In this document: one piece after another, positions 1 through 64,000 of the stretch
Layout of the letters: each line of letters begins with the position of its first letter
How positions within the stretch are numbered: the first letter of the stretch is position 1
Source of the DNA: Promethearchaeia archaeon
GTDB lineage: Archaea; Asgardarchaeota; Lokiarchaeia; Sigyniarchaeales; SOKP01
DNA: 64,000 bases
Direction of reading: 5' to 3'
Assembly: GCA_046483985.1 (NCBI GenBank)
Contig: JAWOCD010000005.1
Coordinates: forward strand, 30,862 to 94,861
Translations under genes and position numbers: made by a program
Notes under the pieces: generated by a model
The model's database searches: none
The model's input: only the letters and a program-made list of their open reading frames with translations
What the model was told of the DNA's origin: nothing

Positions 1-2
1 TT

Positions 3-911
3 GTGTTCTTTTGGGTGGTCAGGTTTTTATCGGGTTTTGGATTAGTTCTGGCAGTAGCGCGTGGATTTTTACTCCTTCTTGATAAGGCTGGTAATAAACT
101 GGGAAAAAAGGGGACAAATGTTCTTATAGTGATTGAAATTATTATACCTGTCTTTTTAATCGGATACGGCATTTATAAAATCATGTCAAGTTATGCGGCC
201 CGAGCAGTCATTACTCAGACGGGACTCTTGTTATGGTTCGATAACATTATTTATATCTATGGTATTGCCTCTCTATTGCTGAATTTATATATCATACCGT
301 TAATTAGCGAACAATTTCAAAAAGCAGTTGAGTTAGGAAAAGCATCAAGTATTAAAAAAGGTGCCAAAAAAGTTGCCCGGAAGGTGAAAAAGAAATACTT
401 CACCCTTCGGAAGAAATACGCTAAAGCCCAAGTGCAAGATCAGATGACAGTGCGGGATATTTTAGATCTCTGGCGTAACAAATTCTCGGTCATTCTTCTT
501 CTTGTGCTTTCTATTGGTGCTTTTCTTTTTATGCCCGTCGCATTTGTGTGCGTAATGTTTTGGCTAAGATTATATGTATTCTTCAGAAACCCGACCCAAC
601 GCTTTGAAAAAATTTTCCTTTTAATTTCAATGATCTTTATTGGACTGGTTGCCTCTATTGCCTCTCTCCCATTCATTCAGTTTGGACTGTTAAATGAACT
701 TTTCACCAGTATCGAATATTATTACTGGACAGTAGATCTGTTCTACTTAGTGGGAATCTGTATCGCCACATTCATTTTCGTTAAGAAACTGTTGAATCTG
801 CAGGGAATCACCCTCAGGGCACTAAAGATGTGGAGAAAAGAGAAAAAAATTGATCAACTTACCCAAGAAAAAGAACAATTGAAAAGACAATTAGAGGAGA
901 AAAAGGAATAA
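3..911 (+). CDS. Multi-pass membrane protein with charged C-terminal coiled-coil tail; possibly 5'-truncated by the window edge
   Basis: The ORF is open from the window edge. It has several hydrophobic helices (e.g. VILLLVLSIGAFLFMPVAFVCVMFWL) and a C-terminal KEKKIDQLTQEKEQLKRQLEEKKE. I recognise no family. Confidence 0.5.
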   Translation: MFFWVVRFLSGFGLVLAVARGFLLLLDKAGNKLGKKGTNVLIVIEIIIPVFLIGYGIYKIMSSYAARAVITQTGLLLWFDNIIYIYGIASLLLNLYIIPLISEQFQKAVELGKASSIKKGAKKVARKVKKKYFTLRKKYAKAQVQDQMTVRDILDLWRNKFSVILLLVLSIGAFLFMPVAFVCVMFWLRLYVFFRNPTQRFEKIFLLISMIFIGLVASIASLPFIQFGLLNELFTSIEYYYWTVDLFYLVGICIATFIFVKKLLNLQGITLRALKMWRKEKKIDQLTQEKEQLKRQLEEKKE

Positions 912-1178
912 AACCTTAGACAATAATATTTATTTTTTTATTTGATTTCTTTTTTTTCCTCCATTCTATTTCTTTATTTATCACGACATTCTAAAAGAAT
1001 AAGGTTAGATTTATGGAATTTATAAATAAAATATAAATTAATTGCTTTATTTATTAGATGTAAGTTTAAAAAAAAATAAATTTAAAACAAAACAAAATTT
1101 AAAGGTCTATTATTGTTTTGAACATGCAATATGTGTGTAATGGACCAACAAAATAATTTAAAAAGAGGTTTATGACTT

Positions 1179-1895
1179 ATGTTTCAGCAAAAAGGACGCG
1201 GCTATGATAGGGCAATAACTCAATTTTCTCCGGAAGGTCGGCTCTTTCAAGTCGAATATGCTATTGAAGCAGTTCGCCGGGGAACTACAGCAATTGTGTG
1301 TAAAAATGAAAATTCTGTTGTGTTTGCTGTGGAAAAGAAAAGCTCAGAACTTCAATCCGAGAATATTGGTTCTGAAAAGATTTTCAAGATAGATGATCAT
1401 ATCGGTGTCGCGATCGCGGGTCTTACCGCAGATGCACGAGTTCTAATCGATCGTGCTCGAGTACAAGCGCAAGTTAATCGATTATCGTATGATGAGAAAA
1501 TCTCTGTGAAGGACGTGACTTTAAATATCTGCGAATATAAACAGCAGTTCACGCAGAACGCAGGCGTAAGACCCTTTGGCGTTTCATTATTGGTCGCCGG
1601 TATAGATGCTGACGGCCCTTCTTTATATTTAACCGACCCCAGTGGAGCCATGTGGGGGTATAAGTCTTTCGCTATAGGCTCGGGAGCGGATGAGGCTCGA
1701 ACTTACCTTGAAGAAAACTATGATGAAGAAATTAGCGATGAGGAATTAAAGATTTTACCTCTCAAGGCGTTGAAGGAAATTATGGGTGATGATTTAAATA
1801 AAAATGCATGTGATGTAGCATTTATTCTGAAAGAAGATGTCACTTTTAAATTATTAAACTTGGAAGAGAAAGAAGAATTACTCGAAAAACTTTAA
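1179..1895 (+). CDS. psmA: Proteasome subunit alpha
   Basis: The N-terminal hallmark YDRAITQFSPEGRLFQVEYAIEAV is present. The length is 238 aa. A GAGGT Shine-Dalgarno-like element lies about 10 nt upstream. It is the first gene of the exosome superoperon. Confidence 0.95.
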   Translation: MFQQKGRGYDRAITQFSPEGRLFQVEYAIEAVRRGTTAIVCKNENSVVFAVEKKSSELQSENIGSEKIFKIDDHIGVAIAGLTADARVLIDRARVQAQVNRLSYDEKISVKDVTLNICEYKQQFTQNAGVRPFGVSLLVAGIDADGPSLYLTDPSGAMWGYKSFAIGSGADEARTYLEENYDEEISDEELKILPLKALKEIMGDDLNKNACDVAFILKEDVTFKLLNLEEKEELLEKL

Positions 1896-2039
1896 TCAGA
1901 TGTTAGAACAGATTAATTTCATTTTAAGCATATCAAGGTCAAAGATTAATTTCATTCTCTTTTCACCTTTTACGATTATAGGAAAAGGGATTAATTAAAA
2001 ATAAAAATTAGAATATCGTCTGAAATTTGTGAAAAATAA

Positions 2040-2828
2040 ATGATTGATCGAGGCAGAATTGATTTAGGAAAACACATTATTGGTCATTTAGAAAAAGGGG
2101 GAAGAACTTTTGAGATGTTAATGGACCCCGAAAAAGCGTGGAAAGCAAGAAAGATAATTCGTGAAGAAATCAATTCCCGATTAAAAGAGGGTAAGCAAAA
2201 ATCTCGGCTCACCGTTGAAGATGTTAAAAAGGATCCTCGGCTAGATTTAGATTTAATATTTGAAAGTTTTATTGTGTTTGAAGATCTTAGACGGGGTAAA
2301 AAGGCGACCAATGGAGATATGGAGGCAGTATTTGATACGAGTGATGGAGCAGATATCGGAGCGCATATCCTGCTGGAAGGAAAGATACATTGGACAAAGG
2401 CTCAGCGAGAAGAAGAGCGTAACAAAAAACTTAAGCAGATCATTAATATTATTAGCAAGAACGCAATTAACCCTCAAAATAAAAAACCGCATCCGCCAGA
2501 GAGAATTGAAAAAGCAATAGAAGAGGCCAATATCAACATTGATTTAATGAAAAATGCGGAAGAACAAGTGGATGACATTGTTAAAAAATTGCAGACGATT
2601 ATTCCAATTCGGATGGAACAAGCCGAATTAGCAATTAAGATCCCATCTTCTTATACTGCTAAAGGGTATAATGTAGTTGCTCAATTATCGCAAATAAAAA
2701 AAGAAGAATGGCAAAAAGACGGATCTTGGGTTTCGGTGGTAAGTTTACCAGCAGGTTTACAAATGGAATTAATTGACAAGTTAAATAAGTTAACACACGG
2801 GCGTGTTCAGACAAAACCTTTAAAGTAA
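2040..2828 (+). CDS. sdo1: Ribosome maturation protein SBDS/Sdo1
   Basis: An FYSH-domain-like N-terminus (GGRTFEMLMDPEKAWKARK) is present. Its conserved position is between psmA and rrp4. Confidence 0.85.
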   Translation: MIDRGRIDLGKHIIGHLEKGGRTFEMLMDPEKAWKARKIIREEINSRLKEGKQKSRLTVEDVKKDPRLDLDLIFESFIVFEDLRRGKKATNGDMEAVFDTSDGADIGAHILLEGKIHWTKAQREEERNKKLKQIINIISKNAINPQNKKPHPPERIEKAIEEANINIDLMKNAEEQVDDIVKKLQTIIPIRMEQAELAIKIPSSYTAKGYNVVAQLSQIKKEEWQKDGSWVSVVSLPAGLQMELIDKLNKLTHGRVQTKPLK

Positions 2829-2917
2829 AATTCCTAAAAACGAATAAATAAATATCTTAAATTAATATTATTTTTTAGGAATAAGGAACTACATAATAAT
2901 TTAGAGTGTGAATAGAA

Positions 2918-3805
2918 TTGAACAGTCAAGAAGATTCAGACGAAAATCAAGATGCTGAGGAAATAGATAAGGACGAATATGATGAAGACGAGCAAGTTGA
3001 GGAGGATTACGAAGAAAATGGAGAATACGACGAAACTCAAGACGATGCCCACGATGAGGATGAAGAGGAGTACGAAGATGTTGACGATGAGGACGATAAT
3101 CTAAGAGATATCGTTGTTCCGGGAGAGACGCTTACAGAGGACCTTGACACTTACAAACCAGGTAGAGGCACCATAATTAATAAAACAGAGAATAAGATTA
3201 TTTCTCTTTATATTGGGCTTAAAAATATCAAAAATAACTACATTAATGTCATCCCCTTACGAGGAATATACACGCCGAAAGTTGGAGATAAAGTAATTGC
3301 GATAGTGGTTGATAAGAACCCCGTGAAATATAAGTGTGACATTAATGCGAAATATAAAGCTCAATTGAGACCTAAAAATACCGTGAAACAGGGTAAATTT
3401 CGAAGAAAAAAACGGAAAAGAATGGATACTTCCAAATACGATCTTGGCGATGTATTAGTTGCGAAGGTTATTTCAGCTAATAGATTGAATAAACCGAGGT
3501 TAACAACTGTTGGAAAATACTTGGGTAAAAAATCAGGAGGAGTTGTTATCAACATTGATCCTCCGAAAATACCCCGAGTGATTGGCCGCAACGGTTCGAT
3601 GATAAAAATGTTAAAGCGAATGACAAATTCAAATATTTTTGTAACTCAAAATGGTCGAATCTGGCTTAAAGGGGATAGCCCCGCAAATGAACGTTTGCTA
3701 ATTGATGCAATAAATAAAATTCAAAGGGAAGCGCACACCAGTGGTTTAACTGATCGTGTGCAAGCCTATATAGAAAGCGAAAAACAAAAAAGAGGGATTG
3801 ATTAA
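2918..3805 (+). CDS. rrp4: Exosome complex RNA-binding subunit Rrp4 with an approximately 60 aa D/E-rich N-terminal extension
   Basis: The N-terminal domain (IVVPGETL), S1 domain (GDKVIAIVVD) and KH domain (RVIGRNGSMIKMLK) are present. The only in-frame starts after the upstream TGA (2909) are ATA (2912) and TTG (2918). Confidence 0.85.
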   Translation: MNSQEDSDENQDAEEIDKDEYDEDEQVEEDYEENGEYDETQDDAHDEDEEEYEDVDDEDDNLRDIVVPGETLTEDLDTYKPGRGTIINKTENKIISLYIGLKNIKNNYINVIPLRGIYTPKVGDKVIAIVVDKNPVKYKCDINAKYKAQLRPKNTVKQGKFRRKKRKRMDTSKYDLGDVLVAKVISANRLNKPRLTTVGKYLGKKSGGVVINIDPPKIPRVIGRNGSMIKMLKRMTNSNIFVTQNGRIWLKGDSPANERLLIDAINKIQREAHTSGLTDRVQAYIESEKQKRGID

Positions 3806-3808
3806 ACA

Positions 3809-4591
3809 ATGACGTTATTAGTTAAGGATGAATATCCAGAAAAGTTATTTCAAGAAGATGGAAAAAGACTTGATGGTCGAGATAAAAAACAGCTGCGACC
3901 GATTAGTTTTGATGTTGGAGTAATTCCAAATGCTGATGGTAGCGCATATTTAGAATGGGGAAACAATAAAATCTTTGCAGCAGTGTACGGACCTAAAGAG
4001 GTTCACCCACGTCATATAGCTAAATCTGATCGTGGAATATTACGTATATTTTACCGAATGGCGACATTTTCTGTGTTTGACAGAAAGCGTCCTGCTCCTG
4101 GTCGAAGGGAGAAGGAAATTTCAATGGTTGTTTCTGATTGTTTAGAACCTGTACTATTTCTTGAATTATATCCTCAAACATGTTTTGAGATATACATAGA
4201 AGTAATTGATGCCGATGGAGGAACTCGGTGTGCAAGCACTACTGTTGCGGCTTTAGCGTTAGCCGATGCAGGAGTTCCTATGAAAAGTTTGGTAACCGCT
4301 CTTGCAGTTGGAAAAATTGATGGTGAATTGGTTGTAGATCTCTCGGGAATCGAAGATAAGGCAGGAGAAGCGGATTTGCCGGTTGCAGTTACATGGTTTA
4401 ACGAAGAACTTTCTTTGTTGCAATTTGATGGGGAAATATCTATGGATGAACTTAACACATTATTGGACTATGCTGAAGATGCGTTACAAAAAGTATACGA
4501 AAAACAAAAAGAGGCATTGAAATCGAAATATATTGATATTCAATTAGAAACTAAAAAAGAACTTGAAGAAACTCAAGGAGGAGAAGAATAA
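3809..4591 (+). CDS. rrp41: Exosome complex exonuclease Rrp41 (RNase PH fold)
   Basis: It contains RLDGRDKKQLRPISFDVGVIPNADGSAYLEWGNNKIFAAVYGP. It starts 4 nt after the rrp4 stop. Confidence 0.9.
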   Translation: MTLLVKDEYPEKLFQEDGKRLDGRDKKQLRPISFDVGVIPNADGSAYLEWGNNKIFAAVYGPKEVHPRHIAKSDRGILRIFYRMATFSVFDRKRPAPGRREKEISMVVSDCLEPVLFLELYPQTCFEIYIEVIDADGGTRCASTTVAALALADAGVPMKSLVTALAVGKIDGELVVDLSGIEDKAGEADLPVAVTWFNEELSLLQFDGEISMDELNTLLDYAEDALQKVYEKQKEALKSKYIDIQLETKKELEETQGGEE

Positions 4592-4593
4592 AA

Positions 4594-5424
4594 ATGATGG
4601 ACGTTAAACGCGTAATCTCGACTATTGAGAAAAATCATATCAAAAAGAACCTTAAGGACGGAGTGCGAATTGATGAGAGAGGTCTTTGGGAATTTAGAGA
4701 GATTGAAGTGAATACGGACGTAGTCGCTGCAGCAGAAGGATCCTCCGATGTAAAAATCGGAGATACACGGATTATGACTGGTCTTAAATATGATATTGGG
4801 ACTCCATATCCCGACTTACCCGATGAAGGAGTATGTACCGTAATGGCAGAATTACTTCCATTAGCTTCACCCTTATTTGAACGAGGTCCTCCAGATGAGC
4901 AATCCATTGAATTGGCAAGGGTAGTGGATCGGGGTATAAGACATGCCGACTGTATTCAAACCAAAAATCTATGTGTCAAGGAAGAGGAAGCTGTATATAT
5001 CTTATTTCTTGATATGTATGTCATCAATTATGCTGGTAATTTGATTGATTGTGGAGGATTAGGGGGACTCATGGCCCTAATTTCAGCACAACTTCCCGAA
5101 GGAAAGTGGAATGAAGAAACAGAAGAGCCCGAATGGACTGGAAATTATATCAAACCGGAAAATCTGGTGAATGAACTTCCAATAGCCATTACTTTTGGGA
5201 AGATCGAGGATATGTTATTCGTGGATCCGTCTCTTCCCGAAGAGTTAGTGGCCGATGGAACTGTTACCTTCTCTTGCACCGAGGAAAACATAACTTCTAT
5301 CCAGAAATCAGGTTCAGCAACCTTTACTTTTGACGAGATAAGAGAACTGGGAAAAAAATCACTGGAAATTTCGAAAGATCTCAGAAATCAATTAGATCCT
5401 TGGCAATACAAATCAGAAATCTAA
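4594..5424 (+). CDS. rrp42: Exosome complex subunit Rrp42 (RNase PH-like)
   Basis: It contains RIDERGLWEFREIEVNTDVVAAAEGSSDVKIGDTRIMTG. It starts 3 nt after the rrp41 stop. Confidence 0.9.
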   Translation: MMDVKRVISTIEKNHIKKNLKDGVRIDERGLWEFREIEVNTDVVAAAEGSSDVKIGDTRIMTGLKYDIGTPYPDLPDEGVCTVMAELLPLASPLFERGPPDEQSIELARVVDRGIRHADCIQTKNLCVKEEEAVYILFLDMYVINYAGNLIDCGGLGGLMALISAQLPEGKWNEETEEPEWTGNYIKPENLVNELPIAITFGKIEDMLFVDPSLPEELVADGTVTFSCTEENITSIQKSGSATFTFDEIRELGKKSLEISKDLRNQLDPWQYKSEI

Positions 5425-5551
5425 AAAAAAATCAAACAATTTTTTTATAATCTCAATTTTTGCTTATTTTTTAATTGCCAAATTTAATAAAAAATTCTTC
5501 CTTTTAAATTAATATAATCTTTAATCTATATGAGAAATTGAACTGGTTGAC

Positions 5552-5854
5552 ATGAAAAAGAAAAAGAAACTGCGGAAAGTTGGGATTACCGGCAAATACG
5601 GTCCTAGATATGGAGCCGTTGTAAGGAAAAGAGCAAGAGCGTTAATGGAAGGAATGAAGGCGGAAGATGTTAGATGTCCGCGCTGTGCTACAAAGGGGAA
5701 GCTAGAGAGAGTCTCAACGGGGATCTGGCATTGTGCAAAGTGTGATGTAAAGTTTACAGGAGGCGCTTATTTAAGCAAAACAGAACGTGGAAGAGAGTCA
5801 TTTAGAATAGCAAATCGGAAAAATAGAGAATTAAAGAACAAAGAAGAATCATGA
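5552..5854 (+). CDS. rpl37ae: Ribosomal protein eL43 (L37ae)
   Basis: It has KKVGITGKYGPRYG plus the zinc ribbon CPRCATKGKLERVSTGIWHCAKCDVKFTGGAY. Confidence 0.9.
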   Translation: MKKKKKLRKVGITGKYGPRYGAVVRKRARALMEGMKAEDVRCPRCATKGKLERVSTGIWHCAKCDVKFTGGAYLSKTERGRESFRIANRKNRELKNKEES

Positions 5855-6114
5855 ATCATGAACCTCTTTCTATAAGAACTTCCACACAAATTTCTTTCCC
5901 TTCTCAGAAAATATGTAATTCTTGTTATAAATCATTTTTACCGGAATTAAATGAATTTCAGACAGATCGGTCAACAATAACTATGAAGAAAGCAGAAAAT
6001 TGTATAATTTTTGATATAAAGTGTAAGGATATCACCGCTTTTCGAGCAACAATGAGTTCTGTTATCGGGTTTGGAAAAATTTATGAAAAAATTTATGATT
6101 TATGTAAAAAATAA
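5851..6114 (+). CDS. pcc1: KEOPS subunit Pcc1-like
   Basis: The protein is 87 aa. The pattern SFLPEL...IIFDIKCKDITAFRATMSSVIGFGKIY matches the Pcc1/CTAG family consensus. ATGA start/stop overlap with rpl37ae. The superoperon position is conserved. Confidence 0.6.
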   Translation: MNHEPLSIRTSTQISFPSQKICNSCYKSFLPELNEFQTDRSTITMKKAENCIIFDIKCKDITAFRATMSSVIGFGKIYEKIYDLCKK

Positions 6115-6204
6115 TTTTATAGATTAAATGATAATGGAAATTAACAGATTAAAAAAAAATAAATATTAACAAATAAATACTTTATTAAAGTGTAGGTTTT
6201 TAAT

Positions 6205-6561
6205 ATGTCCATAAATCTTGATAATTATAGCGATGAAGTGAAAAAGAAAATTCAGTCTTTACAAAATTTACAACAGAGCCTTGAATTTTTAAGTAACCAA
6301 AGGATGCAAATTCAAAGTAATTTACGAGAGACTGAACAAGCAATTGAAATTCTGGAGAAAACAGATGAAGACGAAGTAGTATATAAATCGATTGGTGGAA
6401 TCATGGTAAAATCTGATCAAAAAAAACTTCTTGATGAAAAAAAGTCGCTTAAAGTTACTCTTGAAATGCGATCAAAAACGGTTCAACAGAAGGTTGATAG
6501 AACTAAAAAACAATTAGAAAATTTGCGACAATCACTCCAGTCTGAACTTCAAAACCAATAA
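6205..6561 (+). CDS. pfdB: Prefoldin subunit beta
   Basis: The protein is 118 aa with two coiled-coil arms flanking VYKSIGGIMVKSD. This is the usual superoperon neighbour. Confidence 0.8.
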   Translation: MSINLDNYSDEVKKKIQSLQNLQQSLEFLSNQRMQIQSNLRETEQAIEILEKTDEDEVVYKSIGGIMVKSDQKKLLDEKKSLKVTLEMRSKTVQQKVDRTKKQLENLRQSLQSELQNQ

Positions 6562-6638
6562 TTTGCTATCTTTTTTACTCTCTCTCCCTTAACTCTATTT
6601 TTATTTTATCTATCTTGAAAAAGCCAATTTGATCGAGA

Positions 6639-7670
6639 ATGATAATTGAGGATAAAATCAAAAAGCTGATAAAATATCTTCGGAACAAACAGATTTTAAT
6701 TTTGACTCACCATTCCGCAGATATTGACGCGCTAAGTTCTTGTTATTTGTTCCACCATGTACTAAAAGAAATCTTTGAGCCTAAGACTTTAGATTTATAT
6801 TTTTCAAGCATTTCAAGGACAACGAGGCAGTTTATGGATCAGTTCATTTCCTCCTTTCCAAACTTTAGTTTTGACATGAAGAAGACTATAGACCAACAAG
6901 ACTATGATATTATTATAATTATAGACACCAACAATCTGAATCAAGTTGAAGGAATTTCTTTTTCAAACGATCCTTCTAATTTAGACTATCTTTTTATCGA
7001 CCATCATGCGAATTTAGGGCAACAAACCATTCGTAGTATATCAGAATATAATATAATTGATGACTATTATTCGTCTGCGTCTGAAATTATCTTTGAAATT
7101 GTAAAAGTATATCAGCTTAATTTAAGTATTCCTTTGAAATTCTTGACTATTTCGGGAATACTTGTTGATTCTGGTTTTTTTAAGTTTGCAAATAATCATA
7201 CCATTCACACCTGTTCTCAATTATTGGATGAAGATTTTACGATTTATGATGTCTATTCAATGCTTGAGTTTGAAGAGGATATTTCCCAAAAGATCGCCAG
7301 AATAAAGGGTTTGCAACGTTTAAATTTAATACGCCATGGTGATTATCTCCTCGGTATAACTCATATTGGAAGTTTTGAATCCGTGGTTGCATCGAATATC
7401 ATCAAGAACGGATTGGATATCATAATCGTGTATTCAAAAAAAGCTGAATCACGATTTCGGATTACAACGAGAGCGAAAAGAAAGATTTGCAAATCGACTG
7501 AACTTCACTTAGGAAAATTATTAAACGAAACATCAAAAAAATATCATGCAAATGGAGGCGGACATGATGGTGCAGCGTCGATGAATTTACGGAAGACTTC
7601 AGAGGTGGAGATTGAAAAGCTGCTTGATGAGCTAATACAACAAATAAAACAAATTTTAAATGAATCCTAA
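6639..7670 (+). CDS. DHH/DHHA1 family phosphoesterase (NrnA-like)
   Basis: DHH motifs are HHSADIDALSS, IIIDTNN and FIDHH. The DHHA1 motif is GGGHDGAAS. Confidence 0.75.
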   Translation: MIIEDKIKKLIKYLRNKQILILTHHSADIDALSSCYLFHHVLKEIFEPKTLDLYFSSISRTTRQFMDQFISSFPNFSFDMKKTIDQQDYDIIIIIDTNNLNQVEGISFSNDPSNLDYLFIDHHANLGQQTIRSISEYNIIDDYYSSASEIIFEIVKVYQLNLSIPLKFLTISGILVDSGFFKFANNHTIHTCSQLLDEDFTIYDVYSMLEFEEDISQKIARIKGLQRLNLIRHGDYLLGITHIGSFESVVASNIIKNGLDIIIVYSKKAESRFRITTRAKRKICKSTELHLGKLLNETSKKYHANGGGHDGAASMNLRKTSEVEIEKLLDELIQQIKQILNES

Positions 7671-7689
7671 ATTATCTTGAACAAGAAAG

Positions 7690-8535
7690 ATGTCCCTCAT
7701 AAATTTTCATAATTTCTCGTTCCGATACAAGGGAAACACCGATTATGCGATTAAAGATATTAATATCGAAATAGAAAAAAATAAATTCATTTTACTTTGC
7801 GGAGAGACTGGCTCCGGAAAAACGACTTTAATTCGCACTTTAAATGGTTTGATTCCTCAATTTTATGCGGGATATTATAAAGGCTTTGTAGAAGTTAATG
7901 GTCAAAATACAGAAGAGATATCTATCGCTGATTTATCAACAGAAGTGGGCATAGTTTTTCAGAACCCAGAGAATCAATTAATCGCTATGAATGTGGAACA
8001 CGAAATCGTGTTTGGGTTAGAAAATTTGGGATTTCCTTCTGATGAGATTTCAAGACGCCTCAAAAAGAGCGTAAGAATTACGCAAATAGAACACCTTTTA
8101 GATAAACCTCCATTTGAGTTAAGCGGAGGGGAGCAACAAAGAGTGGCCATTGCCTCGATTATCGCCTTAGATCCAGATATTCTGGTATTAGATGAACCCA
8201 CTTCTCTTTTGGATCCTTTTATGGCAAAAAGAATTTTAGAATTATTAAATGAAATTCAAAAAAAAAGAGATATGACGGTAATCATAAGCGAACATAGAAT
8301 GGATTTAGTCCTACCCTTTGTGGATGAAATCATATTGATGAAGAAGGGTCGGGTATTTGACCAAGGTGAAGCCCATAAGATAATAAACGGAGATAAATTT
8401 CAGCGGGTAAAAATCAATCAACCCAGCATATATAGGGTTTTTAAAAATCTTAAAGAGAAAGGGCTTTATGCAGATAAACTCCCCAGTTCAATTCCAGAGG
8501 CGATAAAGTCTCTTAAACAAAACACACCGATATAA
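7690..8535 (+). CDS. ecfA: ECF transporter ATP-binding protein (EcfA/CbiO)
   Basis: Walker A is GETGSGKTT, the ABC signature is LSGGEQQRVAIA and Walker B is ILVLDEPTS. Confidence 0.9.
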   Translation: MSLINFHNFSFRYKGNTDYAIKDINIEIEKNKFILLCGETGSGKTTLIRTLNGLIPQFYAGYYKGFVEVNGQNTEEISIADLSTEVGIVFQNPENQLIAMNVEHEIVFGLENLGFPSDEISRRLKKSVRITQIEHLLDKPPFELSGGEQQRVAIASIIALDPDILVLDEPTSLLDPFMAKRILELLNEIQKKRDMTVIISEHRMDLVLPFVDEIILMKKGRVFDQGEAHKIINGDKFQRVKINQPSIYRVFKNLKEKGLYADKLPSSIPEAIKSLKQNTPI

Positions 8536-8540
8536 ATGAG

Positions 8541-9404
8541 TTGCAGAATTTGACAGATAACATGAAAAAAAATCACCCGTTAATCACCATTAATAAAGTT
8601 TCATATTCATATACCGAACAAAATAAAGCCTTAGATAATATTAATGTAAATATTTATGCGGGAGAGATTATGGGAATCATGGGGCAGAATGGCGCTGGAA
8701 AAACCACCCTTATCAGAACTCTCAATGGTTTAATAAGACCTTCTAACGGAGATGTGTTTATTGACGGAAAAAACATAGAATTACAAACAATTGCTCAGTT
8801 GTCGGCAAAAGTTGGAATTATTTTCCAGAATCCCTCTCTTCAATTATTTTCAAACACTGTTGAGGATGAAATTAAATTTTCTCTAAAAAATCTTGAATTA
8901 GATCAACAAAAATTAGAGGATAAAACAGAATATTATTTAGATTTATTCGATCTCAAACAATATAGAACTCGTTCTCCCTTAAATTTATCGGGAGGAGAAA
9001 CAAAGAAATTAGCAACCGCTACGATATTATGCAGAGATCCGGATATTTTAGTTTTTGATGAACCAACCCTGGGACAAGATGCAAAGGAAATTGAATTTTT
9101 TGTTAATTTAATTACGGAACAAAAAGAACTTGGAAAGACCATCATTATCGTAACCCATAATATCGAATTTGCCGTTGAATATATTCCCAGAACAATACTC
9201 ATGGCGGACGGAAAAATCCTTGCCGACGGGCCTACTAAAAAAATATTAACCAATAAAGACCTCATTAAAAAATCTTCCTTAATATTACCACAAATATATA
9301 AATTCTGTTTGGAATTAAGGAAACACGGGATCCATTGTCCTGATGATATTTTGCTCAAGGAGGATATGGTTCATTTCTTATCAGAATATTTAAAAAAACA
9401 ATAA
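8541..9404 (+). CDS. ecfA2: ECF transporter ATP-binding protein (EcfA'/CbiO); start may be ATG 8562 rather than TTG 8541
   Basis: Walker A is GQNGAGKTT, the signature is LSGGETKKLATA and Walker B is ILVFDEPTLGQD. Confidence 0.9.
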   Translation: MQNLTDNMKKNHPLITINKVSYSYTEQNKALDNINVNIYAGEIMGIMGQNGAGKTTLIRTLNGLIRPSNGDVFIDGKNIELQTIAQLSAKVGIIFQNPSLQLFSNTVEDEIKFSLKNLELDQQKLEDKTEYYLDLFDLKQYRTRSPLNLSGGETKKLATATILCRDPDILVFDEPTLGQDAKEIEFFVNLITEQKELGKTIIIVTHNIEFAVEYIPRTILMADGKILADGPTKKILTNKDLIKKSSLILPQIYKFCLELRKHGIHCPDDILLKEDMVHFLSEYLKKQ

Positions 9405-9459
9405 ATTCAAAATCTATTATATATTAAATTTATAAAAACAAATACAGACAACTGATTTC

Positions 9460-10227
9460 ATGTCTTTGGATTTTTTTAACGCTTTCCAATTTTTTGAAAA
9501 AGATACCATAATTCATCGTTTAGATCCAAGGACTAAACTTATACTTTCTATTATTTATTCAATTTCCGCTCTTTTATATGTTAATCTTATACCGCTCCTC
9601 CTTCTCTTGTTATCCCTCTTACCGTTCATCTTCTTTGGAAAAATCTTTAAACAATGGTTTAAAAGCATACGGGGTCTTTCCTTTCTATATCTGATTATTT
9701 TAATTTTGAATACATTTTTTCTTTCATTTTCTATGGCAATAGCGATGATTATACGTATTACAATTATGATCTCTGCCTTTTCCATCTTTTTTCTTACTGT
9801 TCATCCTAATGATTTGGCCCTTTCCCTTATTTCTATGGGGATGCCTTACGAGTTTGCTTTTTCTTTCTCTTTATCTTTCCGGTTTGTTCCAACAATAGCC
9901 CGAGAGACCCAAAATATAATGGATGCACAGCAAAGCAGAGGTTATGAAATGCAGAAAAAAGGCCTTATCAATCAAATAAAAAATCTCTTTCCTCTTTTAA
10001 TTCCATTAATAGTCTGCTCTATTAAACGTGCTTTTAAGGTTGCTGAAGCATTAGAATCAAGGTCTTTTGGAAGTCAAAAAGAAAGAACTTTTTATTATAG
10101 AATCGATTTTACCACAAAGGATTGGGTATTAACCTTTTACCTTTTGGCTTTAATTTCGATTTTAATCTATCTTAAAATTCAATTCTCAATTATGCCTGGT
10201 TGGTTTCAATGGAGTTTACCAATATGA
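9460..10227 (+). CDS. ecfT: ECF transporter transmembrane component EcfT (CbiQ family)
   Basis: It is a polytopic membrane protein with the conserved coupling motif RFVPTIARETQNIMDAQQSRG. No S component is present in the window. Confidence 0.8.
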   Translation: MSLDFFNAFQFFEKDTIIHRLDPRTKLILSIIYSISALLYVNLIPLLLLLLSLLPFIFFGKIFKQWFKSIRGLSFLYLIILILNTFFLSFSMAIAMIIRITIMISAFSIFFLTVHPNDLALSLISMGMPYEFAFSFSLSFRFVPTIARETQNIMDAQQSRGYEMQKKGLINQIKNLFPLLIPLIVCSIKRAFKVAEALESRSFGSQKERTFYYRIDFTTKDWVLTFYLLALISILIYLKIQFSIMPGWFQWSLPI

Positions 10228-10919
10228 TTACTCGTCAGTTCACTATCGATATAAATAGTACTCAATTATCTTATTATGTAGGGATGGATCAATTCATTCT
10301 AAAATATGATGAATTTCTTATTGAAAATAATATTAAAAATGAGGATAAAACATTACAGGTTTTAATTAATAAAATTTCTCAAATTCAAAATGGATTTGCT
10401 GGAAGTTCTATTCAATTACTGGACAATAATTATCTATTAAATGCGCGTCACCTTTTTTTAGGAGCTTATTTTATGCAAAAAGCTTTTCAATACGGCATTA
10501 ATATTTCTAACAAACGAAATATTGAATTGTTGTTATATTTAACAGCTCGAAGACAGATAAAACGCGCTTTAAATACATTTGGATTAAAAATTTCCGAACT
10601 TAATAAAGGTTCTCTTACCTTTTGTATTATCTCACCCAAGAATAACCTAGGGGAAATAAAGAACCAAATTTTAAGCCAAATTTCAACTAAGTCTATAAAA
10701 AGATTAAATATAAATGATTTGAGTGTAAAAAAGTTGGAAGGGATCAGGAACTTTTTTAAGATAACTAACCAACAGATTCAAGTTCTCTTTAGAGCTTATA
10801 ATCATGAATTTAGCGGACTTCGGGAAGAGGGAAGTTTACAAAAGTACGCTAAGGTCTTAGGTGATCTTATTGCTGAAAAAATGGCAAAACTGAGTCTCGA
10901 AAAGGTAAATCTCTCTTAA
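10200..10919 (+). CDS. cgi121: Cgi121-like KEOPS subunit with N-terminal extension; start ambiguous (TTG 10200, ATG 10209 or ATG 10224)
   Basis: The core ARHLFLGAYFMQKAF...NIELLLYLTARRQIKRALNTFGL...LTFCIIS and the C-terminal VLGDLIAEKMAKLSLEK align by eye to archaeal Cgi121 (EILVRASGQRQIHEAIKIIG... pattern). It overlaps the ecfT 3' end. Confidence 0.55.
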   Translation: MVSMEFTNMITRQFTIDINSTQLSYYVGMDQFILKYDEFLIENNIKNEDKTLQVLINKISQIQNGFAGSSIQLLDNNYLLNARHLFLGAYFMQKAFQYGINISNKRNIELLLYLTARRQIKRALNTFGLKISELNKGSLTFCIISPKNNLGEIKNQILSQISTKSIKRLNINDLSVKKLEGIRNFFKITNQQIQVLFRAYNHEFSGLREEGSLQKYAKVLGDLIAEKMAKLSLEKVNLS

Positions 10920-10921
10920 GG

Positions 10922-11440
10922 TTATTGGGAATTTACCCGTAAGATTTCATTCTTATCTAAATAGGAAATGCCACAATATTTACCTAATATTTCAAACCGG
11001 ACTATAATATCTGGCTCTTCTAAATCAACGGGGTTATCAAAATTTAACGCAATATTGTCAATAAATTCATCCCTTTCAATTATTTTACTGTCTCGCCGTA
11101 TGAGTCTAATTCGGAATTTATCTGTTTTATTAATGTGATCATTTTTAGTTCTTTTTATAAATTCATCAATAATTTCTGGATCCGTTTTACACACGTAATC
11201 AATAGGTACAACTTTTAAAATATATTGAAAGAAATCTGGGTCCTCCTCAAGGAGGTTATGTAATTTTCGAACTACAACGTGACAATCAAGAACACTATAT
11301 CCTGTAATTAATCCTGGAAACTTGAAATCGGAGATTAATGGATATTTGTCTCCATACATAAGTAATATAAACCATAACTCCGCTTTGCAATTTGCTTCAT
11401 TATAGCGAGAAGTGGAGACTAAGAAATTAAAATTATTCAT
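10922..11440 (-). CDS. THUMP domain protein (putative RNA-modification accessory protein)
   Basis: The protein is 172 aa. The ferredoxin-like N-terminal half (FLVSTSRYNEANCKAELWF) and the C-terminal FRIRLIRRDS...IIVRFEILGKYCGISYL are typical of THUMP. Confidence 0.55.
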   Translation of the reverse strand: MNNFNFLVSTSRYNEANCKAELWFILLMYGDKYPLISDFKFPGLITGYSVLDCHVVVRKLHNLLEEDPDFFQYILKVVPIDYVCKTDPEIIDEFIKRTKNDHINKTDKFRIRLIRRDSKIIERDEFIDNIALNFDNPVDLEEPDIIVRFEILGKYCGISYLDKNEILRVNSQ

Positions 11441-11464
11441 TATGGAGACCCTCTTTAAATTTAG

Positions 11465-12127
11465 TTATTCTATTGCTTTCTCTAAATCTTCCCTAGAAAT
11501 TTTTCCTTTTCTTAAAATGTTAATTTCCCCCTCGGTGCAATCAACAATAGTGGTAGCGATACCTGATTTGGTTTTTCCAGAATTTAAAATATAATATATC
11601 ATTCGCGAAAATATTTTTGCCACTTGGGTACCCGAAGTATAAGGAGGTTCTTCCGAAAAATTTGCAGAAGTTTCAATTATGCCCCCAAATTTTCCTTTTT
11701 TTTTCAAATAGTTTAAAATTGAAAGAACAACTGGATTTTTAGGGACTCTAAGTCCAATGGTATTACGATTTCCAGTAACTTGCGGTGGAATAAACGAGGA
11801 TTCTCGCTGTTTCACAATTAAAGTTAGTTCTCCGGGCCAAAATCTCTGAGATAATTTCTCCGCTAAATTATTGAATTCCGCTATTTTCTTTGCCTCTTCT
11901 ATATCAGCAACTAAAAGAGGAAATCCTTTCGATCTATCCCGCATTTTAATACTGTAGAGACGTTCGCAAACATCTAAATTCCTTGGATCTCCTCCTAACC
12001 CATATACAGAATTAGTGGGAAAAGCGATTAATTTTCCCTCAATTATATGATCTGCGGCAATTTCAAAGTACATTCTTTCTTTTTCGAAATTCTCTTTTGT
12101 TCCAGTAACTTTGACTACAAAACCCAT
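11465..12127 (-). CDS. tsaC: L-threonylcarbamoyladenylate synthase, YrdC-domain-only form
   Basis: YrdC motifs are AFPTNSVYGLGGDP and RDRSKGFPLLV. At 220 aa there is no Sua5 C-terminal domain. Confidence 0.85.
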   Translation of the reverse strand: MGFVVKVTGTKENFEKERMYFEIAADHIIEGKLIAFPTNSVYGLGGDPRNLDVCERLYSIKMRDRSKGFPLLVADIEEAKKIAEFNNLAEKLSQRFWPGELTLIVKQRESSFIPPQVTGNRNTIGLRVPKNPVVLSILNYLKKKGKFGGIIETSANFSEEPPYTSGTQVAKIFSRMIYYILNSGKTKSGIATTIVDCTEGEINILRKGKISREDLEKAIE

Positions 12128-12388
12128 CTTTTTCTTATCACTTCTGACTTTGTTGGAAAATATGAATAAGATTTGTTATATCTCTCATAGAGATTATAGT
12201 TTTGAATTTAATAAACCTATAGGTATGGAATAAATAATGGGAAAAAAAATCACGCCATTTTAATTTAAGAATTTAATAAACCGTTGGAAAATTCTAAAAT
12301 ATAATGATTCAAAATTAAAATTTTAAATTTAATAAAATTAAATTAATATTAAATAAAATTATAATCATTTAATAAATTTGATTCGAAA

Positions 12389-13603
12389 ATGAGCATTGAA
12401 TTCGAAGAATATGAAGATCCACTAGCGAGAGTAGGAGCATTTATCCTTCTTCTTGCTTCTGCGCTTATCATAGTATATGGAGCCATTGGAAGCACCATTA
12501 TCTCAGGAGGTACCGCCTTTGATGCTTCTGAATTATCTGTTGGTTATACATTTATGGTCATATTTCTTTTAGGCCTTTTAAATGCCTTACTCGCTTTATT
12601 TTCATTTATTCGTCCATGGATTAATAGAAAAATAAACGTATTTATTGCCGCTGTTGTTGCCTTGGTCACAAATAATGCGATGATATTGATGATCCCAGGG
12701 GGTCAAATCACAAGTACCGCAGCTTTAATATTGAATATTTTTGTGTGGATTGGCATCGGTGCAGTCTTTTTAATTTTTATTGCGAAACGCCCCAATCTCG
12801 GAAAGGAGAGTGACAAACATATCTACCAAGCCTATGGCGGTTTTATAGATATTATTGTAGGCATTTTCATGGTATTATTAGGTCTATATGTATATTATAT
12901 AGACATAAGTCAATTTGCGGGAAGCGGGACTTTTCCGGGGGGATTAGAAGCGTTCAGTGATGCATATATTGAAGAATATAGTACGATTGAATACACCTAT
13001 GAATCTATCAGAGAATCTGGATTAATTATGCTAATTGGGGGGTTGATTATTATTGGTGCTGCTGCTATTAGGAATTATATCACTCTTACATTGGCTTCTG
13101 GAGTCATTATCGCAGGAATTATAACGTCATTGGTTGGTCTAATTTTGTTTTTTCAAAACTGGCAAGAACTCGATTCGCTTTTAAGAGAGAATTATCCTGA
13201 CCAGTATTTTGCTCAGTTAATTTTAAGTGATCCGATCGTACTCAGTCTCGGGGCTGTTCTAATGCTATATCTTTTCCTTGGAGTGGTTATGATTATTTAT
13301 GCTTCATCCCAGAGCCAGCCCTTAGAGAAATGGAAGACTAAAAGAAATCATAATCTTGCTGCCGCCGAGGTAGCCATCCGAGATCAAAAATTGAATAAGG
13401 CTATAGACTATTTAGAAACTGCAGCGAAGTGGTCTTCTAAATTGGGTGAAGAAGATAAAGCCGTAGAATTGATTACGCGGATAAATAACATTAAAGAAAA
13501 AGCCATTAAGATGAGAAAGGCAGAAGCGGCGGAGAAAAAGAAGAAGGAGCTACAGAAGGCGAAGGAAAAAGCTGAGGAAAAGGCCCCATCCGTGAAAAAG
13601 TAA
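12389..13603 (+). CDS. Polytopic membrane protein with cytoplasmic helical, Lys/Glu-rich C-terminal tail
   Basis: It has about 9 hydrophobic helices. These are followed by AAAEVAIRDQKLNKAIDYLETAAKWSSKLGEEDKAVELITRINNIKEKA and a KAE-rich tail. I recognise no family. Confidence 0.5.
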   Translation: MSIEFEEYEDPLARVGAFILLLASALIIVYGAIGSTIISGGTAFDASELSVGYTFMVIFLLGLLNALLALFSFIRPWINRKINVFIAAVVALVTNNAMILMIPGGQITSTAALILNIFVWIGIGAVFLIFIAKRPNLGKESDKHIYQAYGGFIDIIVGIFMVLLGLYVYYIDISQFAGSGTFPGGLEAFSDAYIEEYSTIEYTYESIRESGLIMLIGGLIIIGAAAIRNYITLTLASGVIIAGIITSLVGLILFFQNWQELDSLLRENYPDQYFAQLILSDPIVLSLGAVLMLYLFLGVVMIIYASSQSQPLEKWKTKRNHNLAAAEVAIRDQKLNKAIDYLETAAKWSSKLGEEDKAVELITRINNIKEKAIKMRKAEAAEKKKKELQKAKEKAEEKAPSVKK

Positions 13604-13985
13604 TTAGAAATCTAAAGATTTTTTATTTCCCTTTTTTTATTAAAAGAACTTCGGCTATAAATTAATTTCTGATTTCTGAAAAGAAAAATGATTAATTGTT
13701 ATATTTTTTCTATGATCAAACTGTAACTTCTTCATCTAAAAACCATTCGAACTCCCCCCGAAAATTGTGTCTTCAACTGACCCAGTAGAATCTCTTTCTT
13801 AAGGAGATTTTTCCCAGATTCAAAGGGTTTTTTAAACTTCTTGTTATAATAATGGTGCGAATAGCCGTGTTTACCTTTTTAGAGAACGAAGGAAAAGGAG
13901 TGATTTTATTTTTATCTTCTTACAAAAAATATAACACTTAGTCAAAAAATAAAAGAATAAAGAAATTTGAATAAAAGAATTAAAA

Positions 13986-14948
13986 TTAGTTCTGTTTACC
14001 CTTGTTTTGGGATTTCAATTTTGCTTTAATTTGTTTCCACTTATTATCTATTTGATTTTCAAGTTTAATTAAATCCTCTTCGCTGATACCCGAAAATCGC
14101 TTTTGTTTAGAAATATATTTGCCAAAAGGCTCTCTTTTCTTTGGATCCAAGAGGCGTTTACTTTTTTTAGATAATTTGAGGATTCCATTTTCTATTTCGT
14201 AAAGTGGCCAAAATCCAGTCCTTACCGCCAATCGTGCGATCTCCACAGTTTCATCTGAAGCGTATCCCCAACCGGGAGGGCAAGGTGCCAAGATATGAAT
14301 ATATTTACATCCTTCTATTGATTTTGCTTTTTTGAACTTTTCATAAATATCTAAAGGCTCGCTAACACTACAAGTAGCTACATAAGGAATGTCGTGTGCT
14401 GCCATTATCCGAGGCACATCTTTTTTATATCTCTGCTTTCCAAATGGTGTTGTTGTCGTTTTTGCTCCATGAGGTGTGCTTGAGGATCGCTGAATACCAG
14501 TATTCATATAAGCTTCATTATCATAGCAAACATATATTATATTTGAATTACGCTCGGCCGCTCCACTTAGCCCTTGAATCCCGATGTCCGTAGTACCTCC
14601 ATCTCCAGCAAAAACTAAAGCAGTCATATCATCCCATTTTCCCTCTGGAAACTTCTTAGCTTTGGCTTTAAAAGCAGCATCAAGTCCGCTCGCGGCAGCC
14701 GCTCCTGCGGCAAATGCCATGTTGACAAAAGGAAAATCTGGTGCTGTTTTAGGCCATAAACCAATAACTACATTTAAACAAGATGCAGGGGTAACCAGAG
14801 CTGTTTTAGGTCCCAAAGCTTTCATTGCCCATCGAAGTGCGATTTCAAGTCCACATCCCGCACAGCATGAATTACCGGGCAGGAACCATTCCTTGCAAGC
14901 TATATCATCTTTCATTACTTTTTTTAGAGATGCCATTTTATTGCTCAT
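13986..14948 (-). CDS. porB: 2-oxoacid (pyruvate-type):ferredoxin oxidoreductase subunit beta
   Basis: It has the Cys cluster PGNSCCAGCG and the TPP motif FAGDGGTTDIG...VCYDNEAYMNTG. It overlaps porA by 11 nt. Confidence 0.9.
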   Translation of the reverse strand: MSNKMASLKKVMKDDIACKEWFLPGNSCCAGCGLEIALRWAMKALGPKTALVTPASCLNVVIGLWPKTAPDFPFVNMAFAAGAAAASGLDAAFKAKAKKFPEGKWDDMTALVFAGDGGTTDIGIQGLSGAAERNSNIIYVCYDNEAYMNTGIQRSSSTPHGAKTTTTPFGKQRYKKDVPRIMAAHDIPYVATCSVSEPLDIYEKFKKAKSIEGCKYIHILAPCPPGWGYASDETVEIARLAVRTGFWPLYEIENGILKLSKKSKRLLDPKKREPFGKYISKQKRFSGISEEDLIKLENQIDNKWKQIKAKLKSQNKGKQN

Positions 14949-16215
14949 CCTCCATAGTTAATTTTCCATGCCACAAAGTTCCGTGTAATAAATCTTGGGG
15001 ATACTTTCCCTCTTCGTGTATTTTCATCAATAATTTAAGTTGTTCCTTCTGTTGTTCTAAGGTCACTTCTCGTCCTCCTATACCAGCAATAATGGGAAGC
15101 ACTTCACAATTTTTCTCTTCTCCTTGTAAAACCGTCTTCACTTCTGAGCTGACTGGACCCCCAGTTGGTGAACCAAATGAACATGCTCTATCAATCACAC
15201 CAAGAACTTTGACCTTATCTGCTATCTCCAAAACCTCTTCGCTGGGAAAAGGTCTAAAATATCGTAACTTCGTCATTCCTACTTTATAACCGTTTTCTCT
15301 TAAATCGTCAATGGCTTGTTCCATCTGAAGAGCCAGATCTCCGTATATTATTACTCCGACCTCCGCGTCATCCATTTTGTAATTTCTTACTAATCCGTTT
15401 CCATAATCTCTTCCAAATTTTTGCTTGAATTCTTTTGCAACCTCTCTGATTTTATCCTTAGCACGATTTTGTGCATTATGGATTTTCATCCGAAATTCCG
15501 AATAAAAACCTGAGGGCATTATGAGATTTCCGTGCATGATCGGCCGATCTGGGTCAATCCAAATATGTGGCCATCCTTTTTCATCCGGTAAGGGAGGCAA
15601 AAACTCGTCTACTTTCTCTTGATCTTCTATTTTTACTGGTTTTGAGGTGTGAGATAAGATAAACCCCCCATATGCCACAAACTTGGGCAACAATACTTCG
15701 GGGTCTTCACAAACTTTATATGACATAAGTATTTCATCATATATCTCTTGATGAGTTGCACAAAATGCGCTCATCCATCCAGTATCTCTGGTATTAATGA
15801 CATCCGAAAAATCTGCCCAAATATTCCAAGGGGGTGCAGTTCCCCTTGAAGCAATAGCCGTTACAATGGGAAGTCGAGTTCCGGCAGCCCAATGAACCAT
15901 CTCGTTCATATAAAAAAGCCCTTGTCCAGAGGTAGCAGTAAAAGTACGAGTTCCGGCGAGGCTTGCTCCAACGATTGATGCCATGACACTATGTTCCGAT
16001 TCCATTTTTAAATAAACTGTATCAGGCATTAAACCTCCATCCACGAATTGAGATAATTTTTCAACAACGGTGGTTTGTGGAGTGATTGGATATGCACTAA
16101 TTACTTGAACACGGGCTGACTTTGCAGCATAGGCTGCAGATAAATTTCCTTTGATTATCTTTGTCTCTTTTTTTTGGGTTATATCTTTTTTCTCTGCTTT
16201 ATTCATTATTTTCAC
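14938..16215 (-). CDS. porA: 2-oxoacid:ferredoxin oxidoreductase subunit alpha
   Basis: It has the ISAYPITPQTTVVE motif and is 425 aa. Substrate (pyruvate, 2-ketoisovalerate or 2-oxoglutarate) cannot be set from sequence by eye. Confidence 0.9.
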   Translation of the reverse strand: MKIMNKAEKKDITQKKETKIIKGNLSAAYAAKSARVQVISAYPITPQTTVVEKLSQFVDGGLMPDTVYLKMESEHSVMASIVGASLAGTRTFTATSGQGLFYMNEMVHWAAGTRLPIVTAIASRGTAPPWNIWADFSDVINTRDTGWMSAFCATHQEIYDEILMSYKVCEDPEVLLPKFVAYGGFILSHTSKPVKIEDQEKVDEFLPPLPDEKGWPHIWIDPDRPIMHGNLIMPSGFYSEFRMKIHNAQNRAKDKIREVAKEFKQKFGRDYGNGLVRNYKMDDAEVGVIIYGDLALQMEQAIDDLRENGYKVGMTKLRYFRPFPSEEVLEIADKVKVLGVIDRACSFGSPTGGPVSSEVKTVLQGEEKNCEVLPIIAGIGGREVTLEQQKEQLKLLMKIHEEGKYPQDLLHGTLWHGKLTMEDEQ

Positions 16216-16558
16216 TCTCTCTAATCATTTCAATATTATCAGTCGGACATTCTTTTGCACATATTCCGCATCCTTTACAATATTCGAGGTTAATTTTAAA
16301 ACTTCCGTCCTCTTTCCGCTCAATAGTACCTTCTGGACAATACATCCAACAAATACCGCATTGAGTACAATCTTCTTGATCAATAACGGGTCTGAACGTT
16401 CTCCAATTTCCTGTTCGACCGATTGACCCACGATTCGGAATAGAAATAGGAATAGGGGGTAATTCTTTCCAATTTTTATACTTTTGTACTTTTGGACGCT
16501 CCTCTCGAGATTTATTTATTGCTTTCCATTTTTTAGAATCGTTTTCTGAATCTGACAT
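16199..16558 (-). CDS. porD: 2-oxoacid:ferredoxin oxidoreductase subunit delta (2x[4Fe-4S])
   Basis: It has two ferredoxin motifs, CTQCGICWMYCP and CKGCGICAKECP. It overlaps porA by 17 nt. Confidence 0.9.
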   Translation of the reverse strand: MSDSENDSKKWKAINKSREERPKVQKYKNWKELPPIPISIPNRGSIGRTGNWRTFRPVIDQEDCTQCGICWMYCPEGTIERKEDGSFKINLEYCKGCGICAKECPTDNIEMIRESENNE

Positions 16559-16559
16559 T

Positions 16560-17138
16560 TTATTTCATTTCCTCCACGGATTTAAATGCCTCTTCCGCTA
16601 CTTTAATGTTTAATTTTGCTTTTTTTTCTCCAAATTCTTCATTAAGTACCTTTTCCATGACCTTTAAATCATAATATCCTGTAATTTCTCCAAATGCACC
16701 AAGCATTGGAATATTAAGAATGGGCCCGCTGGAATGCATAAAATTATGCTCGATACAAATTCCCGTTGCGTCGATAAGATAGATGTTGATATTTTTAGGT
16801 AAATTTTTTGTATTTATTGGAGTATCGCTATTAACTATTAATGTGACACCCTCCTTAATGGTATTGTACACTTTAGGAATCTCGAGTAAGGACGTATCAA
16901 ATATAAATATGTAATCTGGGTTTTTTACGCTGTCGTAATTTTTTATAATCTTATCTTTAGAAATCCTTGTAAAGGCTTTAATTGGTGCCCCTCGTCTTTC
17001 CGCGCCAATAATGGGGATTGCGATAGTATCTTTAAAACCAGTTTCGAAAGCAAACTGGGCTAGCAACTTACTTGCCGTAATTGCAGTTTGACCTCCTCGA
17101 CCGTGAAAAGTGACTTCAATTATTCCATTTTCCATCAA
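16560..17138 (-). CDS. porG: 2-oxoacid:ferredoxin oxidoreductase subunit gamma
   Basis: It contains FHGRGGQTAITASKLLA. It is the first gene of the operon on the minus strand. Confidence 0.85.
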   Translation of the reverse strand: MMENGIIEVTFHGRGGQTAITASKLLAQFAFETGFKDTIAIPIIGAERRGAPIKAFTRISKDKIIKNYDSVKNPDYIFIFDTSLLEIPKVYNTIKEGVTLIVNSDTPINTKNLPKNINIYLIDATGICIEHNFMHSSGPILNIPMLGAFGEITGYYDLKVMEKVLNEEFGEKKAKLNIKVAEEAFKSVEEMK

Positions 17139-17179
17139 TTTTGTTCCAACTTCTCTTAGTTTCTATTTTTGATTAATAA

Positions 17180-17187
17180 TTTATATA
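17180..17187 (-). promoter_or_regulatory. Candidate TATA box of the por operon
   Basis: TTTATATA (TATATAAA on the minus strand) lies about 42 nt upstream of the porG ATG. The element is symmetric enough that orientation is inferred only from position. Confidence 0.4.
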
Positions 17188-17490
17188 CTATACCAATACG
17201 ACCATAAAACCCCGAGAATGAGATTTTATTATCGTATTATAAAATTACTACTACTCGTAAGAATACGAGAATAATAGCTAACAATAATATATTTGTAGAA
17301 AGTGAAGATAATAAAATATTCTTTAGGTTATACATTTTTCCACCAATATATTATTGTTGTTTTAATAATGTAAAGATATAATTTAATATTCTTAAAACTT
17401 TTTTATTTTAAAAATTTTATCATTATTATAGCATTTTTTTGTTATTGGGTTTTTTGTGTTCCCTTATTCCTCAAATACCTCAATAAGAGA

Positions 17491-17498
17491 ATTTATAT
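17491..17498 (+). promoter_or_regulatory. Candidate TATA box of the ZPR1 gene
   Basis: TTTATATA is preceded by purine-rich AGAGAA. It lies about 38-45 nt upstream of ATG 17536. The same AATTTATATACT 12-mer occurs at the por promoter. Confidence 0.4.
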
Positions 17499-17535
17499 AC
17501 TGAAATAACTGTTTTGCTATATACGAGTAAAGAAA

Positions 17536-18108
17536 ATGTCAAAAAAAGCAGAAAAAACGAAAGAAGAATATAGTTTTACGTGTCCTGTCTGTAAAAAAGG
17601 AACAGTTTCAATTGAAAAGACCTTGTATCAATTACCAGATGAAGATCAAATGCTTATCATTAACTTTGAATGTGATACTTGTACTTTTCATGAGAATGAC
17701 ATTATCCCCATGACCACCCGAACTGAACCGGGATTAAGTATATTAAAAGTAACATCGAAAGAAGATTTAGAATCGAAAGTTTATCGCTCGCCGACTGGTA
17801 AATTAGAGATTCCAGAACTCGAAATTCTCGTAGAACCAGGTCCCGCATCCCAATTTTATTTTACAAATATTGAGGGGGTATTAAACAAGTTTGAACGGGC
17901 GGTTTTAATCCACAAAAATGATCTCTATGATCAAGATCCTGAAGGAGAGGATTTTAAAGCTGTTTTGAAAATTTTAGATGATCTCGAAAAAGCTAAGAAG
18001 GGAGAATTTGATTTTACCCTAAAAATTGAGGATCGTGGGGGAGGAAGTTATATCGTTCCTACAGATAAATCTAAATTCTCCTTCAAGAAGATTGAATCAA
18101 AAGAATAA
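17536..18108 (+). CDS. ZPR1-type zinc finger protein
   Basis: It has the C4 finger CPVCKKG...CDTCTF followed by a ZPR1 beta-rich domain, in 190 aa. Confidence 0.75.
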   Translation: MSKKAEKTKEEYSFTCPVCKKGTVSIEKTLYQLPDEDQMLIINFECDTCTFHENDIIPMTTRTEPGLSILKVTSKEDLESKVYRSPTGKLEIPELEILVEPGPASQFYFTNIEGVLNKFERAVLIHKNDLYDQDPEGEDFKAVLKILDDLEKAKKGEFDFTLKIEDRGGGSYIVPTDKSKFSFKKIESKE

Positions 18109-18222
18109 GACACATAACCATTTATTTTTATAATATTTACCGTCTCAATTAATTCAGAGTTGATATTATATTGTATAATTGATTATATTGAATTATACTT
18201 TAAATAATAGAAAAAAAGGAGT

Positions 18223-19416
18223 GTGAAGAAAATGGCGATTAAAAAAGTTGGAATTTTAACTGGTGGAGGCGACTGTCCGGGACTTAATAGCGTAATCTAT
18301 GGAATTATGCTAAAAGCATTTGACGCGGGCCTAGAATGTATTGGAATCATAAAAGGGTGGAAAGGTTTTATGGAAAATGACACTATTGCATTAGATATAG
18401 CAGAACACGATGATCTTCATACCGTGGGCGGGACGTTATTATATACAAGCCGTACTAATCCTTTTGAAAGGTTGAAGAAATTAGAAACAGAAGAAGAAAA
18501 AGAACAATTTAAGAAGAAAAGAGCACAAGAGATGGCCGCCCAGTTCGATGAACTCGGGATTGATGCACTTGTAGTGATTGGCGGGGATGATACCCTTGGA
18601 GTTGCTGATACGATGCATAAATATGCCGAAACAAATGTGATTGGCTGCCCAAAAACGATTGATGATGATGTGAGTGGAACGGATTACACTTTTGGCTTTT
18701 GGAGCGGAACTCAATTAGCGTCCAATTCTCTTGACAACCTCACCACGACTGCTCGTTCTCATCAACGTGTTTTTATCGTCGAGATTATGGGTCGTGATGC
18801 GGGATTTCTTACAATGTATAGTGGACTCTCGGCTGGAGCAGATATTATCTTGATCCCAGAGTCTCCCTTTAATTTGGAAGAGGATGTCATTAATGTACTT
18901 AAGGAAAGAGTACGAAGAGGATATAAATATCATATTATTGCGTGTTCTGAAGGAGCCTATCCTACGAATGAGTCACTTAAAGAAGATTTTAATACTATCT
19001 CAAAAGAAACGATTGATAAATTACCGAAGGACTCATTTGGCAATCCATTACTTGCAAAATTAAACATTTCTCAGATTCTAGTAAAGGAATTGAATATGCG
19101 TGATGATATAAAAAAAGTCTTTGCGGAAAACGGAATTACTTATGAATGTAGAAGTGTAGTTCTTGGACATACCATGAGAGCGGGAACCCCAAATGCATTT
19201 GATAGAATTCTTGGACTTCGATTCGGATTAGCAGCGATGAAACAAATCCTTGAGGGAAATTTTGGAAAGATGGTCTCTTTACGGGGAAATTCAATCGAAC
19301 CAGTCCCTCTTGCGGCTGCAGCGGAGAAAAAATATATTAAAGAAGATAGCGATCTCATGGAACTTAAGGAACTCTTAGTAAAAGTCCGTTATTTGTCCAA
19401 GGATTCAAATTCATGA
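18223..19416 (+). CDS. pfp: 6-phosphofructokinase, predicted pyrophosphate-dependent; start GTG 18223 or ATG 18232
   Basis: PFK motifs are GILTGGGDCPGLN, IGGDDT, PKTIDDD and EIMGRDAG. Asp in GGDD and Lys in PKTID are the PPi-type discriminators. Confidence 0.8.
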   Translation: MKKMAIKKVGILTGGGDCPGLNSVIYGIMLKAFDAGLECIGIIKGWKGFMENDTIALDIAEHDDLHTVGGTLLYTSRTNPFERLKKLETEEEKEQFKKKRAQEMAAQFDELGIDALVVIGGDDTLGVADTMHKYAETNVIGCPKTIDDDVSGTDYTFGFWSGTQLASNSLDNLTTTARSHQRVFIVEIMGRDAGFLTMYSGLSAGADIILIPESPFNLEEDVINVLKERVRRGYKYHIIACSEGAYPTNESLKEDFNTISKETIDKLPKDSFGNPLLAKLNISQILVKELNMRDDIKKVFAENGITYECRSVVLGHTMRAGTPNAFDRILGLRFGLAAMKQILEGNFGKMVSLRGNSIEPVPLAAAAEKKYIKEDSDLMELKELLVKVRYLSKDSNS

Positions 19417-19549
19417 AACGCTATTCTTCAAAAATAATTTATCAAAAAATAATTAGTTTTCAATTTTCTTTCTTTTTCTTATATTTCAAGGAGTTCAAAA
19501 ATAGCGGATAAAAAAAATAAAATAAAAAAATTAAAATAAAATTAAAAGT

Positions 19550-20788
19550 TCATCCAAAATGTTTCTCCTCTTCGGCATCAGCATCAATTGCATCTTGTTC
19601 CACGTCTCTCCCTACCCACTTTTTACTTAGCACTTCATTATAATATTCATGTTGTATAATAAGAGACATTATCTCTGAAGTTCCAGTCCAGATCATACTC
19701 AACCGAGCATCTCTAAGAAGGCGTTCAATAGGATAAACTGTAGTATACCCTATACCGCCCATTACTTGCATTGCGTTATTAATTATGTCCCAGCATTTTT
19801 CAGTTGCAAACTTTTTCGATTCCGAAACTAATCTCCTTTGTACGCTCGGAGGGGCTCCCGCATCAATAGCTTTTGCGGTATTCATTACTAAAGATCGCGA
19901 AGCATCCAGTAAAGAGATACTGTCCGCAATATTAAAACTAACAGCTTCGAATTTTTTAATAACTTTTCCGAATGCCTTTCGTTTTGAACTATATTTTGCC
20001 GCAATCTTTAAGCACGCTCTTGCAGTTCCAAGTATCCCTCCTGCGCTAGTCATCCGTTCGGGAACCATCATTTGATAAAAGATTTTTCCGCCTCCCCCTT
20101 CTCCAAGAATTAAATTTTCCTCTGGAACTTCAACGTTTTCAAATTTTAAGCGACCGGCTCCTCCACCTCGGGTTCCCATTAACCCATAAATATATTCCGC
20201 AGTTACATTATCTGTTTTATCCACAATGAAAAGACTAATTGATTTTTTAGGATCAGCATCAGGATCCGTTTTTGCATATACCAAAAAGAAGTCCGCTCCC
20301 TCAGCTCCAACCACAAATCGTTTTTCCCCGTTTAAAATATAATGGTCTCCCTCTTTCTTGGCAGTTGTGGTGGCTCCAAAAAAGTCAGATCCTCCTCTTG
20401 GTTCTGTTAGCGCTTCCGCGGTAAATTTTTTTCCTTCCAACATGGGTTTTAGATAATTTTCTTTCTGATATTCAGACCCAAACATATTTATTGCTTCTCC
20501 ACAAATTGAGGGCAGCGAATAAAGGCATCCTAATGCCATCCCGAGCACACCAATCTCTTGCAGTGCTACTATCTCACTTTCCCACCCTAATCCACGCCCC
20601 CCATATTTTTTGGGAAATCGCAATCCAATCAAATTATGTTCTGCAAGTTTTTCAACATATTCAGTGGGATATTGAATCTCATCTTTGTCCATTTTCTTTA
20701 AAAGAGAATGTGGCACCTCTTCTTTCACAAAAGCGCGCGTCTCCTCTTGAATTTTTTTAGCTTCGTCATTTACAATATAATCAAACAT
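19550..20788 (-). CDS. Acyl-CoA dehydrogenase
   Basis: The three-domain ACAD layout is present, with LTEPRGGSD and the C-terminal [15 protein letters not shown]. Confidence 0.9.
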
Positions 20789-20949
20789 ATTTAACTCAAC
20801 TCTTTTGTTATCAATTAATTATATTTATGGAAATAATTTAATTATATTTATTTAAAACAACTCAAAGCGACCAAGAAATTTATATTTTAAAAATGATATG
20901 GATTTAATCTTTTCTATATTACCATCCACTAAAATATTTCATGTGGTGA

Positions 20950-21264
20950 AAAGAGATACATAGTAAAATTCTTCTGGCAGTAGATGACTCTGAAGATGCA
21001 CTAGGGGTCGTAAAAAGAGCTATTGAGATAAAAAAAAAAAATTAATAATCCCTTCTGTTGACTATTGGAAAAAGCTAATAAACTTTTTAAAAAAGAGCAA
21101 TTGGAGGTATAAACCCGGCTTGTAGAAGAAATTAAATAAGAAGATTTTGATTTGGCGGTCTTAGGGACAGAGGAAGATATTCGAATGTAAAACAAATTGT
21201 TTTAGGTACTATGACAACAAATGTGTTGAACATAATTTCCTGTGATGTCCTTGTGGTTCGCTAA
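20950..21264 (+). pseudogene. Decayed universal stress protein (UspA family) gene
   Basis: USP-like fragments occur in three different frames. They are KILLAVDDSEDALGVVKRAIEI, DFDLAVLGTEEDI and VLGTMTTNVLNIISCDVLVVR*. There is no start codon and several stops, and an A13 run at 21039-21051 lies at the first frame break. Confidence 0.6.
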
Positions 21265-21328
21265 ACAGTTTCTTTAATACGTTCTCAAATCAAAAGGAAG
21301 ATTATTTTTTTAAACTTGGTTAATAGTT

Positions 21329-22003
21329 CTAATAGTTCTTTAATTGGGAATAGAGAAAAATAAGTATTCCAATAATCATTATAACGGGCGGAATTTCCAA
21401 CGGAAAAGCCGGAAAGGAGGAAACAAATAATTCCGTATCCATCATGTTACCGATTGTTATAAAAATCAATCCGACTAATAACCAAGCTGCATTCTTTCGA
21501 ACAGCACCTGTCCCCTTAATTATAATATATATGTAAAGAAAAAATACTACACCGATAGAAACTGGCAAGAGGGTATACATCATGGTAAGCGCGATATATC
21601 TGTCCGCTCCACCTATTAAAGAAACCAGAGCTATTCCAAATGTAATGAGAGTCACAATTAAAAAGATCTTTTTTGTTTTGGTAATCATGTAGGTCTCTAA
21701 TATATATAACCAGAAGATTATCCCAATTAAGGAACTGATATAGCCCACAGTGGTGTAAAAATCATAATACTCCGAGTTGCGAACCCCAAAGATGAAGAAA
21801 ATCCGAGTTAATCCAAAAAATAAAGTAAAAACCGCATAACCAAAAAAAACCATTTTACTGCTTTTCAAATCGATTTCTCTTCCCTTCATTAAAAACAAGA
21901 AGAACGCAAGAAATAAAAGCCCAATTGATATAATCCAGAGAATAAGAGAAGGACCTTCGTAATATTCGATTCCTTGAAATGAGTCTGGTAATTCTAATAT
22001 CAT
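21329..22003 (-). CDS. Seven-helix integral membrane protein, function unknown
   Basis: It has 7 predicted hydrophobic helices in 224 aa. There is no retinal-binding Lys in the last helix. Confidence 0.5.
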   Translation of the reverse strand: MILELPDSFQGIEYYEGPSLILWIISIGLLFLAFFLFLMKGREIDLKSSKMVFFGYAVFTLFFGLTRIFFIFGVRNSEYYDFYTTVGYISSLIGIIFWLYILETYMITKTKKIFLIVTLITFGIALVSLIGGADRYIALTMMYTLLPVSIGVVFFLYIYIIIKGTGAVRKNAAWLLVGLIFITIGNMMDTELFVSSFPAFPLEIPPVIMIIGILIFLYSQLKNY

Positions 22004-22058
22004 TAATATCTAGATTAAGAAAGTATATACTTTTTTAAAAATTATTTTAATTTAGAAA

Positions 22059-22481
22059 TTATTTAATGATTTCAGTTATGAAACACGTCTCGATTATTTT
22101 GACACCTTCAATAGGAGATATCTTTGATTCTATTAGCGGATTAAAGTCTTGTATATCCGAAATTTCTACAATGGCAAAGATCCCACAATCCCCCGATAAT
22201 CTCCAAATATCCGTGATCTCCTCAACAGATCGTAATTTTTTTAAGATCCTTTTGATTTCTTTATAATTCGGTTCAATTTTAATGGTTGCCTGGATTTTGG
22301 GCTCTGAATCAATTTCATATTCGATTGTAAATTTTTCAATAACTCCCTCTTCAACTAAGTTTTTAACTCTCCTTCTAACCGTTGCATTTGTCCTATCTAC
22401 AACTTTCGCAATATCACTATAGGACTGTCTTCCATCTCGTTCTAATTCTTCTAAAATTTTTTTATCGATAATATCTACCAT
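22059..22481 (-). CDS. Lrp/AsnC family transcriptional regulator
   Basis: The HTH is DKKILEELERDGRQSYSDIAKVVDRTNATVRRRVKNLVEEGVI, followed by a RAM/AsnC_trans_reg C-terminal half. Confidence 0.85.
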   Translation of the reverse strand: MVDIIDKKILEELERDGRQSYSDIAKVVDRTNATVRRRVKNLVEEGVIEKFTIEYEIDSEPKIQATIKIEPNYKEIKRILKKLRSVEEITDIWRLSGDCGIFAIVEISDIQDFNPLIESKISPIEGVKIIETCFITEIIK

Positions 22482-22812
22482 TTTTTTCTCATCCTATAAT
22501 ACATTATTCTAATATGATCACTTATTTATGAAAAAAGTGAGATTTCTTATATAATTTGTTTAAAATTTTAAATCTATATTTAGGAACTGGATAGTTGTGT
22601 TTTTCATTTCTTAAATAATAATTAAATATTTTCCCTTAGTATATAGAAAAATTCCTTAAATAGGTTGGTTTTAATGTGTTTTCCTTGAATTCTCTCACTC
22701 CACTCATACTTGTGTTAACTTCAACGTTTTTAATAACTTTACTTTCTGTATCTTAGTAGGAAATAAGAGAAAGGAACGAGATTTTTTAAGAAAATTTGTA
22801 TTATAATACAAG

Positions 22813-24129
22813 ATGGAATTAAGAATTTCGTTAAACAAGTGGATATTAAGAGCATTTATCTTATCCATTTTGATCCGTTTATTTTTGGCTTCCTTGAATA
22901 TCTTCCCATTGATGGATGATATAATCAACCCTTTTTTAGAACTTGAACTGATTCAAAATCTTGAACTTTTTTCTGATTATCATTTTTATTATAAGGAATT
23001 CGCGAAAGAATTTGTGTCCGGCAATTGGATACCGTATTTGGAAGATGCGAAAATTCACTCTATTGAGTATCCCTTGCTTTATCCTCCCTTCTTTTTGTAC
23101 GCTATTAGTTTTCCGGCGTTAATTCATCCAGATTTAACGTTTGTTCTCCTGTTATTCGCGGATTGTTTACTTCCCTTAATGGTCTATAAATTTCTTCGGG
23201 AATTTCAAACAAAAAAGGTTGCAGAATGGGGGTTGTTGGCAACTGCATACTCTCCCTTTCTCCTAATTTATACGGGCGCTTTATTTTTGAATACGTCTTT
23301 AGTTAACTTATTTTTTATAAGTACTCTCTATTATGTTGCGAAGCGGAAATATAATTTAGCTACGCTTCTTCTGGGAATCTCATTTTTATTTAAACAGATT
23401 ATTCTTTTTTTTATAATCCCTCTCGTGCTATATATGACTCTTGATTCTACACAGAGTGAGAATGGAAAAAAAGATTCATTTAAATTGGCACTTAAATACT
23501 TTGGAATTTTATTTCTTGTGATTTTTCTTGGATCTTTACCGTGGATTATAATTAGTCCGTTTAATTATATCATTTCTCTTTCCGTTGGAGAACTACCTAA
23601 TTTCTTTCCACAATTTCAAAGCTTCAAAAGTTGGTGGGTCAGGCCGATCAAATGGTACGATTTCTTGATTCTTAAGGATGCTCCCTATTGGGTTATTTAT
23701 ATCGCTGGATTTCTAAACTTTTCTTTATTTGGTATATACCTTGTGCAGATACTTGCCATGTATCTTCTTTATAAATGGCATCACACCGAAGAATTAGATT
23801 TTAAACACTTTCTCAACTTATTACTCATTATTGCATTTTTATCGCATCTTTGGATGTCTCGTGGAGTATTTAAATATTATTTTACATTTTTTATCCCTAT
23901 TGTAGTACTATGGTTAGGATATTATCAAACGGTTCAAATATCGCAACGAAAATCAAAACGGAACAGACTTTTATTTTTAATGATAGGGATTTCATTATTT
24001 CTCATACTTCTTAATAGATATATCTATTTACTGATTGTTTGGCTCTTATTTTTTGTTTTTTCTTATAAAATTATAATGAAGGTTAGGATTGATGGAATTC
24101 CCGAAGAATTCCACCAAGGTGGCTTTTGA
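22813..24129 (+). CDS. Polytopic membrane protein, GT-C-like glycosyltransferase (DUF2029/PMT_2-like) candidate
   Basis: It has about 12 TM helices and an early loop with YPLLYPPFFLY. The architecture resembles polyprenol-phosphate-sugar-dependent glycosyltransferases. Family assignment is tentative. Confidence 0.4.
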   Translation: MELRISLNKWILRAFILSILIRLFLASLNIFPLMDDIINPFLELELIQNLELFSDYHFYYKEFAKEFVSGNWIPYLEDAKIHSIEYPLLYPPFFLYAISFPALIHPDLTFVLLLFADCLLPLMVYKFLREFQTKKVAEWGLLATAYSPFLLIYTGALFLNTSLVNLFFISTLYYVAKRKYNLATLLLGISFLFKQIILFFIIPLVLYMTLDSTQSENGKKDSFKLALKYFGILFLVIFLGSLPWIIISPFNYIISLSVGELPNFFPQFQSFKSWWVRPIKWYDFLILKDAPYWVIYIAGFLNFSLFGIYLVQILAMYLLYKWHHTEELDFKHFLNLLLIIAFLSHLWMSRGVFKYYFTFFIPIVVLWLGYYQTVQISQRKSKRNRLLFLMIGISLFLILLNRYIYLLIVWLLFFVFSYKIIMKVRIDGIPEEFHQGGF

Positions 24130-24302
24130 GGGGGAATGTGGTTATGATTTCCATGTTGATTCCCAAAAACAGCTTTAATGAATACATTTGAGTGAAATCG
24201 CCAGTTAAATGATTCGTCTTAACCCCTCGATTTTTGAATGCCCTCCTTTTTTACATGACCACCAATTATATAAATTTGTCGCTACTTAAATATTTTGAAA
24301 GA

Positions 24303-24329
24303 TTAACAAGCTTAACAAGCTTAACAATT
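24303..24329. repeat. Tandem 9-mer TTAACAAGC x2 plus TTAACAATT
   Basis: Read directly from the sequence. It lies about 25 nt downstream of a TATA-like ATTATATAAA (about 24266-24275). Confidence 0.7.
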
Positions 24330-24368
24330 CTAAACTTAATTTGTTTTTTAGCATCCAGATTAACTAAA

Positions 24369-24550
24369 CACGCCTAAAGGCGTGAGATTCATATTCTCTG
24401 ATACATAATCTTTACATTAGACAAAATATAGGTTGGCTCTCCTACCTTAAATTAAGGTCCTGCTTCTTTTTATGATTACGAAGTAGATTTAGTGATTTAA
24501 ACGCAAAATTCATCTCCATCCTAAAGGATGGAGTTTTCTTTTGCTTTTTT
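24369..24550 (+). ncRNA. Candidate structured RNA or 5' leader: three hairpins ending in a hairpin plus oligo-U tract
   Basis: The hairpins are CACGCC-TAAA-GGCGTG (24369-24384), ACCTTAA-A-TTAAGGT (24444-24458) and CTCCATCC-TAAA-GGATGGAG (24514-24533). The last is followed by TTTTCTTTTGCTTTTTT. No known RNA family is recognised. Confidence 0.25.
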
Positions 24551-24641
24551 GATAAAAATTGCTAAGTACAAAAAATTAAATTTCATAAATGTGTTATTAA
24601 GTTAGGTATTGGATATTTTAGTTTTGTGGTAGGATAAGAAT

Positions 24642-25682
24642 ATGAGATTATACTGGACCGTGCTTAAAGATGTTGATGCAATTGAATATGAATTTGCACC
24701 ACTCCATTTCAATCGAAGGGCCCAAATTTTAGAGAGCGTAAAAGCCCCTAAAAATGATAAATGCAACGAAGAGTGGATGAAAGAATCGATTATTATTGAG
24801 CAGAGCGCGAAATTGTTACCACTTGTAAGGAGATTTCCTGGTCGTATGGTAAAAGCGGTTAAAATCGAATTTAATGGAAAAGAGTTATTAATTTTTGATG
24901 CTGATTATTCCTTTTTACAGAATGGCTGGTATGGGATGACCATTCTAAAGACGCGTAAAGAAGATCTACCTGTGAATCAAGAATTACAGTTGAGTAGCGA
25001 AGTTTATGAGATCGTGAATGATTATCTCTTGGGAAAAATTACTGATCTGAAATCTGGGATACAAAAGGAAATTGAAAAATATAAAAATTCCCAAGTAGTC
25101 TCTTGCTTTAATAAGGCAAGGAAAAAGAAAGGAGAGAAATATTTTTTAGAGGATATTATTGATCCATTGGATACTTCCTCGTCAAAGTGGGACATTTTCC
25201 TTATCCACAAAACGGGAGAGCCCGTAACAGACATTTATCGAGTATTTAAAAGCTATTCAAATGGCTCAACCAATTTTATCAAATTAGACATGGAGCGAAA
25301 ATATGATTTACCAGGATATGAGAAGGAAATGGAACTTACCAAAATTCATAACCTAAATTGTATGGCTCTTAGTGCAGCATATACACTTTGCGGGAAAGTG
25401 GGCAATTTAATGGGGTATAAACGAGCGAAACTCCGTCATACTACGACTAAACTTCATAAAAACCTAGGAGTTGGATTCACTTTCTTGGAGCATGCTGAGA
25501 TAAAGGGAAAGGAAATAATTTTTTGTTTAGATGTTAAAAATAAACTATCTGCTGGAGATAAACATATCAATAAATTGTTTGGGAACGAACGGAAAACACT
25601 TAAAAAGATAAAAAAAAACATTGTTAAGTCGGGTTCTTTAAAAGCATCAAAAATACGTAAGAGCATTAGAAAAGAGATATAA
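24642..25682 (+). CDS. Orphan protein, 346 aa, with Lys-rich C-terminal tail
   Basis: It is a long ORF in an AT-rich background. I recognise no motif. The C-terminal KKIKKNIVKSGSLKASKIRKSIRKEI suggests nucleic-acid or membrane affinity. Confidence 0.55.
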   Translation: MRLYWTVLKDVDAIEYEFAPLHFNRRAQILESVKAPKNDKCNEEWMKESIIIEQSAKLLPLVRRFPGRMVKAVKIEFNGKELLIFDADYSFLQNGWYGMTILKTRKEDLPVNQELQLSSEVYEIVNDYLLGKITDLKSGIQKEIEKYKNSQVVSCFNKARKKKGEKYFLEDIIDPLDTSSSKWDIFLIHKTGEPVTDIYRVFKSYSNGSTNFIKLDMERKYDLPGYEKEMELTKIHNLNCMALSAAYTLCGKVGNLMGYKRAKLRHTTTKLHKNLGVGFTFLEHAEIKGKEIIFCLDVKNKLSAGDKHINKLFGNERKTLKKIKKNIVKSGSLKASKIRKSIRKEI

Positions 25683-25963
25683 TTAAAATAAAGAAATACT
25701 TTTAAGATTCTATTAAGGAAAAAATAGAAGTTTTTAAAAGAGTCTGAATGCTTCTTTCATTTTCTCTATTCGTTTCCTTTATTTCAAATTCGATTTCCAA
25801 ACCCCTTCTCTTTCCTCTTTATTTTCCAATTCCAAGATTCCATTTGGTACTTTAACTTTTTCTTTCCGATTTTCGAATGCAAATTTTCTAAGACTGAAAA
25901 TTTATATGTAGCTTTTTATTTAAAATAACCATTGTAATCATAGATAAAGAAGGTGTAAAACTG

Positions 25964-28021
25964 ATGGGAAATAAATGGAATAAATACTTACGATTGAAAC
26001 GCTATGAAAATCTCCCGAAGATGGTTTTTGATGTCATTCAGAGACATTCGGAAAAACTTGCGATGCGTTGGTTTGAGGACGGCGGAGATTCCATACAAAA
26101 ATTAACATATGCCCAGTTAGGCAAAAAAATCATCGATGTTTTTTATGGATTAAAGCAATTAAATTATGAAAAGGGGGATCATATAGCGATTTGTTCGGAA
26201 ACTTCTCAAATGTGGGCGTTTGCAGATTTAGGAGTTCAATGTCTGGGCGGCGTGACCGTTGCAATATATCCCTCTCTAACCCCAAAAGAGATTCTCTATA
26301 TTTTGAAGGATTCAGAAACAAAATGTCTCTTTGTTGATTCACAAGAGAACTTGGAGAAGGTGGTTTCCATTTGGAAAGAGATTATAAATTTAAAAGACGT
26401 TATTCTAATGGAAGATATTGATACTGCAACTAAAAAGGAGGTTATTTCTGATTATTCTTCTAATGAGATTATCCCTCTGGATGGTTCATCGAAACTTGAT
26501 CATATTTATAGTTGGGAAGAGTTTTTACGACCCGCACTAGTGAAGAGCATTGAAAGAAAAACTGAATTAGTGGAACAATCAATGGATGCAATTAAAGAAG
26601 AGGATTTGGCAAGCCTAATCTATACTTCGGGTACGACCGGCATCCCAAAAGGAGTTATGCTTACCCATAAAAACTTTCTCAGCGATATCGTTGCCTCCTC
26701 TGCAATTGCTAGTACATTGGAAAAGGACGAAAAACCATGGGCACAAGACACTATTACATATTTACCGTATGCTCATTCGTTTGGAAGGACCGTGGAAGAG
26801 TATAGCATGATCTATAATGGTTCTTGTATCAATTATGTTGGTGGACGTTCCCAAGAGCTATTACAGAAAGCGTTTGAAGAATTCCAACCAACTATTATGA
26901 TCGGAGTACCTTATGTGTTTCAAAAGCTCTATGAAACCATTATGCAAACAGTAGATGAGATGTCTGAGTACGTACAGAATATATTTCATAAAGCAGTGAA
27001 GGCGGGAAAGGAATATTATACGAATAAAATCGAAGGCAAGAAAAATTCATTTGGATTACGTATTAAATATTGGATCCTAAAGAAATTAGTTCTTGGGCAA
27101 ATTCAAAAAAAGTTAGGAGGAAGATTGAAAATTATGCTCTCTGGTTCGGCTGCCATATCCCCCTCTTTGATGCTTTTCTTCTTATCGTGCGGATTTAATA
27201 TGTTAGAAGGGTATGGTCTTACAGAGTCTGCGCCAGTCACTCATGTGCTACGAAATGAAGAGAACTCAGACTTTCGTCCCAATTTCAGTAAAAAAATCCC
27301 CTTATATGAGAAATTAGGGTCTATCGGTCCACCGGTCGAGATTCCAAACAATCCCTATGAAAATGTTCAGCAGAAGCTAACTGAAGAAGGAGAATTACTG
27401 ATAAAAGGACCGATGGTTATGAAAGGATACTGGAAAAAACCAAAACTTACAGCAAATGTAGTAGACGAAGATGGTTGGCTCCATACTGGCGATTTAGCGG
27501 AGATAGATAATGACGGATATGTAAAGATAAAAGGTCGTTTGAAGGCTATTGTGAAATTATCTACGGGCAAAATGGTTAGCCCCGCCGCAGTGGAAGGGAT
27601 GATTGTCCCGTATTCTGAAATAGTTGCTCAAATCATCCTTGTGGGCTCAGAAAAAAAGTATCTCACAGCGATAGTAGTTCCTTACCAAGAGCCGCTAAAA
27701 AACTATGCGGAAGAGCATGACATTTCCTATGATACATGGGAAGATATTATCCGCACTCCTGAAATACTACAATTAATAAAAAAAGATATAGAAGAATATA
27801 CTGAGGATGTGTCGCATTATTCCGTCCCAAAGAAATTCGCAATAAGCAGTCAACCTTTTGGAAAAGGAGATGGATATTTAACTCCGACCTTGAAGTTTAA
27901 GCGAAATAAGATTTACGAAGATTTTCAAGACGTGATTGACAAACTCTACGAAATTGATGGGGAATTCTATATAATTGAAGAACGGATGACAGATTTCTAC
28001 GATCAGAGCCTACTTACTTAA
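25964..28021 (+). CDS. Long-chain fatty acid--CoA ligase (AMP-forming)
   Basis: The AMP-binding motifs YTSGTTGIPKGV, GYGLTE and LHTGDLAE are present in 685 aa. Confidence 0.85.
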   Translation: MGNKWNKYLRLKRYENLPKMVFDVIQRHSEKLAMRWFEDGGDSIQKLTYAQLGKKIIDVFYGLKQLNYEKGDHIAICSETSQMWAFADLGVQCLGGVTVAIYPSLTPKEILYILKDSETKCLFVDSQENLEKVVSIWKEIINLKDVILMEDIDTATKKEVISDYSSNEIIPLDGSSKLDHIYSWEEFLRPALVKSIERKTELVEQSMDAIKEEDLASLIYTSGTTGIPKGVMLTHKNFLSDIVASSAIASTLEKDEKPWAQDTITYLPYAHSFGRTVEEYSMIYNGSCINYVGGRSQELLQKAFEEFQPTIMIGVPYVFQKLYETIMQTVDEMSEYVQNIFHKAVKAGKEYYTNKIEGKKNSFGLRIKYWILKKLVLGQIQKKLGGRLKIMLSGSAAISPSLMLFFLSCGFNMLEGYGLTESAPVTHVLRNEENSDFRPNFSKKIPLYEKLGSIGPPVEIPNNPYENVQQKLTEEGELLIKGPMVMKGYWKKPKLTANVVDEDGWLHTGDLAEIDNDGYVKIKGRLKAIVKLSTGKMVSPAAVEGMIVPYSEIVAQIILVGSEKKYLTAIVVPYQEPLKNYAEEHDISYDTWEDIIRTPEILQLIKKDIEEYTEDVSHYSVPKKFAISSQPFGKGDGYLTPTLKFKRNKIYEDFQDVIDKLYEIDGEFYIIEERMTDFYDQSLLT

Positions 28022-28155
28022 TTTCTTTCTTTTTCTTATCTTTTTTAATTAACTCTCTCCTCTCTAGTTAAATGAGTAGTGGAATTAATAACGAAATTTA
28101 AAAAACAGTAGTCAATGATATAATATATAGAATTAAAAAAAGAGTATAATTACAG

Positions 28156-29709
28156 ATGTTTGTCGCTGCACTAGATTTAGGCACTACGGGATGCCGAACA
28201 TTTATTTTTGACTTAGGAGGCAAAATCATTTCGAGTGCTTATGAAGAATGGGAAAGTTTCTATCCGCGTCCATCATATGTCGAGCAAGATGCGAATGCAT
28301 GGTGGGACTCAATTAAAAATACGATTGAATTAGCGCTCAAGAAGAGCGGAATAGATAAGCAAGAACTCGTCTCGCTTTCTGTTACAAACCAGCGAGAAAC
28401 TATCGTCCCAGTCAATAAGAAGGGAGAGCCGCTTCATAATGCAATTGTTTGGCAAGACAGACGCACCACAGATCAAGTAGACCTTATCAGAGAACGAGTA
28501 GGAGAAGAAAAAATATATGAAACCACGGGATTAACTATTGATCCTTATTTTTCGGCAACTAAAATTCTCTGGTTTAAACAGAGAAAACCGGAGATTTATA
28601 AAAAAACGCATAAATTTCTCTTGGTTTCCGATTTCATTATCCATAAACTGACAGGTAGATTTTGCACAGATTTTTCCAATGCATCGAGAACAATGTTATT
28701 TGATATTAATAATCTACGTTACTCCGAGAATATTGCCTCCGAATTAGAAATCGATTTAGATAAAATGCCCGAACCAATAGAAAGCGGTGTTGATATTGGG
28801 GAGATTAAAACAGATGAAACAGAATTTGATGAAAAAACTTTAGTTGTGACTGGCGCTGGAGATCAACAATCTGCTGCTCTGGGTGTGGGGGTTATTTCTC
28901 CTGGAGAAGTTAAATGCACCACGGGTACTGGGAGTTTTATTCTTTCATATCTCTCTGAGCCCAATTTTGATCCCCAGCGGCGTGTACTATGTAGTTGTCA
29001 TGCCATACCTGGGGCATGGGTACAAGAGGCGAGTATCTTTACTTCAGGAGCGATGTTGCGATGGTTTAGAGATGAATTAGGAATCCAAGAATGCTTAATT
29101 GCGGAAGAAAAGGGTATAGATCCCTACGAAGTAATGACTAGTGAGGCGGAAAAGTCAAAAATTGGAGCCAATGGCTTGGTACTTATACCTCATTTAGTTG
29201 GTGCGGGTGCACCCCATTGGAATCCTTTTGCGAAAGCTGTTTTGTTTGGATTATCGTTAGGTCATCAGCGTAGAGATGTCTACCGGGCGGGTCTCGAAGG
29301 TGTCGCCTTTGAAGTAAGAAAAAATATAGAAGTATTTAAAGAGATTGGGATTGAACCAAAAGAATTAAGGGTTACTGGGGGTGGTTCTCGTTCAGACCTT
29401 TGGAACCAAATTTATGCAGACGTCATAAAAATTACTTGTGTGCGAAATGAAATCGAAGAAGCTACTTCATTGGGAGCAGCAATATTAGCTGCAGCTGGTG
29501 CAGGACTTTTTCCTGATATATCAAAAGCGGCGGAAAAATTATGTAAAGTTGATAAAAAGTGGCTTTCTAATGAGAAAAATCATCAAATTTATAACGATTT
29601 ATACGATTTTTCCAAGAATTTCTATAATACCTTAAACAAGCAAAATATCTATAAGGATTTTAATGAACTTTTGCTTAAGTTGGAAGCCAAGGAAAAAATG
29701 GAAATTTAA
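28156..29709 (+). CDS. FGGY family carbohydrate kinase (glycerol kinase/xylulokinase-like)
   Basis: It has ALDLGTTGCRT, NQRETIV, AIVWQDRRT and the FGGY signature FSATKILWFKQR. Confidence 0.8.
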   Translation: MFVAALDLGTTGCRTFIFDLGGKIISSAYEEWESFYPRPSYVEQDANAWWDSIKNTIELALKKSGIDKQELVSLSVTNQRETIVPVNKKGEPLHNAIVWQDRRTTDQVDLIRERVGEEKIYETTGLTIDPYFSATKILWFKQRKPEIYKKTHKFLLVSDFIIHKLTGRFCTDFSNASRTMLFDINNLRYSENIASELEIDLDKMPEPIESGVDIGEIKTDETEFDEKTLVVTGAGDQQSAALGVGVISPGEVKCTTGTGSFILSYLSEPNFDPQRRVLCSCHAIPGAWVQEASIFTSGAMLRWFRDELGIQECLIAEEKGIDPYEVMTSEAEKSKIGANGLVLIPHLVGAGAPHWNPFAKAVLFGLSLGHQRRDVYRAGLEGVAFEVRKNIEVFKEIGIEPKELRVTGGGSRSDLWNQIYADVIKITCVRNEIEEATSLGAAILAAAGAGLFPDISKAAEKLCKVDKKWLSNEKNHQIYNDLYDFSKNFYNTLNKQNIYKDFNELLLKLEAKEKMEI

Positions 29710-29813
29710 AATTTTTTATACTTTCCTTTTTATTTAATTTTTAAATATAATATTAAAATATGAACTTGTCATATTTCTTACTAGACTTAATTATAATTTA
29801 ATGGGAAAACAAT

Positions 29814-30455
29814 ATGAGTGAAAATAAGTCGAAGGCTACAACCAGTGCAAAGAAAGAGATACTTCCAGATTTTGGAGAGTTTTCGAAAAATCAGAGGAGA
29901 ATTGCGTTAATGTTTTATATATCTATTGTAATCGCAGGATTAATTACAATTGGAGGTACAATTTATACAATTGCCGATTTGATAATGGCAACTGGTAAGA
30001 TGCAACTTTTTTTAGAACTCAGCCTCGGATTTAAAATTTCAATTATAGGGGGATTATTAGCGGGCCTATTTTTCTTGATAATTTTATTTTATGGCTTATA
30101 TAAGAAAGGAGTTAAATCTATCTTGCATACTCTCTTTAAAGAAAGAAAAGTTGCTGAAAGATATCAAAATAAATTATTGGTAAAAATAATTGCGGGAGCA
30201 TTAATGGTCAGTGTGTTTACGATCATTGTAGGGATTATATATTCCATATTTCAATACCTCTTAATTGGATTTATTCAGAGTTCTGAGGTTACTCTTGCCA
30301 ATATTTTTTCTAATTTCTTACCAGGTCAAATTGTTCTCTTGATTGGGGGGATTGTCTTTCTTATCATTGGACTCAGCTTTTTGTTCAACTATCTTTGGTA
30401 CAATGGCTATTACTTTATCATCCACCTCATTTATAGTCTCGAACCCGAAGAATAA
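29814..30455 (+). CDS. Integral membrane protein, function unknown
   Basis: It has about 5 hydrophobic helices in 213 aa. It is followed by a T-rich tandem TTTTTCTC tract. Confidence 0.5.
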   Translation: MSENKSKATTSAKKEILPDFGEFSKNQRRIALMFYISIVIAGLITIGGTIYTIADLIMATGKMQLFLELSLGFKISIIGGLLAGLFFLIILFYGLYKKGVKSILHTLFKERKVAERYQNKLLVKIIAGALMVSVFTIIVGIIYSIFQYLLIGFIQSSEVTLANIFSNFLPGQIVLLIGGIVFLIIGLSFLFNYLWYNGYYFIIHLIYSLEPEE

Positions 30456-30457
30456 AT

Positions 30458-30484
30458 TTTTCTCTTTTTTTCTCTTTTTTTCTC
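30458..30484 (+). terminator. Oligo-T rich tract (TTTTTCTC repeated), candidate archaeal terminator
   Basis: TTTTTCTCTTTTTTTCTCTTTTTTTCTC lies immediately after the stop at 30455. Confidence 0.4.
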
Positions 30485-30621
30485 AGTTTCAAACTTCTAG
30501 TCTCCAATAATTTCTCTTTTACTGAAAATCGGAAGTCTACCTTTCTTTAAATAGTACTCCCATTTATGTTAATTATAAAGATCTAAGATCGTTATAAACA
30601 AAAGCAGGCGATTTATCTCAT

Positions 30622-32151
30622 ATGTCGGAAAAAGTAGGTACGGTTTTAAACTATGAAAATTTGCCCGATGTCTCTAAATTCCCGTTTGTCATTAGTAAAC
30701 AAAGCAGTTTGGATGTAAAAAAGGGATTATTTGTCTATACGGAGTCCATGGAAGGATTTTTGATTGGCATTGTGGAAAAAATTGTACTCCTGAATGAATA
30801 TTTTTCAGATGCCTTAACCATTAAATCCTACAATACTAACACGAACCCTAATATCTTAAAGGGATTATTTCCTAGTGAAGATTTTGAATTTGCCATCGCC
30901 ATCGTGGGCTGCTTGGGTATTGTGCAATTCAGCGATGAGAATAAAAAAGAAATTGAAACGATCAAACGGATGGCTTATCCTGCCACCCCTGGAAAAGAGG
31001 TATTTTTAGTGAGCGAACAAATCTTGAATGCATTTATAGGTTTAGACAACCAGCAAGGCATTAACTTGGGAAACATTAAGGTGTCGGGATATCCGGCGAA
31101 GATCAATATGAATCGCCTTTTAAATAAACATTTTGCCATTTTAGCCATCTCGGGAGCGGGAAAAAGCTATCTAATGTCGGTTCTTATCGAAGAATTGTTG
31201 GAAAGGGAAGATAAGTACGGTACTCCGCAAGTTGTTTTAATTGATGTCCACGGCGAATATACGTATCTTAATGAGATTCCCGAATTAGTAAATCATATTA
31301 ACGTTCAAAACACTCGCTACTTTCAGATTGCGGTTCCTAAATTAAGTGCATATAAATATCAAAAATTTCAGAGAAATATCTCAAACGTACAAGTCCGTGA
31401 ACTTGCGAAATATATTAGGGAATTACGCAAAGATGATGAAAAACATGGGATCTTTTCACTTTCAGATATTATAGATAAGTTGGAATGTGATGAGGAGATA
31501 AGTAAAAGTACACGACAAGCATTAACTCAGTGGTTATTAGATCTGCAGCGTCTTCAGCTATTTGGCCCCCAAGAAAATCCAAAATTAACGAATTTAATTA
31601 AAGAAAAGAAACTCACTATTTTTGACCTTTCAAATGAAATAAATTTACGGAAAAAACAAATTATAGTCAATTATATCTCCGAGCGTCTATTTAACCTCAG
31701 AAGGAGGGATAAGATCCCACCATTTTTAATTGTGATCGAAGAAGCCCACCAATTTTGTCCGGAAGCGAAATTGTCAAAAGCGATCTCTAAACCTATCATA
31801 GAAACAATTGCCCGGGAAGGAAGAAAATTTATGTCTTGCCTTGCTCTTATAAGTCAGAGACCTAAAAAATTGAGTGTCACTGCACTTTCCCAGATGAATT
31901 CAAAACTGGTTTTAAATATTAAGAATCCCTACGATTTAAGGCATTTAATGGATAGTTCTGAAGCAATTACAAAAGAATATGCGGAGATAATTTCCAGTTT
32001 AGGAATTGGGGAAATGCTATTAATGGGGAATGCAGTAAATTTTCCGATTTTTTTAAACGTACGACAAAGACATTTCACATCTAATGAGGATGAATTATCT
32101 CTTGCGGATGTATGTTTAAAATGGCAAAAAAAACAATTGGAGCAAAAATAA
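30622..32151 (+). CDS. HerA-like (DUF87) FtsK/HerA superfamily ATPase
   Basis: It has an N-terminal HAS-barrel-like region and Walker A AISGAGKSY. It also has VVLIDVHGEY, Walker B/sensor LIVIEEAHQF and ISQRP. Confidence 0.75.
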   Translation: MSEKVGTVLNYENLPDVSKFPFVISKQSSLDVKKGLFVYTESMEGFLIGIVEKIVLLNEYFSDALTIKSYNTNTNPNILKGLFPSEDFEFAIAIVGCLGIVQFSDENKKEIETIKRMAYPATPGKEVFLVSEQILNAFIGLDNQQGINLGNIKVSGYPAKINMNRLLNKHFAILAISGAGKSYLMSVLIEELLEREDKYGTPQVVLIDVHGEYTYLNEIPELVNHINVQNTRYFQIAVPKLSAYKYQKFQRNISNVQVRELAKYIRELRKDDEKHGIFSLSDIIDKLECDEEISKSTRQALTQWLLDLQRLQLFGPQENPKLTNLIKEKKLTIFDLSNEINLRKKQIIVNYISERLFNLRRRDKIPPFLIVIEEAHQFCPEAKLSKAISKPIIETIAREGRKFMSCLALISQRPKKLSVTALSQMNSKLVLNIKNPYDLRHLMDSSEAITKEYAEIISSLGIGEMLLMGNAVNFPIFLNVRQRHFTSNEDELSLADVCLKWQKKQLEQK

Positions 32152-32156
32152 TCCTA

Positions 32157-32429
32157 TTAAGTTAAATCTTTTAAAATATCCTTTTTTAAAGCTCTAGTTC
32201 GTTTGTTTAATACGATCATTTTTTTCCGACGTGAAATTCTGAAAACATTTATAATATTTTGAGACTCTAATTTCATGAAATATTCTTCTAACTGAATAGG
32301 GTTAATAAAGGGATATTCTTTCCGAAGTAATTCTTCCAAACGCCTATCTAGAATCTCACCTCTATTGTCGACTATAATATCTAAAATTTCGTTTACTATT
32401 GGTTTATATACCCATCTCTTTTTACTCAT
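32157..32429 (-). CDS. Small basic protein (possible winged-helix), function unknown
   Basis: It is a 90 aa ORF convergent with the HerA-like gene. No motif is recognised. Confidence 0.4.
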   Translation of the reverse strand: MSKKRWVYKPIVNEILDIIVDNRGEILDRRLEELLRKEYPFINPIQLEEYFMKLESQNIINVFRISRRKKMIVLNKRTRALKKDILKDLT

Positions 32430-32550
32430 AACTATTCACCTTTATCATTTTTTTAATCATTTTAGGTAATACATTATATATTTAAGATTATATAAAATAA
32501 GCTGAACCTTCTATATAGTAAGAAATAACGATGTAATTAAATATTTGTGT

Positions 32551-34770
32551 TTAGACGAACAGTGACTTTTCTTCATCGGAACGATGAGAAGAGACTCGAC
32601 GTTGTTTCAATTTATCTTGATAATCTTCGTACCATTGAACAATATCATCGTTAATACTGGCGCTAACGAATTCTCTTGCTCGCTCAAAATGATTCATATT
32701 TACCGTTCGTGCTCTAATATTATCTCGTAATGCGATCATCGCTGCTTCCCGGCAGAATGTTTCAATATCTGCTCCTGAAAATCCTTCGGTCATTTTTATT
32801 ACTTTATCTACCTCTACATCTGTGGAGAGTGGCATTGGTTCAGCAAATATTTCAAAAATCTCTTCTCTTTCTTCCTTATTGGGAGCAGGCACCAATAATA
32901 TTCGATCAATCCGACCGGGACGAATCAGAGCTGGATCAAGGATATCTGGCCGGTTAGTTGCGGCGATAACTACAATATCCTTATTGACTTCTAATCCATC
33001 TAATTCTGTGAGAAATTGAGATAATACTTTTTCGGTCACACCCGAGTCTGAAGTATGCCTTCCACGGCTTGGTGCAAGAGAGTCAAATTCGTCAAAGAAA
33101 ATAATACATGGTGCTGCCATTTTTGCTTTTCTAAATACTTCCCGAATTGCCTTTTCACTTTCACCTACCCATTTCGAGAGGAGCTCTGGTCCTTTGATTG
33201 AGATGAAATTAGCTTTACTTTCAGTTGCAACCGCGCGTGCTAAGAGTGTCTTGCCGCACCCTGGTGGACCATATAGAAGGATCCCTTTAGGTGGGGTAAT
33301 ACCCATGCGAGAAAATACTTTCGTATTTGAAATAGGCCAATTTACCGATTCAATTAATTTTTGTTTTAAATCGTCTAGTCCTCCTACTTCATCCCACGAG
33401 ACATTCGGAATTTCGACAAATACCTCCCGAATTCCTGAGGGGAGAACTTCCTTTAAAGCTTCCTGAAAGTCTTCCCTCGAAACTTGAATTTGTTCCAATA
33501 ATTCTGGATCTATTATCTCGGATTCCAAATTAATTTCCGGAAGATACCTACGTAATGCTGACATCGCCGCTTCACGAGATACTGCCGAAATATCTGCCCC
33601 TACAAAACCATGTGTTATTTTTGCATACTCTTTAAGGGAGATTTCCTTATCCAAGGGCATATTTCTGGTATGGATCTGAAAAATCTCTAATCTCCCTTTT
33701 TCGTCTGGTACTTTTATTTCAATCTCCCGATCAAATCTCCCAGGGCGGCGTAAAGCAGGATCTAAACTATTAGGACGGTTTGTGGCCCCGATGACTATAA
33801 CTCTTCCTCTACTATGTAATCCGTCCATTAACGCTAATAATTGTGCGACCACGCGACGTTCCACTTCGCCAGTTACATTTTCCCTTTTTGGAGCGATTGC
33901 ATCAATCTCATCAATAAAAATTATCGAAGGGCTCTTTTCCTCGGCCTCGACAAAGATATTTCTTAATTTCTTTTCAGATTCTCCATAAAATTTGCTCATA
34001 ACTTCTGGGCCATTAATTGAAATAAAATGAGCTTCGCTTTCATTGGCTACAGCTTTTGCTAACAAGGTCTTTCCACATCCTGGGGGCCCTCTTAAAAGTA
34101 CACCTTTCGGTGGGTCGATTCCAAGTCTCTTAAATAATGAAGGATGACGGAGAGGTAATTCAACCATTTCCCGAACACGCTGTATTTCTTTATCTAGTCC
34201 ACCAACATCTTCATAGGTGATATAAGTACCCTCATCGATACCTTCCGAGATTCTTTCACTGATATGAAGGTTAGTCTCACTTGTTATAATACAGACGCCT
34301 TTTGGTCTTAAATTCGTTACTTTAAAGGTTAGCTCTCTACTAATCCCAATTGAAATAATAATATAATCGTCCATAGTTATGGGTAATTTGTTTAATCTTC
34401 TCTTGACAAATGATTCAAATTTAGAATTAGTTTTGATAGTAATATTAGAAGCCGAAAGTACTACTGTATCAGCTTCCATTTTTTTAACCTTTTTTACTTC
34501 CACGGTATCATCTATACTAGTCCCAGTATTTTTTCTTAATCGAGAATCAATGCGTGCTATTTGAAGACCGTTATCTTGTGGGTAACTTGGCCATGCAATT
34601 CCAGCGCTTTTTTTTTTGCCTTCTATTGCAATTATGTCGCCTGTTTCAATATTTAATTTTTCCATTGTTTCTTGATCTATTCGGATGATATTCCGTCCAA
34701 CGTCACGCTTTTTCGCTTTTTGAATTCTTAAGGTAACGCTTCTATTGCTATCATCATTATCTGGCGTCAT
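32551..34770 (-). CDS. cdc48: AAA+ ATPase Cdc48/VCP/VAT
   Basis: It has an N-domain ([33 protein letters not shown]) and two AAA modules, each with GPPGCGKT. The Walker B motifs are FIDEID and FFDEFD. Confidence 0.95.
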
Positions 34771-34863
34771 GTAATCTTCCTTTTTGATTTCTTTAAAAAA
34801 TAATTATTCCTTTATTAAAAAAAGAAATTATTTCGTTTTAATTTTTTGCTTTTTCTTAAAATT

Positions 34864-35913
34864 TCATTTAAAGAACGTATCTAACGAGGTTTGCTTGGAA
34901 TTTCTTTTCAACTTTTTAAGTCGCTCTAATGCGTTTTTTACCCGTTGAGTTGAAAAATTATGTTGTTCAATCAGCAATTCTTCAACTTTTTCATAATTTA
35001 CACTTTTCCATTTTGGCTTTGGATAATCCTTATTCACATTCGGGTTTAGAAATATATCCTTCACTTGCTCTATGATACTTGAATCGATTTGGATTTTTTT
35101 TTTTCCAATTGTAATTTCTTGTTCCATCAGATTTTCAATTGATCCGTATTCTTTAATGAGATCATAGGCTTTATGTTGACCAATCCCTTTAATACCTTGA
35201 AAAAAATCAGTTCCGATTAAAATCCCCATATCAACTAATTGCTCTTGGGAAATGTCCAAATGCTCTAAAAGTTTTGTTAGATTAATATATTCAATGTCTA
35301 AAGTAATTGTAGTGTTCTTAACCTTTTTACTCCGCTTCACAGCAAAATTACGGATTAGACGGTCTCCACCAAATAAGAGAGTGTCATAATCTTGAGATGC
35401 TATCCCCCATGCATCCCCTTGTTGTACCATATACGCTGATTGTGCTTCCCCTTCCGAATTCGCTTGAACCACGGGAACTCCAAGATGATCAATCAGTTTT
35501 TTTCCTTCCTCGATCATATTCGGGGTCAGTTTTGAGGTCTGTTGGGCATATTTTCGGGCTTCTTCGTAATTTTCCGCCTCTTGGGCTTCAATCATTTTTT
35601 CTTTTGCTTCCTTTTTAATATCCTTTCTTTCTTGGATTGTGTCCAATTTTAATCTGGAGGGTTCTCCGTCAAACACATAAATAGGTTTAATCTCATTTTC
35701 CAGAAAATTAATAGTACGATAAAAGAGCCCTGAAAGATGAGAAGTTATATTTCCTTCATAATCTTTTAAAGGAGTTCCATCTCTTTGGCGGATAATTGCC
35801 AAAAACTGATAAATGGTATTAAAAGCATCAATTGCTATTTTCTTATTAAAAAGGTTTTCAAACGTAATGGCTTTTTTAACGTCTTTGAGGAGTTCATTTA
35901 TTTTTGTTCCCAT
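34864..35913 (-). CDS. fen: Flap endonuclease 1
   Basis: It has MGTKINELL, AIDAFNTIYQFL, YVFDGEP and H3TH GIKGIG. ATG 35913 is preceded by GGTGAT with 4 nt spacing, so it is preferred over the GTG at 35925. Confidence 0.9.
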   Translation of the reverse strand: MGTKINELLKDVKKAITFENLFNKKIAIDAFNTIYQFLAIIRQRDGTPLKDYEGNITSHLSGLFYRTINFLENEIKPIYVFDGEPSRLKLDTIQERKDIKKEAKEKMIEAQEAENYEEARKYAQQTSKLTPNMIEEGKKLIDHLGVPVVQANSEGEAQSAYMVQQGDAWGIASQDYDTLLFGGDRLIRNFAVKRSKKVKNTTITLDIEYINLTKLLEHLDISQEQLVDMGILIGTDFFQGIKGIGQHKAYDLIKEYGSIENLMEQEITIGKKKIQIDSSIIEQVKDIFLNPNVNKDYPKPKWKSVNYEKVEELLIEQHNFSTQRVKNALERLKKLKRNSKQTSLDTFFK

Positions 35914-35963
35914 GATGATCACCACTAAATTTACAACTTAATAATAAGGAATTATCGTTATAA

Positions 35964-36524
35964 TTATTTTTTCATTCTGCGTTTTAACTTTTCCCCACAG
36001 AATTCACAAGGTTCCTCCAAGTGCTCAGCATCATAGACTTTTTTACAAAAGGGACAATAAACCTCCCATTTAATTTTTTTTGTTATCCCTCTTTTACCTA
36101 AAGGAGAATAAGGAATGGCGAGTTCTTGAGAGACATTTTCCATTGAATAATCGTTTGATAACAGGATTATCTTCTCCTTTCCGTGTAACTTACTTAAATC
36201 GAATGCTAAAGCAATAAGTTCCTTATCAGCCCTACTTAATGCTTTCATATCCCCTGTGTGCTTTGAAATCTTTTCGACATGTTGAAGGGACTCCTGGGAT
36301 GGAATTTGAACAATTAACTTTTTGCCTTCAATAGCGGCGTGAATCCGGTTTAAGATATTTCGATTTTTATGATGATAACGTTTTACTTTAATTTCTTCGA
36401 TAATAGAAGGAGTTGTATACAACTTCCCTTTGAATAAATTAAAAGAAACCCCTTGTAAAAAGATGTTTGTATCTAAAATGAAGATTGATTTGTTCATGAA
36501 TTTTCCGCTCATAAAAATCCTCAA
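35964..36524 (-). CDS. nob1: Nob1-like PIN-domain endonuclease with C-terminal zinc ribbon
   Basis: It has PIN FILDTNIFL...SNDYS and the zinc ribbon CPFCKKVY...CEFCGEKL. Confidence 0.7.
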   Translation of the reverse strand: MRIFMSGKFMNKSIFILDTNIFLQGVSFNLFKGKLYTTPSIIEEIKVKRYHHKNRNILNRIHAAIEGKKLIVQIPSQESLQHVEKISKHTGDMKALSRADKELIALAFDLSKLHGKEKIILLSNDYSMENVSQELAIPYSPLGKRGITKKIKWEVYCPFCKKVYDAEHLEEPCEFCGEKLKRRMKK

Positions 36525-36566
36525 TTTGTTTAAGACTTTCCTTAGAGATTAAGGTGACCTCGCAAA

Positions 36567-37481
36567 CTATTCTTCTGGACTATCGTCCAAAGGAACGTTT
36601 ACGGTCCCGATTATTTTCTTTCTCAACCTTGTGAAATAACTTGACCGAGAACCATTGTCCGTAAATCGTATGAACTTTACTGATTTTTCAGATCCCCTTA
36701 TAAGTATACGGGAATTAGGAGCAACATCTTTAATTACTTCTTGTCCATCAATTACGACTTTTCCATTTAATCGGGGTCTTAATAATTTGATTTCTATTTC
36801 TGAATCGAGAGGCAAGATGATTGGTTTTAAACCCGATTGGGCATAACTATTTAAGGGTGTAATTTGAATAACGTCTAGATCTGGAGATACTATCGCCCCT
36901 CCCGCGCTTAAATTATATGCTGTTGAGCCTATAGCCGTCGAGAGGATAATCCCATCTAAATAACTTCTATTCAAGAAGATTCCGTTAACTTTAACCGAAA
37001 TCTGTAAAACCTTGGAGTGTTTTGAAGAAACAATTAGGACCTCATTTAAAGCATTATTAAGTTTAATTTTTTTTCCTTCCTTATTAAATAAATAAGGGGT
37101 AATTTGAGAACATTTTTCAATCACATAATCTTCATTGAGTAATTTTTCAATATCATCAAAAATTCTATGATCGGTTGATTCATCGAGAAACCCAATTGAG
37201 CCCACGTTAACCCCTAAAATTGGGGGGGGATTTTTATGGGTTAAGCCTTGAGCGACCCTCAATATGCTTCCATCCCCTCCAAAACTGATAAGAAATTTGA
37301 TTTCCGAGGAATTCATTTGTGCTAAATCCATTCCATTATGGGGAAAGATTTTCGGGGCAATTCTTGTTTCTAGATAAACAACTTCCCCCTTTTTAATTAA
37401 ATATTCAAATATTTTTTTTGCAAGCTTTAACGCTTCTTCGGAGTCCATTCTGGATGCGATTGCAATTGCCTTTTTTGCCAT
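36567..37481 (-). CDS. nadK: NAD kinase
   Basis: It has FGGDGSILR and the NE/TAYNLSAGG motifs, in 304 aa. Confidence 0.85.
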   Translation of the reverse strand: MAKKAIAIASRMDSEEALKLAKKIFEYLIKKGEVVYLETRIAPKIFPHNGMDLAQMNSSEIKFLISFGGDGSILRVAQGLTHKNPPPILGVNVGSIGFLDESTDHRIFDDIEKLLNEDYVIEKCSQITPYLFNKEGKKIKLNNALNEVLIVSSKHSKVLQISVKVNGIFLNRSYLDGIILSTAIGSTAYNLSAGGAIVSPDLDVIQITPLNSYAQSGLKPIILPLDSEIEIKLLRPRLNGKVVIDGQEVIKDVAPNSRILIRGSEKSVKFIRFTDNGSRSSYFTRLRKKIIGTVNVPLDDSPEE

Positions 37482-37571
37482 TTAATTTAACTTGCTCCTT
37501 GGTCTTTAAAATTAAAATAATAAGAAAAATTTGTAAAAAAAGAGGATTCGACCCTTCGTCAAGGACTCAGT

Positions 37572-38000
37572 TTAATCAATAATAATACGATGAATTAATG
37601 TTCTACCTGCAACTTTCCAATACTCTATCCGTGCCGAAGCCATTTCGTCTGGATTTTCACGTAACTCTTCAACTTTCTTTTTCAATTTTTCCTCACGGGG
37701 CCATTTTATATCCAATGATTCATATGACTCTAAATCCATAATGTTAATTACATTATCCTCAATATAATTTATTTGAGCCGAACTTTTAATTATTTCGGGG
37801 ACCATCACAGTTGAACCGCTGGGATACGTCTCACTTCGCTTGTTCTCATCAAACATCCCCTCGCAAATAACTCTTACTTTGGCATGCCCGTGTTTCCCAG
37901 ATTTACTTCGCTCAGTGCTCTTAATGATACATGGTTCATCGTCGACCATTAAATAATTCCCCGATTTTAATTTTTGTATCTCCTTTCTAAAATAGGACAT
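37572..38000 (-). CDS. eif5a: Translation initiation factor 5A (aIF5A)
   Basis: It has the hypusine-loop SKSGKHGHAKV, in 142 aa. Confidence 0.9.
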   Translation of the reverse strand: MSYFRKEIQKLKSGNYLMVDDEPCIIKSTERSKSGKHGHAKVRVICEGMFDENKRSETYPSGSTVMVPEIIKSSAQINYIEDNVINIMDLESYESLDIKWPREEKLKKKVEELRENPDEMASARIEYWKVAGRTLIHRIIID

Positions 38001-38251
38001 TAGTTTATTCTTTCCTTTTTCTTTTTTAATAATTAATTAAATTTTAAGCTTATAATTTAATTATTTAAAATCGTAAAAAAATTTTATCTTTTAAATCTTT
38101 TAATCACAAATTTGGCTTTTAATTCTAGAAGTTCTTCCAAAATTTTATTATGCTGATTTTTCTTTTAAGTTATACGAACGAATGTTAAGCAAAAAAATAT
38201 TAATTTTTAAGCACAAATAGAATTAGAAAGAAATATTAAATTGATGGTTAT

Positions 38252-39625
38252 ATGGTATTAGAAAACCTCGGTAGATCACTAGAAAAGGTAATGCGTCGTA
38301 TCAAACGTCTCCCTAAGGTGGATAAGGAGGCTATTCTTGCTTCGATTCAAGATCTTCAACGTGCCTTAATCCAATCAGATGTAAAGGTTGAATTAGTCCT
38401 TGATATGACAGAGAAGATCAAAAAGGAGGCTATGAATACAGATTTATCAAAAAGAACAAGGAGAAAGGATTTTGTTATTAAACTCATCCACGATGAACTC
38501 ATTAATGTCTTAGGCGGAGAAAAAGCTCCCTTTCGAATTAAACCAGGTAAAAAGAATGTAATACTGTTGGTGGGTATTCAAGGCTCGGGAAAAACTACTA
38601 CTGTTGGAAAACTTGCGAATTATTATAAAAATAAAGGCTTTAAAATTGCTACTCTTACCACAGATACTTGGAGACCAGGGGCCTACGAACAATTGCAACA
38701 ATTAACCGAAGAGATCGGGGTAAATTGCTATGGGGATCCAAATGGTAAAAGTGCCATTAAAGTCGCCTTGAAAGAAACAAGAAAAGCGATTAAAGACGGA
38801 TTTGATTTACTCATCGTGGATACAGCCGGGAGACATAAAGAGGAAAAAGCTCTTATGAAAGAGATGAAACAATTAGAAAATAAGTTGAAACCCAACGAAG
38901 TCATTCTTGTTATTGATGGGACGCTGGGACAAGGCGCCTACTCTCAAGCAGAAGAATTTTCTAAAGCAACGGATTTAGGATCAATCATCGTGACAAAATT
39001 GGACGGAACAGCAAAAGGGGGTGGTGCTCTTTCTGCTTGTGCCGCTACTGATGTTCCTATACGATTTATCGGCACTGGAGAAAAAATAAATGAACTTGAA
39101 CCATTTAACCCGACATCATTTGTCGGAGAATTATTGGGGATCCCTAATTTGGATGCATTAGTTGAACGAGTGCAAGATGCGGAAGCAATGCCCGATCAAG
39201 ACACAGTAAAACGGATGATGCGCGGTAAATTTACTTTAGACGACCTTTATAACCAGTTAAAATCGATGAAAAAGATCGGTAAGTTCAATAAAATCATCAG
39301 TATGATGGGTGGAGGTAATATCCCAGACGGATTAAAAGATGATGCCCAGAGAAATGTAGAAAAATGGGAAGTCGTGCTTAATTCTATGACGCAATATGAA
39401 AAAGAAAATCCTAAAGTTATTAAAAAGAGCAGAAAAAGAAGGATTGCCATTGGTAGTGGAACATCCTATACGTTGATAAATAGAATGTTAGACCAGTATA
39501 ACCAAATGAAGAAGATGATGAAACGTGTTATGCAGATGCGCAAAAAAGGAATGAAAGGGCTGGCAGGGAAAAAACTCCCCGGTGGAATGGGGGACTTAAT
39601 GAAAAAATTTGGTAATAAATTTTAA
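38252..39625 (+). CDS. srp54: Signal recognition particle protein SRP54
   Basis: It has the NG domain motifs GIQGSGKTTT, DTAGRH and TKLDG, and a Met-rich M domain. Confidence 0.95.
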   Translation: MVLENLGRSLEKVMRRIKRLPKVDKEAILASIQDLQRALIQSDVKVELVLDMTEKIKKEAMNTDLSKRTRRKDFVIKLIHDELINVLGGEKAPFRIKPGKKNVILLVGIQGSGKTTTVGKLANYYKNKGFKIATLTTDTWRPGAYEQLQQLTEEIGVNCYGDPNGKSAIKVALKETRKAIKDGFDLLIVDTAGRHKEEKALMKEMKQLENKLKPNEVILVIDGTLGQGAYSQAEEFSKATDLGSIIVTKLDGTAKGGGALSACAATDVPIRFIGTGEKINELEPFNPTSFVGELLGIPNLDALVERVQDAEAMPDQDTVKRMMRGKFTLDDLYNQLKSMKKIGKFNKIISMMGGGNIPDGLKDDAQRNVEKWEVVLNSMTQYEKENPKVIKKSRKRRIAIGSGTSYTLINRMLDQYNQMKKMMKRVMQMRKKGMKGLAGKKLPGGMGDLMKKFGNKF

Positions 39626-39648
39626 AATAATCTAATACTCTGATCAAT

Positions 39649-40302
39649 GTGGTAAGTTTCTTAATTTTAGTACATCATTTAGAAAAGTATTCGAAGAAAG
39701 ATATTAATCACGGAAAAACTCCAAAAAGTATCTATACCTTATGTTGTGCCATTAGAGAGGCATTTTGTCTCTCTTATAATATTCGAAAGGAAAATAATGT
39801 CTTTCTTTATTTTCAAGATTCTCATATTCTTATTAAATTGGTGGGGAGAAAATTGAGATATTTAGGACCGGATGAACGTTCCCAGACAATTTTAGTAAAT
39901 AAAGCGTTAAAATTAGTAAATCCAAAGACCAATAAAAAAGATACAGGATGGATACCCTCAACCCCTGGTTTTTTTATCCGTAAATTTCCCAGTAATGACT
40001 CTTTTTTGCGTTACTTCGAGACCATAGTAGGCGAAATCCCTTTGCTAGTAACAGATAAACCTTTTAAGAAAGTGGATTCTTCAATTGAAGAGATCCAACT
40101 GAACTCGATAACTAGATATGAATCGTCTTTTTTTATTATTCCTGCTGGAAAGATAGATGATCTTAACCAATTTATTCAAAAAATGTATGATTTTATTCCC
40201 TCCATGAAAAATATTAATTTACCTCAGCTACATTTTTCTTTTGAAAGAATTTTATTCATAAATTATAAAAAAGATAAGAAAAGCCAAACTATACAACAAT
40301 AA
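39649..40302 (+). CDS. trmY: tRNA (pseudouridine54-N1)-methyltransferase TrmY-like (SPOUT)
   Basis: TLCCAIREAFCLSYNIRKENNVF...IKLVGRKLRYLGPDERSQTILVNKAL...STPGFFIRK aligns by eye with the Mj1640 family. The start is GTG. Confidence 0.6.
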   Translation: MVSFLILVHHLEKYSKKDINHGKTPKSIYTLCCAIREAFCLSYNIRKENNVFLYFQDSHILIKLVGRKLRYLGPDERSQTILVNKALKLVNPKTNKKDTGWIPSTPGFFIRKFPSNDSFLRYFETIVGEIPLLVTDKPFKKVDSSIEEIQLNSITRYESSFFIIPAGKIDDLNQFIQKMYDFIPSMKNINLPQLHFSFERILFINYKKDKKSQTIQQ

Positions 40303-40317
40303 GAGTGATTAAGAATT

Positions 40318-41718
40318 GTGATTCTCTTTAATGCAAAGATATTCTCTGAGTCAATACTACGAGAAGGTACTATTCTTGTAAAAGATGGAAAGATAAAAGA
40401 TATCCGTTTTAACCCCACCCAAGACGATCTCAAGGATTTAAGGAATCAGAATGGGACCGACCACGAAATTGATTGTCAAAAGAAAATTATCATTCCGGGC
40501 ATTATAGATATCCACGCCCATCTAAGAGATCTCGAGCAAATAGAAAAGGAATCCTTCTCCTCGGGTACAAAAGCAGCAGCTTATTCAGGGATAACCACGG
40601 TTTTTAATATGCCAAATACCAACCCTCCCGTAATTACGCCCGAACGGGTTGCATCTTGGATGGAAAAGGCGCAGGATAATATATATACAAATGTGGGATT
40701 TATAGCGGGGGTGCCAAGAGGGATTAATATGGATGAAATGAAAGAAATGAAAAAGCAAGGAGTTTTGGGATTTAAAATTTATCCACTTGACTCGTTAAAC
40801 GGTATCGACTGGACAAACACCTCTAATATTAGAATTCTTTTCAGAAGGTCTTCTCAGTTACGTACCAGAATCTTTATTCATCCAGATTGGCCAAAATCTT
40901 CAAAAGAAAAATCCATAATTTACAGTAATTATATTACTTGGGGCTGGCCATTGCTAAAATTTCATAATAAACTGTTTTCCGTTGACACGGAAGAAAAATA
41001 TGTACAATTTATCTTGAAAAATTACAAAGAATTTATTGAAAATAATGATCTCCCTCCAGAGAAATATCCAATTATCCATTTCTGTCACATAAGTTCCAAA
41101 AATAGTTATCGGAAAATTAATAAGACCTTGAATTCAGTCGATAACGCAAATATTACCTATGAAATTACCCCTCATCATTTATTGCTTTCTAATACATTAG
41201 AGCTTAAGAATGAAAACCTTGGAAAGGTTTTACCCCCTCTTCGAGATCCAAAACATTCGGAATTCCTTTTTCAGAAGTTCAGAGATGGTGAGATTATGTT
41301 AATTGGTACAGATCATGCCCCGCATACTTTACACGAAAAGAATCTGGATTATTTTGACGCTCCCTCTGGTTTTCCTGGCTTCGAAACATACCCGCTCCTT
41401 TTATTAAATAAAATATGTCAATATGAACTTTCTTTGGAAATATTTGTTAAAGCTTCGGCTCAAAGACCAGCTCAGATATTTAATCTTCCTTCAAAAGGAT
41501 TTATTAAAGTTGGGTATGATGCAGATCTCCTTATTATAGACAAAATTCCAGAATATTCAATTGATCCTCAGAAATTTCATACAAAAGCCAAATATTCACC
41601 CTTTCAAAACTTTCCATCCAAGGTAGAGATTTGGAAAGTATTTTTACGAGGAAAAGAAGTGAATAGGGAGGATATAGAACCCTTAGGGCAAGTCATTCGA
41701 GATCAAAACGATAACTAG
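40318..41718 (+). CDS. pyrC: Dihydroorotase-type cyclic amidohydrolase
   Basis: It has HxH (IDIHAHLRD), carbamylated-Lys context GFKIYP, HFCHIS and TDHAPH. The start is GTG. Confidence 0.7.
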   Translation: MILFNAKIFSESILREGTILVKDGKIKDIRFNPTQDDLKDLRNQNGTDHEIDCQKKIIIPGIIDIHAHLRDLEQIEKESFSSGTKAAAYSGITTVFNMPNTNPPVITPERVASWMEKAQDNIYTNVGFIAGVPRGINMDEMKEMKKQGVLGFKIYPLDSLNGIDWTNTSNIRILFRRSSQLRTRIFIHPDWPKSSKEKSIIYSNYITWGWPLLKFHNKLFSVDTEEKYVQFILKNYKEFIENNDLPPEKYPIIHFCHISSKNSYRKINKTLNSVDNANITYEITPHHLLLSNTLELKNENLGKVLPPLRDPKHSEFLFQKFRDGEIMLIGTDHAPHTLHEKNLDYFDAPSGFPGFETYPLLLLNKICQYELSLEIFVKASAQRPAQIFNLPSKGFIKVGYDADLLIIDKIPEYSIDPQKFHTKAKYSPFQNFPSKVEIWKVFLRGKEVNREDIEPLGQVIRDQNDN

Positions 41719-41798
41719 TTATTTTTTATTGTAAGTATAAATATTATATTATGAAATACATTTTTAATTAAATATTAAAGAACAGAGGATTTGGAAAA

Positions 41799-42437
41799 AT
41801 GTCAAAAGAAAAAGACTTTAGTATTGAAGATGGGAAAATGCTAATAAAATTTGCACGTGAGAATATAGAAAATTATCTCAAAAATGATAAAAGAATTAGG
41901 GTACCAGAAAAAATGAGAGAGATGTTTGGAGATAAATACGGAGCGTTTATTACCTTAAATAAAACCAATAAGTCCGGTAATCCTCTGAGAGGATGTATTG
42001 GACATGTCGAACCTAAATTCCCGCTCTGTGAAACCGTTCATAGAGTCTCAGTTAGTGCTGCTGTTGAGGATCCACGGTTCTCCTCGGTGTCGATTGAGGA
42101 AATGGAAAATATAGTAATTGAACTCTCAATTTTGACCCCACCAGAATTAATTGAAGTTGAAGATCCTGAGGAATATTTGGAGAAAATTGAAATTGGAAAA
42201 CACGGCCTTATTGCGGAGCGAGGAATGCGGAGAGGATTATTACTTCCTCAAGTTCCCGTAGATCATGATAGAAACTGGGATGTCAAAACCTTCTTACAGC
42301 ATACATGTCAAAAAGCATGGCTCCCAGCAGACGCTTGGAAAGATAAAAAAACAAAATTATATAAATTTCGTGCAATTCTGTTTGAAGAAAAAGAACCAAA
42401 CGGTGAAATCAAAAGAAAATATATAAGAAAGAGATAA
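41799..42437 (+). CDS. AMMECR1 domain protein
   Basis: It has LRGCIGH and the PRF and LLPQV motifs. Confidence 0.9.
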   Translation: MSKEKDFSIEDGKMLIKFARENIENYLKNDKRIRVPEKMREMFGDKYGAFITLNKTNKSGNPLRGCIGHVEPKFPLCETVHRVSVSAAVEDPRFSSVSIEEMENIVIELSILTPPELIEVEDPEEYLEKIEIGKHGLIAERGMRRGLLLPQVPVDHDRNWDVKTFLQHTCQKAWLPADAWKDKKTKLYKFRAILFEEKEPNGEIKRKYIRKR

Positions 42438-42481
42438 AAAATGAATATTTATTTTTTTATTGACAATCTAAATTAATTATT

Positions 42482-43006
42482 TTAAGGTATTTTTGCGGCT
42501 CCAATCAGTCCGATTATTGCACCAGCAGTCCCTATGAAAAATCCATTTCCTAAACGCCATGTATACATTGTTGCTTCTCCGAAAAATATATTATACTCCT
42601 CACTTCCGGTGATGAAATTAAGGAAATCGATTCCCCATTCCAAACTCTCATTATTTGTAAGAGCAATGCAAAAAAGCGCCAATCCTCCAACCATCATGAG
42701 TGCGCTCAAAATACCTACTCCTTTTGTCTCTTGTGATGCTGCATAAATAATTAAGACGGATCCTAAAAGATATATTATCCCTGCAACTAATCCGAGCGTT
42801 TCCAAGGCAAGCTCCGATTCCTCTCCACTACTCATACCAAACGCATTTAGATAAAAGGTTGTATTGAACAGATCATTTTCCACTTGCCACCACGCGCCCA
42901 ATGATTCTTCAATAAAAAAGGAAAGGACCGCGAAAATGCCTATAAGGCCAGCTACGATAGCAATTATTTTTGTGTCATTATTTTTTCTTCCCATTTCAAT
43001 CAACAT
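42482..43006 (-). CDS. Integral membrane protein, function unknown
   Basis: It has 4-5 hydrophobic helices in 174 aa. Confidence 0.45.
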   Translation of the reverse strand: MLIEMGRKNNDTKIIAIVAGLIGIFAVLSFFIEESLGAWWQVENDLFNTTFYLNAFGMSSGEESELALETLGLVAGIIYLLGSVLIIYAASQETKGVGILSALMMVGGLALFCIALTNNESLEWGIDFLNFITGSEEYNIFFGEATMYTWRLGNGFFIGTAGAIIGLIGAAKIP

Positions 43007-43080
43007 TTAATTGTTTTAATAGAAAAAGGATTTAATTTCCTTTTTAAACTTATTCTCTAGTAATAATAAAGTATTTTGAA

Positions 43081-43764
43081 TCATATACAAGATGCCAATT
43101 TCTGAATTATATACAAGGTGCCAATATAAATATAAGATCCGATCGGGATAAGAAGTAAGGAATAAAAAGCAAACAAATCTGTAGTTAGCGTACCCGCAAT
43201 AATAGCAATGAAAAAAGGTCCTATTACCCAACCCGCAATTCGGGAATATTTTGGACTATGAAAGGAAATGAAATAAAATATTATGACCATTGAAAATCCC
43301 GGTAAATAATAAAAAGGCACGTAAGGCCAAATTGGAATTGGCTGTCCTAAACCTCCCAATACACGGAATGAAGCAAGAGTGGAGTCCCACCAATTTCCCG
43401 CGGGAAAGGGATATACTCCAGTATCAATCCATTGGCTCATCCAATACATGACATCTTCAAACATGGTCATAAAAAAGAGCCCCATAACTATTTGTTCAAT
43501 AGTAAATTTTCCCTTATATCTCGTGGTAATTGCAACACAGAGCACCACCCCGAGATACATAATTGTCCAATTCAAGGTTGGTCCTAATAAATCGAGCAAA
43601 CGGGGATAATGATAAACAATAAAGTATTCATAAATCCCATACAAGAATGAATAGAGGAAAGCGGTTAAAAAACCCCTTTTCATAATATTTCTGTGAACTT
43701 CCTTTTCATAAATTCGCAAGGGACGTTTTAGGAAGAAATCTTCTATTCTTTTTATGAGTTTCAT
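43081..43764 (-). CDS. Integral membrane protein, function unknown
   Basis: It has about 6 hydrophobic, Trp/Tyr-rich helices in 227 aa. Confidence 0.45.
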   Translation of the reverse strand: MKLIKRIEDFFLKRPLRIYEKEVHRNIMKRGFLTAFLYSFLYGIYEYFIVYHYPRLLDLLGPTLNWTIMYLGVVLCVAITTRYKGKFTIEQIVMGLFFMTMFEDVMYWMSQWIDTGVYPFPAGNWWDSTLASFRVLGGLGQPIPIWPYVPFYYLPGFSMVIIFYFISFHSPKYSRIAGWVIGPFFIAIIAGTLTTDLFAFYSLLLIPIGSYIYIGTLYIIQKLASCI

Positions 43765-44046
43765 AAAAATAATTGATATCCAAAATCTAATAAATATTTG
43801 TGAAAATTTATCGTTTAATATTGATTTGGCAATTTGAGCAATTCACTGACGGATCGTTTGTTCTGAATTGAATTCTGTGTTTTATATGATCTATGATCTT
43901 CATAGAGGGGCATTCCCCACTGAGCTCAGTTAATCATCGCGGGTTCTTCCCAAATGTCACGTTTCTGGTTTTTAACAAATTAATAAGGTATTTTGGATAT
44001 TATAATATAATGAGTATAACATATGAAGAATCGGATTTGAATTATT

Positions 44047-46137
44047 TTGATTAATGGAGTGGTCGTTCCCGCACTAACCTTTTTTAATAATGAATATCGA
44101 TTAATTAATGAGTTAAATTCACTTTTATACAGACATATTGTTTTAAATGGGGCAAATGGGGTATTTTTATTCGGAACCACCGGTGAAGGGATGATGTTTA
44201 CCGATAAAATTGAACAAAAAATAAATTATATAAACTTAACAATCGAGAGTGAACAAAAAGTTCCCGTTCTTCTTGGAGTTTGGGGAAACGATGAAGATAA
44301 GATAATTGATGAGATTAAAGAACTAGCAATTCAATTTCCTGCATTAAATTTCGTCATTATTCCTCCAATGAATGAAAAAAAATCTATTGCAGATTTAAAA
44401 TCTTATTTTGAAACCATTTTAGGTTCATTAGATATAAAAAATCCGATCTATCTTTATAATAATCCGGATCTTTTTGCTGGAAACAATATAAATCAAAATA
44501 TTCTTAGGTGGCTTTTGACTTTTTCGAATTTAGCGGGTATAATAGACTCCTCGCGAAAAATCAAGACGTATAAAGGTTGTATAGAATTTTTAAGTGAGGA
44601 ATTTAGTGTTTACTGTGGACGGGAGAGTAATTTTTCCAATTTTCTACAACTTATCCCACAAGAAAAACGAAAATATGCTGGATTAGCCCCGAGTATTGGA
44701 AATCTATCAAATATATCAAAAAAGTTATATCAAGCGGCATTAGAAAAAGAGCCGTTAAAACTAGTACAGTTGCAAGAAGAACTTAATGATTTTCGAGATA
44801 AAATCTATGATATTAAAGTAAGGAAAGGTAAACAACAAAGGGGGCTAAAATATGCATTTTACAATCTTTATGAAGACATTATTAGTACACCTGAACAAAA
44901 AGCTTTAACAGTTGCACCCAGAAACGAGCGTATTTTAGAAGATACGGTAAAAGACAGAATCACCGCTACCGTTCAATTTTTATTCAATCAATCTTATATT
45001 GATCGATTTTATAAAATCGGGAATCATTTATATGATTTCACGACTCTTGCTTCAAAGATTTCCAAAATCGATAAATTACAAGAACTCGGTGAACTAAAAA
45101 AAATAAAGGGTCCTTATGGAGGGAGAATAAACAAAATTTATCGAATAAAATTGGGTATCAATTCATATGTGCTCAGAGCACGAACTTCTCAAGCGTTTCG
45201 TTATGAAGGCTTAATAAAAGAAAAAGTATTATTCCCCTTTTTGGATAGCTCTTTACATAAAGAATTACCAGATCTTGGAAATCGGGTTGATAAGATCTGT
45301 GGTGAGAAAAAAGGCTCTTATACATTTGACGAAGACTCTCCATCTGTTATACCTGTTTACGATTTAATATATTATGACGAAACAAAGGAATTATTCCCGC
45401 ATATATATTCCATTCATGAATATCTGCCGGGAAAGACATTATACTCTTTGCTGGAAGATTATAAAATTCTTAAAGAAAGCAGGCTTTTCAAGAATTTTTT
45501 GGATCTCTTTGAAAACATAGGTAAAATTCTTGGAAAGATTCACGAGATCTCTTTCAACGGATTTTATTACAAAATTGATGAAATTGGACATCAAGCTAAA
45601 CAATTAGAGTGGGGAGAACTATTTCAAAAGCAATTAGAAGAGGAACTTTCCCAATTAAATGAAGAGAAATTAGAAATCATCCCGGACATCAAGCAATATT
45701 TCGAAGAACATTCTTCTTTAATTAAAGAGAATGAAGAAGCAGTATTGATTCATAATGATTTTCAAGGACAAAATATAATCGTTAAAGAAGAAGAATCAAC
45801 TGGAGCATTTCGTTTAAATGGACTTATTGATTTTGATAATTGGAGAGTGGGTGTGCGAGCTCAAGATTTTGTTAAGATAAATTTTTGGACATTAAATCCG
45901 CTAAATGACCCTCAATTGAAAGAGGCCTTTTATAAGGGATATCAAAACCGATCTGGTATTTTAATAAGTGAAACTTTTGAGAAAAAAATTGAGATCTATT
46001 CTCTGCTTTGGTTCTTAAAAGTATATAATTTTGAAATGGATAAAATGCAGAAAGGGAAGCAAGGTAAAATTATAGATAAACGATTTCCTCCCCCAGAACA
46101 ATACATAAATGAAATAAAAAAAATATTGACCCCTTAA
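44047..46137 (+). CDS. Fusion protein: DapA/DHDPS-like TIM-barrel domain plus APH/ChoK-type phosphotransferase domain
   Basis: The N-terminal part has VVPALTFF...FGTTGEG...YLYNNP. The C-terminal part has YVLRA, EYLPGKTLY, LIHNDFQGQNIIV (HxDxxxxN) and GLIDFDNW. The start is TTG. Confidence 0.6.
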   Translation: MINGVVVPALTFFNNEYRLINELNSLLYRHIVLNGANGVFLFGTTGEGMMFTDKIEQKINYINLTIESEQKVPVLLGVWGNDEDKIIDEIKELAIQFPALNFVIIPPMNEKKSIADLKSYFETILGSLDIKNPIYLYNNPDLFAGNNINQNILRWLLTFSNLAGIIDSSRKIKTYKGCIEFLSEEFSVYCGRESNFSNFLQLIPQEKRKYAGLAPSIGNLSNISKKLYQAALEKEPLKLVQLQEELNDFRDKIYDIKVRKGKQQRGLKYAFYNLYEDIISTPEQKALTVAPRNERILEDTVKDRITATVQFLFNQSYIDRFYKIGNHLYDFTTLASKISKIDKLQELGELKKIKGPYGGRINKIYRIKLGINSYVLRARTSQAFRYEGLIKEKVLFPFLDSSLHKELPDLGNRVDKICGEKKGSYTFDEDSPSVIPVYDLIYYDETKELFPHIYSIHEYLPGKTLYSLLEDYKILKESRLFKNFLDLFENIGKILGKIHEISFNGFYYKIDEIGHQAKQLEWGELFQKQLEEELSQLNEEKLEIIPDIKQYFEEHSSLIKENEEAVLIHNDFQGQNIIVKEEESTGAFRLNGLIDFDNWRVGVRAQDFVKINFWTLNPLNDPQLKEAFYKGYQNRSGILISETFEKKIEIYSLLWFLKVYNFEMDKMQKGKQGKIIDKRFPPPEQYINEIKKILTP

Positions 46138-46514
46138 TTAGGTTCGTATAGTACTGCAACCATTAACGTAAATTCCCACGGGGCGTTTGCCTTGTCATAA
46201 ACCAGCGTTTGAATATCTTCTGATGCTTCTCTCTTTGTATGTTTATAAAAGACTTCCCATGCAGTCTGTCCTATTATCTGCGGATCGTTTAAAACATCTG
46301 AAAATTTTTTATTTATGCCCGCATAATAAATAGCTTTATTATCAATAATTTGTTTTAACTCTGCCAGATCCATAAGTTTTGCTGTTTTTACAATATTTTC
46401 GGTAATTTGCCCAAAATAATCACTTAATTTCTTAGAAACCTCATTGGGAGCACCTTCTTTGCCATCATACAGAAAAACTATACCAATTGCTTCCATTTTT
46501 TTCTCTTGACTCAT
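46134..46514 (-). CDS. Uncharacterized approximately 120 aa protein, paralog family member 1
   Basis: By eye it is about 45% identical to the product of 46750-47115. Shared elements are GIVFL, TEN-V, IID-K-IY, AWE-F-KHT, EDI and APW-FTL. Confidence 0.55.
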   Translation of the reverse strand: MSQEKKMEAIGIVFLYDGKEGAPNEVSKKLSDYFGQITENIVKTAKLMDLAELKQIIDNKAIYYAGINKKFSDVLNDPQIIGQTAWEVFYKHTKREASEDIQTLVYDKANAPWEFTLMVAVLYEPN

Positions 46515-46749
46515 AATTTCTCACTAATAAAAAAATTTAGAAAATTATACTTATGCTTTATGGTATAAAAAATATTTAAACAATTTCTATTTTATTAATT
46601 CATTTTCATTTAGGGGTTTATACTTCATAAAACTTTAGAAAAATGTGTTGAAATTTTTTAAGTGGGAATTCTATAACTCCAATTGATTTCAGTTTTCATT
46701 TTTATAAAATAAAAAAAATTATGATTAAGGGGTGAGAAAGAGAATGTAT

Positions 46750-47115
46750 TTATTTATATACAACACAAGCACATAGAGTAAAGTTCCATGGTGCATCTTC
46801 TCCCTTATAGATTAAACAACGGATATCCTCATCAGCCTCTATATTTGTATGTTTTTTAAATAGCTCCCAAGCCAAATCTCCGAGTTTATCCCCGTTTTCG
46901 ATGACTTCATTGAATCTTTTTTTAACAGCTCCCCAATAGATCTTTTTCTCATCGATTATCTTCTTAAGATCAACTAATTCCATTAACCCCTCACGAACCA
47001 AGTTTTCTGTTACCCCAGAAAAATATTTTTTAAATTCTTTAGATACATCTTCTGGTTTACCCTCTTCCATGTTAAATAAGAAGACTATACCCTGTGCTTT
47101 TCCTAAATCAGACAT
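46750..47115 (-). CDS. Uncharacterized approximately 120 aa protein, paralog family member 2
   Basis: See 46134-46514. Its 5' half and promoter are duplicated at 48463-48711. Confidence 0.55.
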   Translation of the reverse strand: MSDLGKAQGIVFLFNMEEGKPEDVSKEFKKYFSGVTENLVREGLMELVDLKKIIDEKKIYWGAVKKRFNEVIENGDKLGDLAWELFKKHTNIEADEDIRCLIYKGEDAPWNFTLCACVVYK

Positions 47116-47203
47116 TTAAATCCTATTAAAAAGTTGTTGTTTAATGATTTAATTATAATATATGATCTAATTATAGTATTTATTATTATACCGTTCATCA
47201 TAA
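46958..47203. repeat. Direct repeat copy A (about 245 bp; 5' half of paralog 2 plus its upstream region)
   Basis: It aligns colinearly with 48463-48711 at roughly 75-80% identity by eye. One shared string is TAAATCAGACAT...TAATTATAATATATGAT...ATAGTATTTATTATTATAC. Confidence 0.75.
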
Positions 47204-47361
47204 TTTCGGCAGGGAAATTCACACATTTAAAATCATTTAATAATACATTTCTGTTAAGTTATAAGGAACCATGGTTCACAGAAAAACTTGTAATTACCAG
47301 CAAAAAGCGGATAAAGAAGCGTCAGAATGGATTAAAACTAGAAATCGATTTGTAGAAAAAT

Positions 47362-48414
47362 TTAATCCAGCAATTTTTCTACTACTTTAGTTGCCTTTCT
47401 TGCATTTTCGGCATAACCGTCTGCCCCTACTTTTTTCCAAAGATCGGGAATCATGTTAAAGGCTTTCCCTCCCACCAGTATCTTTATATCCGAACACTCG
47501 GAAATTCGTATCTTATCAACCAATTGTTTAACTAAATAGATATGATTTATTAAACTACTTGAAATGGCAAGTAAATCCGCGTCTTGCTTTTTTATCATAT
47601 TGAGAATCGAATTACGAGGTGCATTTGCCCCAATATAAAAAACTTTCCAGCCTTCATATTCCAAAAGATTAGAAATCATCTTAATTCCTAATTCATGCTG
47701 TTCTCTTTCAATACATGTAGAGATAATGGTTTTCTTGTCCTTTTCTGGCTTCGATTCGATATTTTTGAATTGACTAATAATTGTATCGGAGATTACGGTG
47801 CTTAAGTGTTCTCGGGCGACAGAGATTTGGTTAATTTCCCAGAGCCTACCGACTTCATATTGAGCGGGTTGAATAACATTCAAATAGATATCTACTAATG
47901 GCACCCCTTCTTGTTCTAATTTTTCGATGATTAAAAACGCCTTTTCTCTATATCCCTTAAGGATGAAGTCTAAATAATCTTGTGCTTCTTTATTATAAGG
48001 ATTATCCATCTTAATAAAACTCAGCGGGACTTTAAGTTCCTCTTGAAAGATATTATTTATTCCAGAAAAGAAGCGATTTAAAATGTCGTGAATTGTTTTT
48101 TCTTTGAATTCTAAATTTAAGATATTTTTGGTCTCTTCCAATGTTATTAAAACTAATTCTCCCGTCAATCCCCGATTTTCTAATACATTTTTTATCCACT
48201 TAACATATTTTTTAAATAATTCGGGTTGATCTAAAAGAATAGCATGGGAAAGATATTCCAAATGGTATGTAAGGTCTTGAAGGGATTGTTGTTTTTTTTT
48301 TTCACCATAGATATTTTCGAGTGCCGATACTCTTTCAAAGATCCTTTCTAAGATGGATTTTGCTAATTTTTCCTTTTGATTTAATAAAATTTCTCCAAAT
48401 TCTTGCTTATCCAT
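47362..48414 (-). CDS. Cobalamin-binding protein with CarH-type photoreceptor signature and an N-terminal helical domain of unknown function
   Basis: It has the B12-binding_2 helix bundle with W-x9-EH (LWEINQISVAREH). The Rossmann B12 domain has E-x-H-x-x-G (EQHELG) 48 residues after the Trp. No MerR or other DNA-binding domain is present. Confidence 0.75.
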   Translation of the reverse strand: MDKQEFGEILLNQKEKLAKSILERIFERVSALENIYGEKKKQQSLQDLTYHLEYLSHAILLDQPELFKKYVKWIKNVLENRGLTGELVLITLEETKNILNLEFKEKTIHDILNRFFSGINNIFQEELKVPLSFIKMDNPYNKEAQDYLDFILKGYREKAFLIIEKLEQEGVPLVDIYLNVIQPAQYEVGRLWEINQISVAREHLSTVISDTIISQFKNIESKPEKDKKTIISTCIEREQHELGIKMISNLLEYEGWKVFYIGANAPRNSILNMIKKQDADLLAISSSLINHIYLVKQLVDKIRISECSDIKILVGGKAFNMIPDLWKKVGADGYAENARKATKVVEKLLD

Positions 48415-48442
48415 TTATAATCAACAACTACCTGTTTACAAT

Positions 48443-48622
48443 TTAAATGAGCATTAAGTGTGTGATCTTCTTTAGATCAACTAATTCCATTAAACCCATA
48501 CGAACCACGTTTTTTCCTCCCCCCGAGAAATATTCTTTAAACTTTTCTGACAGATCTGAGGGTTTTTCCTCCTCCATATTAAACAAGAAAACTGTATCTT
48601 TTGCTTTCCCTAAATCAGACAT
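48443..48622 (-). pseudogene. Truncated third copy of the approximately 120 aa paralog family (N-terminal approximately 53 codons only)
   Basis: It reads MSDLGKAKDTVFLFNMEEEKPSDLSEKFKEYFSGGGKNVVRMGLMELVDLKKI, then diverges and stops. It is about 70% identical to the N-terminus of 46750-47115. Confidence 0.5.
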
Positions 48623-48711
48623 CTAAAATTCTATTGAAATATTATTGTTTCATTATCTAATTATAATATATGATTCAATCATAGTATTTATTATTATACT
48701 GTTAGAAAAAA
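48463..48711. repeat. Direct repeat copy B (partner of 46958-47203)
   Basis: See copy A. The two copies bracket the cobalamin-binding gene. Confidence 0.75.
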
Positions 48712-48873
48712 TCTGGGCATATCGGGACAAGCCAGACCTCGTTACTTTGGAAAAAATTTGACATTAAAAAAAATTTTTAATGGTTAAAGGTTCATTTAAA
48801 GTGATTAAAGGATTTTATATATTTATCATGAAGTTAAGATCGCTTAAGTGTATTAAAAATTTCAAGAGAAAAA

Positions 48874-49788
48874 ATGAACTATCAAAAAGAACTTAAAATT
48901 GCAACAAAATTAGTTCGAAATGCTTCTCAGATAACCAGTTGGTTTAAGGAACGAAGCTTTAGAGAGCTACGGAAGCAAGATAAGACTCCCGTGACTTTGG
49001 CAGATTGGGCTTCCCAAATATATATTATTTCCCAGTTAAAAGAAAGTTTTTCCAATGATCAAATTATTGCTGAAGAGGATAGTTCGGTACTCATCTCAAC
49101 TCTTTCTTCTAATATTCGTAAATGTTACCTTGATTTGAATGTAACAATTGAATCTAATCTTAAAAGCATTTTAAATTATCGAGGTTCAAAGTCTCAGAGA
49201 AAATGGACTATAGACCCTGTGGCGGGAACCAGAGGATTTTGTCTTCCCAATGGAATTTACTGCATTGCTATAGGATTTATGATTGAAAATGACCCAAAAG
49301 TATGCGCAATACATATACCAAATTATAAGGATGGAACCCCTGCAACCTTTCGTGCAATTAAAAATGCTGGAGCTTATGCCTCTTATAAAGGCGGAGAATT
49401 CCAAAAGATTCATGTAAGTTCTCGTTCTAAATTGGATTCTGCCCGAATGTGTCAATCAAAGCATAATTCCGCTCCCGAGATATATAAGTTTGCAGATATG
49501 GTTGGGATATCTGATAAATTAGTTATTGACAGCATGGCAAAATATTGTAAAATCGCTGAGGGGAGTTATGATTTCTATTTACGCCAGAGCAATTTCTACA
49601 ATGGCTCTTGGGACTTTGTTCCTGGAAATCTCCTTGTTCAAGAGGCTGGAGGTAATATGACAGACTTAAAGAATAATTCTTTGCAATTTCATGAGGAATG
49701 CTGTATTTTATCTGCCCCTGGATTTCTTGCTTCGAATGATATGCTCCATGATAGAATTCTGGAAATTTATAATGATAACTTCCTATAA
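48874..49788 (+). CDS. Inositol monophosphatase superfamily, SAL1/HAL2-type 3'(2'),5'-bisphosphate nucleotidase-like
   Basis: It has DKTPVTLADWASQ (SAL1/HAL2-like), AEEDS, WTIDPVAGTRGF and WDFVPGNLLVQEAGG. Confidence 0.75.
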   Translation: MNYQKELKIATKLVRNASQITSWFKERSFRELRKQDKTPVTLADWASQIYIISQLKESFSNDQIIAEEDSSVLISTLSSNIRKCYLDLNVTIESNLKSILNYRGSKSQRKWTIDPVAGTRGFCLPNGIYCIAIGFMIENDPKVCAIHIPNYKDGTPATFRAIKNAGAYASYKGGEFQKIHVSSRSKLDSARMCQSKHNSAPEIYKFADMVGISDKLVIDSMAKYCKIAEGSYDFYLRQSNFYNGSWDFVPGNLLVQEAGGNMTDLKNNSLQFHEECCILSAPGFLASNDMLHDRILEIYNDNFL

Positions 49789-49831
49789 TCTCCCTATTTT
49801 TTCACATAAGTATCCTTTTTGTTTCAAGATT

Positions 49832-50914
49832 TCAGACTTGTATGAAGTTAAGTAAGTTTGTTTGAAAGGTTTCACATTCAGAGAAATTAGAAATTTTTAC
49901 TCCCACTAATCGAATCTTTTTATTAATTTCATGGAATTCCTGATATAATTCTAAAATTTGGTTTAATACTAATTTTTGATTTCTTAAGGGATATAAAAAG
50001 GAAGAAGATCGAGTAAAAGTTTCAAAATCTTCATTTCGTACTTTTAAAGTGATCGTTCTATAGAATATATTCAAATCTCGTGCTTTCTGATGCACCTTGA
50101 GGTTTAGCTTTTCCAAGGTGGAAATGATAAGGTTTTTGTTGGTTACATCTTCTCGAAAGGTTCTTTCTTTACTGATGGATTTGCGTTCATGCTCTTGTTC
50201 TAAAGGTCTCTTATCTGATCCGTTAATCACTTTCCAGATCCATTTTGCCGATTTTCCAAATTTCTCAGTCAATTCATATAATTTAAAATCATAAAAATCA
50301 GAGATCTTTTTTATGCCTTCTCGGTGATAAATCTTTTTGGTCTTCTTTCCAATACCCGGGATCCGCGTTATTTCCATATTTTTAAGAAAATCTTTTATTT
50401 TATCCGAAGGCACACATGTGATCCCTTCTGGCTTTTTAAAGTCTGACGCAATTTTTGCAATAGATTTTGTGGAACCAATTCCAATTGATACGGTAATCCC
50501 AACTTTTCTTTTAACTTCTTCTTGAATTTTTTGGGCAATTTTTCTGGCTTCGCATAAATTTGTACATTTTTCTGTAATTTCAATATAAGCCTCATCAATA
50601 CTGACCTTCTGAAAAATGTCTGTGTATCTTTTGAACACTTTCATGACATTCTTAGACACTTTTGAGTATTTCTGATGATTGGGTCTTAAATAAATCGCGT
50701 GTGGGCATAATTTATATGCTCTTGAGATAGGCATAGCCGAATGTAAGCCATACTCTCTCGCTTCGTAAGAACATGTAGAGACAACACCTCGTCCCTTTCC
50801 TCCTTTTGGGTCTGCCCCAATCACGACCGGTTCCTTTCTATATTCTGGATTATCACGCATTTCAACTGCAGCAAAAAAGCAATCAAGATCGCAGTGCAGA
50901 ATAATCCGACTCAT
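49832..50914 (-). CDS. dinB: DNA polymerase IV (Y-family, Dpo4/DinB)
   Basis: It has ILHCDLDCFFAAVE, SIDEAY and little-finger domain length, in 360 aa. Confidence 0.9.
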   Translation of the reverse strand: MSRIILHCDLDCFFAAVEMRDNPEYRKEPVVIGADPKGGKGRGVVSTCSYEAREYGLHSAMPISRAYKLCPHAIYLRPNHQKYSKVSKNVMKVFKRYTDIFQKVSIDEAYIEITEKCTNLCEARKIAQKIQEEVKRKVGITVSIGIGSTKSIAKIASDFKKPEGITCVPSDKIKDFLKNMEITRIPGIGKKTKKIYHREGIKKISDFYDFKLYELTEKFGKSAKWIWKVINGSDKRPLEQEHERKSISKERTFREDVTNKNLIISTLEKLNLKVHQKARDLNIFYRTITLKVRNEDFETFTRSSSFLYPLRNQKLVLNQILELYQEFHEINKKIRLVGVKISNFSECETFQTNLLNFIQV

Positions 50915-51077
50915 TTTCTGAAAGTAACATTAAATAGGTTTTTCTTTAAAATTTAAAATTTCAAAATGTATTTAAACAAAGAGGGAGGCTCAGATTTCTG
51001 TAAATTTTAATAATCGTTGCTTAGACAATTTTTATTTCAAAATAATTTTTTAGCAAATAATAATTACCTTATTTATA

Positions 51078-51728
51078 ATGGCTAAAGAAAAAAAAATTAG
51101 GAATGAAATAATTAATGCGGGGAAAACGCTCTTTGAAAAAGGCGTTGTCGAAAATAACGAGGGAAATATCAGTGTACGATACGGAAGAAAAGAAGAACTT
51201 TTCATTACTCCGACGGCTAATAATTACCAAAAATGCACACCTGAAGAAATTGTGCACATGGACTTTGACGGAACAGCTTTAAGCAAAGGAAAACTCCCCT
51301 CAACAGAATCAAAATTACATGTTGATCTATATGAGGCACGTAGAAAAGCAAAATGTGTAATTCATACCCATTCACGATATGCTACAATCCTTTCAGTGGT
51401 TCATAAAAGCATCCCCATTATAATGGAAGAACAAATAATCTATTTAGGTGGTTCCATCGATATGGCACCCTATGGCGAAGCCCATACAGAGAATATTGGC
51501 GAGGCTGCGCTTCAAGCCTTAGGAAAGAAGAATGCCGCTCTCTTAGCCAATCATGGGGTGGTGGTTTGCGGAAAATCAGTTGCTAATGCGGTAAAAGCGG
51601 CCGAACTGGTTGAAAAGTTAGCGCAAGTATATTGGGGGGCACTCCAAGTCGGGGAGCCGAACATTATACCCAAAGACCAAACCGAAAAATTCGAGAAGAT
51701 GTTTAATATGTTGTTTCGCGCTAAGTAA
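51078..51728 (+). CDS. Class II aldolase/adducin family protein (FucA/MtnB-like)
   Basis: It has GNISVR, VIHTHS and LANHG zinc-ligand motifs. Confidence 0.8.
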   Translation: MAKEKKIRNEIINAGKTLFEKGVVENNEGNISVRYGRKEELFITPTANNYQKCTPEEIVHMDFDGTALSKGKLPSTESKLHVDLYEARRKAKCVIHTHSRYATILSVVHKSIPIIMEEQIIYLGGSIDMAPYGEAHTENIGEAALQALGKKNAALLANHGVVVCGKSVANAVKAAELVEKLAQVYWGALQVGEPNIIPKDQTEKFEKMFNMLFRAK

Positions 51729-51816
51729 ACCAATTAACCCATAAAAACAATCTTCTTCTTTTTATTTTAAAAAAGAAAATTTAAGATAACATAAAAAAAA
51801 TTTAAAATCAAATAAC

Positions 51817-52662
51817 ATGAATTTAGGAATAAGTTCTTTGGGGCATATTAATCAATATGCCAAAGAAAAGGAATATGACACACTTTTTGACTTATTGTAT
51901 GAGGCAACGAGGGATTGTCTTCTTTATGTGGAAAAACAAAATCTGAATCTCTGTGAGGTTCTCTTGGAGCCGTTGGCTTTGATGAAGGCTCAGGAAAAAC
52001 AAGAATTCATTGAATTATGTAATTCTTTCCATTCAATTAAAAAACAAGTCCATGGCCCCTTTATCAGTGTAAGTTTATGTTCGCATAATAAATTCATTTC
52101 CGACGCATCGATTGAATCCTATGTCCTTGCAGCTGAAGTAGGCGAGCAAATCGGAGCTCAAAATATGACAATTCACCCGGGATTGGTCAGTTTTTTACCA
52201 AAACCTTTGAGAGTTTTCCACCGGGAGAGAATAGAGGCTGCTCTTACAAAATTACTCAAGACGACGAAAAAGTTTGATCTGAAGATCTGTCTGGAAAATA
52301 TGCCAAAAGGTGTTGGAATCTGTTTAAAGCCCGAGGAGATACAAAGGTTTTTGGAACATACGGATATTTATAACCTCTTTTTTACATGGGATACGAGTCA
52401 TTCATGGACAAATGATATAGAGGTATCAAAAATTTGGAAGTTACTTCATCAATACATTAAAAATATCCATATTGTGGATAATTTTGAAAGGGAATCTGAT
52501 ACGCATCCTGCTTTGGGAACCGGAAAAATAGACTTTCGAGAGATTTTTTCATTTATCCAACAATACGATTACACCGGATCTTTAATTTTAGAAATAGGAC
52601 AAGCAAAGGATTTAGATGAAAGTCTCGATTATATCCAACATTATTTATATTCCCCAGTTTAA
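51817..52662 (+). CDS. Xylose isomerase-like TIM barrel protein (sugar phosphate isomerase/epimerase family)
   Basis: The length and the pattern MTIHPG...LENM...WDTSH...HIVDN...GTG.IDF match the AP_endonuc_2 fold. Specific activity is unknown. Confidence 0.6.
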   Translation: MNLGISSLGHINQYAKEKEYDTLFDLLYEATRDCLLYVEKQNLNLCEVLLEPLALMKAQEKQEFIELCNSFHSIKKQVHGPFISVSLCSHNKFISDASIESYVLAAEVGEQIGAQNMTIHPGLVSFLPKPLRVFHRERIEAALTKLLKTTKKFDLKICLENMPKGVGICLKPEEIQRFLEHTDIYNLFFTWDTSHSWTNDIEVSKIWKLLHQYIKNIHIVDNFERESDTHPALGTGKIDFREIFSFIQQYDYTGSLILEIGQAKDLDESLDYIQHYLYSPV

Positions 52663-52704
52663 ATTATATAATATAAAATGATTAACCGAGATAGAGCATA
52701 AAAA

Positions 52705-53100
52705 ATGTCTCCGATAATATCACTTCAAGTCTCCGAAGATCTTCACGAGCGGTTCGAAAAGGTAAGGACTTTAGTGGGGTTTGATTCTAAAAGTGAGGCG
52801 TTACGTGATGCCATCGTAAATTTTATTAAGATCCACGAAGAATTTGAAAATATCGAGGGATATAAGATAATGAATATTAACCTTGTGTATCCCTTTAAAG
52901 AAATTGTGATAGATAGAGTTTCTGAAATCTATACGGAATTTAATAATGTTATCCGAAATGTCTCAGATTGGCGAATCGCTGAAAAAAAAATTGAGATTGT
53001 CCTTGCCGTGGGCGAATTCGGATTAATTCGCGATCTTTATGATAAACTGGCAAAAATTAAACATGTGGTCGTGTCAATTCACGAGATCATTCTGGATTAG
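52705..53100 (+). CDS. NikR-like ribbon-helix-helix regulator lacking the canonical nickel ligands
   Basis: The RHH is ISLQVSEDLHERFEKV...SKSEALRDAIVNFI, followed by an ACT-like C-terminal domain. Positions aligned to E. coli NikR H76/H87/H89/C95 are non-ligand residues. Confidence 0.5.
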   Translation: MSPIISLQVSEDLHERFEKVRTLVGFDSKSEALRDAIVNFIKIHEEFENIEGYKIMNINLVYPFKEIVIDRVSEIYTEFNNVIRNVSDWRIAEKKIEIVLAVGEFGLIRDLYDKLAKIKHVVVSIHEIILD

Positions 53101-53118
53101 TCCAAATCATCCGCTAAT

Positions 53119-54525
53119 TTAATAAAAGTGAAGAGATAGATCCACCTCTTCGGACGGAAACTGAGTTAATCTACTTGAACTTATTACATCTGGTTCTGCT
53201 TCCAAATAAGAGGCCAGATTCTCGAAATTAATCCCCCCCGATACCTCAATTAAGACTTTATTACGCAAACCGTGCTCATTAAGTAGATTAATGGCATTTT
53301 TTACCTCTTCTGGATCCATATTATCCAGCATAATTATATCTGCTCCAATTTTTGCAGCTGTTAATAAATTCTCTACTTTCTCAATTTCAATTTCGATTTT
53401 TTTTGTAAAACTCGCTTTTTCTTTAACAGCTCTTAAAAGCACTTCCACATCACCATTATAATAACGTAAATGTGTATCTTTTAAAAGAATCATATCATCT
53501 AAGGAAAACCGATGGGGATCACCACCCCCGATTTCAATTGCTGCTTTTTCGAAGATGCGAAGTCCAGGGAGAGTTTTTCGTGTTCCTGCAATTTTTGTTT
53601 TTTTCTTCAATTTTTGAGTAAGATTTACATATTTTCTCGTAGTTGACGAGATAGCACTCATATGCGTAAGAAGATTTAATCCAACACGTTCTATTAAAAG
53701 AATATCATGAGCATTTCCGGTTAAGTCAACGATATGATCTCCTTTTTCTATAAAATCACCGTCCCGGTTTTGAAGATCTGATTCTACATTACACATATCG
53801 CATAGAACATTAAAAAATGTTAAACCAGAGATATAACCTTTACTTTTTGCGATAATTTTTGCTTTCACCCTTTCCTCTTCCGGAATAAATGCGGAGCTTA
53901 CATCCTTAAATTGGCAATCTTCTTTCAAATATTCTCTAAGTTTTTCTTTAATCAAGATGATATTATAGTTTTTATCAACAGATTCCTTTACTTCTTTTGG
54001 GAGATTTTCAATTATATGGAGTTTGGTTTCTGGAGTAATTAAACAAACACCCTTCGGTTCTAGGTTCGTCACTTTAAATTTCTGTTTTCTACCTTTCCCC
54101 CTCGAAATAATGAGATTATCATCCAAGGTTATTGGAGTATTCTGGGAATTCTTTTTAATGAGGGATTTAACTTGGGAATTACGTTTTATATCGAAATTTA
54201 AAGCAGTAAGACTAACAGATTTGGCATCTTTTGCTTTAGCCTTTCTAATTCTAACAATGTCTCCTTTTTTAGTTTTCGTATTTTTTCTAAGACGGGAATC
54301 AATCCGAGCAATTTGTAGCCCCTTATCGTCTGGATAATTTGGCCAAACTATTCCCGCACTTTTCTTTTTCCCTTTAATTACAACGATGTCTCCTGTTTCC
54401 AGATTTAAGTTTTTCATTATTTTTTCATCTATTCGAATGATATTTCGACCCTCATCTCGATCTTTAGCGCTTTGAACTTCTAAGATATAAATTTTTTCAT
54501 TATGGTTATTATTGTTTTTCTTCAT
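53119..54525 (-). CDS. nadC: Fusion: Cdc48/VAT N-domain (double-psi barrel plus beta-clam) joined to nicotinate-nucleotide pyrophosphorylase (quinolinate phosphoribosyltransferase)
   Basis: Residues about 12-175 read [58 protein letters not shown]...FKVTNLEPKGVCLITPETKLHI. Residues about 190-468 carry the NadC motifs LLIERVGLNLL, AGTRKTLPGLR, GGGDPHRFSLDDMILLKDTH, IMLDNM and EVSGGI. Confidence 0.8.
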   Translation of the reverse strand: MKKNNNNHNEKIYILEVQSAKDRDEGRNIIRIDEKIMKNLNLETGDIVVIKGKKKSAGIVWPNYPDDKGLQIARIDSRLRKNTKTKKGDIVRIRKAKAKDAKSVSLTALNFDIKRNSQVKSLIKKNSQNTPITLDDNLIISRGKGRKQKFKVTNLEPKGVCLITPETKLHIIENLPKEVKESVDKNYNIILIKEKLREYLKEDCQFKDVSSAFIPEEERVKAKIIAKSKGYISGLTFFNVLCDMCNVESDLQNRDGDFIEKGDHIVDLTGNAHDILLIERVGLNLLTHMSAISSTTRKYVNLTQKLKKKTKIAGTRKTLPGLRIFEKAAIEIGGGDPHRFSLDDMILLKDTHLRYYNGDVEVLLRAVKEKASFTKKIEIEIEKVENLLTAAKIGADIIMLDNMDPEEVKNAINLLNEHGLRNKVLIEVSGGINFENLASYLEAEPDVISSSRLTQFPSEEVDLSLHFY

Positions 54526-54667
54526 TATCTCTTTTCTCTTTCCATTCTCTTTGAATATTGTTCTTAAATTAAAAAAAAGACATTACTGTATAATTATTTA
54601 TTCTAATCCTTTAAACAATTTATATAGTCCAATTGAATTTAATATTTATCTCCCCTTATTTTTAATT

Positions 54668-55312
54668 ATGGTTGTTCTTAAGGATTTATTTATTGATGTT
54701 AACGGCATTCAATTAGAAGCCGAATATCTTCATTCCACCACTGATAATGAATTTGCAGTTATTATTTGTCATCCTCATCCGCAATACGGGGGAAGCATGC
54801 ACAACAATGTGGTTTCAGCCGTTTTTTCTCGGTTAAAGATGGAAAATATCAATTGTCTTCGTTTTAATTTTAGGGGTGTCGGAAACTCTTCTGGATCTCC
54901 TTCTGACGGAGTAGGAGAATTGGAGGATGTAAAAGCATGTGTCGAGTACTTAGTTGGGGAAAAACATTATGAGAAAATATTAATATGCGGCTACTCTTAT
55001 GGCGCTGCGATTGGTTGTTCTGCAGTTAATTATAGTAAACATATTGTTGGTTTTGTAGCAATCTCTTTTCCATGGGATTTTATGGATGAAAATTTCAAGA
55101 AATTATCCCAAACTGGGAAACCGAAATTTTTTATTCAAGGAGATGAAGACTCTATAGCTAAATATAATAGATTTCAAGAACATTATGACGATTATCAAGA
55201 ACCGAAGGAATATACTATAATCAAGGGTGCAAACCACTTTTACAGAAGTTATGAACACCAAGTTGCTGAGGAAGTACACAAATTTATTAAAAAAAATTAT
55301 TCCCTTGATTAA
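54668..55312 (+). CDS. Alpha/beta hydrolase (COG2945-like)
   Basis: It has CHPHPQYGGSMHNNVV, nucleophile elbow GYSYGA and a C-terminal GANHF. ATG 54668 is chosen because the longer ORF from 54512 runs through the divergent promoter. Confidence 0.75.
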   Translation: MVVLKDLFIDVNGIQLEAEYLHSTTDNEFAVIICHPHPQYGGSMHNNVVSAVFSRLKMENINCLRFNFRGVGNSSGSPSDGVGELEDVKACVEYLVGEKHYEKILICGYSYGAAIGCSAVNYSKHIVGFVAISFPWDFMDENFKKLSQTGKPKFFIQGDEDSIAKYNRFQEHYDDYQEPKEYTIIKGANHFYRSYEHQVAEEVHKFIKKNYSLD

Positions 55313-55316
55313 GAAA

Positions 55317-55712
55317 CTAAATTTCTAAAAAATTTCGCAGCAAATTTCTATATTTTTTTAAATTTTCTTTCAAGATATCATAATGCGTAAATCTGCCTTT
55401 TTTCCACCCTCTAATTAATTCAATATTTTCAAGAATTCGGAGATGATGAGAGATTGTCGGTTGTGATTTATCTAAATATGCTTCCAATTCGCAAACGCAG
55501 CGATCCTTTTCCTTTAAGATCTCAAAAATTTTTAAACGATCTTCATTTCCCAATGCATTACAGAATCTCAAAACTTTTTGAAAATCTGTGTCCTTTGGAA
55601 TTTTTCTACCTTTTTCTTGGAGATTCTGATAATATTCTACGAGGTCTCTATTTTTTAAATCTATACATCCTTTAAGTGTCTCAATTATCTCTTGTTTTCT
55701 ATCTTTTCTCAT
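55317..55712 (-). CDS. ArsR/SmtB family transcriptional regulator
   Basis: It has the wHTH CVCELEAYLDKSQPTISHHLRILENIELI. Confidence 0.8.
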   Translation of the reverse strand: MRKDRKQEIIETLKGCIDLKNRDLVEYYQNLQEKGRKIPKDTDFQKVLRFCNALGNEDRLKIFEILKEKDRCVCELEAYLDKSQPTISHHLRILENIELIRGWKKGRFTHYDILKENLKKYRNLLRNFLEI

Positions 55713-55944
55713 TTGACAGTCAATTAGTAGTATTTGTTTTTTACTTCTAATATATTATTATATCTTTTAATATTAAATTTATTTTTATCAATTCAAATCG
55801 AAGCACTTAAATCCAAATAACAATATCAATGAATTAAAATATATAATACAAAAACAAAAAAATGTTTGAAAATGCCTAAAAGTAAAAAGAATTATGAAAT
55901 TATAATTGAAAAAGAAATTGATAGAGATCATTAGGGTGATAAAT

Positions 55945-56277
55945 GTGAAAAAAATAACCTTTCAAATAACTATGCCGGTGAAGGAGGTAAGTAAAAATAA
56001 GGAATTTATTGTTAAAGTTGATAACCACGCGACATTTGTTAATGCCTTGGCGAAAGTGGATAAATTTGCGATGGCTCATCCCGAAAAGGCCCATTTTTCC
56101 GATGATCATAATTATATTCGGAGTTATTTACAATTATTTTGGGATCCGAAGGAGAATGAAATTTATTCGGATATACGGGTCTTTGCAGCAAGTCCCAAAG
56201 GATTTATGCCTATAGAGCGTAATATTAATTTTAACTTGCATAATGATAGTGAGATCTCGCTTACCTCTTCCTCATGA
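55945..56277 (+). CDS. Small protein, possible beta-grasp (MoaD/ThiS-like) fold; GTG start after GGGTGAT
   Basis: It has KITFQITMPVKE...EFIVKVDNHATF...FNLHNDSEISL and ends TSSS rather than GG. The Shine-Dalgarno-like GGGTGAT lies 4 nt upstream of GTG 55945. The fold call is weak. Confidence 0.4.
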   Translation: MKKITFQITMPVKEVSKNKEFIVKVDNHATFVNALAKVDKFAMAHPEKAHFSDDHNYIRSYLQLFWDPKENEIYSDIRVFAASPKGFMPIERNINFNLHNDSEISLTSSS

Positions 56278-56557
56278 GGGTGATGAGGGGGTTTGGGAAA
56301 TCGCCCCGGTTATGCAGAATTTAAAAACATTCTCCGGAATAAATACGGAAAAGAAGATGAAACCTTTATCCATTACTTTCAAGCAAATAGAAATAATAAT
56401 TGAATGATATCCTCCAACAAATGCTAGTGGAGGGTTGACAATGGGATCGCATCCCAATTTTTGATCTAAAATAGATAATCTAATGATATTTAACCTTATT
56501 AGATTACGTGATATTTGGTTTTGACAAAATGAATAAAAGAATAAGGGAAATTAATTT

Positions 56558-56953
56558 TTAGATTTCTGCCAACTTTTTTAGTTCTGGCTCGGCATTTTCT
56601 TGGGCCCAATCAAGGAGTTGATCATAATATTTCTCTACGTCCTCCTCTGGCGGAAGGTCCGCTAAGATAGCAAGTATGAACTGCGTATTTTCATTAATTA
56701 TAATATTACGGCAAATGATGAAATCCTCTTTATATTTAATCTTCATGGATTGAAAGGCTGATAAGTCAATCTCCTCTGCAGCTTTATATGCTGATTCACT
56801 TAGCAGTGATCCCATAGCAGCTACTACCTTTTCATCTACCTCCTCTGCTTTTTGGGATGCTAAAACTAAGCCCGCCTCCGTTGAGAAAAGCGAGGCCCTG
56901 AAATCACCATTTTCCATCAATCCTTTTAATACTCTCTCCAATCGACTAACCAC
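56558..56953 (-). CDS. Roadblock/LC7 (MglB-like) domain protein
   Basis: It has LERVLKGLMENGDFRASLFSTEAGLVLAS...FIICRNII...FILAILAD with an extra C-terminal helix. The start is GTG. Confidence 0.6.
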   Translation of the reverse strand: MVSRLERVLKGLMENGDFRASLFSTEAGLVLASQKAEEVDEKVVAAMGSLLSESAYKAAEEIDLSAFQSMKIKYKEDFIICRNIIINENTQFILAILADLPPEEDVEKYYDQLLDWAQENAEPELKKLAEI

Positions 56954-57032
56954 GGATTAAATTCACATAAATTTTATTAGTATTAAAGTTAAAGAAAAAC
57001 TGATATTTAATTTTATTTGAAATTGGTTTGTT

Positions 57033-57563
57033 CTAAGTTTTTAAATTTACTATAAAGGTTGAAAACATATTGGTATCTTCATCAATTTTTAAGGTTAAAA
57101 CAGTTTTTTTAGCTCTTGGTTCATCAAATCCCGTTTTCTTAGGTGCCTTTTTAGGATTGGTCGGTGATCCAGGATTAAGAAGTAATTTATCGTAAGGAGT
57201 TCCTTTTATTAGGGGGTAGTGTGTGTGTCCATGAATTAAGATATCTAGTTCGTTTTGATCGAAAAAATCTTTTAAATGGTCAGGAAGTTGATGAATTATT
57301 CCAATCTTATAGATCCCGGCTTTAATTTTCTTAAATTGTGGTTCGTCCAACCTTTGATCTTCTTCTCCCTTAACACAGATGGTTGGTGCAATTGTTTCCA
57401 ATTCTCGGAGTAATTTTTTATCACAAACATCCCCTGCGTGAATTATTCTATCAACGTCTTTAAAACTACTACTCAATTGATCCAAAAGCGACTTAAATTT
57501 TTCTGGGTCTTCCCTTTGGGAAAGATGAGTATCCGCAATAATACCAATCTTCATTCTTCTCAC
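57033..57563 (-). CDS. MJ0936/YfcE (Vps29-fold) metallophosphoesterase
   Basis: It has IGIIADTHL, IHAGDV, VKGEED in place of the usual GNCD, and IHGHTH. Confidence 0.85.
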   Translation of the reverse strand: MRRMKIGIIADTHLSQREDPEKFKSLLDQLSSSFKDVDRIIHAGDVCDKKLLRELETIAPTICVKGEEDQRLDEPQFKKIKAGIYKIGIIHQLPDHLKDFFDQNELDILIHGHTHYPLIKGTPYDKLLLNPGSPTNPKKAPKKTGFDEPRAKKTVLTLKIDEDTNMFSTFIVNLKT

Positions 57564-58636
57564 ACACCCATAGTTAATCCTAAAAATAATATAAGAAACC
57601 CCAAAAACAAGTCAATTCCGATCCGAACAATACGATCTGAATTGGATTCTTTTTGCTTTTTTTCCAAATATTCTTGCTTCTTAAAATAATTCCCAAATTG
57701 TTTGAACCCCGTTTTTAGCGCGTTCTTAATTCTTGAGAATTGCCAAATAAATAAAATAATACTGATACCCAATAAAGGAAGATATAAGGTAAATGTGATA
57801 AATGAAAAGGGATTTCCTTGCAGATAATTCCATGCTGCATGAGCCGAGACAATATTGTTCAAGAAATGGGCAATTATCACCGGAAATAACCACCGCTTAT
57901 TAATAATAAAAAGAGAAAAAATTATACCCACAAAAAAGGTTTGCAAGAACCAGATAAATGGGAGCCAAAAAGGATAGTTTCTACTTAACGGATTTAAATA
58001 ATAGACAAAATGCATAAGACCAAAATAGAATGAAGAAATAATGACTGCTGAAATTTTATTAAAAATCTGGCTTCCTCTATTTGTGAGAAAGCCCCTTACT
58101 AAAGTTTCTTCATAAAATGAAACACTAAATTGGACAATCAACACGGAAAAGAGGAAGATCAAGTATGATTTTGTAAGATATATATCCTTAGAGCTGCTTG
58201 AGATAGACACCGCAACATATTCCAAAATCTTCGGTTCCAGTAGATAGGTTATATAATCTAATGGTAAAAATATGATAAAAAAGAGCAAAAATCCATATAA
58301 TACTTGATATTTTAAATTTGACTTTTTCACTTTAAATAGTTTAATATGTCTTAAAGCGGGTGAAGCATCATCCTCTAAAATAATCTTTTGTTTTTGAGTA
58401 TTTAGAATAAGATTTGAAAAATACAGAAATAAAGGGATTCCGATAAGGACGGCAATAATTCGGAGTAAATAAAAGTTTATCCCATAAAAAATAGAATTAG
58501 TTTCTAAAAGTAAAGGCAACGCAAGACTTGGAATCAAGGAAAAAAGAAAAACCCCAAAAAACACTATTGCGATTTCTACAAAAAAGATAAAACGTTCAAT
58601 GATTATTTGTTTTTTTCTATTAGATGTTGACTGCAT
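57560..58636 (-). CDS. CPBP family intramembrane glutamic endopeptidase (CAAX protease-like)
   Basis: It has motifs YEETLVRGF (EExxxR), FGLMHF (FxxxH) and IAHFLNN (HxxxN) in a polytopic protein. It overlaps the downstream gene by 4 nt. Confidence 0.7.
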   Translation of the reverse strand: MQSTSNRKKQIIIERFIFFVEIAIVFFGVFLFSLIPSLALPLLLETNSIFYGINFYLLRIIAVLIGIPLFLYFSNLILNTQKQKIILEDDASPALRHIKLFKVKKSNLKYQVLYGFLLFFIIFLPLDYITYLLEPKILEYVAVSISSSSKDIYLTKSYLIFLFSVLIVQFSVSFYEETLVRGFLTNRGSQIFNKISAVIISSFYFGLMHFVYYLNPLSRNYPFWLPFIWFLQTFFVGIIFSLFIINKRWLFPVIIAHFLNNIVSAHAAWNYLQGNPFSFITFTLYLPLLGISIILFIWQFSRIKNALKTGFKQFGNYFKKQEYLEKKQKESNSDRIVRIGIDLFLGFLILFLGLTMGV

Positions 58637-58712
58637 TAGAGAATAGATCCATATGAATTTATTTTTTAATTAATTTGATAAAAAGATGATATTTTAATTT
58701 TATTAGTATTTT

Positions 58713-59660
58713 TTATATCTTTCTAATGTCTTTTTCATCGGGGATTCCATTCCTTGCTCCAAAATGCTGAATGCAAAGACTTGCCACATAATTCCCCACC
58801 TTAATACACCTTAATAAATTAGTCCAAATGAGCTCGAGATTCGAAATTAATCCACAGATGAACCCCGCAGAGAATGCATCCCCTGCCCCAGTAGTGTCCA
58901 CCACCTCGTTTACGGGACATGGCGATACTTTTTTTGATTTTTCCTTGTGTAAAAGGATTGCCCCGTCACTTCCCATTGTAACAATTAAAAATTTTATTCC
59001 AATATCAAAAAGAATCTGGCTCTTCTGGACGAGTATATCTCGCTCTATTTTTTCACTCTGAAGTAATGTTTTATACTCTCTTTTTGAAATAATTAGAATA
59101 TCAATAATTTCTAATAACTGTTTTATTTCTGAGATTCCTTGATCAATAATAAGCATTCCAGGGTTTAATATAACGGGAATCCCATTTCGCTGGGCAATTT
59201 TAGCCGCCTTGATAAAAGGGTTAATATTTTTTAGGCTGCTTAAATACAATATTTTGGCACGTAAAATCTCTTCAGATTTAATATTATCCTTGGATAATTT
59301 ATCGGCAGCCCCGCTATGTGCGTAGATTCTTCGGTCTCCCTTGGAATCAACTGCCACGTATGCAGATCCCGTCCCATAATTTTTGCTCATTTTTAATAGG
59401 TCTAAAAAGACACCAACCTTCCTAAAATCTGCTATGATTTTCTTTCCGAACTGATCCCCTTTCCCGATTTTCCCTAAAAAAGCGGATTTTAGCCCTAATT
59501 TGGCACAAGCATAAGCTGTATTTGCAGCAGCCCCCCCAGATAAGAGATCCAAACGGGCCACGAACACCTCATCATCACTTTTTGGATGTCGCTTAACCCG
59601 AGCTGACATATCTACTAATGCTGCACCCACAGAAATTACATCAAATTGATGATTCTTCAT
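58713..59660 (-). CDS. PfkB family carbohydrate/nucleoside kinase (ribokinase-like)
   Basis: It has GGAAANTA and the DTTGAGDAF motif. Confidence 0.85.
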   Translation of the reverse strand: MKNHQFDVISVGAALVDMSARVKRHPKSDDEVFVARLDLLSGGAAANTAYACAKLGLKSAFLGKIGKGDQFGKKIIADFRKVGVFLDLLKMSKNYGTGSAYVAVDSKGDRRIYAHSGAADKLSKDNIKSEEILRAKILYLSSLKNINPFIKAAKIAQRNGIPVILNPGMLIIDQGISEIKQLLEIIDILIISKREYKTLLQSEKIERDILVQKSQILFDIGIKFLIVTMGSDGAILLHKEKSKKVSPCPVNEVVDTTGAGDAFSAGFICGLISNLELIWTNLLRCIKVGNYVASLCIQHFGARNGIPDEKDIRKI

Positions 59661-59693
59661 TTTAGATACTTTTTATTCGCTTTTTTAAGTTAA

Positions 59694-60896
59694 TTAAGAA
59701 TATTCAAATTCTCCATAGTCTGAGTCTATTTTTAAGGAATTTTGCTTAGCCACCTTATTTTTTTCACAATGACCGATGATTTTTGCTTCTAAATTAAATT
59801 TGTCTGCGTATTTAATTATTTCATTAGCAATATCTTCGTTGCAATAAAATTCAAGCCGGTGACCCATGTTAAATACTTGATACATTTCTCTCCACGTTGT
59901 ATTTGAGGATTTTTGAATGATCCTAAATATTCTAGGGAGTTTGAATAATGAATCTTTAATGTATTTTACTTCTTTTCCAAATTTCAAACATTTGGTCTGT
60001 CCACCTCCCGTATTATGGATAATTCCATGAATTTGATCTCGATATTCTCTTAGTACTTCTAATATTACTGGAGTATATGTTCTCGTGGGAGATAATAGGG
60101 CACGTCCTATATCCAAATTGTAATTAGATATGGATTCTGTTAATGTGTGATCTCCAAAAAAGGCTAATTCTGGGTCGATATTTTTATCATAACACTCAGG
60201 AAACTTTTCGTAATAGGAATGATCTAAGGTACCATGCCGAGCCAATGTTAAGCCGTTGCTTCCAATTCCGCTATTATAATTATCTTCGTACGAAGTTTGC
60301 CCGAAACTGGCTAATCCTACAATCACGTCCGATTTATTGATGTCTCCAGCATTGATGACCTTTTTTCTCTTTAAAGTTGTAAAGGCAGATGCATCAACAA
60401 TTAAGGTTTTTACTAAATCTCCCACATCTGCTGTTTCCCCCCCGCACATAATTACTTCTAACCCCAAATTAGATATTACCTCAGCATACTCATGATATCC
60501 GCTGATAATGGTATCTATTACCTTGCCGTCGATAAAGTTGCTATTTCTACCAATGTTATTGGAAAAGAAAATTGGACCTGTCGCCCCCACACAGAGCATA
60601 TCATCGATGTTCATTACCATAGCATCTTGCACTATTCCTTTAAACACGGAAAGATCGCCTGTTTCTTTATAGTACATATATGCCAAACTAGTTTTTGTTC
60701 CCGCCCCGTCTGAATGAAATACGGAACAATACTTATTCTTATGCCTGATATCTTCTACAATTTTACAAAATGCGCCAGGAAACAAACCTTGATCAAGATG
60801 TTTTATGACCTCATGCACATCTTCTTTTTGAGACGATACTCCCAATTTTCCGTAGAGATCTTCCTTCTTTCCCGACATTATTTTTTCATATATCAT
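59694..60896 (-). CDS. purM: Phosphoribosylformylglycinamidine cyclo-ligase (long-form PurM)
   Basis: It has GVSSQKEDVHEVI, HSDGAGTKT and NIDDMLCVGA. At 400 aa it resembles the long PurM type. It overlaps purB by 11 nt. Confidence 0.75.
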   Translation of the reverse strand: MIYEKIMSGKKEDLYGKLGVSSQKEDVHEVIKHLDQGLFPGAFCKIVEDIRHKNKYCSVFHSDGAGTKTSLAYMYYKETGDLSVFKGIVQDAMVMNIDDMLCVGATGPIFFSNNIGRNSNFIDGKVIDTIISGYHEYAEVISNLGLEVIMCGGETADVGDLVKTLIVDASAFTTLKRKKVINAGDINKSDVIVGLASFGQTSYEDNYNSGIGSNGLTLARHGTLDHSYYEKFPECYDKNIDPELAFFGDHTLTESISNYNLDIGRALLSPTRTYTPVILEVLREYRDQIHGIIHNTGGGQTKCLKFGKEVKYIKDSLFKLPRIFRIIQKSSNTTWREMYQVFNMGHRLEFYCNEDIANEIIKYADKFNLEAKIIGHCEKNKVAKQNSLKIDSDYGEFEYS

Positions 60897-62244
60897 GCTT
60901 TTTTTTCAAATGAGATATAGAATATTCCACTTGTTCCACTGCTTTTCCGATATAATTTTCGGGGTTTAACAATTCATTTAATTCCTCGGAGCTAAAGTTT
61001 TCCTTAATCTGTTCATTTTGCATTAAAATTTTTTTCATGTGAATATCTTCTTCTTGCGCTTTAATTGCGGCTTTTCTTAAAATCTCATGTCCATCTTGGC
61101 GCCCAATTCCACGACCCACCAATTCTACCATAACTTTTTCCGCTAAACATGCCCCTTTTGTGAGATTTAAATTCTTTTTAATATTTTCTTTATTAAAGAC
61201 CACTCCTTTCAAATTTTTATGTAACTGGTTGATCATAAAATCCAAAAAGATAAAATTTTCTGAAAAGAGCACACGTTCAGAGGCAGAATTGGTGAGGTCT
61301 CGTTCATCCTCCAAGATCATATTATCCAAAGCCGGAATAACGTTGGATTTCAAGATACGGGCTAAACTACAAATACGTTCCGACTTGTGCGGATTTCTTT
61401 TATGAGGCATCGTGGAGCTGCCAACTTGCGATTTCTTAAATGGTTCAAACATCTCTGCAATTTCATTTCGCTGGAGGATCCTTTGTTCTCGAGCGATTTT
61501 TGCTAAAGTTTGTCCGATTAATGCAGTTAAGTTGATAACTTCTGCGTGTCGATCCCTTTGGACCACTTGGTTCGCGATAAGTACCGGATTAAGTCCAAGT
61601 TCCTTCATCGTCATTTCTTGAATCTTTGGTCCTTTTTCTCCAAAACTTGCCATGGTTCCAACCGCTCCGGACATTTTTCCATAGGAAATTTGCTCTTTAA
61701 TTTGATCGATTCGTCCCAAGTGCCGACTAATCTCATATGCCCACACGCCGAATTTCATTCCATAGGTGGTTGGGATAGCATGTTGTCCATGAGTGCGACC
61801 GATGCAAACCAATTCTTTGGTTTCCTCCATTAAATTTATGAGAGTGCCTAATAGATTGGTAAGTGAGCTTTTAATATAACTTAATGCTTCAACTAATTGT
61901 AAAGCAAGCGCGCTATCTTCAATATCATAACTGGTTGCGCCTAAATGGATATATTTCCCTGCATCCCCCTCACATTGCTCGGTCAACCCTTTCACCATTG
62001 CCATTAAATCATGATGAATCTCTTTATCTATTTCTTTTACCCGCTCTATTTTAACATCGTTTGTATTTGCTTTTTTTGTGATTTCTTTTGCCGCCGCATC
62101 GGGAATATTCCCAACGCTGGCATGTACGCGTGCCAAAGCCGCTTCTACCTTAAGCCAATTCTCCAGCTTTTTCTCTTCGGTAAATAACTCTGCTATTTCC
62201 GTTCTATATCTGGTTTCAACAGGATGAATAAATTTATGCGTCAT
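60886..62244 (-). CDS. purB: Adenylosuccinate lyase
   Basis: It has the fumarate-lyase signature GSSTMPHKRNP, in 452 aa. Confidence 0.9.
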   Translation of the reverse strand: MTHKFIHPVETRYRTEIAELFTEEKKLENWLKVEAALARVHASVGNIPDAAAKEITKKANTNDVKIERVKEIDKEIHHDLMAMVKGLTEQCEGDAGKYIHLGATSYDIEDSALALQLVEALSYIKSSLTNLLGTLINLMEETKELVCIGRTHGQHAIPTTYGMKFGVWAYEISRHLGRIDQIKEQISYGKMSGAVGTMASFGEKGPKIQEMTMKELGLNPVLIANQVVQRDRHAEVINLTALIGQTLAKIAREQRILQRNEIAEMFEPFKKSQVGSSTMPHKRNPHKSERICSLARILKSNVIPALDNMILEDERDLTNSASERVLFSENFIFLDFMINQLHKNLKGVVFNKENIKKNLNLTKGACLAEKVMVELVGRGIGRQDGHEILRKAAIKAQEEDIHMKKILMQNEQIKENFSSEELNELLNPENYIGKAVEQVEYSISHLKKKHDI

Positions 62245-62426
62245 TTTATTGTTTTTACTTTATTTTATTTATATACATTATATAATATCTTTTCAAAAAA
62301 ATAATATCTTCTCTAAATTTATCAACATTTTAACAAAACTCCGTTTATCTTTTTATTTTAAATTTTATATTACAAAAATTAATTACCCCCTTTTGGCTTA
62401 TTAATTTCTTTCATTTCTTTTTTAGT

Positions 62427-62678
62427 ATGTACAATAATCTGAAAAAGTTTTATTTCTATAGATGTAGTCATTGTGGGAATTGGCATTACTCCGATAAACG
62501 TATTAAGGTCAAAAAGTGCCTTTCATGTCACCGTTCCTTTACCTTTGAACATGCTAAAAAGTTTTCGAAGGAATGTACGACCTATGAGGCGATATCTGTA
62601 ATGAAGGAATTAAAAAAACAAATGTCCAAAGAACAGTTAAATCCCCATCTTTATAAGATCAAAAGTATCTCAGACTAA
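62427..62678 (+). CDS. Small zinc-ribbon protein (DUF1922-like)
   Basis: It has CSHCGNW...CLSCHRSF in 83 aa. Confidence 0.45.
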   Translation: MYNNLKKFYFYRCSHCGNWHYSDKRIKVKKCLSCHRSFTFEHAKKFSKECTTYEAISVMKELKKQMSKEQLNPHLYKIKSISD

Positions 62679-62792
62679 ACTCTTTCTTTTATAATTTCCT
62701 ATTTTTTTATGGTTTAAATCTGTTGTAATCATTATAAACCATGCAGCCTAATTTTATTATATACAAGCCAATAATATAATTTAACATTAATT

Positions 62793-64000
62793 ATGAGAAT
62801 AAGAACCAGAGAGAAGATTAAAAAGAAAAATGCTGCAATCACGTTATTATTTTTATTACCGCTTATTGGATTCAGTACCTACGCAGCTGGGGCCTTATAT
62901 ATCCTCGACGACATGACATCCTATACTTTTGACGAAAAAATCAAACCAGACGTCGACCATTTTTATGAAAGGGAGGATATTAACAATACGCTTTTAGCGG
63001 AAATTGCCAAGCAGTTGGAAATCAGGAATAATGAATATCATCTCCCCACGAATCTAAGCGTCAGTCTTTATATGAAGGATTATAATTATGATAACGTAAG
63101 TAAATATAGAATGAACGAGAATGCTGGCCTCCGCGGAGGAGAGTTACTCTTCTCTGAATGTTTGCGCTATGCTACAGCTAAACGAGAAAATAATTCTTGG
63201 GCAAAAAACCATTCAATGACTGTCATAAGAAAATTAGTCGATGGTTTTGCTAAGCTTATGGAAGTTCCTAATGGGGGACTGGGACCGGAGTACTCGGGAA
63301 TTCTAGCTCGCTTCTATGCCGCTCCCGAACATAAAGAAATTTTCCCGAAAATGTTTCAATCGCATTATAAACATTTTAATGGCTCTGATCCCGAGTATAA
63401 AAATTGGCGAGTTAGATTGAAAACCTCCAAGGATGAATTGGGAGGATATGCTCTCGGATTGGCTTCAATCCTTAAATTTATTGATCCCGATGATTCAAGC
63501 GATGCGAGCTGGTGCCATGAAACAGTGAAATTGATTATCGATCAACTCCTAACAGGGTTTTTGAAGAACGATTGGCTTCTTTTAGATGGAGATGGATGGC
63601 CAGATGGTGTTGATCTTCATCCGTATTTCTTTTCTGGTGGGGCCTGGCAACTCACCTATCTTAAACTAGGTGCTATAGCCTACCCCAAGAAATATGAATC
63701 CAAATATAACTACTATGCATCGAAAACGATAAATCATCATATCGCAGGAGGGGGATCTTCGCATAATACGGTAATGGAATTCTTTGCGTACAATTTCGCT
63801 CAAGCACTAGTATTCGCATTGATCATGTTGGAGGAAGACCCCAATTTACAACAGTTATACATTAAGTTATTCGAAGAGAGCTTCTATAACGTTCTAAAAT
63901 ATCATAGAAATGCGTGGCATAATGCAGCACATCTTGCCTTTATGACTATGTTGGGAGACCAAAAAAGAAAGCAATTTGAAAATGATAATTATAAAGATGA
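62793..64000 (+). CDS. Signal-anchored protein of unknown function, 3'-truncated by the window edge (absent from the supplied ORF track because it has no stop)
   Basis: By manual translation, ATG 62793 opens a frame with no stop to 64000. It reads MRIRTREKIKKKNAAITLLFLLPLIGFSTYAAGALYIL... then a helix-rich body (GGYALGLASILKF, LDGDGWPDGVDLHPYFFSGGAWQ, RNAWHNAAHLAFM). Confidence 0.55.
   Translation, partial: MRIRTREKIKKKNAAITLLFLLPLIGFSTYAAGALYILDDMTSYTFDEKIKPDVDHFYEREDINNTLLAEIAKQLEIRNNEYHLPTNLSVSLYMKDYNYDNVSKYRMNENAGLRGGELLFSECLRYATAKRENNSWAKNHSMTVIRKLVDGFAKLMEVPNGGLGPEYSGILARFYAAPEHKEIFPKMFQSHYKHFNGSDPEYKNWRVRLKTSKDELGGYALGLASILKFIDPDDSSDASWCHETVKLIIDQLLTGFLKNDWLLLDGDGWPDGVDLHPYFFSGGAWQLTYLKLGAIAYPKKYESKYNYYASKTINHHIAGGGSSHNTVMEFFAYNFAQALVFALIMLEEDPNLQQLYIKLFEESFYNVLKYHRNAWHNAAHLAFMTMLGDQKRKQFENDNYKD

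Follow-up and report, generated by a model that had tools for sequence, protein, structure and literature searches.

A conserved gene of a tiny archaeal family in a Promethearchaeia genome, and the probable local history of the gaps that flank it

The 346-codon open reading frame (ORF) considered here is probably an ordinary chromosomal gene that has been vertically inherited within a narrow clade of Promethearchaeia, and the gaps on its two sides would have arisen from the local history of the locus; we put the probability of this reading at roughly 0.6. The host genome is a Promethearchaeia (Asgard) MAG, and the stretch of 64,000 nucleotides that was analysed is called the window throughout. 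The initial annotation had described a membrane protein gene, a gap of about 510 nt, an ORF of 346 aa, a second gap of about 280 nt and an acyl-CoA ligase gene, an anatomy whose coordinates were confirmed:

22813-24129, + strand: upstream neighbour, a GT39/PMT_2-like polytopic membrane protein of 438 aa (ORF list, homologs)
24642-25682, + strand: the ORF, a soluble two-domain alpha/beta protein of 346 aa from an archaeal family without a name (dN/dS, family alignment, AF2 model)
25964-28021, + strand: downstream neighbour, an AMP-binding acyl-CoA ligase of 685 aa (PF00501, E 2.4e-71; PF23562)

The spacers had been called exceptional and non-coding. When ORFs were mapped greedily across the window, the 512-nt gap upstream of the ORF (24130-24641) ranked second among 65, after a gap of 540 nt at 20789-21328, and its longest reading frame does not exceed 47 aa. 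The 281-nt gap that separates the ORF from the acyl-CoA ligase gene (25683-25963) is one of 12 above 250 nt on the same map, where the median is 77 nt, and it contains the relic of a gene.

That the ORF is a real and strongly constrained gene is clear from its comparison with an ortholog of 84% identity (dN/dS = 0.045 at a dS of about 1.9). It stands in identical gene order in both related lineages available (L001-L005 and L049-L051), where the shared arrangement reads AsnC ... [GT39] ... ORF ... acyl-CoA ligase, FGGY kinase, DUF87, CDC48 and FEN1. What varies among these relatives are the neighbours, namely the GT39 gene, a gene of 240 aa and a gene of 159 aa, while the ORF itself is constant. 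The 438-aa upstream protein had no match of its own in the Pfam scan; its family extends across Asgard phyla, and several proteins of that family carry PF13231 (PMT_2) or bear the name glycosyltransferase family 39. Its equivalent in L049 is a PMT_2 gene of 426 aa (62% identity) and in L001-L005 an 81-codon relic. The proposal that the ORF forms a mobile-derived island is contradicted by its synteny in all of these relatives. Composition is normal, with a GC content of 0.31-0.36 across the ORF against 0.34 for the window; no tRNA was found in the window, no integrase or transposase among the flanking genes scanned against Pfam, and no convincing terminal repeats around the unit, where the repeats detected were weak and at chance level.

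Downstream of the ORF, the gap consists of what decay has left of the gene for the 159-aa protein, followed by conserved DNA in front of the acyl-CoA ligase gene, itself syntenic in L001-L005 and L049:

25741-25874, - strand: frameshifted relic of the gene for a 159-aa acidic protein, intact at the same position and on the same strand in L049
25897-25963, + strand: conserved promoter-proximal DNA of the acyl-CoA ligase gene; the blastn block against L001 begins at 25897, 5' of the start codon at 25964

A tblastn search with the 159-aa protein aligned its residues 81-104 with 25874-25803 (54% identity) and its residues 106-125 with 25800-25741 (65%), in two frames and at E 5e-4, and the relic is supported as well by six-frame translation and by 120 nt that align with the L049 gene at the nucleotide level. 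No relic of this gene is left in L001. Gene decay still under way in Asgard MAGs is well illustrated by this locus, with intact, relic and vanished states for three neighbouring genes.

The upstream gap, together with the end of the GT39-like gene, can be divided into three conserved blocks and a segment that differs from lineage to lineage:

24090-24127, + strand: conserved block 1, terminator-like, with the palindromes GGAATTC..GAATTCC and CCACCAAGGTGG and then a T-run (three-lineage alignment)
24240-24327, + strand: conserved block 2, candidate distal promoter or operator (alignment to L001 and L049), made of GCCCTCC plus T6 (24240-24252), GACCACCAA (24257-24265), the A/T boxes TTATATAAAT (24266-24275) and TTAAATATTTT (24286-24296), and a tandem repeat of TTAACAAGC in 2.8 copies (24303-24327)
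24328-24572, + strand: segment that varies between lineages, being about 250 nt long in this genome, about 125 nt in L049 and 31 nt in L001
24369-24384, + strand: hairpin A, CACGCC-TAAA-GGCGTG (read from the sequence)
24472-24557, + strand: segment matching the right-hand hairpin domain of a DPANN repeat of about 123 nt with two hairpins (covariance model R1)
24514-24533, + strand: hairpin B, CTCCATCC-TAAA-GGATGGAG, extended by the outer stem GCAAAA/TTTTGC (24503-24544) and followed by T-rich sequence as far as 24550
24573-24641, + strand: conserved block 3, putative proximal promoter and short 5' UTR of the ORF (three-lineage alignment), with the A/T box AAATTAAATTTCATAAAT, the invariant TTAGGTA.TGGATATTTTAG and AGGA at 24631-24634, 7 nt 5' of the ATG at 24642

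Block 1, which is overlapped by the final 13 or so codons of the GT39/PMT_2-like gene, is nearly invariant across all three lineages despite saturated synonymous sites, and in L049 it is intergenic, about 60 nt 3' of the 240-aa gene. To judge from its sequence it may act as a terminator: in a pattern scan both block 1 (CCACCAAGGTGG plus T4-6) and hairpin B (an 8-bp GC-rich stem plus TTTTCTTTTGCTTTTTT) fit hairpin-plus-oligo-T terminators, and each of them lies 3' of a gene or of a promoter-like block. Termination in archaea depends mainly on oligo-T, and conservation of a hairpin at the level of single bases is, in contrast to such terminators, not expected from a termination role alone. The block 1 pattern found no match in JGI metagenomes. 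Block 2 shares 78% identity with L001 and is conserved in L049 too; it yielded no consensus RNA structure and is not coding, since in the short in-frame stretch that it shares with L001 seven of seven differing codons are non-synonymous, and the lengths of the indels are not divisible by three. The same two observations dispose of a 26-aa leader ORF at 24209-24289, and a minus-strand ORF of 34 aa (24083-24187) was set aside as it reads block 1 in another frame in L001. A distal promoter or an operator is a plausible function for block 2, and the position and motifs of block 3, the best-conserved non-coding stretch in all three lineages, suggest a promoter and a ribosome-binding site. The conservation of blocks 1 and 2, though far from any start codon, counts against our preferred explanation.

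Taken as a history, the preferred explanation would have the size of the gaps reflect what happened to the locus and not the biology of the gene. Downstream, the 159-aa gene would have decayed; upstream, the region would now stand without the 240-aa gene that is present in the sister genome L049, and what remains would be terminator-like palindromes, a block resembling a promoter or operator, a fast-evolving segment and the conserved proximal promoter of the ORF. The hairpin and T-run in the fast-evolving segment probably stop upstream transcription. The finding is in this way mostly explained as a conserved hypothetical gene between gaps that stem from gene loss and regulatory DNA.

The protein had been presented as an orphan, and it is not a strict one. 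Its family comprises 17 clusters among 1.84 billion representatives, that is, the ORF and 16 further representatives of clusters at 50% identity (E <= 0.001), and a profile search of a word-indexed database added almost no further members. The reported absence of a recognisable motif stands: the ORF has no Pfam match at E <= 0.1 and none in NCBIfam, and a search of PDB sequences with the family profile returned nothing at E <= 10. Searches of PHROG, PADLOC, plasmid, phage and IMG/VR collections gave no relatives of the protein. The family is without a name, absent from Pfam, tiny and archaeal, and its distribution is rare and patchy; in line with the earlier view, the ORF is not recognisable as core metabolism. 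Its Asgard members are confined to three closely related lineages with 81-84% mutual identity, all other members being at most 41% identical, and beyond this clade the members with a name come from three MAGs, one of Nanoarchaeota and two of unclassified archaea. The family loci are housekeeping chromosomal contexts with no neighbour common to them; conserved operon partners are ruled out, the genes beside distant homologs being mutually unrelated. In three distant lineages the family gene sits at the junction between RpoD and L18e-L13-S9, a placement which suggests long residence there.

This distribution brings up the best surviving alternative, which concerns the origin of the gene and is compatible with vertical inheritance for all later history. 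A DPANN archaeon could have passed the ORF horizontally to the ancestor of the Promethearchaeia clade, in which case hairpin B would be what is left of a DPANN-type repeat introduced at the same time or shortly afterwards. We regard such a transfer as unlikely, if still a possibility worth weighing. The narrow Asgard distribution, the low identity of all other members, the Nanoarchaeota and unclassified archaeal MAGs among them and the recurrent RpoD | L18e-L13-S9 junction all argue for it, and so does hairpin B, which is identical in 20 of 20 positions to the invariant apex of the DPANN repeat. This 20-mer has 38 exact matches in 37 stretches of GTDB representative genomes, mostly MAGs of Woesearchaeota, Nanoarchaeota and Pacearchaeota; its bacterial matches (Poribacteria, Flagellimonas) are a mixed set, some of them probably terminator hairpins that match by chance. 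Some similarity extends to the flanks beyond the 20-mer (p of about 0.01-0.02), and on the window the model R1 scores 29.2 bits (E 1.3e-4) over the right-hand hairpin only, a score that is biased as the 20-mer served as bait. Such an exact match is not accounted for by simple local decay.

Against the transfer stands the small sequence space of a perfect hairpin with an 8-bp stem and a 4-nt loop, for which a chance or convergent match is not negligible. Hairpin B is also degenerate in L049 and absent from L001. No compositional anomaly was seen either, a test that is uninformative because the donors have a similar GC content, and the family tree can be neither rooted nor labelled because most members carry no taxonomic label. 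R1 gave nothing reaching E <= 1 near the family members outside the window, and no family member of the ORF occurs in the hairpin-repeat loci that were fetched, so that no physical link between hairpin and protein family was found in either direction. It is tempting to go one step further and to suppose that ORF and leader hairpin are both DPANN-derived, a gene of a DPANN-centred family having been acquired with a copy of the repeat of about 123 nt, which would have multiplied in the genomes of Woesearchaeota, Nanoarchaeota and Pacearchaeota; this version appears slightly less probable again than the transfer as such. If true, ORF and hairpin would be material evidence that DNA has moved from DPANN archaea to an Asgard lineage, and archaea would seem to have a novel class of structured repeats, with an apex to which a conserved factor binds.

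As to what the vertically inherited protein does, the AF2 models offer the main clues. The full-length model is confident (pLDDT 87.9, pTM 0.85) and describes two alpha/beta domains with helices linking them, and in each half DSSP gives the order beta-beta-beta-alpha-beta-beta-beta-alpha(-alpha); an internal duplication of the two domains was rejected (hhalign probability 0.2%). The C-domain model (residues ~166-346, pLDDT 92.3) forms an alpha/beta/alpha sandwich, for which the top PDB matches in Foldseek are MglB (3t12_B, 1j3w) and LC7 proteins (7kzm_I, 9y6s_6A) with a probability of 0.91-1.0, and of 0.99-1.0 for 3t12_B, 1j3w and 7kzm_I. The same roadblock matches come with E values of 7e-3 to 5e-2, a TM of 0.29-0.50 and an RMSD of 5.5-8.1 A over about 114 columns, against the 1.5-1.6 A at which genuine Asgard roadblock proteins superpose on MglB/LAMTOR2 (PMC10933270). 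The C-terminal half thus appears, in the model, to resemble roadblock/LC7 (MglB) weakly. Its succession of helix, beta-beta, long helix, beta-beta-beta and helix fits the order of the roadblock/LC7 group (MglB, DYNLRB, LAMTOR); unlike these, the protein carries one additional strand as well as two additional C-terminal helices, its C-domain is fused to a second, different alpha/beta domain, and no partner GTPase gene lies near the ORF. In none of the 17 family members did PF03259 (Robl_LC7) or a longin Pfam profile match at E <= 1. As a tandem, the two domains could stand in for a dimer.

Roadblock and longin proteins often serve small GTPases as interaction platforms or regulatory subunits. 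The ORF protein itself has no GTPase domain, and no MglA/Ras-like GTPase gene was found within about 10 kb in the window or at eight other family loci, the sole GTPase gene at the family loci being a housekeeping one of the OLA1/YchF type (L009). The missing neighbour is weak evidence against a roadblock role, because in MK-D1 the GTPase genes generally lie outside the operons of roadblock, longin and TRAPPC3 genes (PMC10933270). Longin and multi-longin GTPase regulators such as Mon1-Ccz1 and Fuzzy-Inturned/CPLANE (Levine et al. 2013, PMC3747258) provide a second comparison: in the models the ORF protein likewise appears to consist of two beta(2-3)-alpha-beta(3)-alpha units in a row, and both the full-length and the C-domain models give weak Foldseek matches to the longin regulators 7q3e_B, 8jbe_C and 9rs9_A (E 0.02-0.4, TM 0.15-0.29). 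It differs from multi-longin regulators in having two domains and not three, and from longin regulators in that the named members outside the Asgard clade come from the Nanoarchaeota and unclassified archaeal MAGs and not from broader Asgard phyla. By analogy only, the protein would most likely be a protein-protein interaction platform or a regulatory subunit, and a scaffold or regulator of roadblock-like type is our best guess for its function. What we have is a well-defined tiny family with a confident two-domain model, whose C-terminal half would lie at the outermost margin of the roadblock/longin superfold. Folds of this class are of central importance in the regulation of GTPases and in discussions of the cell biology of Asgard archaea and eukaryotes.

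An enzyme or a small-molecule sensor, with the invariant residues forming an active or ligand site in a pocket of PAS/roadblock type, is a doubtful alternative to the scaffold or regulator. Many charged or polar residues are invariant or nearly so (E114, E170, K182-W183-D184, R200, H236, C240, D-V-K-N as D-x-K-N, and the E in G-N-E-R), which fits an enzyme or ligand binder, as does the low dN/dS, and the full-length model weakly matches PAS and heme-PAS sensor domains; on the other side, no enzyme family was matched by sequence or structure, and the family loci have no conserved metabolic neighbour. A PD-(D/E)XK nuclease, with GFTF-x-[DE] ... LDVKNK read as D...(D/E)xK, was rejected since none of the top 50 Foldseek matches is a nuclease.

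Very unlikely, finally, is the reading of the locus as an accessory island of mobile origin, in which the protein would bind a small structured RNA made from the leader (~24300-24550): the leader segment does fold better than shuffles (z = -3.3) and ends in a hairpin and T-run, a conserved TATA-like block lies just 5' of it, the tail of the protein is very basic and the family is rare and patchy, but the model is largely refuted by synteny in all relatives, and against it stand also the variable length and sequence of the candidate RNA segment, the lack of an Rfam match, the lack of transposase, integrase, TIR and TSD signatures, of viral, plasmid or defence relatives, and of a comparable leader element at the homolog loci. 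The strongly basic tail reported earlier is real (net +13 over the last 40 residues), and the RNA-associated role read from it fails as a family trait, the basic C-terminal helices being confined to this Asgard clade while other members have a net charge of -3 to +6. Of the small RNA proposed for 24300-24550, the structured hairpin segment is borne out, but not its conservation. Rfam 15 gave no match in the window at gathering thresholds, and in 22400-26100 just four matches at E 4.9-9.9, far under gathering scores; a C/D-box or H/ACA sRNA in the leader was rejected, as the lone C/D-box match scored 17.9 bits, where the gathering score is 85. The protein is not likely to bind RNA or to belong to a mobile element, and, as the large gaps reflect gene loss and regulatory DNA, the locus is not worth pursuing as a mobile or RNA-linked island. 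An insertion of a MITE into the leader, by comparison with L001, is weakened by the intermediate 125-nt segment of L049 with its degenerate hairpin and by the lack of TIR and TSD; a deletion in L001 is the more likely source of its shorter segment.

The DPANN repeat deserves a word of its own. Hairpin B matches the invariant apex of this multi-copy element, which recalls REP/BIME-, Correia- and MITE-like repeats. In contrast to REP and MITE families, the window has one partial copy, the right-hand hairpin, hairpin B being single-copy within the 64 kb; in contrast to MITEs, neither terminal inverted repeats nor target duplications nor a cognate transposase came to light. The 20-mer had no match in IMG/VR, and a 33-mer specific to the copy in the window was absent from JGI metagenomes. 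An origin of the repeat from IS200/IS605 or a TnpB omega-RNA was rejected, no adjacent ORF being recurrent as judged by size and position only. The element matched no Rfam family and is apparently undescribed so far. In the DPANN genomes it is multi-copy and intergenic, occurs in both orientations and breaks assemblies, and the stems of its two hairpins covary.

The 346-aa ORF of the window is a real gene: against its closest ortholog, P0002 (84% identity), dN/dS is 0.045 with synonymous sites saturated (dS about 1.9), and an identical protein (100%, full length) is annotated as hypothetical protein on a 116-kb contig of a Promethearchaeia MAG. Our ORF map of the window agrees with the initial annotation on the coordinates of the ORF and of both gaps, as well as on the downstream neighbour. 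The upstream gene had been called membrane glycosyltransferase-like, a reasonable label: the gene itself has no Pfam match and is part of a family spread across the Asgard archaea, several members of which contain PF13231 (PMT_2) or bear the name glycosyltransferase family 39.

Layout of the locus
22813-24129: upstream 438-aa gene, GT39/PMT_2-like membrane protein
after 24129: upstream gap, 512 nt, no ORF above 47 aa
24642-25682, plus strand: the ORF, 346 aa
after the ORF: downstream gap, 281 nt
25897-25963: conserved promoter-proximal DNA of the ligase gene, last ~67 nt of that gap
from 25964: AMP-binding acyl-CoA ligase gene

That spacers of this size are exceptional holds for the 512-nt gap, second in length among 65 (greedy ORF map, median 77 nt), and less so for the 281-nt gap, one of 12 above 250 nt. 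The largest gap (20789-21328; 540 nt) separates an acyl-CoA dehydrogenase gene from the gene of a 224-aa membrane protein; it is very rich in A and T (GC about 0.23), and a whole-window scan found nothing in it at Rfam gathering thresholds.

The locus amounts to a conserved hypothetical gene amid putative regulatory DNA and the debris of lost neighbouring genes. The ORF occupies the same gene order in two related lineages (L001-L005, five assemblies, and L049-L051), namely AsnC regulator, ..., ORF, acyl-CoA ligase, FGGY kinase, a ~215-aa gene, DUF87 ATPase, a small gene, CDC48 and FEN1, and what differs between genomes is its neighbours, not the ORF. The proposal of a mobile or RNA-associated island is not supported, nor is there evidence for a mobile element at the locus: GC is unremarkable, the window holds no tRNA, no convincing repeats flank the ORF unit, genes nearby are housekeeping ones (POR, PFK, acyl-CoA dehydrogenase, ZPR1), tblastn found no match to the ORF in plasmids, phages or IMG/VR, its model had no BFVD match at E <= 0.001, and PHROGs and PADLOC gave no credible family match, only single-member matches at E >= 0.009.

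The GT39-like gene, intact in the window and in L049, is reduced in the five L001-type assemblies to an 81-codon relic (L001 1501-1746) made of the start, a middle piece and the end of the gene; it thus shows presence/absence variation between sister Asgard genomes. Only L049 has a 240-aa membrane-protein gene between the GT39-like gene and the ORF, absent from the window and L001; at its site the window has 27 nt where L049 has about 890 nt. The 240-aa protein (L049 5236-5958) is weakly similar (tblastn E 0.013-0.24) to the 224-aa membrane protein of the window (21329-22003, minus strand), whose gene all three genomes carry about 3 kb upstream, and from this similarity it may be a diverged local paralog. 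In the L001 assembly (3227-5283) two ORFs, of 387 and 316 aa, take the place of the ligase gene, which two further assemblies of that lineage keep whole (685 aa; L002 3341-5398); the split is a frameshift or assembly error.

In L049 the ORF and the ligase gene are also separated by a 159-aa gene, which runs on the minus strand. A tblastn search of the window with its product finds a match exactly in the downstream gap, on the strand that the gene has in L049, with residues 81-104 aligned to 25874-25803 (54%) and residues 106-125 to 25800-25741 (65%) in a different frame (E 5e-4 combined). Six-frame translation of the gap reads '..KVKVPNGILELE..' and '..LEIEFEIKETN..' with interrupting stops, and at the nucleotide level 120 nt align to the L049 gene, in support of the match. 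Judged from these alignments, a gap first described as non-coding DNA holds a frameshifted relic of a gene intact in L049; in L001 even the relic is lost.

Since synonymous sites are saturated, neutral DNA between these genomes should be unalignable, and three blocks around the leader are nevertheless conserved in all three lineages.

Elements of the leader
24090-24127: block 1, palindromes GGAATTC..GAATTCC and CCACCAAGGTGG, then a T-run
24240-24327: block 2, GCCCTCC+T6, GACCACCAA, A/T boxes TTATATAAAT and TTAAATATTTT, tandem TTAACAAGC repeat
24369-24384: perfect hairpin CACGCC-TAAA-GGCGTG, in the variable segment
24514-24533: perfect hairpin CTCCATCC-TAAA-GGATGGAG (hairpin B), extended stem, T-rich tail, flagged by a terminator scan
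24573-24641: block 3, A/T box about 60 nt upstream of the ATG, AGGA 7 nt upstream

Block 1, which the GT39 reading frame enters in the window and which lies about 60 nt 3' of the 240-aa gene in L049, would be a terminator-like element. Block 3, the best-conserved stretch, is probably the ORF's own promoter with a short 5' UTR, and block 2, for which no consensus RNA structure emerged, a candidate distal promoter or operator. A coding role for block 2 was rejected: in a short shared in-frame stretch 7/7 codons differing from L001 are non-synonymous, and indels are out of frame. Its 9-mer (x2.8 at 24303-24327) takes the form TTAACAAAC in L001 (~1893-1913) and L049, in each of the two complete units; that this G/A difference is common to both units suggests either that the repeat has been homogenised or that a paired binding site is under constraint. 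The segment between blocks 2 and 3 is variable (about 250 nt in the window, about 125 nt in L049, 31 nt in L001), folds better than shuffles (z = -3.3), is unique within the window and matches no Rfam family.

The protein, first noted as having no recognisable motif, has no match in Pfam, NCBIfam or PDB sequences, whether searched with its own sequence or with a profile of the family. Among 1.84 billion cluster representatives, scanned exhaustively with HMMER, the family has only 17 members, whose alignment shows the strong motifs FPGR, GWYG, P..E..LS, GE.Y.LE, KWDFF and G.P.T.I.RY, and further LDM, H.LNC, LRH, G.GFTF, LDVKNK and LFGNER. The three Asgard sequences form a tight cluster (81-84% identity; <=41% to anything else); named members outside this clade come from one Nanoarchaeota MAG and two unclassified archaeal MAGs. 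The basic tail is genuine (net charge +13) and confined to the Asgard clade, other members ranging from -3 to +6. Family members sit in chromosomal housekeeping contexts with no neighbour in common; in three distant lineages the gene lies on the opposite strand at the junction of RpoD with the L18e-L13-S9 genes of a conserved ribosomal/RNA-polymerase cluster, a placement that may reflect ancestral synteny or else hint at function.

Junction loci
L006 8638-11038
L010 6888-8756
L053 914-3398

The homolog of archaeon CG07_land_8_20_14_0_80_38_8 (L010/L011 8001-9093, plus strand) carries TAA in frame at codon 252, a Tyr position in its relatives, followed by ~110 codons still conserved in frame, LDVKNK included; the truncated 251-aa form recurs in many samples, on no fewer than 24 contigs, and the TAA could be a recent nonsense mutation or a read-through stop.

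The AlphaFold2 model built with the family alignment is confident (pLDDT 87.9, pTM 0.85) and predicts two beta-beta-beta-alpha-beta-beta-beta-alpha units, joined by helices and without detectable sequence similarity to each other, plus two C-terminal helices. The full model has only weak PDB matches, of PAS and longin type. Modelled alone (pLDDT 92.3), the C-terminal half matches best MglB and dynein LC7/roadblock, with Foldseek probability 0.99-1.0, yet E 7e-3 to 5e-2, TM 0.29-0.50 and RMSD 5.7-8.1 A, whereas true roadblock proteins of Asgard archaea fit MglB/LAMTOR2 with an RMSD of 1.5-1.6 A (PMC10933270). These weak scores and the RMSD gap argue against membership of the roadblock/longin family; the predicted fold is at best a very distant relative. 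Roadblock and longin domains form dimeric platforms whose usual role is to regulate or recruit small GTPases (PMC3747258, PMC10933270), and it is tempting to imagine, by analogy, that the tandem protein would be a built-in pseudo-dimer platform, our best guess for its function at a probability of roughly 0.3. There is no GTPase gene near the ORF; in MK-D1, roadblock, longin and TRAPPC3 genes generally do not share operons with those of small GTPases (PMC10933270). The protein may instead be an enzyme or ligand sensor, a role that the family's dense set of invariant charged residues would allow.

Besides this unnamed two-domain family, the residual novelty of the locus is a link from hairpin B to an undescribed DPANN repeat. 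Exact copies of its 20-mer number 38, in 37 stretches of GTDB representative genomes, and most come from DPANN MAGs: one Woesearchaeota bin has them on at least 13 contigs, a Nanoarchaeia bin on 7 and a Nanoarchaeota bin on 5. Many are at contig ends, where a repeat would be expected. In DPANN genomes the 20-mer is the invariant apex of a ~123-nt element of two long hairpins, multi-copy in Woesearchaeota, Nanoarchaeota, Nanoarchaeia and Pacearchaeota MAGs.

Examples of the repeat, from loci L012-L048
L036 2368-2490, plus strand
L029 7450-7572, minus strand
L033 2767-2889, plus strand

Its lower stems covary: 91% of alignment cells are paired, against 37-48% with partners slid, and ten pairs show compensatory changes, a number reached by 0/500 shuffles. 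The element is intergenic, in both orientations, has no recurrent adjoining ORF (by ORF size and position only), matches no Rfam family and is absent from IMG/VR. Hairpin and protein family showed no physical association: ORF-family loci have no match at E <= 1 to R1, the covariance model of the repeat, and hairpin loci no ORF-family member. In the window, the sole R1 match (24472-24557; 29.2 bits, E 1.3e-4) spans the right-hand hairpin only, with a score inflated by a bait taken from the window. The 14-nt flanks beyond the 20-mer show modest similarity (p about 0.01-0.02; best left arm 10/14); homology of hairpin B to the DPANN repeat is probable but unproven. A few of the scattered bacterial matches are probably chance, as perfect 8-bp hairpins occupy a small sequence space.

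Follow-up and report, generated by a model that had tools for sequence, protein, structure and literature searches.

In the bacterial sialic-acid module, the gene for a lyase of the N-acetylneuraminate lyase (NAL) fold, NanA, adjoins that for a sugar kinase, NanK, and the salvage routes for methionine and 5-deoxyribose pair an APH-type sugar kinase with a class II aldolase. The lyase fold is that of the NAL/KD(P)G aldolase/DHDPS superfamily (PF00701), whose class I aldolases carry a Schiff-base lysine. In E. coli DHDPS (DapA), replacement of this lysine (K161A or K161R) leaves an activity that is measurable but reduced 300-800-fold, and human HOGA mutated at the equivalent lysine has no measurable activity left (PMC3188589). 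Here we describe a protein encoded in the window (the whole 64,000-nucleotide stretch of Promethearchaeia DNA that was analysed), in which a barrel of this superfamily is joined covalently to a kinase of the APH/choline kinase (ChoK) fold. Both folds are textbook ones; what is new is the undescribed fusion, its restriction to Asgard archaea, the conserved synteny, and the repeated loss of the nucleophile under selection.

The fusion protein and its family

Positions 44047-46137 (+) of the window form a single 696-aa open reading frame with a TTG start. A public Promethearchaeia MAG protein (P0001) is 100% identical to its product and is annotated at equal length. The features of the locus are as follows.

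43765..44046, no strand: upstream intergenic region, between this gene and a divergent membrane-protein ORF
44047..46137, +: fused DHDPS/NAL-like and APH/ChoK-like kinase ORF (AF2 model, pLDDT 88.6, pTM 0.84)
44047..44988, +: aldolase-like domain, aa 1-314 (Pfam PF00701, Foldseek)
44173..44190, +: GTTGEG carboxylate-binding motif, T44/T45 kept (alignment)
44449..44466, +: YLYNNP; Y137, the equivalent of DapA Tyr133, kept (alignment)
44542..44544, +: codon ATA, Ile166 at the Schiff-base lysine position, DapA K161 (alignments)
44989..45081, +: junction, aa 315-345, β-hairpin and helix leading into the kinase N-lobe (model secondary structure)
45082..46134, +: kinase domain, aa 346-696, bilobal APH/ChoK fold (PF01636; separate model, pLDDT 83, pTM 0.86)
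45370..45387, +: YYDETK, family-specific invariant motif of the kinase N-lobe (family alignment)
45751..45774, +: catalytic loop HNDFQGQN (H569, D571, N576; alignment)
45826..45843, +: metal-binding IDFDNW (D595, D597; alignment)

A preliminary description, made from the sequence, had proposed a DHDPS/NAL pattern in the N-terminal ~300 residues and a fused kinase, and both hold. Pfam finds DHDPS (PF00701) at aa 2-202 and APH (PF01636) at aa 435-632, with E-values of 1.4e-18 and 6e-15; the scores, 67 and 56 bits, exceed the respective gathering scores of 22 and 23. Pfam and Foldseek together identify the first half as a complete DHDPS/NAL-fold domain, consisting of a (β/α)8 barrel and a C-terminal helical bundle. 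All of the motifs quoted there lie where they had been placed: GTTGEG at aa 43-48, IPPMN at aa 105-109, YLYNNP at aa 135-140, LAGIIDS at aa 162-168, HNDFQGQN at aa 569-576 and IDFDNW at aa 594-599. The best Foldseek matches of the barrel are C. glutamicum NAL (5c54), NanA, YagE and DHDPS (target-normalised TM 0.82-0.88 over ~315 columns), with 0.86-0.88 for NAL, NanA and DapA; the predicted fold is closest to that of NAL, which is a resemblance only. The N-acetylneuraminate lyase models TIGR00683 and PRK04147, whose cut-offs are 382 and 281, give 16.8 and 19.3 bits, the DapA equivalog TIGR00674 gives 67.6 bits against a cut-off of 206, and Leu142 is aligned with DapA Arg138, which binds aspartate semialdehyde. 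Because a fold search with the full-length model is swamped by DHDPS matches, the kinase half was modelled alone. The junction is the end of the aldolase partner, and the gene boundary falls here in the split forms described below.

The architecture is not peculiar to one genome, as it had seemed, but belongs to a family conserved in Asgard archaea, which descends from two neighbouring genes, one of them for an intact aldolase. The same fusion, when sought in other genomes, was found as a discrete family in more than 70 assemblies. Two separate genes, or an assembly artefact, are ruled out because these assemblies, which are independent of one another, carry the halves as one gene. The family comprises ~83 clusters and 72 species-level loci and is confined to Asgard archaea: all named clusters of the 83 are Asgard, and 72 of the 72 species-representative loci, which come from a genome scan whose patterns retrieved only fused-type kinases, are in Asgard MAGs. 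Only 18 representatives among 1.84 billion proteins reach E<=1e-30. The searchable literature holds no description of this fusion, and the family is an Asgard-specific, new combination of known folds. One genome (L079) contains only a relic of the fusion gene, which is thus not indispensable.

At six loci the family occurs in a split form, with an aldolase gene followed 11-37 bp downstream by a kinase gene. The six split aldolases all keep the Lys, the (S/T)T pair and the Tyr, and they have family-specific motifs in common with the fused domain. By NCBIfam they are no closer to one of DapA, KD(P)G aldolase, HpaI-like proteins, NanA and KdgD than to another, and all scores are far below cut-off.

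The Schiff-base position and the state of the barrel

Codon 166 reads ATA, one transversion away from AAA, and the call hangs on this one base in a single assembly and contig.

The assignment of the Schiff-base lysine position to an isoleucine of LAGIIDS is backed by three kinds of alignment. In phmmer alignments to solved DHDPS/NAL structures, the lysine of IKD/TKDS falls on the second Ile of LAGIIDS in three of four distinct cases; in the alignment to YagE it falls in an insertion. MAFFT pairs E. coli DapA K161 with I166, and in the family alignment 24 homologues carry GIKDS, with the K exactly in the Ile166 column. The SS.K...YK loop and the K-D-S context of strand β6 are kept in the window protein, as are T44, T45 and Y137. 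Its aldolase half, lacking the Schiff-base lysine, is thus predicted to be a pseudo-aldolase joined to a kinase, and its “pseudo” state is due to a recent single-base K to I change, the rest of the active site being of the K type.

The TPYY tyrosine region, which had also been listed as replaced, is a less informative case. Met108 does occupy the position of DapA Tyr107, a residue supplied by the neighbouring subunit, but the column says little, since Tyr occurs in only 5 of 82 members, intact ones included. Human HOGA Y140F, altered at the equivalent residue, is fully active (PMC3188589), so that the feature is not universal in the superfamily. The lysines of SSRKIK, which had been named as a way in which the pseudo-aldolase claim might fail, do not take its place. 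K171 belongs to the ancestral K-type motif: it is Lys in 96% of K-bearing and 22% of K-less members, and is thus lost together with K166; K176 is conserved equally in both groups; and no neighbouring column of the family alignment is Lys in all K-less members. A compensating lysine was rejected on these grounds.

Across 82 members, the Schiff-base column contains K in 24, I in 28 and N in 24, such that 58 are K-less and Ile is the commonest replacement. T44, T45 and Y137 are all kept in 18 of the 24 K-bearing members versus 5 of the 58 K-less ones. A tree rooted on the split pairs has K as its root state and at least six changes between K and non-K, which indicates that the fused family began with the lysine and lost it on at least six occasions. 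These data bear on the possibility that the window protein is really a Lys-bearing, active bifunctional aldolase-kinase, with Ile166 arising from a mistake in the consensus or the assembly, or from a minor strain variant within the MAG. The single-base distance is what such an error would require, Lys is kept in the nearest two relatives (81% and 73% identical), all other active-site residues are K-type, and the exact sequence comes from one contig only. Nevertheless, we consider an error improbable, because K is absent from most members, because independent, isolated losses in otherwise intact sites recur (N in P0007 and P0054, Q in P0009, I in P0029 and P0036), and because a high-coverage consensus is seldom wrong.

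Selection on the barrel persists in members without the lysine. For 38 K-less pairs the median dN/dS is 0.186 in the N-domain and 0.182 in the kinase, i.e., purifying selection acts as strongly on the aldolase domains that lack K as on the kinase, and a barrel that is kept by selection though dead would now do something other than aldol chemistry. As judged by a proxy (the strand ends of the predicted model, no ligand complex), the conservation ratio of the catalytic face to the rest is 1.25 for K-type, 1.13 for N-type and 1.00 for K-less I-type members. In the N-type clade the pocket is remodelled yet conserved, and this includes a conserved, remodelled β6 loop, a possible sign of a new function in binding or catalysis and not of mere scaffolding. 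For the I-type, with a catalytic face no more conserved than the rest, the earlier notion of a ligand-binding module lacks specific support; a structural or scaffolding role explains the data no less well than ligand binding.

We regard it as very improbable that the domain is still catalytic without the canonical Lys, whether by residual non-covalent activity, by another lysine (K171, K173 or K176) or by new chemistry. Such activity would be in keeping with the residual rates of the E. coli K161A and K161R enzymes cited above, with the intact T44, T45 and Y137 of the window protein, and with the remodelled N-type loop. It would be hard to reconcile with the behaviour of K171 and K176 and of the neighbouring columns, with the loss of Thr/Thr/Tyr as well in most K-less lineages, and with an I-type catalytic face that shows no excess conservation. 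Judging by these residues, most family copies cannot have DapA or aldolase activity. “Dihydrodipicolinate synthase family protein”, the name in the public annotation, denotes no more than the superfamily, and could mislead metabolic reconstructions into giving false credit for DapA or an aldolase.

The kinase half and its genomic setting

The kinase catalytic core is intact, as first described, with H569, D571, N576, D595, D597 and the putative R377/E392 pair all present, and catalytic residues are 90-100% conserved across the family. In the catalytic loop the counts are H 79/81, D 76/81 and N 81/81, and D597 is D in 80/81. The D595 column is more variable (D 64, N 10, G 7), so that some kinases may be impaired (17 of 81 members). 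R377 (R in 79 members, K in 4) and E392 (80/83) lie where the ATP-anchoring pair of a β3 basic residue and a helix-C Glu is expected, from predicted secondary structure only; Arg at the β3 anchoring position is common in PF01636. Within the joint explanation given below, the kinase half is probably the working enzyme.

Foldseek matches of the kinase half are to small-molecule kinases only, with probability 1.0 to APH(9), APH(4), APH(3') and ethanolamine kinase, and further matches to choline kinase, homoserine kinase and NahK; these are generic, at 12-17% identity. In a PDB sequence/profile search only the catalytic loop of 3csv is matched (E 1.3e-5), which gives no substrate clue. The nearest outgroup consists of archaeal FN3K-like APH proteins, and in NCBIfam the split kinases match nothing meaningful. 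Thus, none of fold, sequence and context assigns the kinase a substrate, and the keto-acid or sugar-acid substrate suggested earlier is a guess.

It is also conceivable, although unlikely, that the C-terminal half is a protein kinase (RdoA/SrkA-like Ser/Thr) or an FN3K-like ketosamine kinase of deglycation, with the barrel as a sensor or docking domain. The Ser/Thr kinase model PRK11768 gives weak matches (E 1.9e-4 for the window protein, ~2e-5 for the split kinases), some members are named RdoA by JGI, and the fructosamine-kinase model PF03881 matches several family members and nearest outgroup proteins. However, these scores are all far under curated cut-offs, and the window protein has no PF03881 match at E<=1. 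In addition, the best fold matches are all to small-molecule kinases, and in the ancestral operon the kinase was partnered by a metabolic lyase.

The fusion gene appears to be monocistronic in the window. Downstream, three conserved syntenic neighbours are present.

48874..49788, +: Inositol_P family gene, HAL2/CysQ-like
51078..51728, +: Aldolase_II (class II aldolase) gene
51817..52662, +: AP_endonuc_2 gene (xylose-isomerase-like TIM barrel)

An Inositol_P gene is found at +1 on the same strand in 55 of 77 related loci, and near the fusion in the 77 loci there are 69 with Aldolase_II, 49 with AP_endonuc_2 and 37 with FGGY. A further conserved neighbour, the cluster-14 protein, has no Pfam or PDB match; its PPR match was rejected as a repeat artefact. 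The syntenic block is conserved across several Asgard phyla. These associations might be taken to mean that the kinase acts in a sugar-phosphate route with its neighbours, in analogy to sugar kinases of the MtnK/DrdK type, whose products go to class II aldolases; the product of the kinase here would be isomerised by the AP_endonuc_2 protein and then cleaved or decarboxylated by the Aldolase_II protein. The window Aldolase_II resembles fuculose-P aldolase, Ru5P epimerase, Ru1P aldolase and OtnC, an Aldolase_II gene directly follows the split kinase at one locus (L082), and FGGY, PfkB and cluster-14 genes lie near the split pair at another (L005), all of which would suit such a route. Yet the block also includes SRP54, a dihydroorotase-like amidohydrolase, NadC and a Y-family polymerase on mixed strands, so that the synteny may be inherited gene order and not an operon, and in the window opposite-strand genes stand between the fusion and its conserved neighbours. 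Because the block is long and rich in housekeeping genes, the neighbours are only weak functional evidence, and we give the route a low probability.

Proposed history and comparison with known systems

The explanation that we favour, and hold to be somewhat probable as a whole, is that adjacent aldolase and kinase genes fused, and that the barrel became a non-catalytic partner of a working kinase. The family would have arisen by fusion of a gene for a NAL/KD(P)G-aldolase-like class I aldolase with the APH/ChoK-fold kinase gene that followed it. Most probably, the ancestral pair worked as a two-step catabolic module, in which the lyase may have acted on a 2-keto-3-deoxy sugar acid and the kinase on a hydroxyl of its substrate or product. 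After fusion aldol chemistry became dispensable, with repeated loss of the Schiff-base lysine; in older K-less lineages the Thr/Thr/Tyr partners decayed too, and the window protein represents a recent, single-base K166I change with the rest of the site intact. Selection on the barrel equal to that on the kinase suggests a non-catalytic role for the kinase's benefit, for which structural or oligomerisation scaffolding, substrate positioning and allosteric control are candidates. The kinase itself probably moves the phosphate of ATP to a sugar-type hydroxyl. A bolder version is doubtful; in it, the barrel presents the substrate to, or allosterically controls, a new sugar or sugar-acid kinase, whose product would enter a new sugar-phosphate route by way of the neighbouring class II aldolase and isomerase.

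The family is a natural experiment on the passage from enzyme domain to pseudoenzyme, since it includes intact split pairs, intact fusions, single-residue knock-outs (the window protein) and fully remodelled forms. If the new kinase device or route is real, the coexisting live and dead orthologues would be a natural series on the origin of pseudoenzymes. The family also represents a widely conserved, uncharacterised kinase in the closest archaeal relatives of eukaryotes.

Compared with NAL/KD(P)G aldolase/DHDPS proteins (PF00701), the N-terminal half has the complete barrel and bundle, GxxGE with T44/T45, and the Tyr133 equivalent. It differs from PF00701 class I aldolases in having Ile for the Schiff-base Lys and in lacking the Tyr107 equivalent, in scores far below cut-off to all curated subfamily models, in its covalent kinase fusion, and in motifs of its own (NNPxxFxGN, CGxE, SxxNLxN and GKxQRGLKYAF). 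The C-terminal half has in common with APH, choline/ethanolamine kinases and FN3K the bilobal protein-kinase-like fold, HxDxxxxN and IDxD, and it has a putative counterpart of their N-lobe vLR...E pair. Unlike these kinases, it has a large N-lobe insert with an invariant YYDE(T/S)K and an aldolase partner, either fused or operon-linked; its identity to any solved structure is the low one given above, and PDB sequence matches span the catalytic loop alone.

The split form resembles the bacterial NanA and NanK module in that a gene for a NAL-fold lyase adjoins one for a sugar kinase, and BNR_2 (sialidase-like) genes occur at two of the six split loci and sugar-type deacetylases at three, a minority of loci. 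NanK, however, is a ROK-family kinase, whereas the kinase here has the APH fold, and the lyase is predicted to be dead in the fused form. The literature searched contains no paper on a DHDPS-fold pseudoenzyme, and no earlier DHDPS/NAL-fold example. As in other pseudoenzyme domains fused to or paired with active enzymes, such as dead paralogues that serve as regulators or scaffolds, the nucleophile is lost while the fold and purifying selection are kept; unlike those, live and dead states are found within one orthologous family, with at least six independent transitions between them.

Domains and active site of the fused protein

The gene under study is a single ORF encoding 696 aa from a TTG start, and an identical protein (P0001) is annotated on a 116-kb contig of a Promethearchaeia MAG.

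44047-46137 (+): DHDPS/NAL-type barrel fused to an APH-type kinase

Pfam places DHDPS (PF00701) at aa 2-202 (E 1.4e-18) and APH (PF01636) at aa 435-632 (E 6e-15), while the NCBIfam models for dapA, KD(P)G aldolase, NanA and several kinases all score far under their curated cut-offs, and no curated subfamily cut-off is reached. The full-length AlphaFold2 model, built from a family alignment of 28 sequences, is confident (pLDDT 88.6, pTM 0.84), and its N-terminal 314 residues resemble N-acetylneuraminate lyases, YagE, DHDPS and KDG aldolases (TM 0.82-0.88, normalised to the target). The kinase half, modelled separately (aa 335-696; pLDDT 83, pTM 0.86), resembles small-molecule kinases with the APH/choline-kinase fold and nothing else (12-17% identity). 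By predicted fold the protein combines a NAL-type barrel with an APH-type kinase, and it belongs to both superfamilies at the level of fold and profile.

Three lines of evidence agree that Ile166 occupies the Schiff-base Lys position of the superfamily. Pairwise profile alignments to solved structures put the Lys on Ile166 in three of four distinct cases, K161 of E. coli DapA lies opposite I166 in MAFFT alignments, and 24 homologues carry GIKDS in the same column of the family alignment. The preliminary description of an aldolase domain with Ile (LAGIIDS) in place of this Lys, fused to a kinase, is thereby confirmed. The Ile166 codon is ATA, one transversion away from AAA. T44 and T45 (GTTGEG) are kept, as is Y137, the Tyr133 equivalent; the Tyr107 equivalent is Met, in a column that is almost never Tyr in the family, intact members included, and in human HOGA the Tyr at this position is dispensable (PMC3188589). 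Replacing the equivalent Lys of E. coli DHDPS by Ala or Arg lowers activity 300-800-fold, and changes to that of human HOGA abolish measurable activity (PMC3188589). As judged from its sequence, the fused protein lacks the residue on which class I aldolase catalysis is defined. A substitute Lys in the nearby SSRKIK, which had been considered a fallback, is rejected: K171 is part of the ancestral K-type loop and disappears together with K166, K176 is conserved equally in groups with and without the Schiff-base Lys, and no alignment column turns to Lys in all members that lack it.

The kinase core had been described as intact, and this is borne out by the catalytic loop (H569-N-D571...N576) and the metal-binding segment (I-D595-F-D597). 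Across the family, the key residues are widely conserved (H, 79/81; D571, 76/81; N576, 81/81; D597, 80/81; in the N-lobe, E392, 80/83 and K393, 83/83), with more variation at the canonical metal-binding D595 (D 64, N 10, G 7), a pattern repeated in the species-representative set. An exhaustive HMMER search of 1.84 billion representatives with the kinase profile yielded just 18 proteins at E<=1e-30, the fusion family itself. Next below are archaeal APH proteins of 300-350 aa (65-113 bits), the named ones from DPANN archaea; six of ten sampled also match a fructosamine-kinase model.

Distribution, neighbourhood and split pairs

A search of 5.8 billion proteins recovered 83 clusters at 40-100% identity, all fusions of ~690 aa, and all named clusters come from Asgard archaea (Promethearchaeota/-eia, Hermod-, Hod- and Thorarchaeota). 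With each species represented by one genome, a scan gave 72 loci, all in Asgard MAGs, and in nearly all the fused gene is a single ORF. A frameshift interrupts it in one locus (L050). In another, on a 998-kb Asgard contig, just the final ~132 codons are left at the syntenic position (L079:10001-10396 (+)), with Gln in place of the catalytic-loop His and no N-masking; this remnant is a relic of gene loss.

The window gene stands alone on its strand, with a divergent membrane-protein ORF on one side and convergent small ORFs on the other. Around the family runs a conserved block, in the order SRP54, RNA methyltransferase, amidohydrolase, AMMECR1, a variable segment, the fusion, Inositol_P, Y-family polymerase, Aldolase_II, AP_endonuc_2 and NadC. 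It is kept across loci whose fusion proteins are merely ~42-48% identical, and most of it is probably inherited gene order. Many loci have, upstream of the fusion, an FGGY kinase and a small SCP2-like ORF, followed by a 557-560 aa fusion of a D-2-hydroxyacid dehydrogenase and a class II aldolase domain (2-Hacid_dh::Aldolase_II). The divergent -1 neighbour in 41 of 77 loci is an uncharacterised soluble protein of ~200-245 aa (cluster 14) with no Pfam or PDB match; its gene is absent from the window, where two membrane-protein ORFs fill its slot.

Neighbouring genes in the window and at related loci
42482-43006 and 43081-43764: membrane-protein ORFs in the cluster-14 slot
46134-46514 (-) and 46750-47115 (-): paralogous pair of small ORFs (126 and 121 aa), no Pfam match; the 3' end of the first overlaps the fusion stop codon by 4 bp, and the family lies on the opposite strand just 3' of the fusion in about 19 related loci
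47362-48414 (-): 350-aa B12-binding_2 + B12-binding protein, between the fusion and Inositol_P genes; a singleton among the 77 analysed loci and so apparently a lineage insertion
48874-49788 (+): "inositol monophosphatase family"; top score with HAL2/CysQ-type 3'(2'),5'-bisphosphate nucleotidase (143 bits, below cut-off) rather than with IMPase
53119-54525 (-): 468-aa ORF, CDC48_N + CDC48_2 N-terminal to quinolinate phosphoribosyltransferase (QRPTase_N/C); at the syntenic place in L002 and L004, NadC has only 284 aa
L002:3395-5068, L004:3394-5076, L079:8217-9899 (+): D-2-hydroxyacid dehydrogenase/class II aldolase fusion
L034:8086-8817 (-), L010:8065-8796 (-), L005:7207-7995 (+), and 39 other loci: cluster-14 genes
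L080:4807-5943 (+), L007:5644-7077 (+): BNR_2 (sialidase-like) beta-propeller genes adjoining split pairs

Standalone kinases of 385-434 aa, from Hod-, Loki-, Sigyn- and Promethearchaeota, were further hits of the kinase profile. Six such loci were examined; in each, a separate DHDPS-fold gene with the same orientation precedes the kinase gene by 11-37 bp. These split aldolases have private motifs in common with the fused domain, and all six keep the Lys (G[IL]KDSS), (S/T)T-G-E-G and the Tyr; the split pairs are the ancestral form of the fusion. Fused and split forms have three neighbour associations in common, namely Aldolase_II (directly 3' of the kinase in L082), FGGY (near the pair in L005) and cluster 14 (directly 3' of the L005 kinase, 43 bp away in the gene call, though its longest ORF adjoins the kinase stop). 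BNR_2 genes adjoin two of the six split pairs, that of L080 being directly upstream on the same strand with a weak neuraminidase match (E 1.7e-6), and sugar-type deacetylases occur at three. These neighbours, at a minority of loci, hint at sugar or amino-sugar catabolism.

Lysine loss and the role of the barrel

Among 82 members, the Schiff-base column holds K in 24, I in 28, N in 24 and other residues in 6 (species set: N 34, I 25, K 4, V 1). Rooting a neighbour-joining tree on the concatenated split pairs gives K as the root state and a minimum of six K/non-K changes. Loss of the Lys is correlated with decay of its partner residues, T44/T45/Y137 being kept in 18 of 24 members with the Lys versus 5 of 58 without. 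The closest relatives of the window protein (81% and 73% identity) have the Lys, and the window protein keeps the entire K-type loop, which makes its own loss a recent, isolated one.

The dead aldolase domain is still under selection. In members without the Lys, the N-domain averages 52% pairwise identity and the kinase 54%, and median Nei-Gojobori dN/dS over 38 pairs at 80-97% identity is 0.186 and 0.182, respectively (about 0.10-0.13 in both domains for pairs that both have the Lys). The pocket was approximated in the predicted model by five residues per barrel strand, those at its end and just after it. Relative to the remaining barrel, conservation of this face has a ratio of 1.25 in K-type members, 1.13 in the N-type (Asn) clade, which has a new conserved loop (LkGLNDSFYNIKnCKSY), and 1.00, or no excess, in the I-type (Ile). 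A conserved ligand pocket is therefore not general among the forms without the Lys. The earlier interpretation, a probable pseudo-aldolase that is perhaps a ligand-binding module on an active kinase, is partly supported: the lost Lys and the kinase motifs stand, and the binding module finds no specific support. A structural or regulatory role of the barrel for the kinase would be the more economical reading, given the modelled pocket face, and a new binding function is possible in the N-type clade.

No account of this fusion, or of a DHDPS-fold pseudoenzyme, was found in the searchable literature. The main value of the family is twofold: it is a natural series of aldolases from live to dead, and it draws attention to an uncharacterised, Asgard-wide kinase whose present annotation, "DHDPS family protein", is misleading.

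Follow-up and report, generated by a model that had tools for sequence, protein, structure and literature searches.

The window analysed here (the whole 64,000-nt stretch of DNA) contains a gene for a B12-binding protein that is bracketed on the minus strand by two direct repeats. Both repeats carry the upstream region and the beginning of a small gene, par2. This arrangement raises the question of how the repeat arose and whether the upstream copy has become the promoter of the B12 gene, as was proposed in an earlier interpretation made from the letters alone (hereafter the sequence-only reading). In our analysis the locus is best explained, with a probability of roughly 0.75, by a lineage-specific partial duplication of a par2 segment to a rearrangement junction, which would have left a scar with a decaying relic.

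The repeat and the genes it involves

The repeat was recovered almost exactly where the sequence-only reading had placed it, using a repeat search, MAFFT and blastn. Copies A and B lie on the same strand, that is, as a direct repeat (Table 1), with 79-81% identity over 255 aligned columns, one indel and blastn E-values of ~1e-58 to 4e-60. The repeat search returned two matched stretches (46958-47120 with 48465-48627, 163 nt, 80%; 47118-47211 with 48626-48719, 94 nt, 80%), which form a single repeat because a lone 1-nt indel splits them. Aligned in full with MAFFT, the copies differ by 53 mismatches or gaps in 255 columns (79.2% identity). With copy A as blastn query against the whole 64-kb window, copy B was the sole match (80.8% over 239 nt, E 3.7e-60), the next having an E-value of 0.045. 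The A/B repeat has no counterpart of its kind in the window: a self-comparison by BLASTN gave just one further DNA repeat (34247-34735 and 54001-54487, 68%).

Several details of the sequence-only reading hold as well. Copy B still has its start codon (ATG, 48622) together with 53 homologous codons, close to the number proposed, in a 59-aa ORF; the homology ends at 48465, 50 nt ahead of the B12 ATG at 48414; and the minus-strand order of repeat promoter, truncated paralogue, B12 gene, repeat promoter, intact par2 and par1 is correct. The term "beheaded", used there for the paralogue, is wrong, as copy B is truncated at its 3' end, with the head (the ATG) kept and the tail lost. The upstream region of par1 lies outside the repeat.

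Table 1. Features of the repeat locus, in window coordinates.
Feature	Position	Strand	Remarks
par1	46134..46514	-	126 aa; an older paralogue sharing 47% identity with par2; present in L001 too
par2	46750..47115	-	intact 121-aa gene, MFO8017207.1; parent of the duplicated segment
Repeat copy A	46958..47211	-	96 nt of upstream region and codons 1-53 of intact par2
Conserved upstream blocks, copy A	47150..47186	-	ATAATAAATACTATAAT (47186-47170) and ATCATATATTATAATTA (47166-47150); candidate TATA/regulatory elements (inferred)
Three T5 runs after the B12 stop	47282..47360	-	47360-47356, 47306-47302 and 47286-47282; within 80 nt
Relic, last 19 codons of 607-aa gene	47301..47357	+	in L001 the gene lies between the B12 gene and par2, in L013 next to par
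Photoglobin + B12-binding_2 + B12-binding protein	47362..48414	-	350 aa, MFO8017208.1
Non-repeat junction	48415..48464	-	50 nt, from the end of homology to the B12 ATG
TATA-like octamer TTTAAATT	48440..48447	-	-33..-26 of the B12 ATG; shares bases with the stop codon that ends the relic ORF
3'-truncated par2 relic	48443..48622	-	59-codon ORF; MAG annotation hypothetical protein MFO8017209.1
Repeat copy B	48465..48719	-	same upstream region and 53 homologous codons; 1-nt indel just upstream of the ATG
Conserved upstream blocks, copy B	48658..48694	-	16/17 and 17/17 identical to copy A

The flanked gene encodes a protein with two domains above Pfam thresholds (PF02607, 44.8 bits against a cut-off of 23; PF02310, 67.4 bits against 32.1) and with the CarH-type motifs W192-x9-E202-H203 and lower-ligand H240. 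W192, E202-H203 and H240-E241-x-G243, which follows the pattern (D/E)xHxxG, are invariant in 15/15 homologues. Counted along the alignment with an inferred numbering offset of +6, W192 and E202-H203 align at Trp61 and Glu71-His72 of SasPcob (PMC10979010). Residues 36-100 align to the globin domain of SasPcob (domain E 1e-3), and the Pfam Phycobilisome model scores 17.5 bits on the protein, under its cut-off of 22.2. D47 and W73 are also invariant (15/15 homologues) and, by alignment count with the inferred +6 offset, align at Asp270 and Trp296 of SasPcob, in which the biliverdin contacts include Asp and Trp (Zhang et al. 2024, PMC10979010). The gene product is thus a predicted photocobilin-like protein that joins a photoglobin to a CarH-type B12-binding part. 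Assignment as a methyltransferase corrinoid protein (MtbC/MtmC/MttC/MtaC) was rejected, as the NCBIfam equivalog cut-offs were missed, MtbC coming closest with 61.8 against 350 bits; the pyl_corrinoid model gave 56.4 bits against a cut-off of 215. The nearest of the other homologues that we found share no more than 40% identity with this protein; those that are named come from bacteria.

par2 and par1 belong to a small family observed in Lokiarchaeia alone. Searched with a profile, 1.84 billion representatives yielded just 17 proteins, two metagenome scans found no additional relatives, and the family had no match in Pfam or NCBIfam. The AlphaFold model of the small protein is confident (pLDDT 82); a Foldseek search of it against the PDB gave nothing significant, the best match being a Pth2-like fold (E 0.09, TM 0.43-0.45). 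The functional link between sensor and small proteins suggested by the sequence-only reading finds no comparative support: the small gene occurs at seven other Lokiarchaeial loci with no B12 gene within 8 kb at any of them, and in L001, the closest relative contig, an opposite-strand 607-aa gene lies between the B12 gene and par2.

Age and decay of the second copy

L001 was the sole sister contig compared and comes from an independent assembly of another sample. Its locus reads B12 gene, opposite-strand 607-aa gene, par2, TrmO, BNR, par1 and DHDPS-APH gene, and it lacks the repeat, with no piece of par lying upstream of its B12 gene. Copy B pairs with copy A and not with the L001 orthologue (quartet sites AB|OX 6 versus 1 and 0), and the third-position distance is 0.30 between A and B and 0.43 between A and L001. 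Since L001 has both genes without the repeat, and since A is closest to B, the duplication is younger than the neighbourhood of the B12 gene and par2. Judged by these comparisons, it took place later, in this lineage only, at a breakpoint of synteny. The proposal that the repeat is the scar of the sensor's arrival is contradicted on both counts, by the repeat-free L001 locus with its B12 gene near par2 and by the grouping of copy B with copy A. Gene conversion between copies A and B could give a duplication a falsely young appearance.

Further traces of rearrangement are found around the B12 gene. The relic of the 607-aa gene in the window points to a deletion in this lineage, and the order in L013, 607-aa gene on the minus strand, par and BNR, agrees with that of L001. 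The left flank here consists of an inositol monophosphatase family gene and a 360-aa ORF; in L001 it consists of Metallophos and DZR.

After its 53 homologous codons, the ORF in copy B runs on for 6 unrelated ones before it stops; it is truncated relative to every full-length family member, the homology covering residues 1-53 of proteins of 117-133 aa. With L001 as outgroup, changes at codon positions 1/2/3 number 9/7/6 on the copy B branch and 1/0/5 on the par2 branch, and lineage-specific amino-acid changes number 13 and 0, respectively. Five family-invariant residues are replaced in the relic (G9D, G19E, V24L, T36G and E37K). dN/dS is 0.027 between par2 and its L001 orthologue and 0.185 between par2 and copy B. 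The substitution patterns show that the coding part of copy B is a pseudogene relic that has lost protein-level constraint and decays neutrally, and that the parent par2 by the same measures remains under strong purifying selection. The sequence-only reading was right to see in the repeat a duplication scar and in copy B a truncated par2 paralogue carrying the upstream region of par2.

The frame of the relic is still open, its ATG is retained and the MAG annotates a protein there, so one may ask whether the 59-aa ORF, descended from the family's N-terminal part, has a function as a short protein or as a regulatory upstream ORF. We consider this extremely unlikely. The even spread of substitutions over codon positions and the five changed invariant residues speak against it, as do the absence from copy B of the Shine-Dalgarno-like AGGA of par2, the lack of three of the five predicted beta-strands of the family fold, and the protein cluster, which has a single member among ~15 billion proteins. 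The open frame was rejected as a sign of function, because a frame would survive 22 random substitutions with a chance expectation of 22-31%. Insertion of the B12 segment (47212-48464) as a cassette into par2 at codon 53, with the repeats as a target duplication, agrees with the geometry of direct repeats around a single-gene insert of 1253 nt; in that case the sensor gene could be removed by recombination of one repeat with the other, leaving par2 whole again. The homologues outside the lineage (at most 40% identical, named ones bacterial) also suit it, since they imply that the B12 gene was acquired. But the L001 B12 gene is already beside par2 without repeats, the A-B pair is closer than par2 and its L001 orthologue, which places the duplication after the neighbourhood, and the supposed insert includes the relic of the locus's own 607-aa gene. 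No transposase or integrase was found, nor terminal inverted repeats at the insert ends, and 254 nt is far beyond known target-site duplication lengths; a cassette insertion is therefore very improbable. An assembly or binning artefact, in which the repeat or the placement of the B12 gene reflects a MAG chimera, has in its favour that the window is part of a metagenome-assembled genome, but it is hardly credible: copies at 80% identity are too different for assembly collapse or duplication, the independent L001 assembly has the same neighbours for the B12 gene (par2, par1 and the DHDPS-APH gene), and G+C is uniform over the region (0.31).

Under the preferred reading, a partial duplication, a segment of at least 254 nt, made up of the par2 upstream region and the first 53 codons, would have been duplicated into a rearrangement junction that lies 50 nt upstream of the photoglobin-B12 gene, which already resided in the locus. 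The same junction would mark the end of synteny with the sister contig. What the window shows would then be a compacted ancestral locus: it no longer has the genes once lying between its inositol-monophosphatase-family gene and the B12 gene, and the 607-aa gene and the TrmO/BNR genes are likewise missing. Two genomes are insufficient to reconstruct the order of deletion and duplication or the molecular mechanism.

Transcription of the B12 gene

As a result of such a duplication, the B12 gene would now lie downstream of a second set of par2 upstream elements, with no oligo-T between. The two AT-rich upstream blocks are partly common to the L001 orthologue, and their promoter role is inferred; as a wider regulon motif they had no other good match in the 64 kb. 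The better-conserved 45-nt upstream core shows no significant excess of conservation over the rest of the repeat (sliding-window permutation, P 0.42), and the longest identical run in the repeat gives no signal either (P 0.36). Since the core does not significantly exceed the decaying coding part in conservation, nothing points to selection maintaining the copy B promoter.

When the 50-nt junction was compared with the sequence upstream of the L001 B12 orthologue, no similarity could be detected. Within it, TTTAAATT is a candidate independent promoter of the B12 gene, which would give a leaderless or short-leader transcript. The octamer falls in one of the two commonest distance bins for TATA-like matches, the -35..-31 bin being occupied in 7/47 window genes, and lies inside 48415-48462, the interval in which, by the sequence-only reading's own account, an independent sensor promoter without read-through would refute its proposal. 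No Shine-Dalgarno-like motif is present near the B12 ATG, so that a leaderless transcript from the proximal box fits better than a 207-nt leader.

Nothing terminator-like separates the copied upstream region from the B12 gene: the sequence between 48705 and 48415 is free of T5+ runs, although 26% of random 291-nt stretches are also T5-free. The T5 runs 3' of the B12 stop are terminator-like, resembling archaeal oligo-T, and would divide the B12 gene from par2. We also considered loss of a T5 run in copy B as selection for read-through and rejected it, because the intragenic T5 is a par2-specific gain and L001 and L013 resemble copy B. A structured leader or riboswitch was not detected (no Rfam match at E<=1; fold z-score +0.93).

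Given the copied upstream elements and the lack of oligo-T, transcription could cross the 207-nt relic and reach the B12 gene, and we put read-through from the copied promoter somewhat below even odds. Transcription from the gene's own proximal TATA-like box appears at least as likely, and both may occur. A stronger proposal takes the copied par2 promoter as the main promoter of the B12 gene, with sensor and par2 co-regulated and the relic ORF serving only as leader. It draws on the near identity of the blocks between the copies and their partial presence in L001, on the contrast between an oligo-T-free path to the B12 ATG and the three T5 runs after the stop, and on the rearrangement itself, which took away the ancestral upstream flank of the B12 gene and left no similarity to the region upstream in L001. 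Against it stand the lack of excess conservation in the promoter core, the unremarkable T5-free stretch, the TATA-like box at the usual distance and a leader with neither special RNA structure nor Rfam family. We therefore hold this proposal to be possible and the less probable course. That a horizontally acquired, bacterial-type B12 and bilin photoreceptor gene has been rewired by a local duplication, and is now driven by the duplicated promoter of a Lokiarchaeia-only small-protein gene, is doubtful on the present evidence; if true, such rewiring would tie light sensing to the small-protein family and show the domestication of a foreign sensor in an archaeal genome.

Comparison with known systems

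The repeat is an ordinary rearrangement scar, a textbook by-product of rearrangement that says little on function. Its second copy resembles the partial gene duplicates and relics found at junctions: like them, it derives in truncated form from a neighbouring gene, retains nucleotide similarity without protein constraint, is absent from a sister genome and is positioned at a synteny breakpoint. Unlike most relics, copy B includes the whole upstream region of its parent and lies in sense orientation 50 nt before an intact gene, and for this reason it could act as a promoter. Its value is modest: it is a dated, clean case of locus remodelling in an Asgard (Lokiarchaeial) genome, which, set against the sister contig, reveals three deletions, one partial duplication and a sensor gene that was acquired.

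As in promoter capture, a duplicated control region lies upstream of a gene of foreign origin, on the same strand and with no terminator-like tract between; unlike it, the downstream gene has a plausible TATA box of its own and the duplicated region carries no selection signal. Should read-through prove true, the locus would be a natural case of promoter capture bringing a foreign gene under archaeal regulation. Direct repeats around an inserted-looking gene also recall the target-site duplications of mobile elements. Those measure 2-15 nt, whereas the repeats here span 254 nt, are 20% diverged and come without transposase, integrase or terminal inverted repeats, and the sister genome shows the B12 gene in the locus before the repeat.

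The flanked gene is best compared with the photocobilins (SasPcob, 8J2W/8J2X; AbPcob, 8J2Y; PMC10979010), with which it has in common the B12-binding_2 domain, the B12-binding domain, the Wx9EH motif and the lower-ligand His. The bilin-binding domain of SasPcob aligns with its globin-like domain, and the biliverdin-contacting Asp and Trp are conserved. The photoglobin precedes the B12 domains, the reverse of SasPcob, and this order is among those listed for photoglobin-B12 modules (Schneider et al. 2022, PMC8717448). The gene further differs from photocobilins in lacking an evident signalling output domain or partner and in its host, an Asgard archaeon. As a candidate photocobilin-like protein in such a host, it is a more interesting object than the repeat that flanks it.

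A partial duplication beside the B12-sensor gene

A repeat search in the window returned two abutting direct-repeat families, 46958-47120 / 48465-48627 and 47118-47211 / 48626-48719, each 80% identical; since their offsets are 1507 and 1508 nt, they constitute one single repeat broken by one 1-nt indel. In a global alignment, copy A (46958-47211, minus strand) and copy B (48465-48719, minus strand) were 79.2% identical, with 53 differences in 255 columns. The homology spans 96 nt 5' of the ATG and 53 codons of the small gene par2, and ends 50 nt short of the ATG of the B12 gene. In blastn, copy B was the sole match to copy A in the whole 64-kb window (E 3.7e-60; runner-up E 0.045), and self-comparison revealed only one other DNA-level repeat. 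The repeat claimed by the sequence-only reading is thus real: the BLASTN self-comparison it had proposed recovers it, and the minus-strand gene order it gave agrees with the gene coordinates. The term "beheaded" for the paralog was misplaced, as copy B retains the head and has lost its 3' part.

Table. Features of the locus in minus-strand order, followed by other features of the window
Feature	Position	Strand	Remark
Upstream region (copy B)			
59-codon ORF	48622..48443	-	
B12-binding gene	48414..47362	-	
Upstream region (copy A)			
par2	47115..46750	-	121-aa gene
par1	46514..46134	-	126-aa paralogue
Relic of 607-aa gene C-terminus	47301-47357	+	last 19 codons; 11/19 identical, E 3e-4
Second repeat pair	34247-34735 and 54001-54487		68% identical, ~490 nt; presumably two paralogous genes

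The par2 protein is identical to a hypothetical protein from a Promethearchaeia (Lokiarchaeial, Asgard) MAG, in which par2, the B12 gene and the relic ORF are, in this order, MFO8017207-09 on a 116.6-kb contig. On the other side, par1 converges with a plus-strand gene (44047-46137; stop codons overlapping by 4 nt) for a 696-aa fusion of a DHDPS-like N-terminal domain and an APH/choline-kinase-like phosphotransferase domain, kept at ~72% identity in the sister contig L001.

Over the 53 shared codons, par2 and its L001 orthologue are 82% identical in nucleotides and 92% in amino acids (dN/dS 0.027; 5/0/23 differences at codon positions 1/2/3), and par2 and copy B 79% and 74% (dN/dS 0.185; 10/7/16). 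Polarised by L001, copy B has accumulated 9/7/6 changes and par2 1/0/5, with 13 and 0 lineage-specific amino-acid changes, respectively. Copy B carries replacements at family-invariant residues (G9D, G19E, V24L, T36G, E37K), and the Shine-Dalgarno-like AGGA of par2 is gone. Its ORF is still open, which is unremarkable given a chance expectation of 22-31% by simulation. By this pattern of substitution, the coding part of copy B is a pseudogene relic.

Origin of the duplication

In L001, the closest relative contig (par2 89% identical), the order is Metallophos(-), B12 gene (two pieces, 165 + 188 aa), 607-aa gene(-), par2, TrmO_N, BNR, par1, DHDPS-APH(-); a third relative, L013, also has 607(-), par, BNR. 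The 607-aa gene of L001 encodes a membrane protein, and Pfam Polysacc_synt is present in a more distant homologue from L005. Its relic survives in the window, with window-L001 DNA homology extending to 47280, so that the window locus is a compacted derivative: judged by synteny, the 607-aa gene (save the relic) and the TrmO and BNR genes were deleted relative to the L001 order. At the left flank, an inositol-monophosphatase-family gene stands in the window versus Metallophos in L001, and copy B sits exactly on this synteny break. In a distant relative (L010), par has an inositol-monophosphatase homologue 2.3 kb upstream, and the genes that intervene there are missing from the window, an arrangement that fits a deletion having brought this gene beside the cluster.

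The orthologous B12 gene (L001:1484-2559) is called there as two genes whose frames overlap at an A-run, CGAAAAAAGC, at about 1948-1957. The split looks like a 1-nt homopolymer frameshift, from a pseudogene or an assembly error, and not like a natural photoglobin/B12 gene split.

A quartet analysis of the two copies with L001 and L013 gave six informative sites that group copy A with copy B, against 1 and 0 for the alternatives. At third positions, the distances are 0.30 (A-B), 0.43 (A-L001) and 0.45 (B-L001), and the singletons number 5 for branch A and 6 for branch B. Sites and distances place the duplication in the window lineage, after the split from L001; gene conversion could bias this estimate, yet the repeat is still absent in L001, where no par fragment lies upstream of the B12 gene (only this sister contig was compared). 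The proposal of a duplication or insertion scar therefore holds for duplication and fails on timing for insertion of the sensor gene, as the B12 gene adjoined par2 in L001 already, without the repeat. Insertion of a mobile element or cassette with target duplication is disfavoured for the same reason, and also by repeats 254 nt long, an insert with neither recombinase nor terminal inverted repeats, and the presence within it of a remnant of the 607-aa gene, which belongs to the locus itself. A simple tandem duplication would not produce the observed layout. Two other routes would lead to it: templated patching where a deletion was joined, or a tandem duplication of larger extent with a subsequent deletion.

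Promoter of the B12 gene

As a genome feature, a partial-duplication repeat is commonplace. Such a scar could supply a promoter. The host being archaeal (Promethearchaeia), promoters are of the archaeal TATA/BRE type. The upstream region of copy B could drive the B12 gene by read-through: the two best-conserved blocks, ATAATAAATACTATRAT and ATCATATATTATAATTA, agree between the copies at 16/17 and 17/17 positions, are partly common to L001 and are not found elsewhere in the window, and the stretch from these blocks to the B12 ATG is free of T5+ runs, with three T5 runs 3' of the stop. However, conservation of the upstream core does not significantly exceed that of the decaying coding part (P 0.42), and a T5-free stretch of 291 nt is expected in 26% of random stretches. 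In the leader, neither an Rfam match nor an unusual fold was detected, which counts against read-through or is neutral. The 50-nt junction itself contains a TATA-like candidate, TTTAAATT, at -33..-26 of the B12 ATG; in a survey of 47 long window ORFs, TATA-like matches peak in -50..-31 (7 each in bins -45..-41 and -35..-31). A Shine-Dalgarno-like motif, present in about a quarter of the surveyed genes, is absent near the B12 ATG, in itself against read-through or neutral. Taken with the proximal box, this makes leaderless transcription from a nearby promoter no less plausible than read-through from copy B.

The small proteins and the photocobilin-like protein

The par proteins have no Pfam or NCBIfam match, and among 1.84 billion representative proteins a profile search found only 17 members, every named or located one Lokiarchaeial. 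Invariant residues include TEN36-38, H89 and APW108-110. The AlphaFold model is confident (pLDDT 82), and nothing in the PDB matches it significantly (best E 0.09). Loci L005-L012 carry par as a single copy, unlike the par1 and par2 of the window. A protein of an 816-nt ENA contig (L014, P0145) is par-like in its first 42 residues and then unrelated, with a faint Peptidase_S41 match; this may be another instance of a 5' piece of par joined to sequence elsewhere, or else the short contig is a chimera. The suggested functional link between sensor and small proteins finds no comparative support: seven more distant Lokiarchaeial loci have one par gene each and no B12 gene within 8 kb.

A photocobilin-like gene in an Asgard archaeon is more noteworthy than the repeat flanking it. 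The label "B12 sensor" is fair, as among solved structures its best relatives are two photocobilins, SasPcob (8J2W/8J2X, E 7e-27) and AbPcob (8J2Y), CarH-type motifs are kept, and scores against models of methyltransferase corrinoid proteins fall far under the cut-offs. Outside the window lineage (its own record apart), no homologue found exceeds 40% identity and those with a named source are bacterial, which suggests horizontal acquisition. Across 15 homologues, W192-x9-E202-H203, H240, D47 and W73 are invariant; in alignment, the first two fall on the adenosyl-pocket and lower-ligand positions of CarH and photocobilins. By sequence, the product is a photoglobin and CarH-type B12-binding protein. 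In SasPcob, biliverdin is contacted by one Asp and one Trp (PMC10979010), with which D47 and W73 align; these equivalences, like those of W192 and E202-H203, were counted by hand, with an inferred +6 offset from chain index to published residue numbers. The N-terminal domain aligns with the C-terminal globin domain of SasPcob, so the domain order is permuted: the window protein has the photoglobin first and the B12 domains after, opposite to SasPcob (8J2W), and photoglobins fused before or after B12 domains have already been described (PMC8717448).

Follow-up and report, generated by a model that had tools for sequence, protein, structure and literature searches.

Quinolinate phosphoribosyltransferase (NadC, or QPRT) converts quinolinate and PRPP to NaMN, CO2 and PPi, and acts as an obligate head-to-tail dimer. 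In the human and yeast enzymes, a nine-residue N-terminal helix, alpha1, stabilizes a hexameric assembly; when it is deleted, the enzymes form dimers that are less stable and have a lower affinity for quinolinate, and the position of the helix controls the dimer-hexamer equilibrium, the stability of the enzyme and cooperative substrate binding (PMC4726147). The N-domain of the AAA+ ATPases Cdc48, VAT, and p97 (CDC48_N plus CDC48_2; VAT-N, PDB 1cz4; p97-N, PDB 3qq7) is a two-subdomain fold with characteristic signature motifs, and is followed by the D1 and D2 AAA modules. Cdc48-N modules that lack AAA domains were found by exhaustive HMMER search in metagenomic proteins, where they stand alone, occur in tandem, or are fused to Ras/Roc, LRR, TPR, TIR, FHA, KAP NTPase, or FMN_dh partners.

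The Promethearchaeia contig studied here joins a Cdc48-type N-domain to NadC. Within the window, the whole 64-kb stretch of DNA that was analyzed, a single uninterrupted open reading frame on the minus strand (53119..54525; ATG start, 468 codons plus stop) specifies a 468-aa product that consists, in this order, of CDC48_N and CDC48_2 (residues 15–175), a disordered tether of 11 residues, and a complete NadC. Matches to the four Pfam domains and to the nadC model of NCBIfam all exceed the respective curated cut-offs: CDC48_N at residues 15–97 (83.6 bits; cut-off 35.1), CDC48_2 at residues 122–171 (27.7 bits; cut-off 22.4), QRPTase_N at residues 211–290 (62.8 bits; cut-off 27), QRPTase_C at residues 292–465 (165.7 bits; cut-off 23.1), and the nadC equivalog TIGR00078 (282.6 bits; cut-off 198.4). 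An earlier, sequence-only reading of this DNA had proposed just such a two-module architecture with a complete NadC, and the matches bear it out, with residues 15–175 falling into the CDC48_N/CDC48_2 family and QRPTase_N/QRPTase_C following downstream. The NadC motifs quoted in that reading are all present (GTRKT, 314–318; GGGDPHRF, 333–340; LLKDTH, 347–352; MLDNM, 399–403; SGGI, 429–432), and its observation that the reading frame lacks an AAA module agrees with Pfam and NCBIfam, neither of which detects an AAA domain in it; the model for CDC48-family AAA+ ATPases, TIGR01243, reaches 93 bits against a cut-off of 802.65 and covers profile positions 4–171 only. The reading had also noted that no other NAD-synthesis gene is adjacent, which extends to the entire 64-kb window for nadA, nadB, and aspartate dehydrogenase; the sole other NAD-related gene in the window encodes an NAD kinase (36567–37481), ca. 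16 kb from the fusion. The identical protein of the NCBI Promethearchaeia MAG (P0001) carries a single annotation, ‘carboxylating nicotinate-nucleotide diphosphorylase’.

The NadC half (residues 189–468; 53122..53961, minus strand), as delimited by QRPTase_N, QRPTase_C and TIGR00078, has the fold, the motifs, the H/R/K quinolinate-binding residues, and the chromosomal slot of canonical archaeal and Asgard NadC (TIGR00078; PDB 1o4u and 5ayx) in common with these enzymes. It is 63–66% identical to the plain, 284-aa NadC of other Asgard archaea, and matched the T. maritima QAPRTase 1o4u in a PDB sequence search (E 1e-47). Further conserved NadC motifs include E279-R280, E378-x-E380, L400-D401-N402, and S429-G-G; the positions checked other than the equivalents of human H160, R161, and K171 have roles that are familiar from this enzyme family. 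The equivalents of human R138, K139, H160, R161, and K171 are conserved as R316, K317, H338, R339, and K349, and the roles of H160, R161, and K171 in QPRT have been described (PMC4726147). The AlphaFold2 model of this half (pLDDT >90) predicts a type II PRTase fold, an N-terminal open sandwich combined with an alpha/beta barrel, and superimposes on human QPRT 4kwv with a TM score of 0.92 and an rmsd of 1.8 Å (Foldseek); the dN/dS ratio is 0.07–0.10. Two other identities were considered and rejected, ModD (modD TIGR01334, score 100.3, below the cut-off of 178.85) and nicotinate PRTase (NAPRTase NF006415, score 19.7, below the cut-off of 243). With its catalytic residues intact and a predicted structure that superimposes on human QPRT, the NadC half has the appearance of a functional enzyme with a putative quinolinate phosphoribosyltransferase activity, and within the 64 kb of genome in view the fusion is presumably the housekeeping NadC of the cell. 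It differs from canonical NadC in two respects: it has an N-terminal extension of 188 residues, composed of the Cdc48-type N-domain and the tether, and it lacks a NadC start codon of its own. An extension of this kind is absent from ca. 117 other top matches and from the best 80 species-representative loci.

The N-terminal module (N-module) has the two subdomains of the Cdc48 N-domain. The Nn subdomain (residues 15–97; 54235..54483, minus strand), identified by Pfam CDC48_N and by Foldseek, is predicted as a double-psi beta-barrel with a pLDDT of 96–98; the Nc subdomain (residues 98–175; 54001..54234, minus strand), identified by Pfam CDC48_2, is predicted as a beta-clam with a pLDDT of 79–96. 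VAT-N 1cz4 was matched in the PDB sequence search (E 7e-14), and the structural comparison that the sequence-only reading had called for led to the same family: a model of the N-module alone, built from a clean N-only alignment (pLDDT 90.8, pTM 0.82), matched p97/Cdc48 N-domains in Foldseek with E ~1e-13 and a TM score of ~0.8. The Nn signature motifs K-R-D-x-G-R, TGD, R-I-D-S, and N-T are retained in all three known orthologues of the fusion. The full-length model, built from a mixed alignment that placed parts of the N-only rows in NadC columns, has a mean pLDDT of 92 and a pTM of only 0.65; pLDDT falls below 50 in the linker (175–185), and in the monomer model the N-module is not docked on NadC. 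The fusion protein as modeled is a pair of rigid domains joined by a flexible tether, which together with the junction comprises residues 176–188 (53962..54000, minus strand), as defined by linker alignment and low pLDDT. Compared to the Cdc48 N-domain, with which it shares fold and signature motifs, the fused copy lacks the D1 and D2 AAA modules that should follow, and is attached to a metabolic enzyme instead. When the N-module by itself served as query, a word-index protein search returned a single match, a truncated Cdc48 (P0121).

A gene for a Cdc48/VAT AAA+ ATPase of 739 aa (32551..34770, minus strand; Pfam CDC48_N, CDC48_2, two AAA domains, and AAA_lid_3), with its N-domain encoded at approximately 34216–34770 (minus strand), lies 19 kb from the fusion inside the same window, where it had been overlooked in the sequence-only reading. 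Its N-domain is 54% identical to the N-module over 187 aa (tblastn, E 1e-60), and none of the three fusion N-modules has a closer known relative than this resident Cdc48; each of them is 54–59% identical to the Cdc48 N-domain, more than the 49–51% identity that they share among themselves. Long fusion branches were placed unreliably in a neighbor-joining tree of N-domains, and pairwise identities and a matched genome pair were used instead. The similarity continues through the linker: the tether LPKEVKES aligns with Cdc48 ISEGIDEG, immediately before the D1 start YEDVGG, and KNYN in the fusion lines up with M[S/N]YN, with which unfused NadC begins. All three orthologues have exactly the same junction, and two of them, the window copy and P0002, contain no ATG near it. 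Synteny, the shared junction, and the identity to the paralogue show the course of events: in the common ancestor of a small Promethearchaeia clade, a single event placed a copy of the 5′ part of the organism’s own cdc48/VAT gene, comprising the whole N-domain and the N-D1 linker, in frame before the nadC already present, and the old NadC start codon was lost. An independently translated NadC was rejected, two of the three orthologues having no ATG near the join; a fusion of two neighboring genes was rejected as well, since nadC of unfused relatives is not flanked by an N-domain gene. The divergent intergenic region at 54526..54667, the presumed promoter, separates the fusion gene from an alpha/beta-hydrolase gene whose likely start (ATG 54668) was inferred from homologues of 211–213 aa; no significant similarity was found between the fusion upstream region and those of cdc48 or the ancestral nadC, all of which are AT-rich.

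The copy has evolved very differently from its source. In a matched genome pair, the Cdc48 N-domain shows 93% identity, a dN of 0.045, and a dN/dS of 0.04; the fused copy in the same two genomes shows 52% identity, a dN of 0.356, and a dN/dS of 0.32, values of dN/dS that are rough because dS is saturated (1.1–1.7). In this one pair the fused copy evolves ~8 times faster than the true N-domain, and with dN values of 0.03–0.16 in the neighboring genes the N-module is the fastest-evolving coding sequence of its neighborhood; within the module, Nc (44–49% identity between orthologues) is more diverged than Nn. Among 121 Asgard Cdc48 proteins, 106 of the 167 N-domain columns are at least 90% conserved; of these invariant positions, taken as stand-ins for the interaction surfaces of the ancestral domain, 37 survive in every fusion, 36 in two of the three, 15 in a single one, and 18 in no fusion, so that about two thirds have been lost in at least one fusion lineage. 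At residue 156, an Arg that is 98% conserved in Cdc48 is replaced by Glu in all three. Module length has nevertheless been conserved to within one internal residue across three lineages at dS >1. These comparisons show that the copy has shed most of its Cdc48-specific constraint and that it has stayed foldable and constant in length under moderate purifying selection; the constraint on the N-module is relaxed but not absent.

The gene is a real, lineage-specific fusion, in which the N-module probably serves as an accessory appendage of NadC and probably no longer docks on the conserved Cdc48 network. The product would be a normal quinolinate phosphoribosyltransferase that carries an independently folded N-terminal domain of ~20 kDa on a short flexible tether. 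The module may act as a general-purpose handle that binds proteins or peptides and has a new partner particular to this lineage, or it may modulate the dimer or higher-oligomer state of NadC and its stability; the latter role is proposed because the module sits at the N-terminal end that governs oligomerization in hexameric QPRTs. Asgard NadC lacks helix alpha1, and the N-module is joined at that same end; like the N-module, helix alpha1 of eukaryotic QPRT is a lineage-specific addition at the extreme N-terminus, yet one is a helix of nine residues and the other a flexibly tethered, folded domain of 20 kDa. Purely by analogy, we infer that the N-module might influence oligomerization. An oligomerization or regulatory module was the alternative offered in the sequence-only reading, and it would suit the place of attachment.

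A serious rival to the accessory appendage, possible although less probable, is a near-neutral passenger: a chance in-frame duplication would have replaced the NadC start with a module that has no function of its own, NadC would now depend on the start codon and upstream region of that module, and the sole reason for keeping the module open, in frame, and foldable would be the harm done to an essential enzyme by an unfolded or truncated extension. Fast evolution (dN 0.36) and star-like divergence, in which each copy resembles Cdc48-N more than it does the orthologous copies, fit this explanation, as do the missing ATG near the junction in two orthologues, the flexible tether without predicted docking, and the restriction of the fusion to a tiny clade among all searches made. 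The passenger explanation accounts less well for a dN/dS of ~0.3, well below 1, and for the preserved length, since in-frame deletions should shrink a useless extension of 185 residues. It also has to contend with a complete N-domain fold that is still modeled with confidence (pLDDT >90), and with conserved positions that are kept as well when charged or polar (66% identity) as when hydrophobic (59% identity), a proxy that cannot separate fold-only from functional constraint. As a caveat, the lack of a NadC start codon means that, whatever its function, the module has to be preserved as an open, in-frame sequence, and the dN/dS of 0.3 could reflect nothing but selection against misfolding of the N-terminal extension of an essential enzyme.

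Tethering to Cdc48 adaptors or clients, the leading idea of the sequence-only reading, is disfavored by the same comparisons and has become improbable. It holds that the module is still a recognition domain of the Cdc48 type, through which NadC would be linked to adaptors or clients of Cdc48, so that NAD synthesis would be coupled to protein quality control, or the enzyme would serve as a decoy for Cdc48 partners. The direct derivation of the module, linker included, from the resident Cdc48 N-domain is in keeping with this proposal, and so are the intact fold and double-psi-barrel signature motifs; by analogy to QPRT dimers and hexamers, oligomeric NadC would present several N-domains together. 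Fast evolution (52% vs. 93% identity), the loss of invariant positions (37 of 106, or 35%, kept in all three lineages of a domain that is otherwise extremely conserved in Asgard archaea), and the charge reversal from Arg to Glu are unlike a module that docks on partners, and the mutual divergence of the three orthologues is ill-suited to a shared, conserved partner. Archaeal Cdc48/VAT is not known to have an established N-domain adaptor. It is unlikely that the module still docks on the conserved partners of Cdc48; some residual Cdc48-type binding may persist, given that a subset of the charged signature residues is retained. Also improbable is the elaborated proposal that the N-domain gives NadC a new interaction linking NAD synthesis to the proteostasis machinery, in one version of which the N-domains of the oligomer would bind Cdc48 clients, ubiquitin-like-modified proteins, or proteasome-associated factors, and either the proteotoxic state of the cell would regulate NAD output, or the enzyme would act as an ATP-independent decoy or holdase in competition with Cdc48.

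The fusion occurs in three sister lineages of Promethearchaeia, with orthologues that are 64–65% identical, on nine independent contigs: that of the window itself (P0001, 116,654 bp) and eight from the two further lineages, obtained from NCBI MAGs, ENA assemblies, and Logan assemblies. The gene order around the fusions is identical (hydrolase, fusion, NikR-like, AP_endonuc_2, aldolase, DinB), and unfused relatives have a nadC of 284–288 aa in the same chromosomal slot, with no N-domain gene nearby. A chimeric assembly or sequencing frameshift that joined two unrelated genes might be suspected in a metagenome-assembled genome, but comparison of independent assemblies excludes it, leaving a negligible probability, because the same architecture and junction recur in nine contigs that different projects produced with different assemblers, in orthologues that have diverged within a conserved gene order, with uniform GC content across the join (N-module 0.33, NadC 0.34). 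A ranked protein search found this architecture in three clusters; it is absent from the best 80 species-representative genomes, Asgard and other archaeal. In JGI metagenome scans (241 million records), a junction-specific pattern had no matches, and a looser one, whose specificity had been confirmed on every known locus, had two, both in unrelated GC-rich ORFs. The searchable literature contains no combination of NadC/QPRT with a Cdc48 N-domain, co-mentions being incidental, and Cdc48 is not mentioned in an eLife 2020 paper on conflict systems. The fusion of NadC and Cdc48-N is genuine, monophyletic, and very rare, and the architecture is apparently undescribed, as the sequence-only reading had supposed. 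That it is confined to a tiny clade had escaped that reading.

As in other AAA-less Cdc48-N proteins, the N-module has here been reused as a portable domain without its ATPase. The partners in those proteins are mostly of the signaling or conflict type, whereas NadC belongs to core biosynthesis, a situation with a counterpart only in the FMN_dh fusion (P0178), and no other NadC fusion was present among the best 150 Cdc48-N representatives. The Cdc48-N fusions with TIR, KAP NTPase, LRR, Ras/Roc, and FMN_dh might, although this is improbable, constitute an unrecognized family of portable polypeptide sensors, with NadC as the metabolic example. If the N-module is a passenger, the fusion would represent a clean and datable case of domain accretion, locked in by the loss of the recipient’s start codon; if it is functional, it would be a rare natural instance of a Cdc48/p97 recognition domain that has parted from its ATPase and acts on an enzyme of core metabolism. 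Either way, the understanding of NAD synthesis and of Cdc48 function is unchanged, and the phylogenetic reach is very small. The fusion could show that N-terminal additions tune the quaternary state of archaeal QPRT, as helix alpha1 does in eukaryotes. With the donor gene and three diverged copies available, these archaea offer a compact system for two questions: what the N-domain of Asgard Cdc48 binds, and how a captured domain is repurposed or decays after fusion.

The uninterrupted 468-codon ORF at 53119-54525 (-) matched four Pfam domains above their curated cut-offs: CDC48_N at residues 15-97 (83.6 bits, cut-off 35.1), CDC48_2 at residues 122-171 (27.7 bits, cut-off 22.4), QRPTase_N at residues 211-290 (62.8 bits, cut-off 27) and QRPTase_C at residues 292-465 (165.7 bits, cut-off 23.1). 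It also matched the NCBIfam nadC equivalog (282.6 bits vs. a cut-off of 198.4), so that the two-module architecture and the domain order anticipated by the sequence-only reading are both borne out, and the NadC motifs quoted there are all present. NCBIfam scores for ModD, NAPRTase and the full CDC48 ATPase fell far under the respective cut-offs. PDB sequence searches matched the fusion to the QAPRTase of T. maritima (E 1e-47) and to VAT-N (E 7e-14); in an alignment to the natively numbered human QPRT 5ayx, the TRKT motif is conserved in the fusion (R316/K317), as are the residues that bind quinolinate or nicotinate (PMC4726147), with H160, R161 and K171 of human QPRT corresponding to H338, R339 and K349. 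The AlphaFold2 model of the full-length protein (mean pLDDT 92, either half mostly >90) has pLDDT <50 at residues 175-185 and a pTM of only 0.65, indicating two rigid domains joined by a flexible tether, with no confident packing of one half on the other. The modelled NadC half superimposed on human QPRT with a TM-score of 0.92 (rmsd 1.8 Å), and the N-module, modelled by itself (pLDDT 90.8, pTM 0.82), matched p97/Cdc48 N-domains (E about 1e-13, TM about 0.8). Judged by motifs and model together, the NadC half is probably fully functional.

The donor and the evolutionary history of the fusion are unusually clear. The resident Cdc48/VAT (739 aa, 32551-34770 (-); CDC48_N, CDC48_2 and two AAA domains) has an N-domain 54% identical to the fusion N-module by tblastn (E 1e-60) and 57-58% identical in alignments; the N-modules of the three fused orthologues (the window's protein and the sister-lineage clusters P0002 and P0003) share 51-59% identity with this N-domain vs. 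49-51% among themselves. The copied segment spans the entire N-domain and the N-D1 linker, of which a remnant persists (LPKEVKES or LPEGVDEP in the fusions vs. ISEGIDEG in Cdc48), and ends just short of YEDVGG, where D1 begins. On the NadC side, the sequence picks up within 1-2 codons of the ancestral start, with KNYN in all three fusions vs. M[S/N]YN in unfused proteins, and two of the three orthologues have no ATG near the join. The identities, the retained linker and the junction show that a single event in the ancestor of the clade put a copy of the cdc48 5' end onto the resident nadC and removed NadC's own start codon.

The two halves have since evolved at different rates. Among the three orthologues, the NadC half shows 73-77% amino acid identity with a dN/dS of 0.07-0.10, and the N-module 48-52% identity with a dN/dS of 0.24-0.32. 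Since the P0002-bearing MAG GCA_053584965.1 also contains a Cdc48 (P0271) in a syntenic FEN1-Cdc48 locus, both copies could be compared within one genome pair: the genuine Cdc48 N-domain is 93% identical (dN 0.045, dN/dS 0.04), the fused copy 52% (dN 0.356, dN/dS 0.32), and five nearby genes, namely four flanking the fusion and the FEN1 gene adjoining Cdc48, 74-94% (dN 0.03-0.16, dN/dS 0.02-0.09). In 121 Asgard Cdc48 proteins, assigned by their labels to Loki-, Thor-, Hod-, Hermod- and Odinarchaeota (34216-34770 (-) and P0271-P0390), conservation reaches at least 90% in 106 of the 167 N-domain columns, which implies dense functional constraint, for example from partners or D1 contacts. All three fusion lineages retain 37 of these 106 columns and none retains a further 18; the remaining invariant positions cluster in the double-psi-barrel signature motifs, and charged and hydrophobic positions are retained about equally. 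At the sequence level, the clearest fusion-specific fixed change is at residue 156 (54049-54063 (-)), where Asgard Cdc48 N-domains have a 98%-conserved Arg (m-R-P-k-g) and all three orthologues have Glu (L/I-E-P). The length of the N-module has held steady to within one internal residue despite a dS >1 among the orthologues. Most Cdc48-specific constraint on the copied N-domain is gone, and it is still maintained as a folded domain.

We consider it probable that the N-module is an accessory appendage, which may act either as a general-purpose handle for binding proteins or peptides, with a partner specific to the lineage, or as a modulator of the quaternary state or stability of NadC. The latter option is suggested by the position of attachment alone: an N-terminal 9-residue helix, alpha1, stabilises the hexamer of human and yeast QPRT, and its deletion leaves dimers of lower stability that bind quinolinate more weakly (PMC4726147); Asgard NadC lacks this helix, and the N-module is joined at that end. 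The main alternative, less likely, is a near-neutral passenger, locked in once NadC had lost its start codon. An important caveat is that NadC now relies on the start codon of the N-module, which must therefore stay open and in frame irrespective of any function, and the dN/dS of 0.3 could in part reflect selection against misfolding. The tethering of NadC to Cdc48 adaptors or clients, as proposed by the sequence-only reading, is improbable, since the fused copy has evolved eight-fold faster, invariant Cdc48 positions have been lost and the orthologues diverge from each other.

An identical protein is on record in an NCBI "Promethearchaeia archaeon" MAG (116,654-bp contig), named simply NadC. 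Among the matches listed, the only other fused clusters were P0002 (464 aa, 64% identity) and P0003 (465 aa, 65%), which together account for eight more contigs (NCBI MAGs, ENA and Logan assemblies); the other matches, roughly 117, were unfused Asgard NadC proteins, most of them 284 aa long within a range of about 277-302 aa. Gene order at the fused loci is constant (divergent alpha/beta-hydrolase, fusion, convergent 131-aa NikR-like gene, AP_endonuc_2, class II aldolase, DinB); the closest unfused relatives have a 284-288-aa nadC in the same slot, and no N-domain gene was found near it in their loci. That the ORF is an artefact rather than a genuine fusion is effectively excluded. In a one-genome-per-species scan, the N-terminal extension was absent from all 80 best loci, almost all Promethearchaeota or other Asgard; matches started at query residues 179-200, except at one locus truncated by a contig end (residue 251). 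No further NadC fusion occurred among the best 150 representatives of 1,464 N-module relatives (exhaustive HMMER search), and two scans of 241 million metagenome records with DNA patterns found no additional ones; the second pattern had beforehand singled out the nine fusion loci already known, and no others. The literature searched did not link QPRT/NadC to a Cdc48 N-domain, in keeping with the earlier impression of an undescribed, uncommon architecture; the fusion is confined to a tiny clade.

The rest of the window carries genes of an ordinary archaeal housekeeping chromosome (proteasome alpha, SBDS, exosome subunits, prefoldin, ECF transporter, KEOPS/Sua5, POR, PFK, HerA, FEN1, aIF5A, SRP54 and purine genes). 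As noted from the sequence, no NAD-synthesis gene adjoins the fusion; nadA, nadB and aspartate dehydrogenase are absent from the entire 64 kb. The sole other NAD-related gene, NAD kinase (36567-37481 (-)), lies in a same-strand string of aIF5A (37572-38000), NAD kinase, PIN nuclease (35964-36524), FEN1 (34864-35925) and Cdc48, the PIN-FEN1-Cdc48 part of which is kept in sister MAGs (L093, L095); it therefore sits by the N-module donor and not by nadC, probably by coincidence. The gene for a NikR-like ribbon-helix-helix regulator (130-131 aa, 52705-53100 (+)) lies convergent to nadC in all Asgard loci examined, with or without the fusion (L001 2035-2430, L005 11419-11814, L009 6852-7244, L010 6864-7256, L011 6862-7254). 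The regulator matches PDB 2bj1 (E 9e-6) and, under the cut-off of 111, NCBIfam NF002169 (56 bits). Its sequence is under high constraint, with 94% identity and a dN/dS of 0.02 in the comparison of the window with GCA_053584965, and a conserved role as regulatory partner of nadC is possible. The small protein encoded at 56558-56953 (-), three genes away from the fusion, is Roadblock/LC7-like (Pfam E 6e-4, under cut-off) and is also kept in loci of unfused relatives (for example, a 137-aa gene in L009). Elsewhere, a 696-aa ORF with a TTG start (44047-46137 (+)) has a DHDPS/DapA-like N-terminal half that matches only profile positions 2-197 of 289, followed at residues 435-632 by a phosphotransferase domain of the APH type. 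Either mechanical ORF calling has merged two genes here, or this is a further unusual fusion.

Many metagenomic proteins carry a Cdc48-N module but no AAA domain (exhaustive search; P0122-P0270, e.g., P0130, P0136, P0155, P0178, P0198, P0216, P0244). These modules occur in apparently stand-alone form (160-220 aa), in tandem (P0122, P0133, P0137, P0149, P0207), or fused to Ras/Roc GTPase, LRR, TPR, TIR, FHA, KAP NTPase or FMN-dependent dehydrogenase partners. Among Cdc48 relatives, P0273 (1007 aa) and P0291 (993 aa) score as high as normal 740-aa Cdc48 and carry extra length and additional Pfam matches; they could be extended or triple-AAA variants, or else result from merged gene calls. Given this wide distribution, the NadC fusion is one case of a portable module, unusual for its partner, a core biosynthetic enzyme. 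Its clade is tiny and its N-module is relaxing; the fusion is real, and it represents a NadC with an accessory domain that appears not to have been described before.
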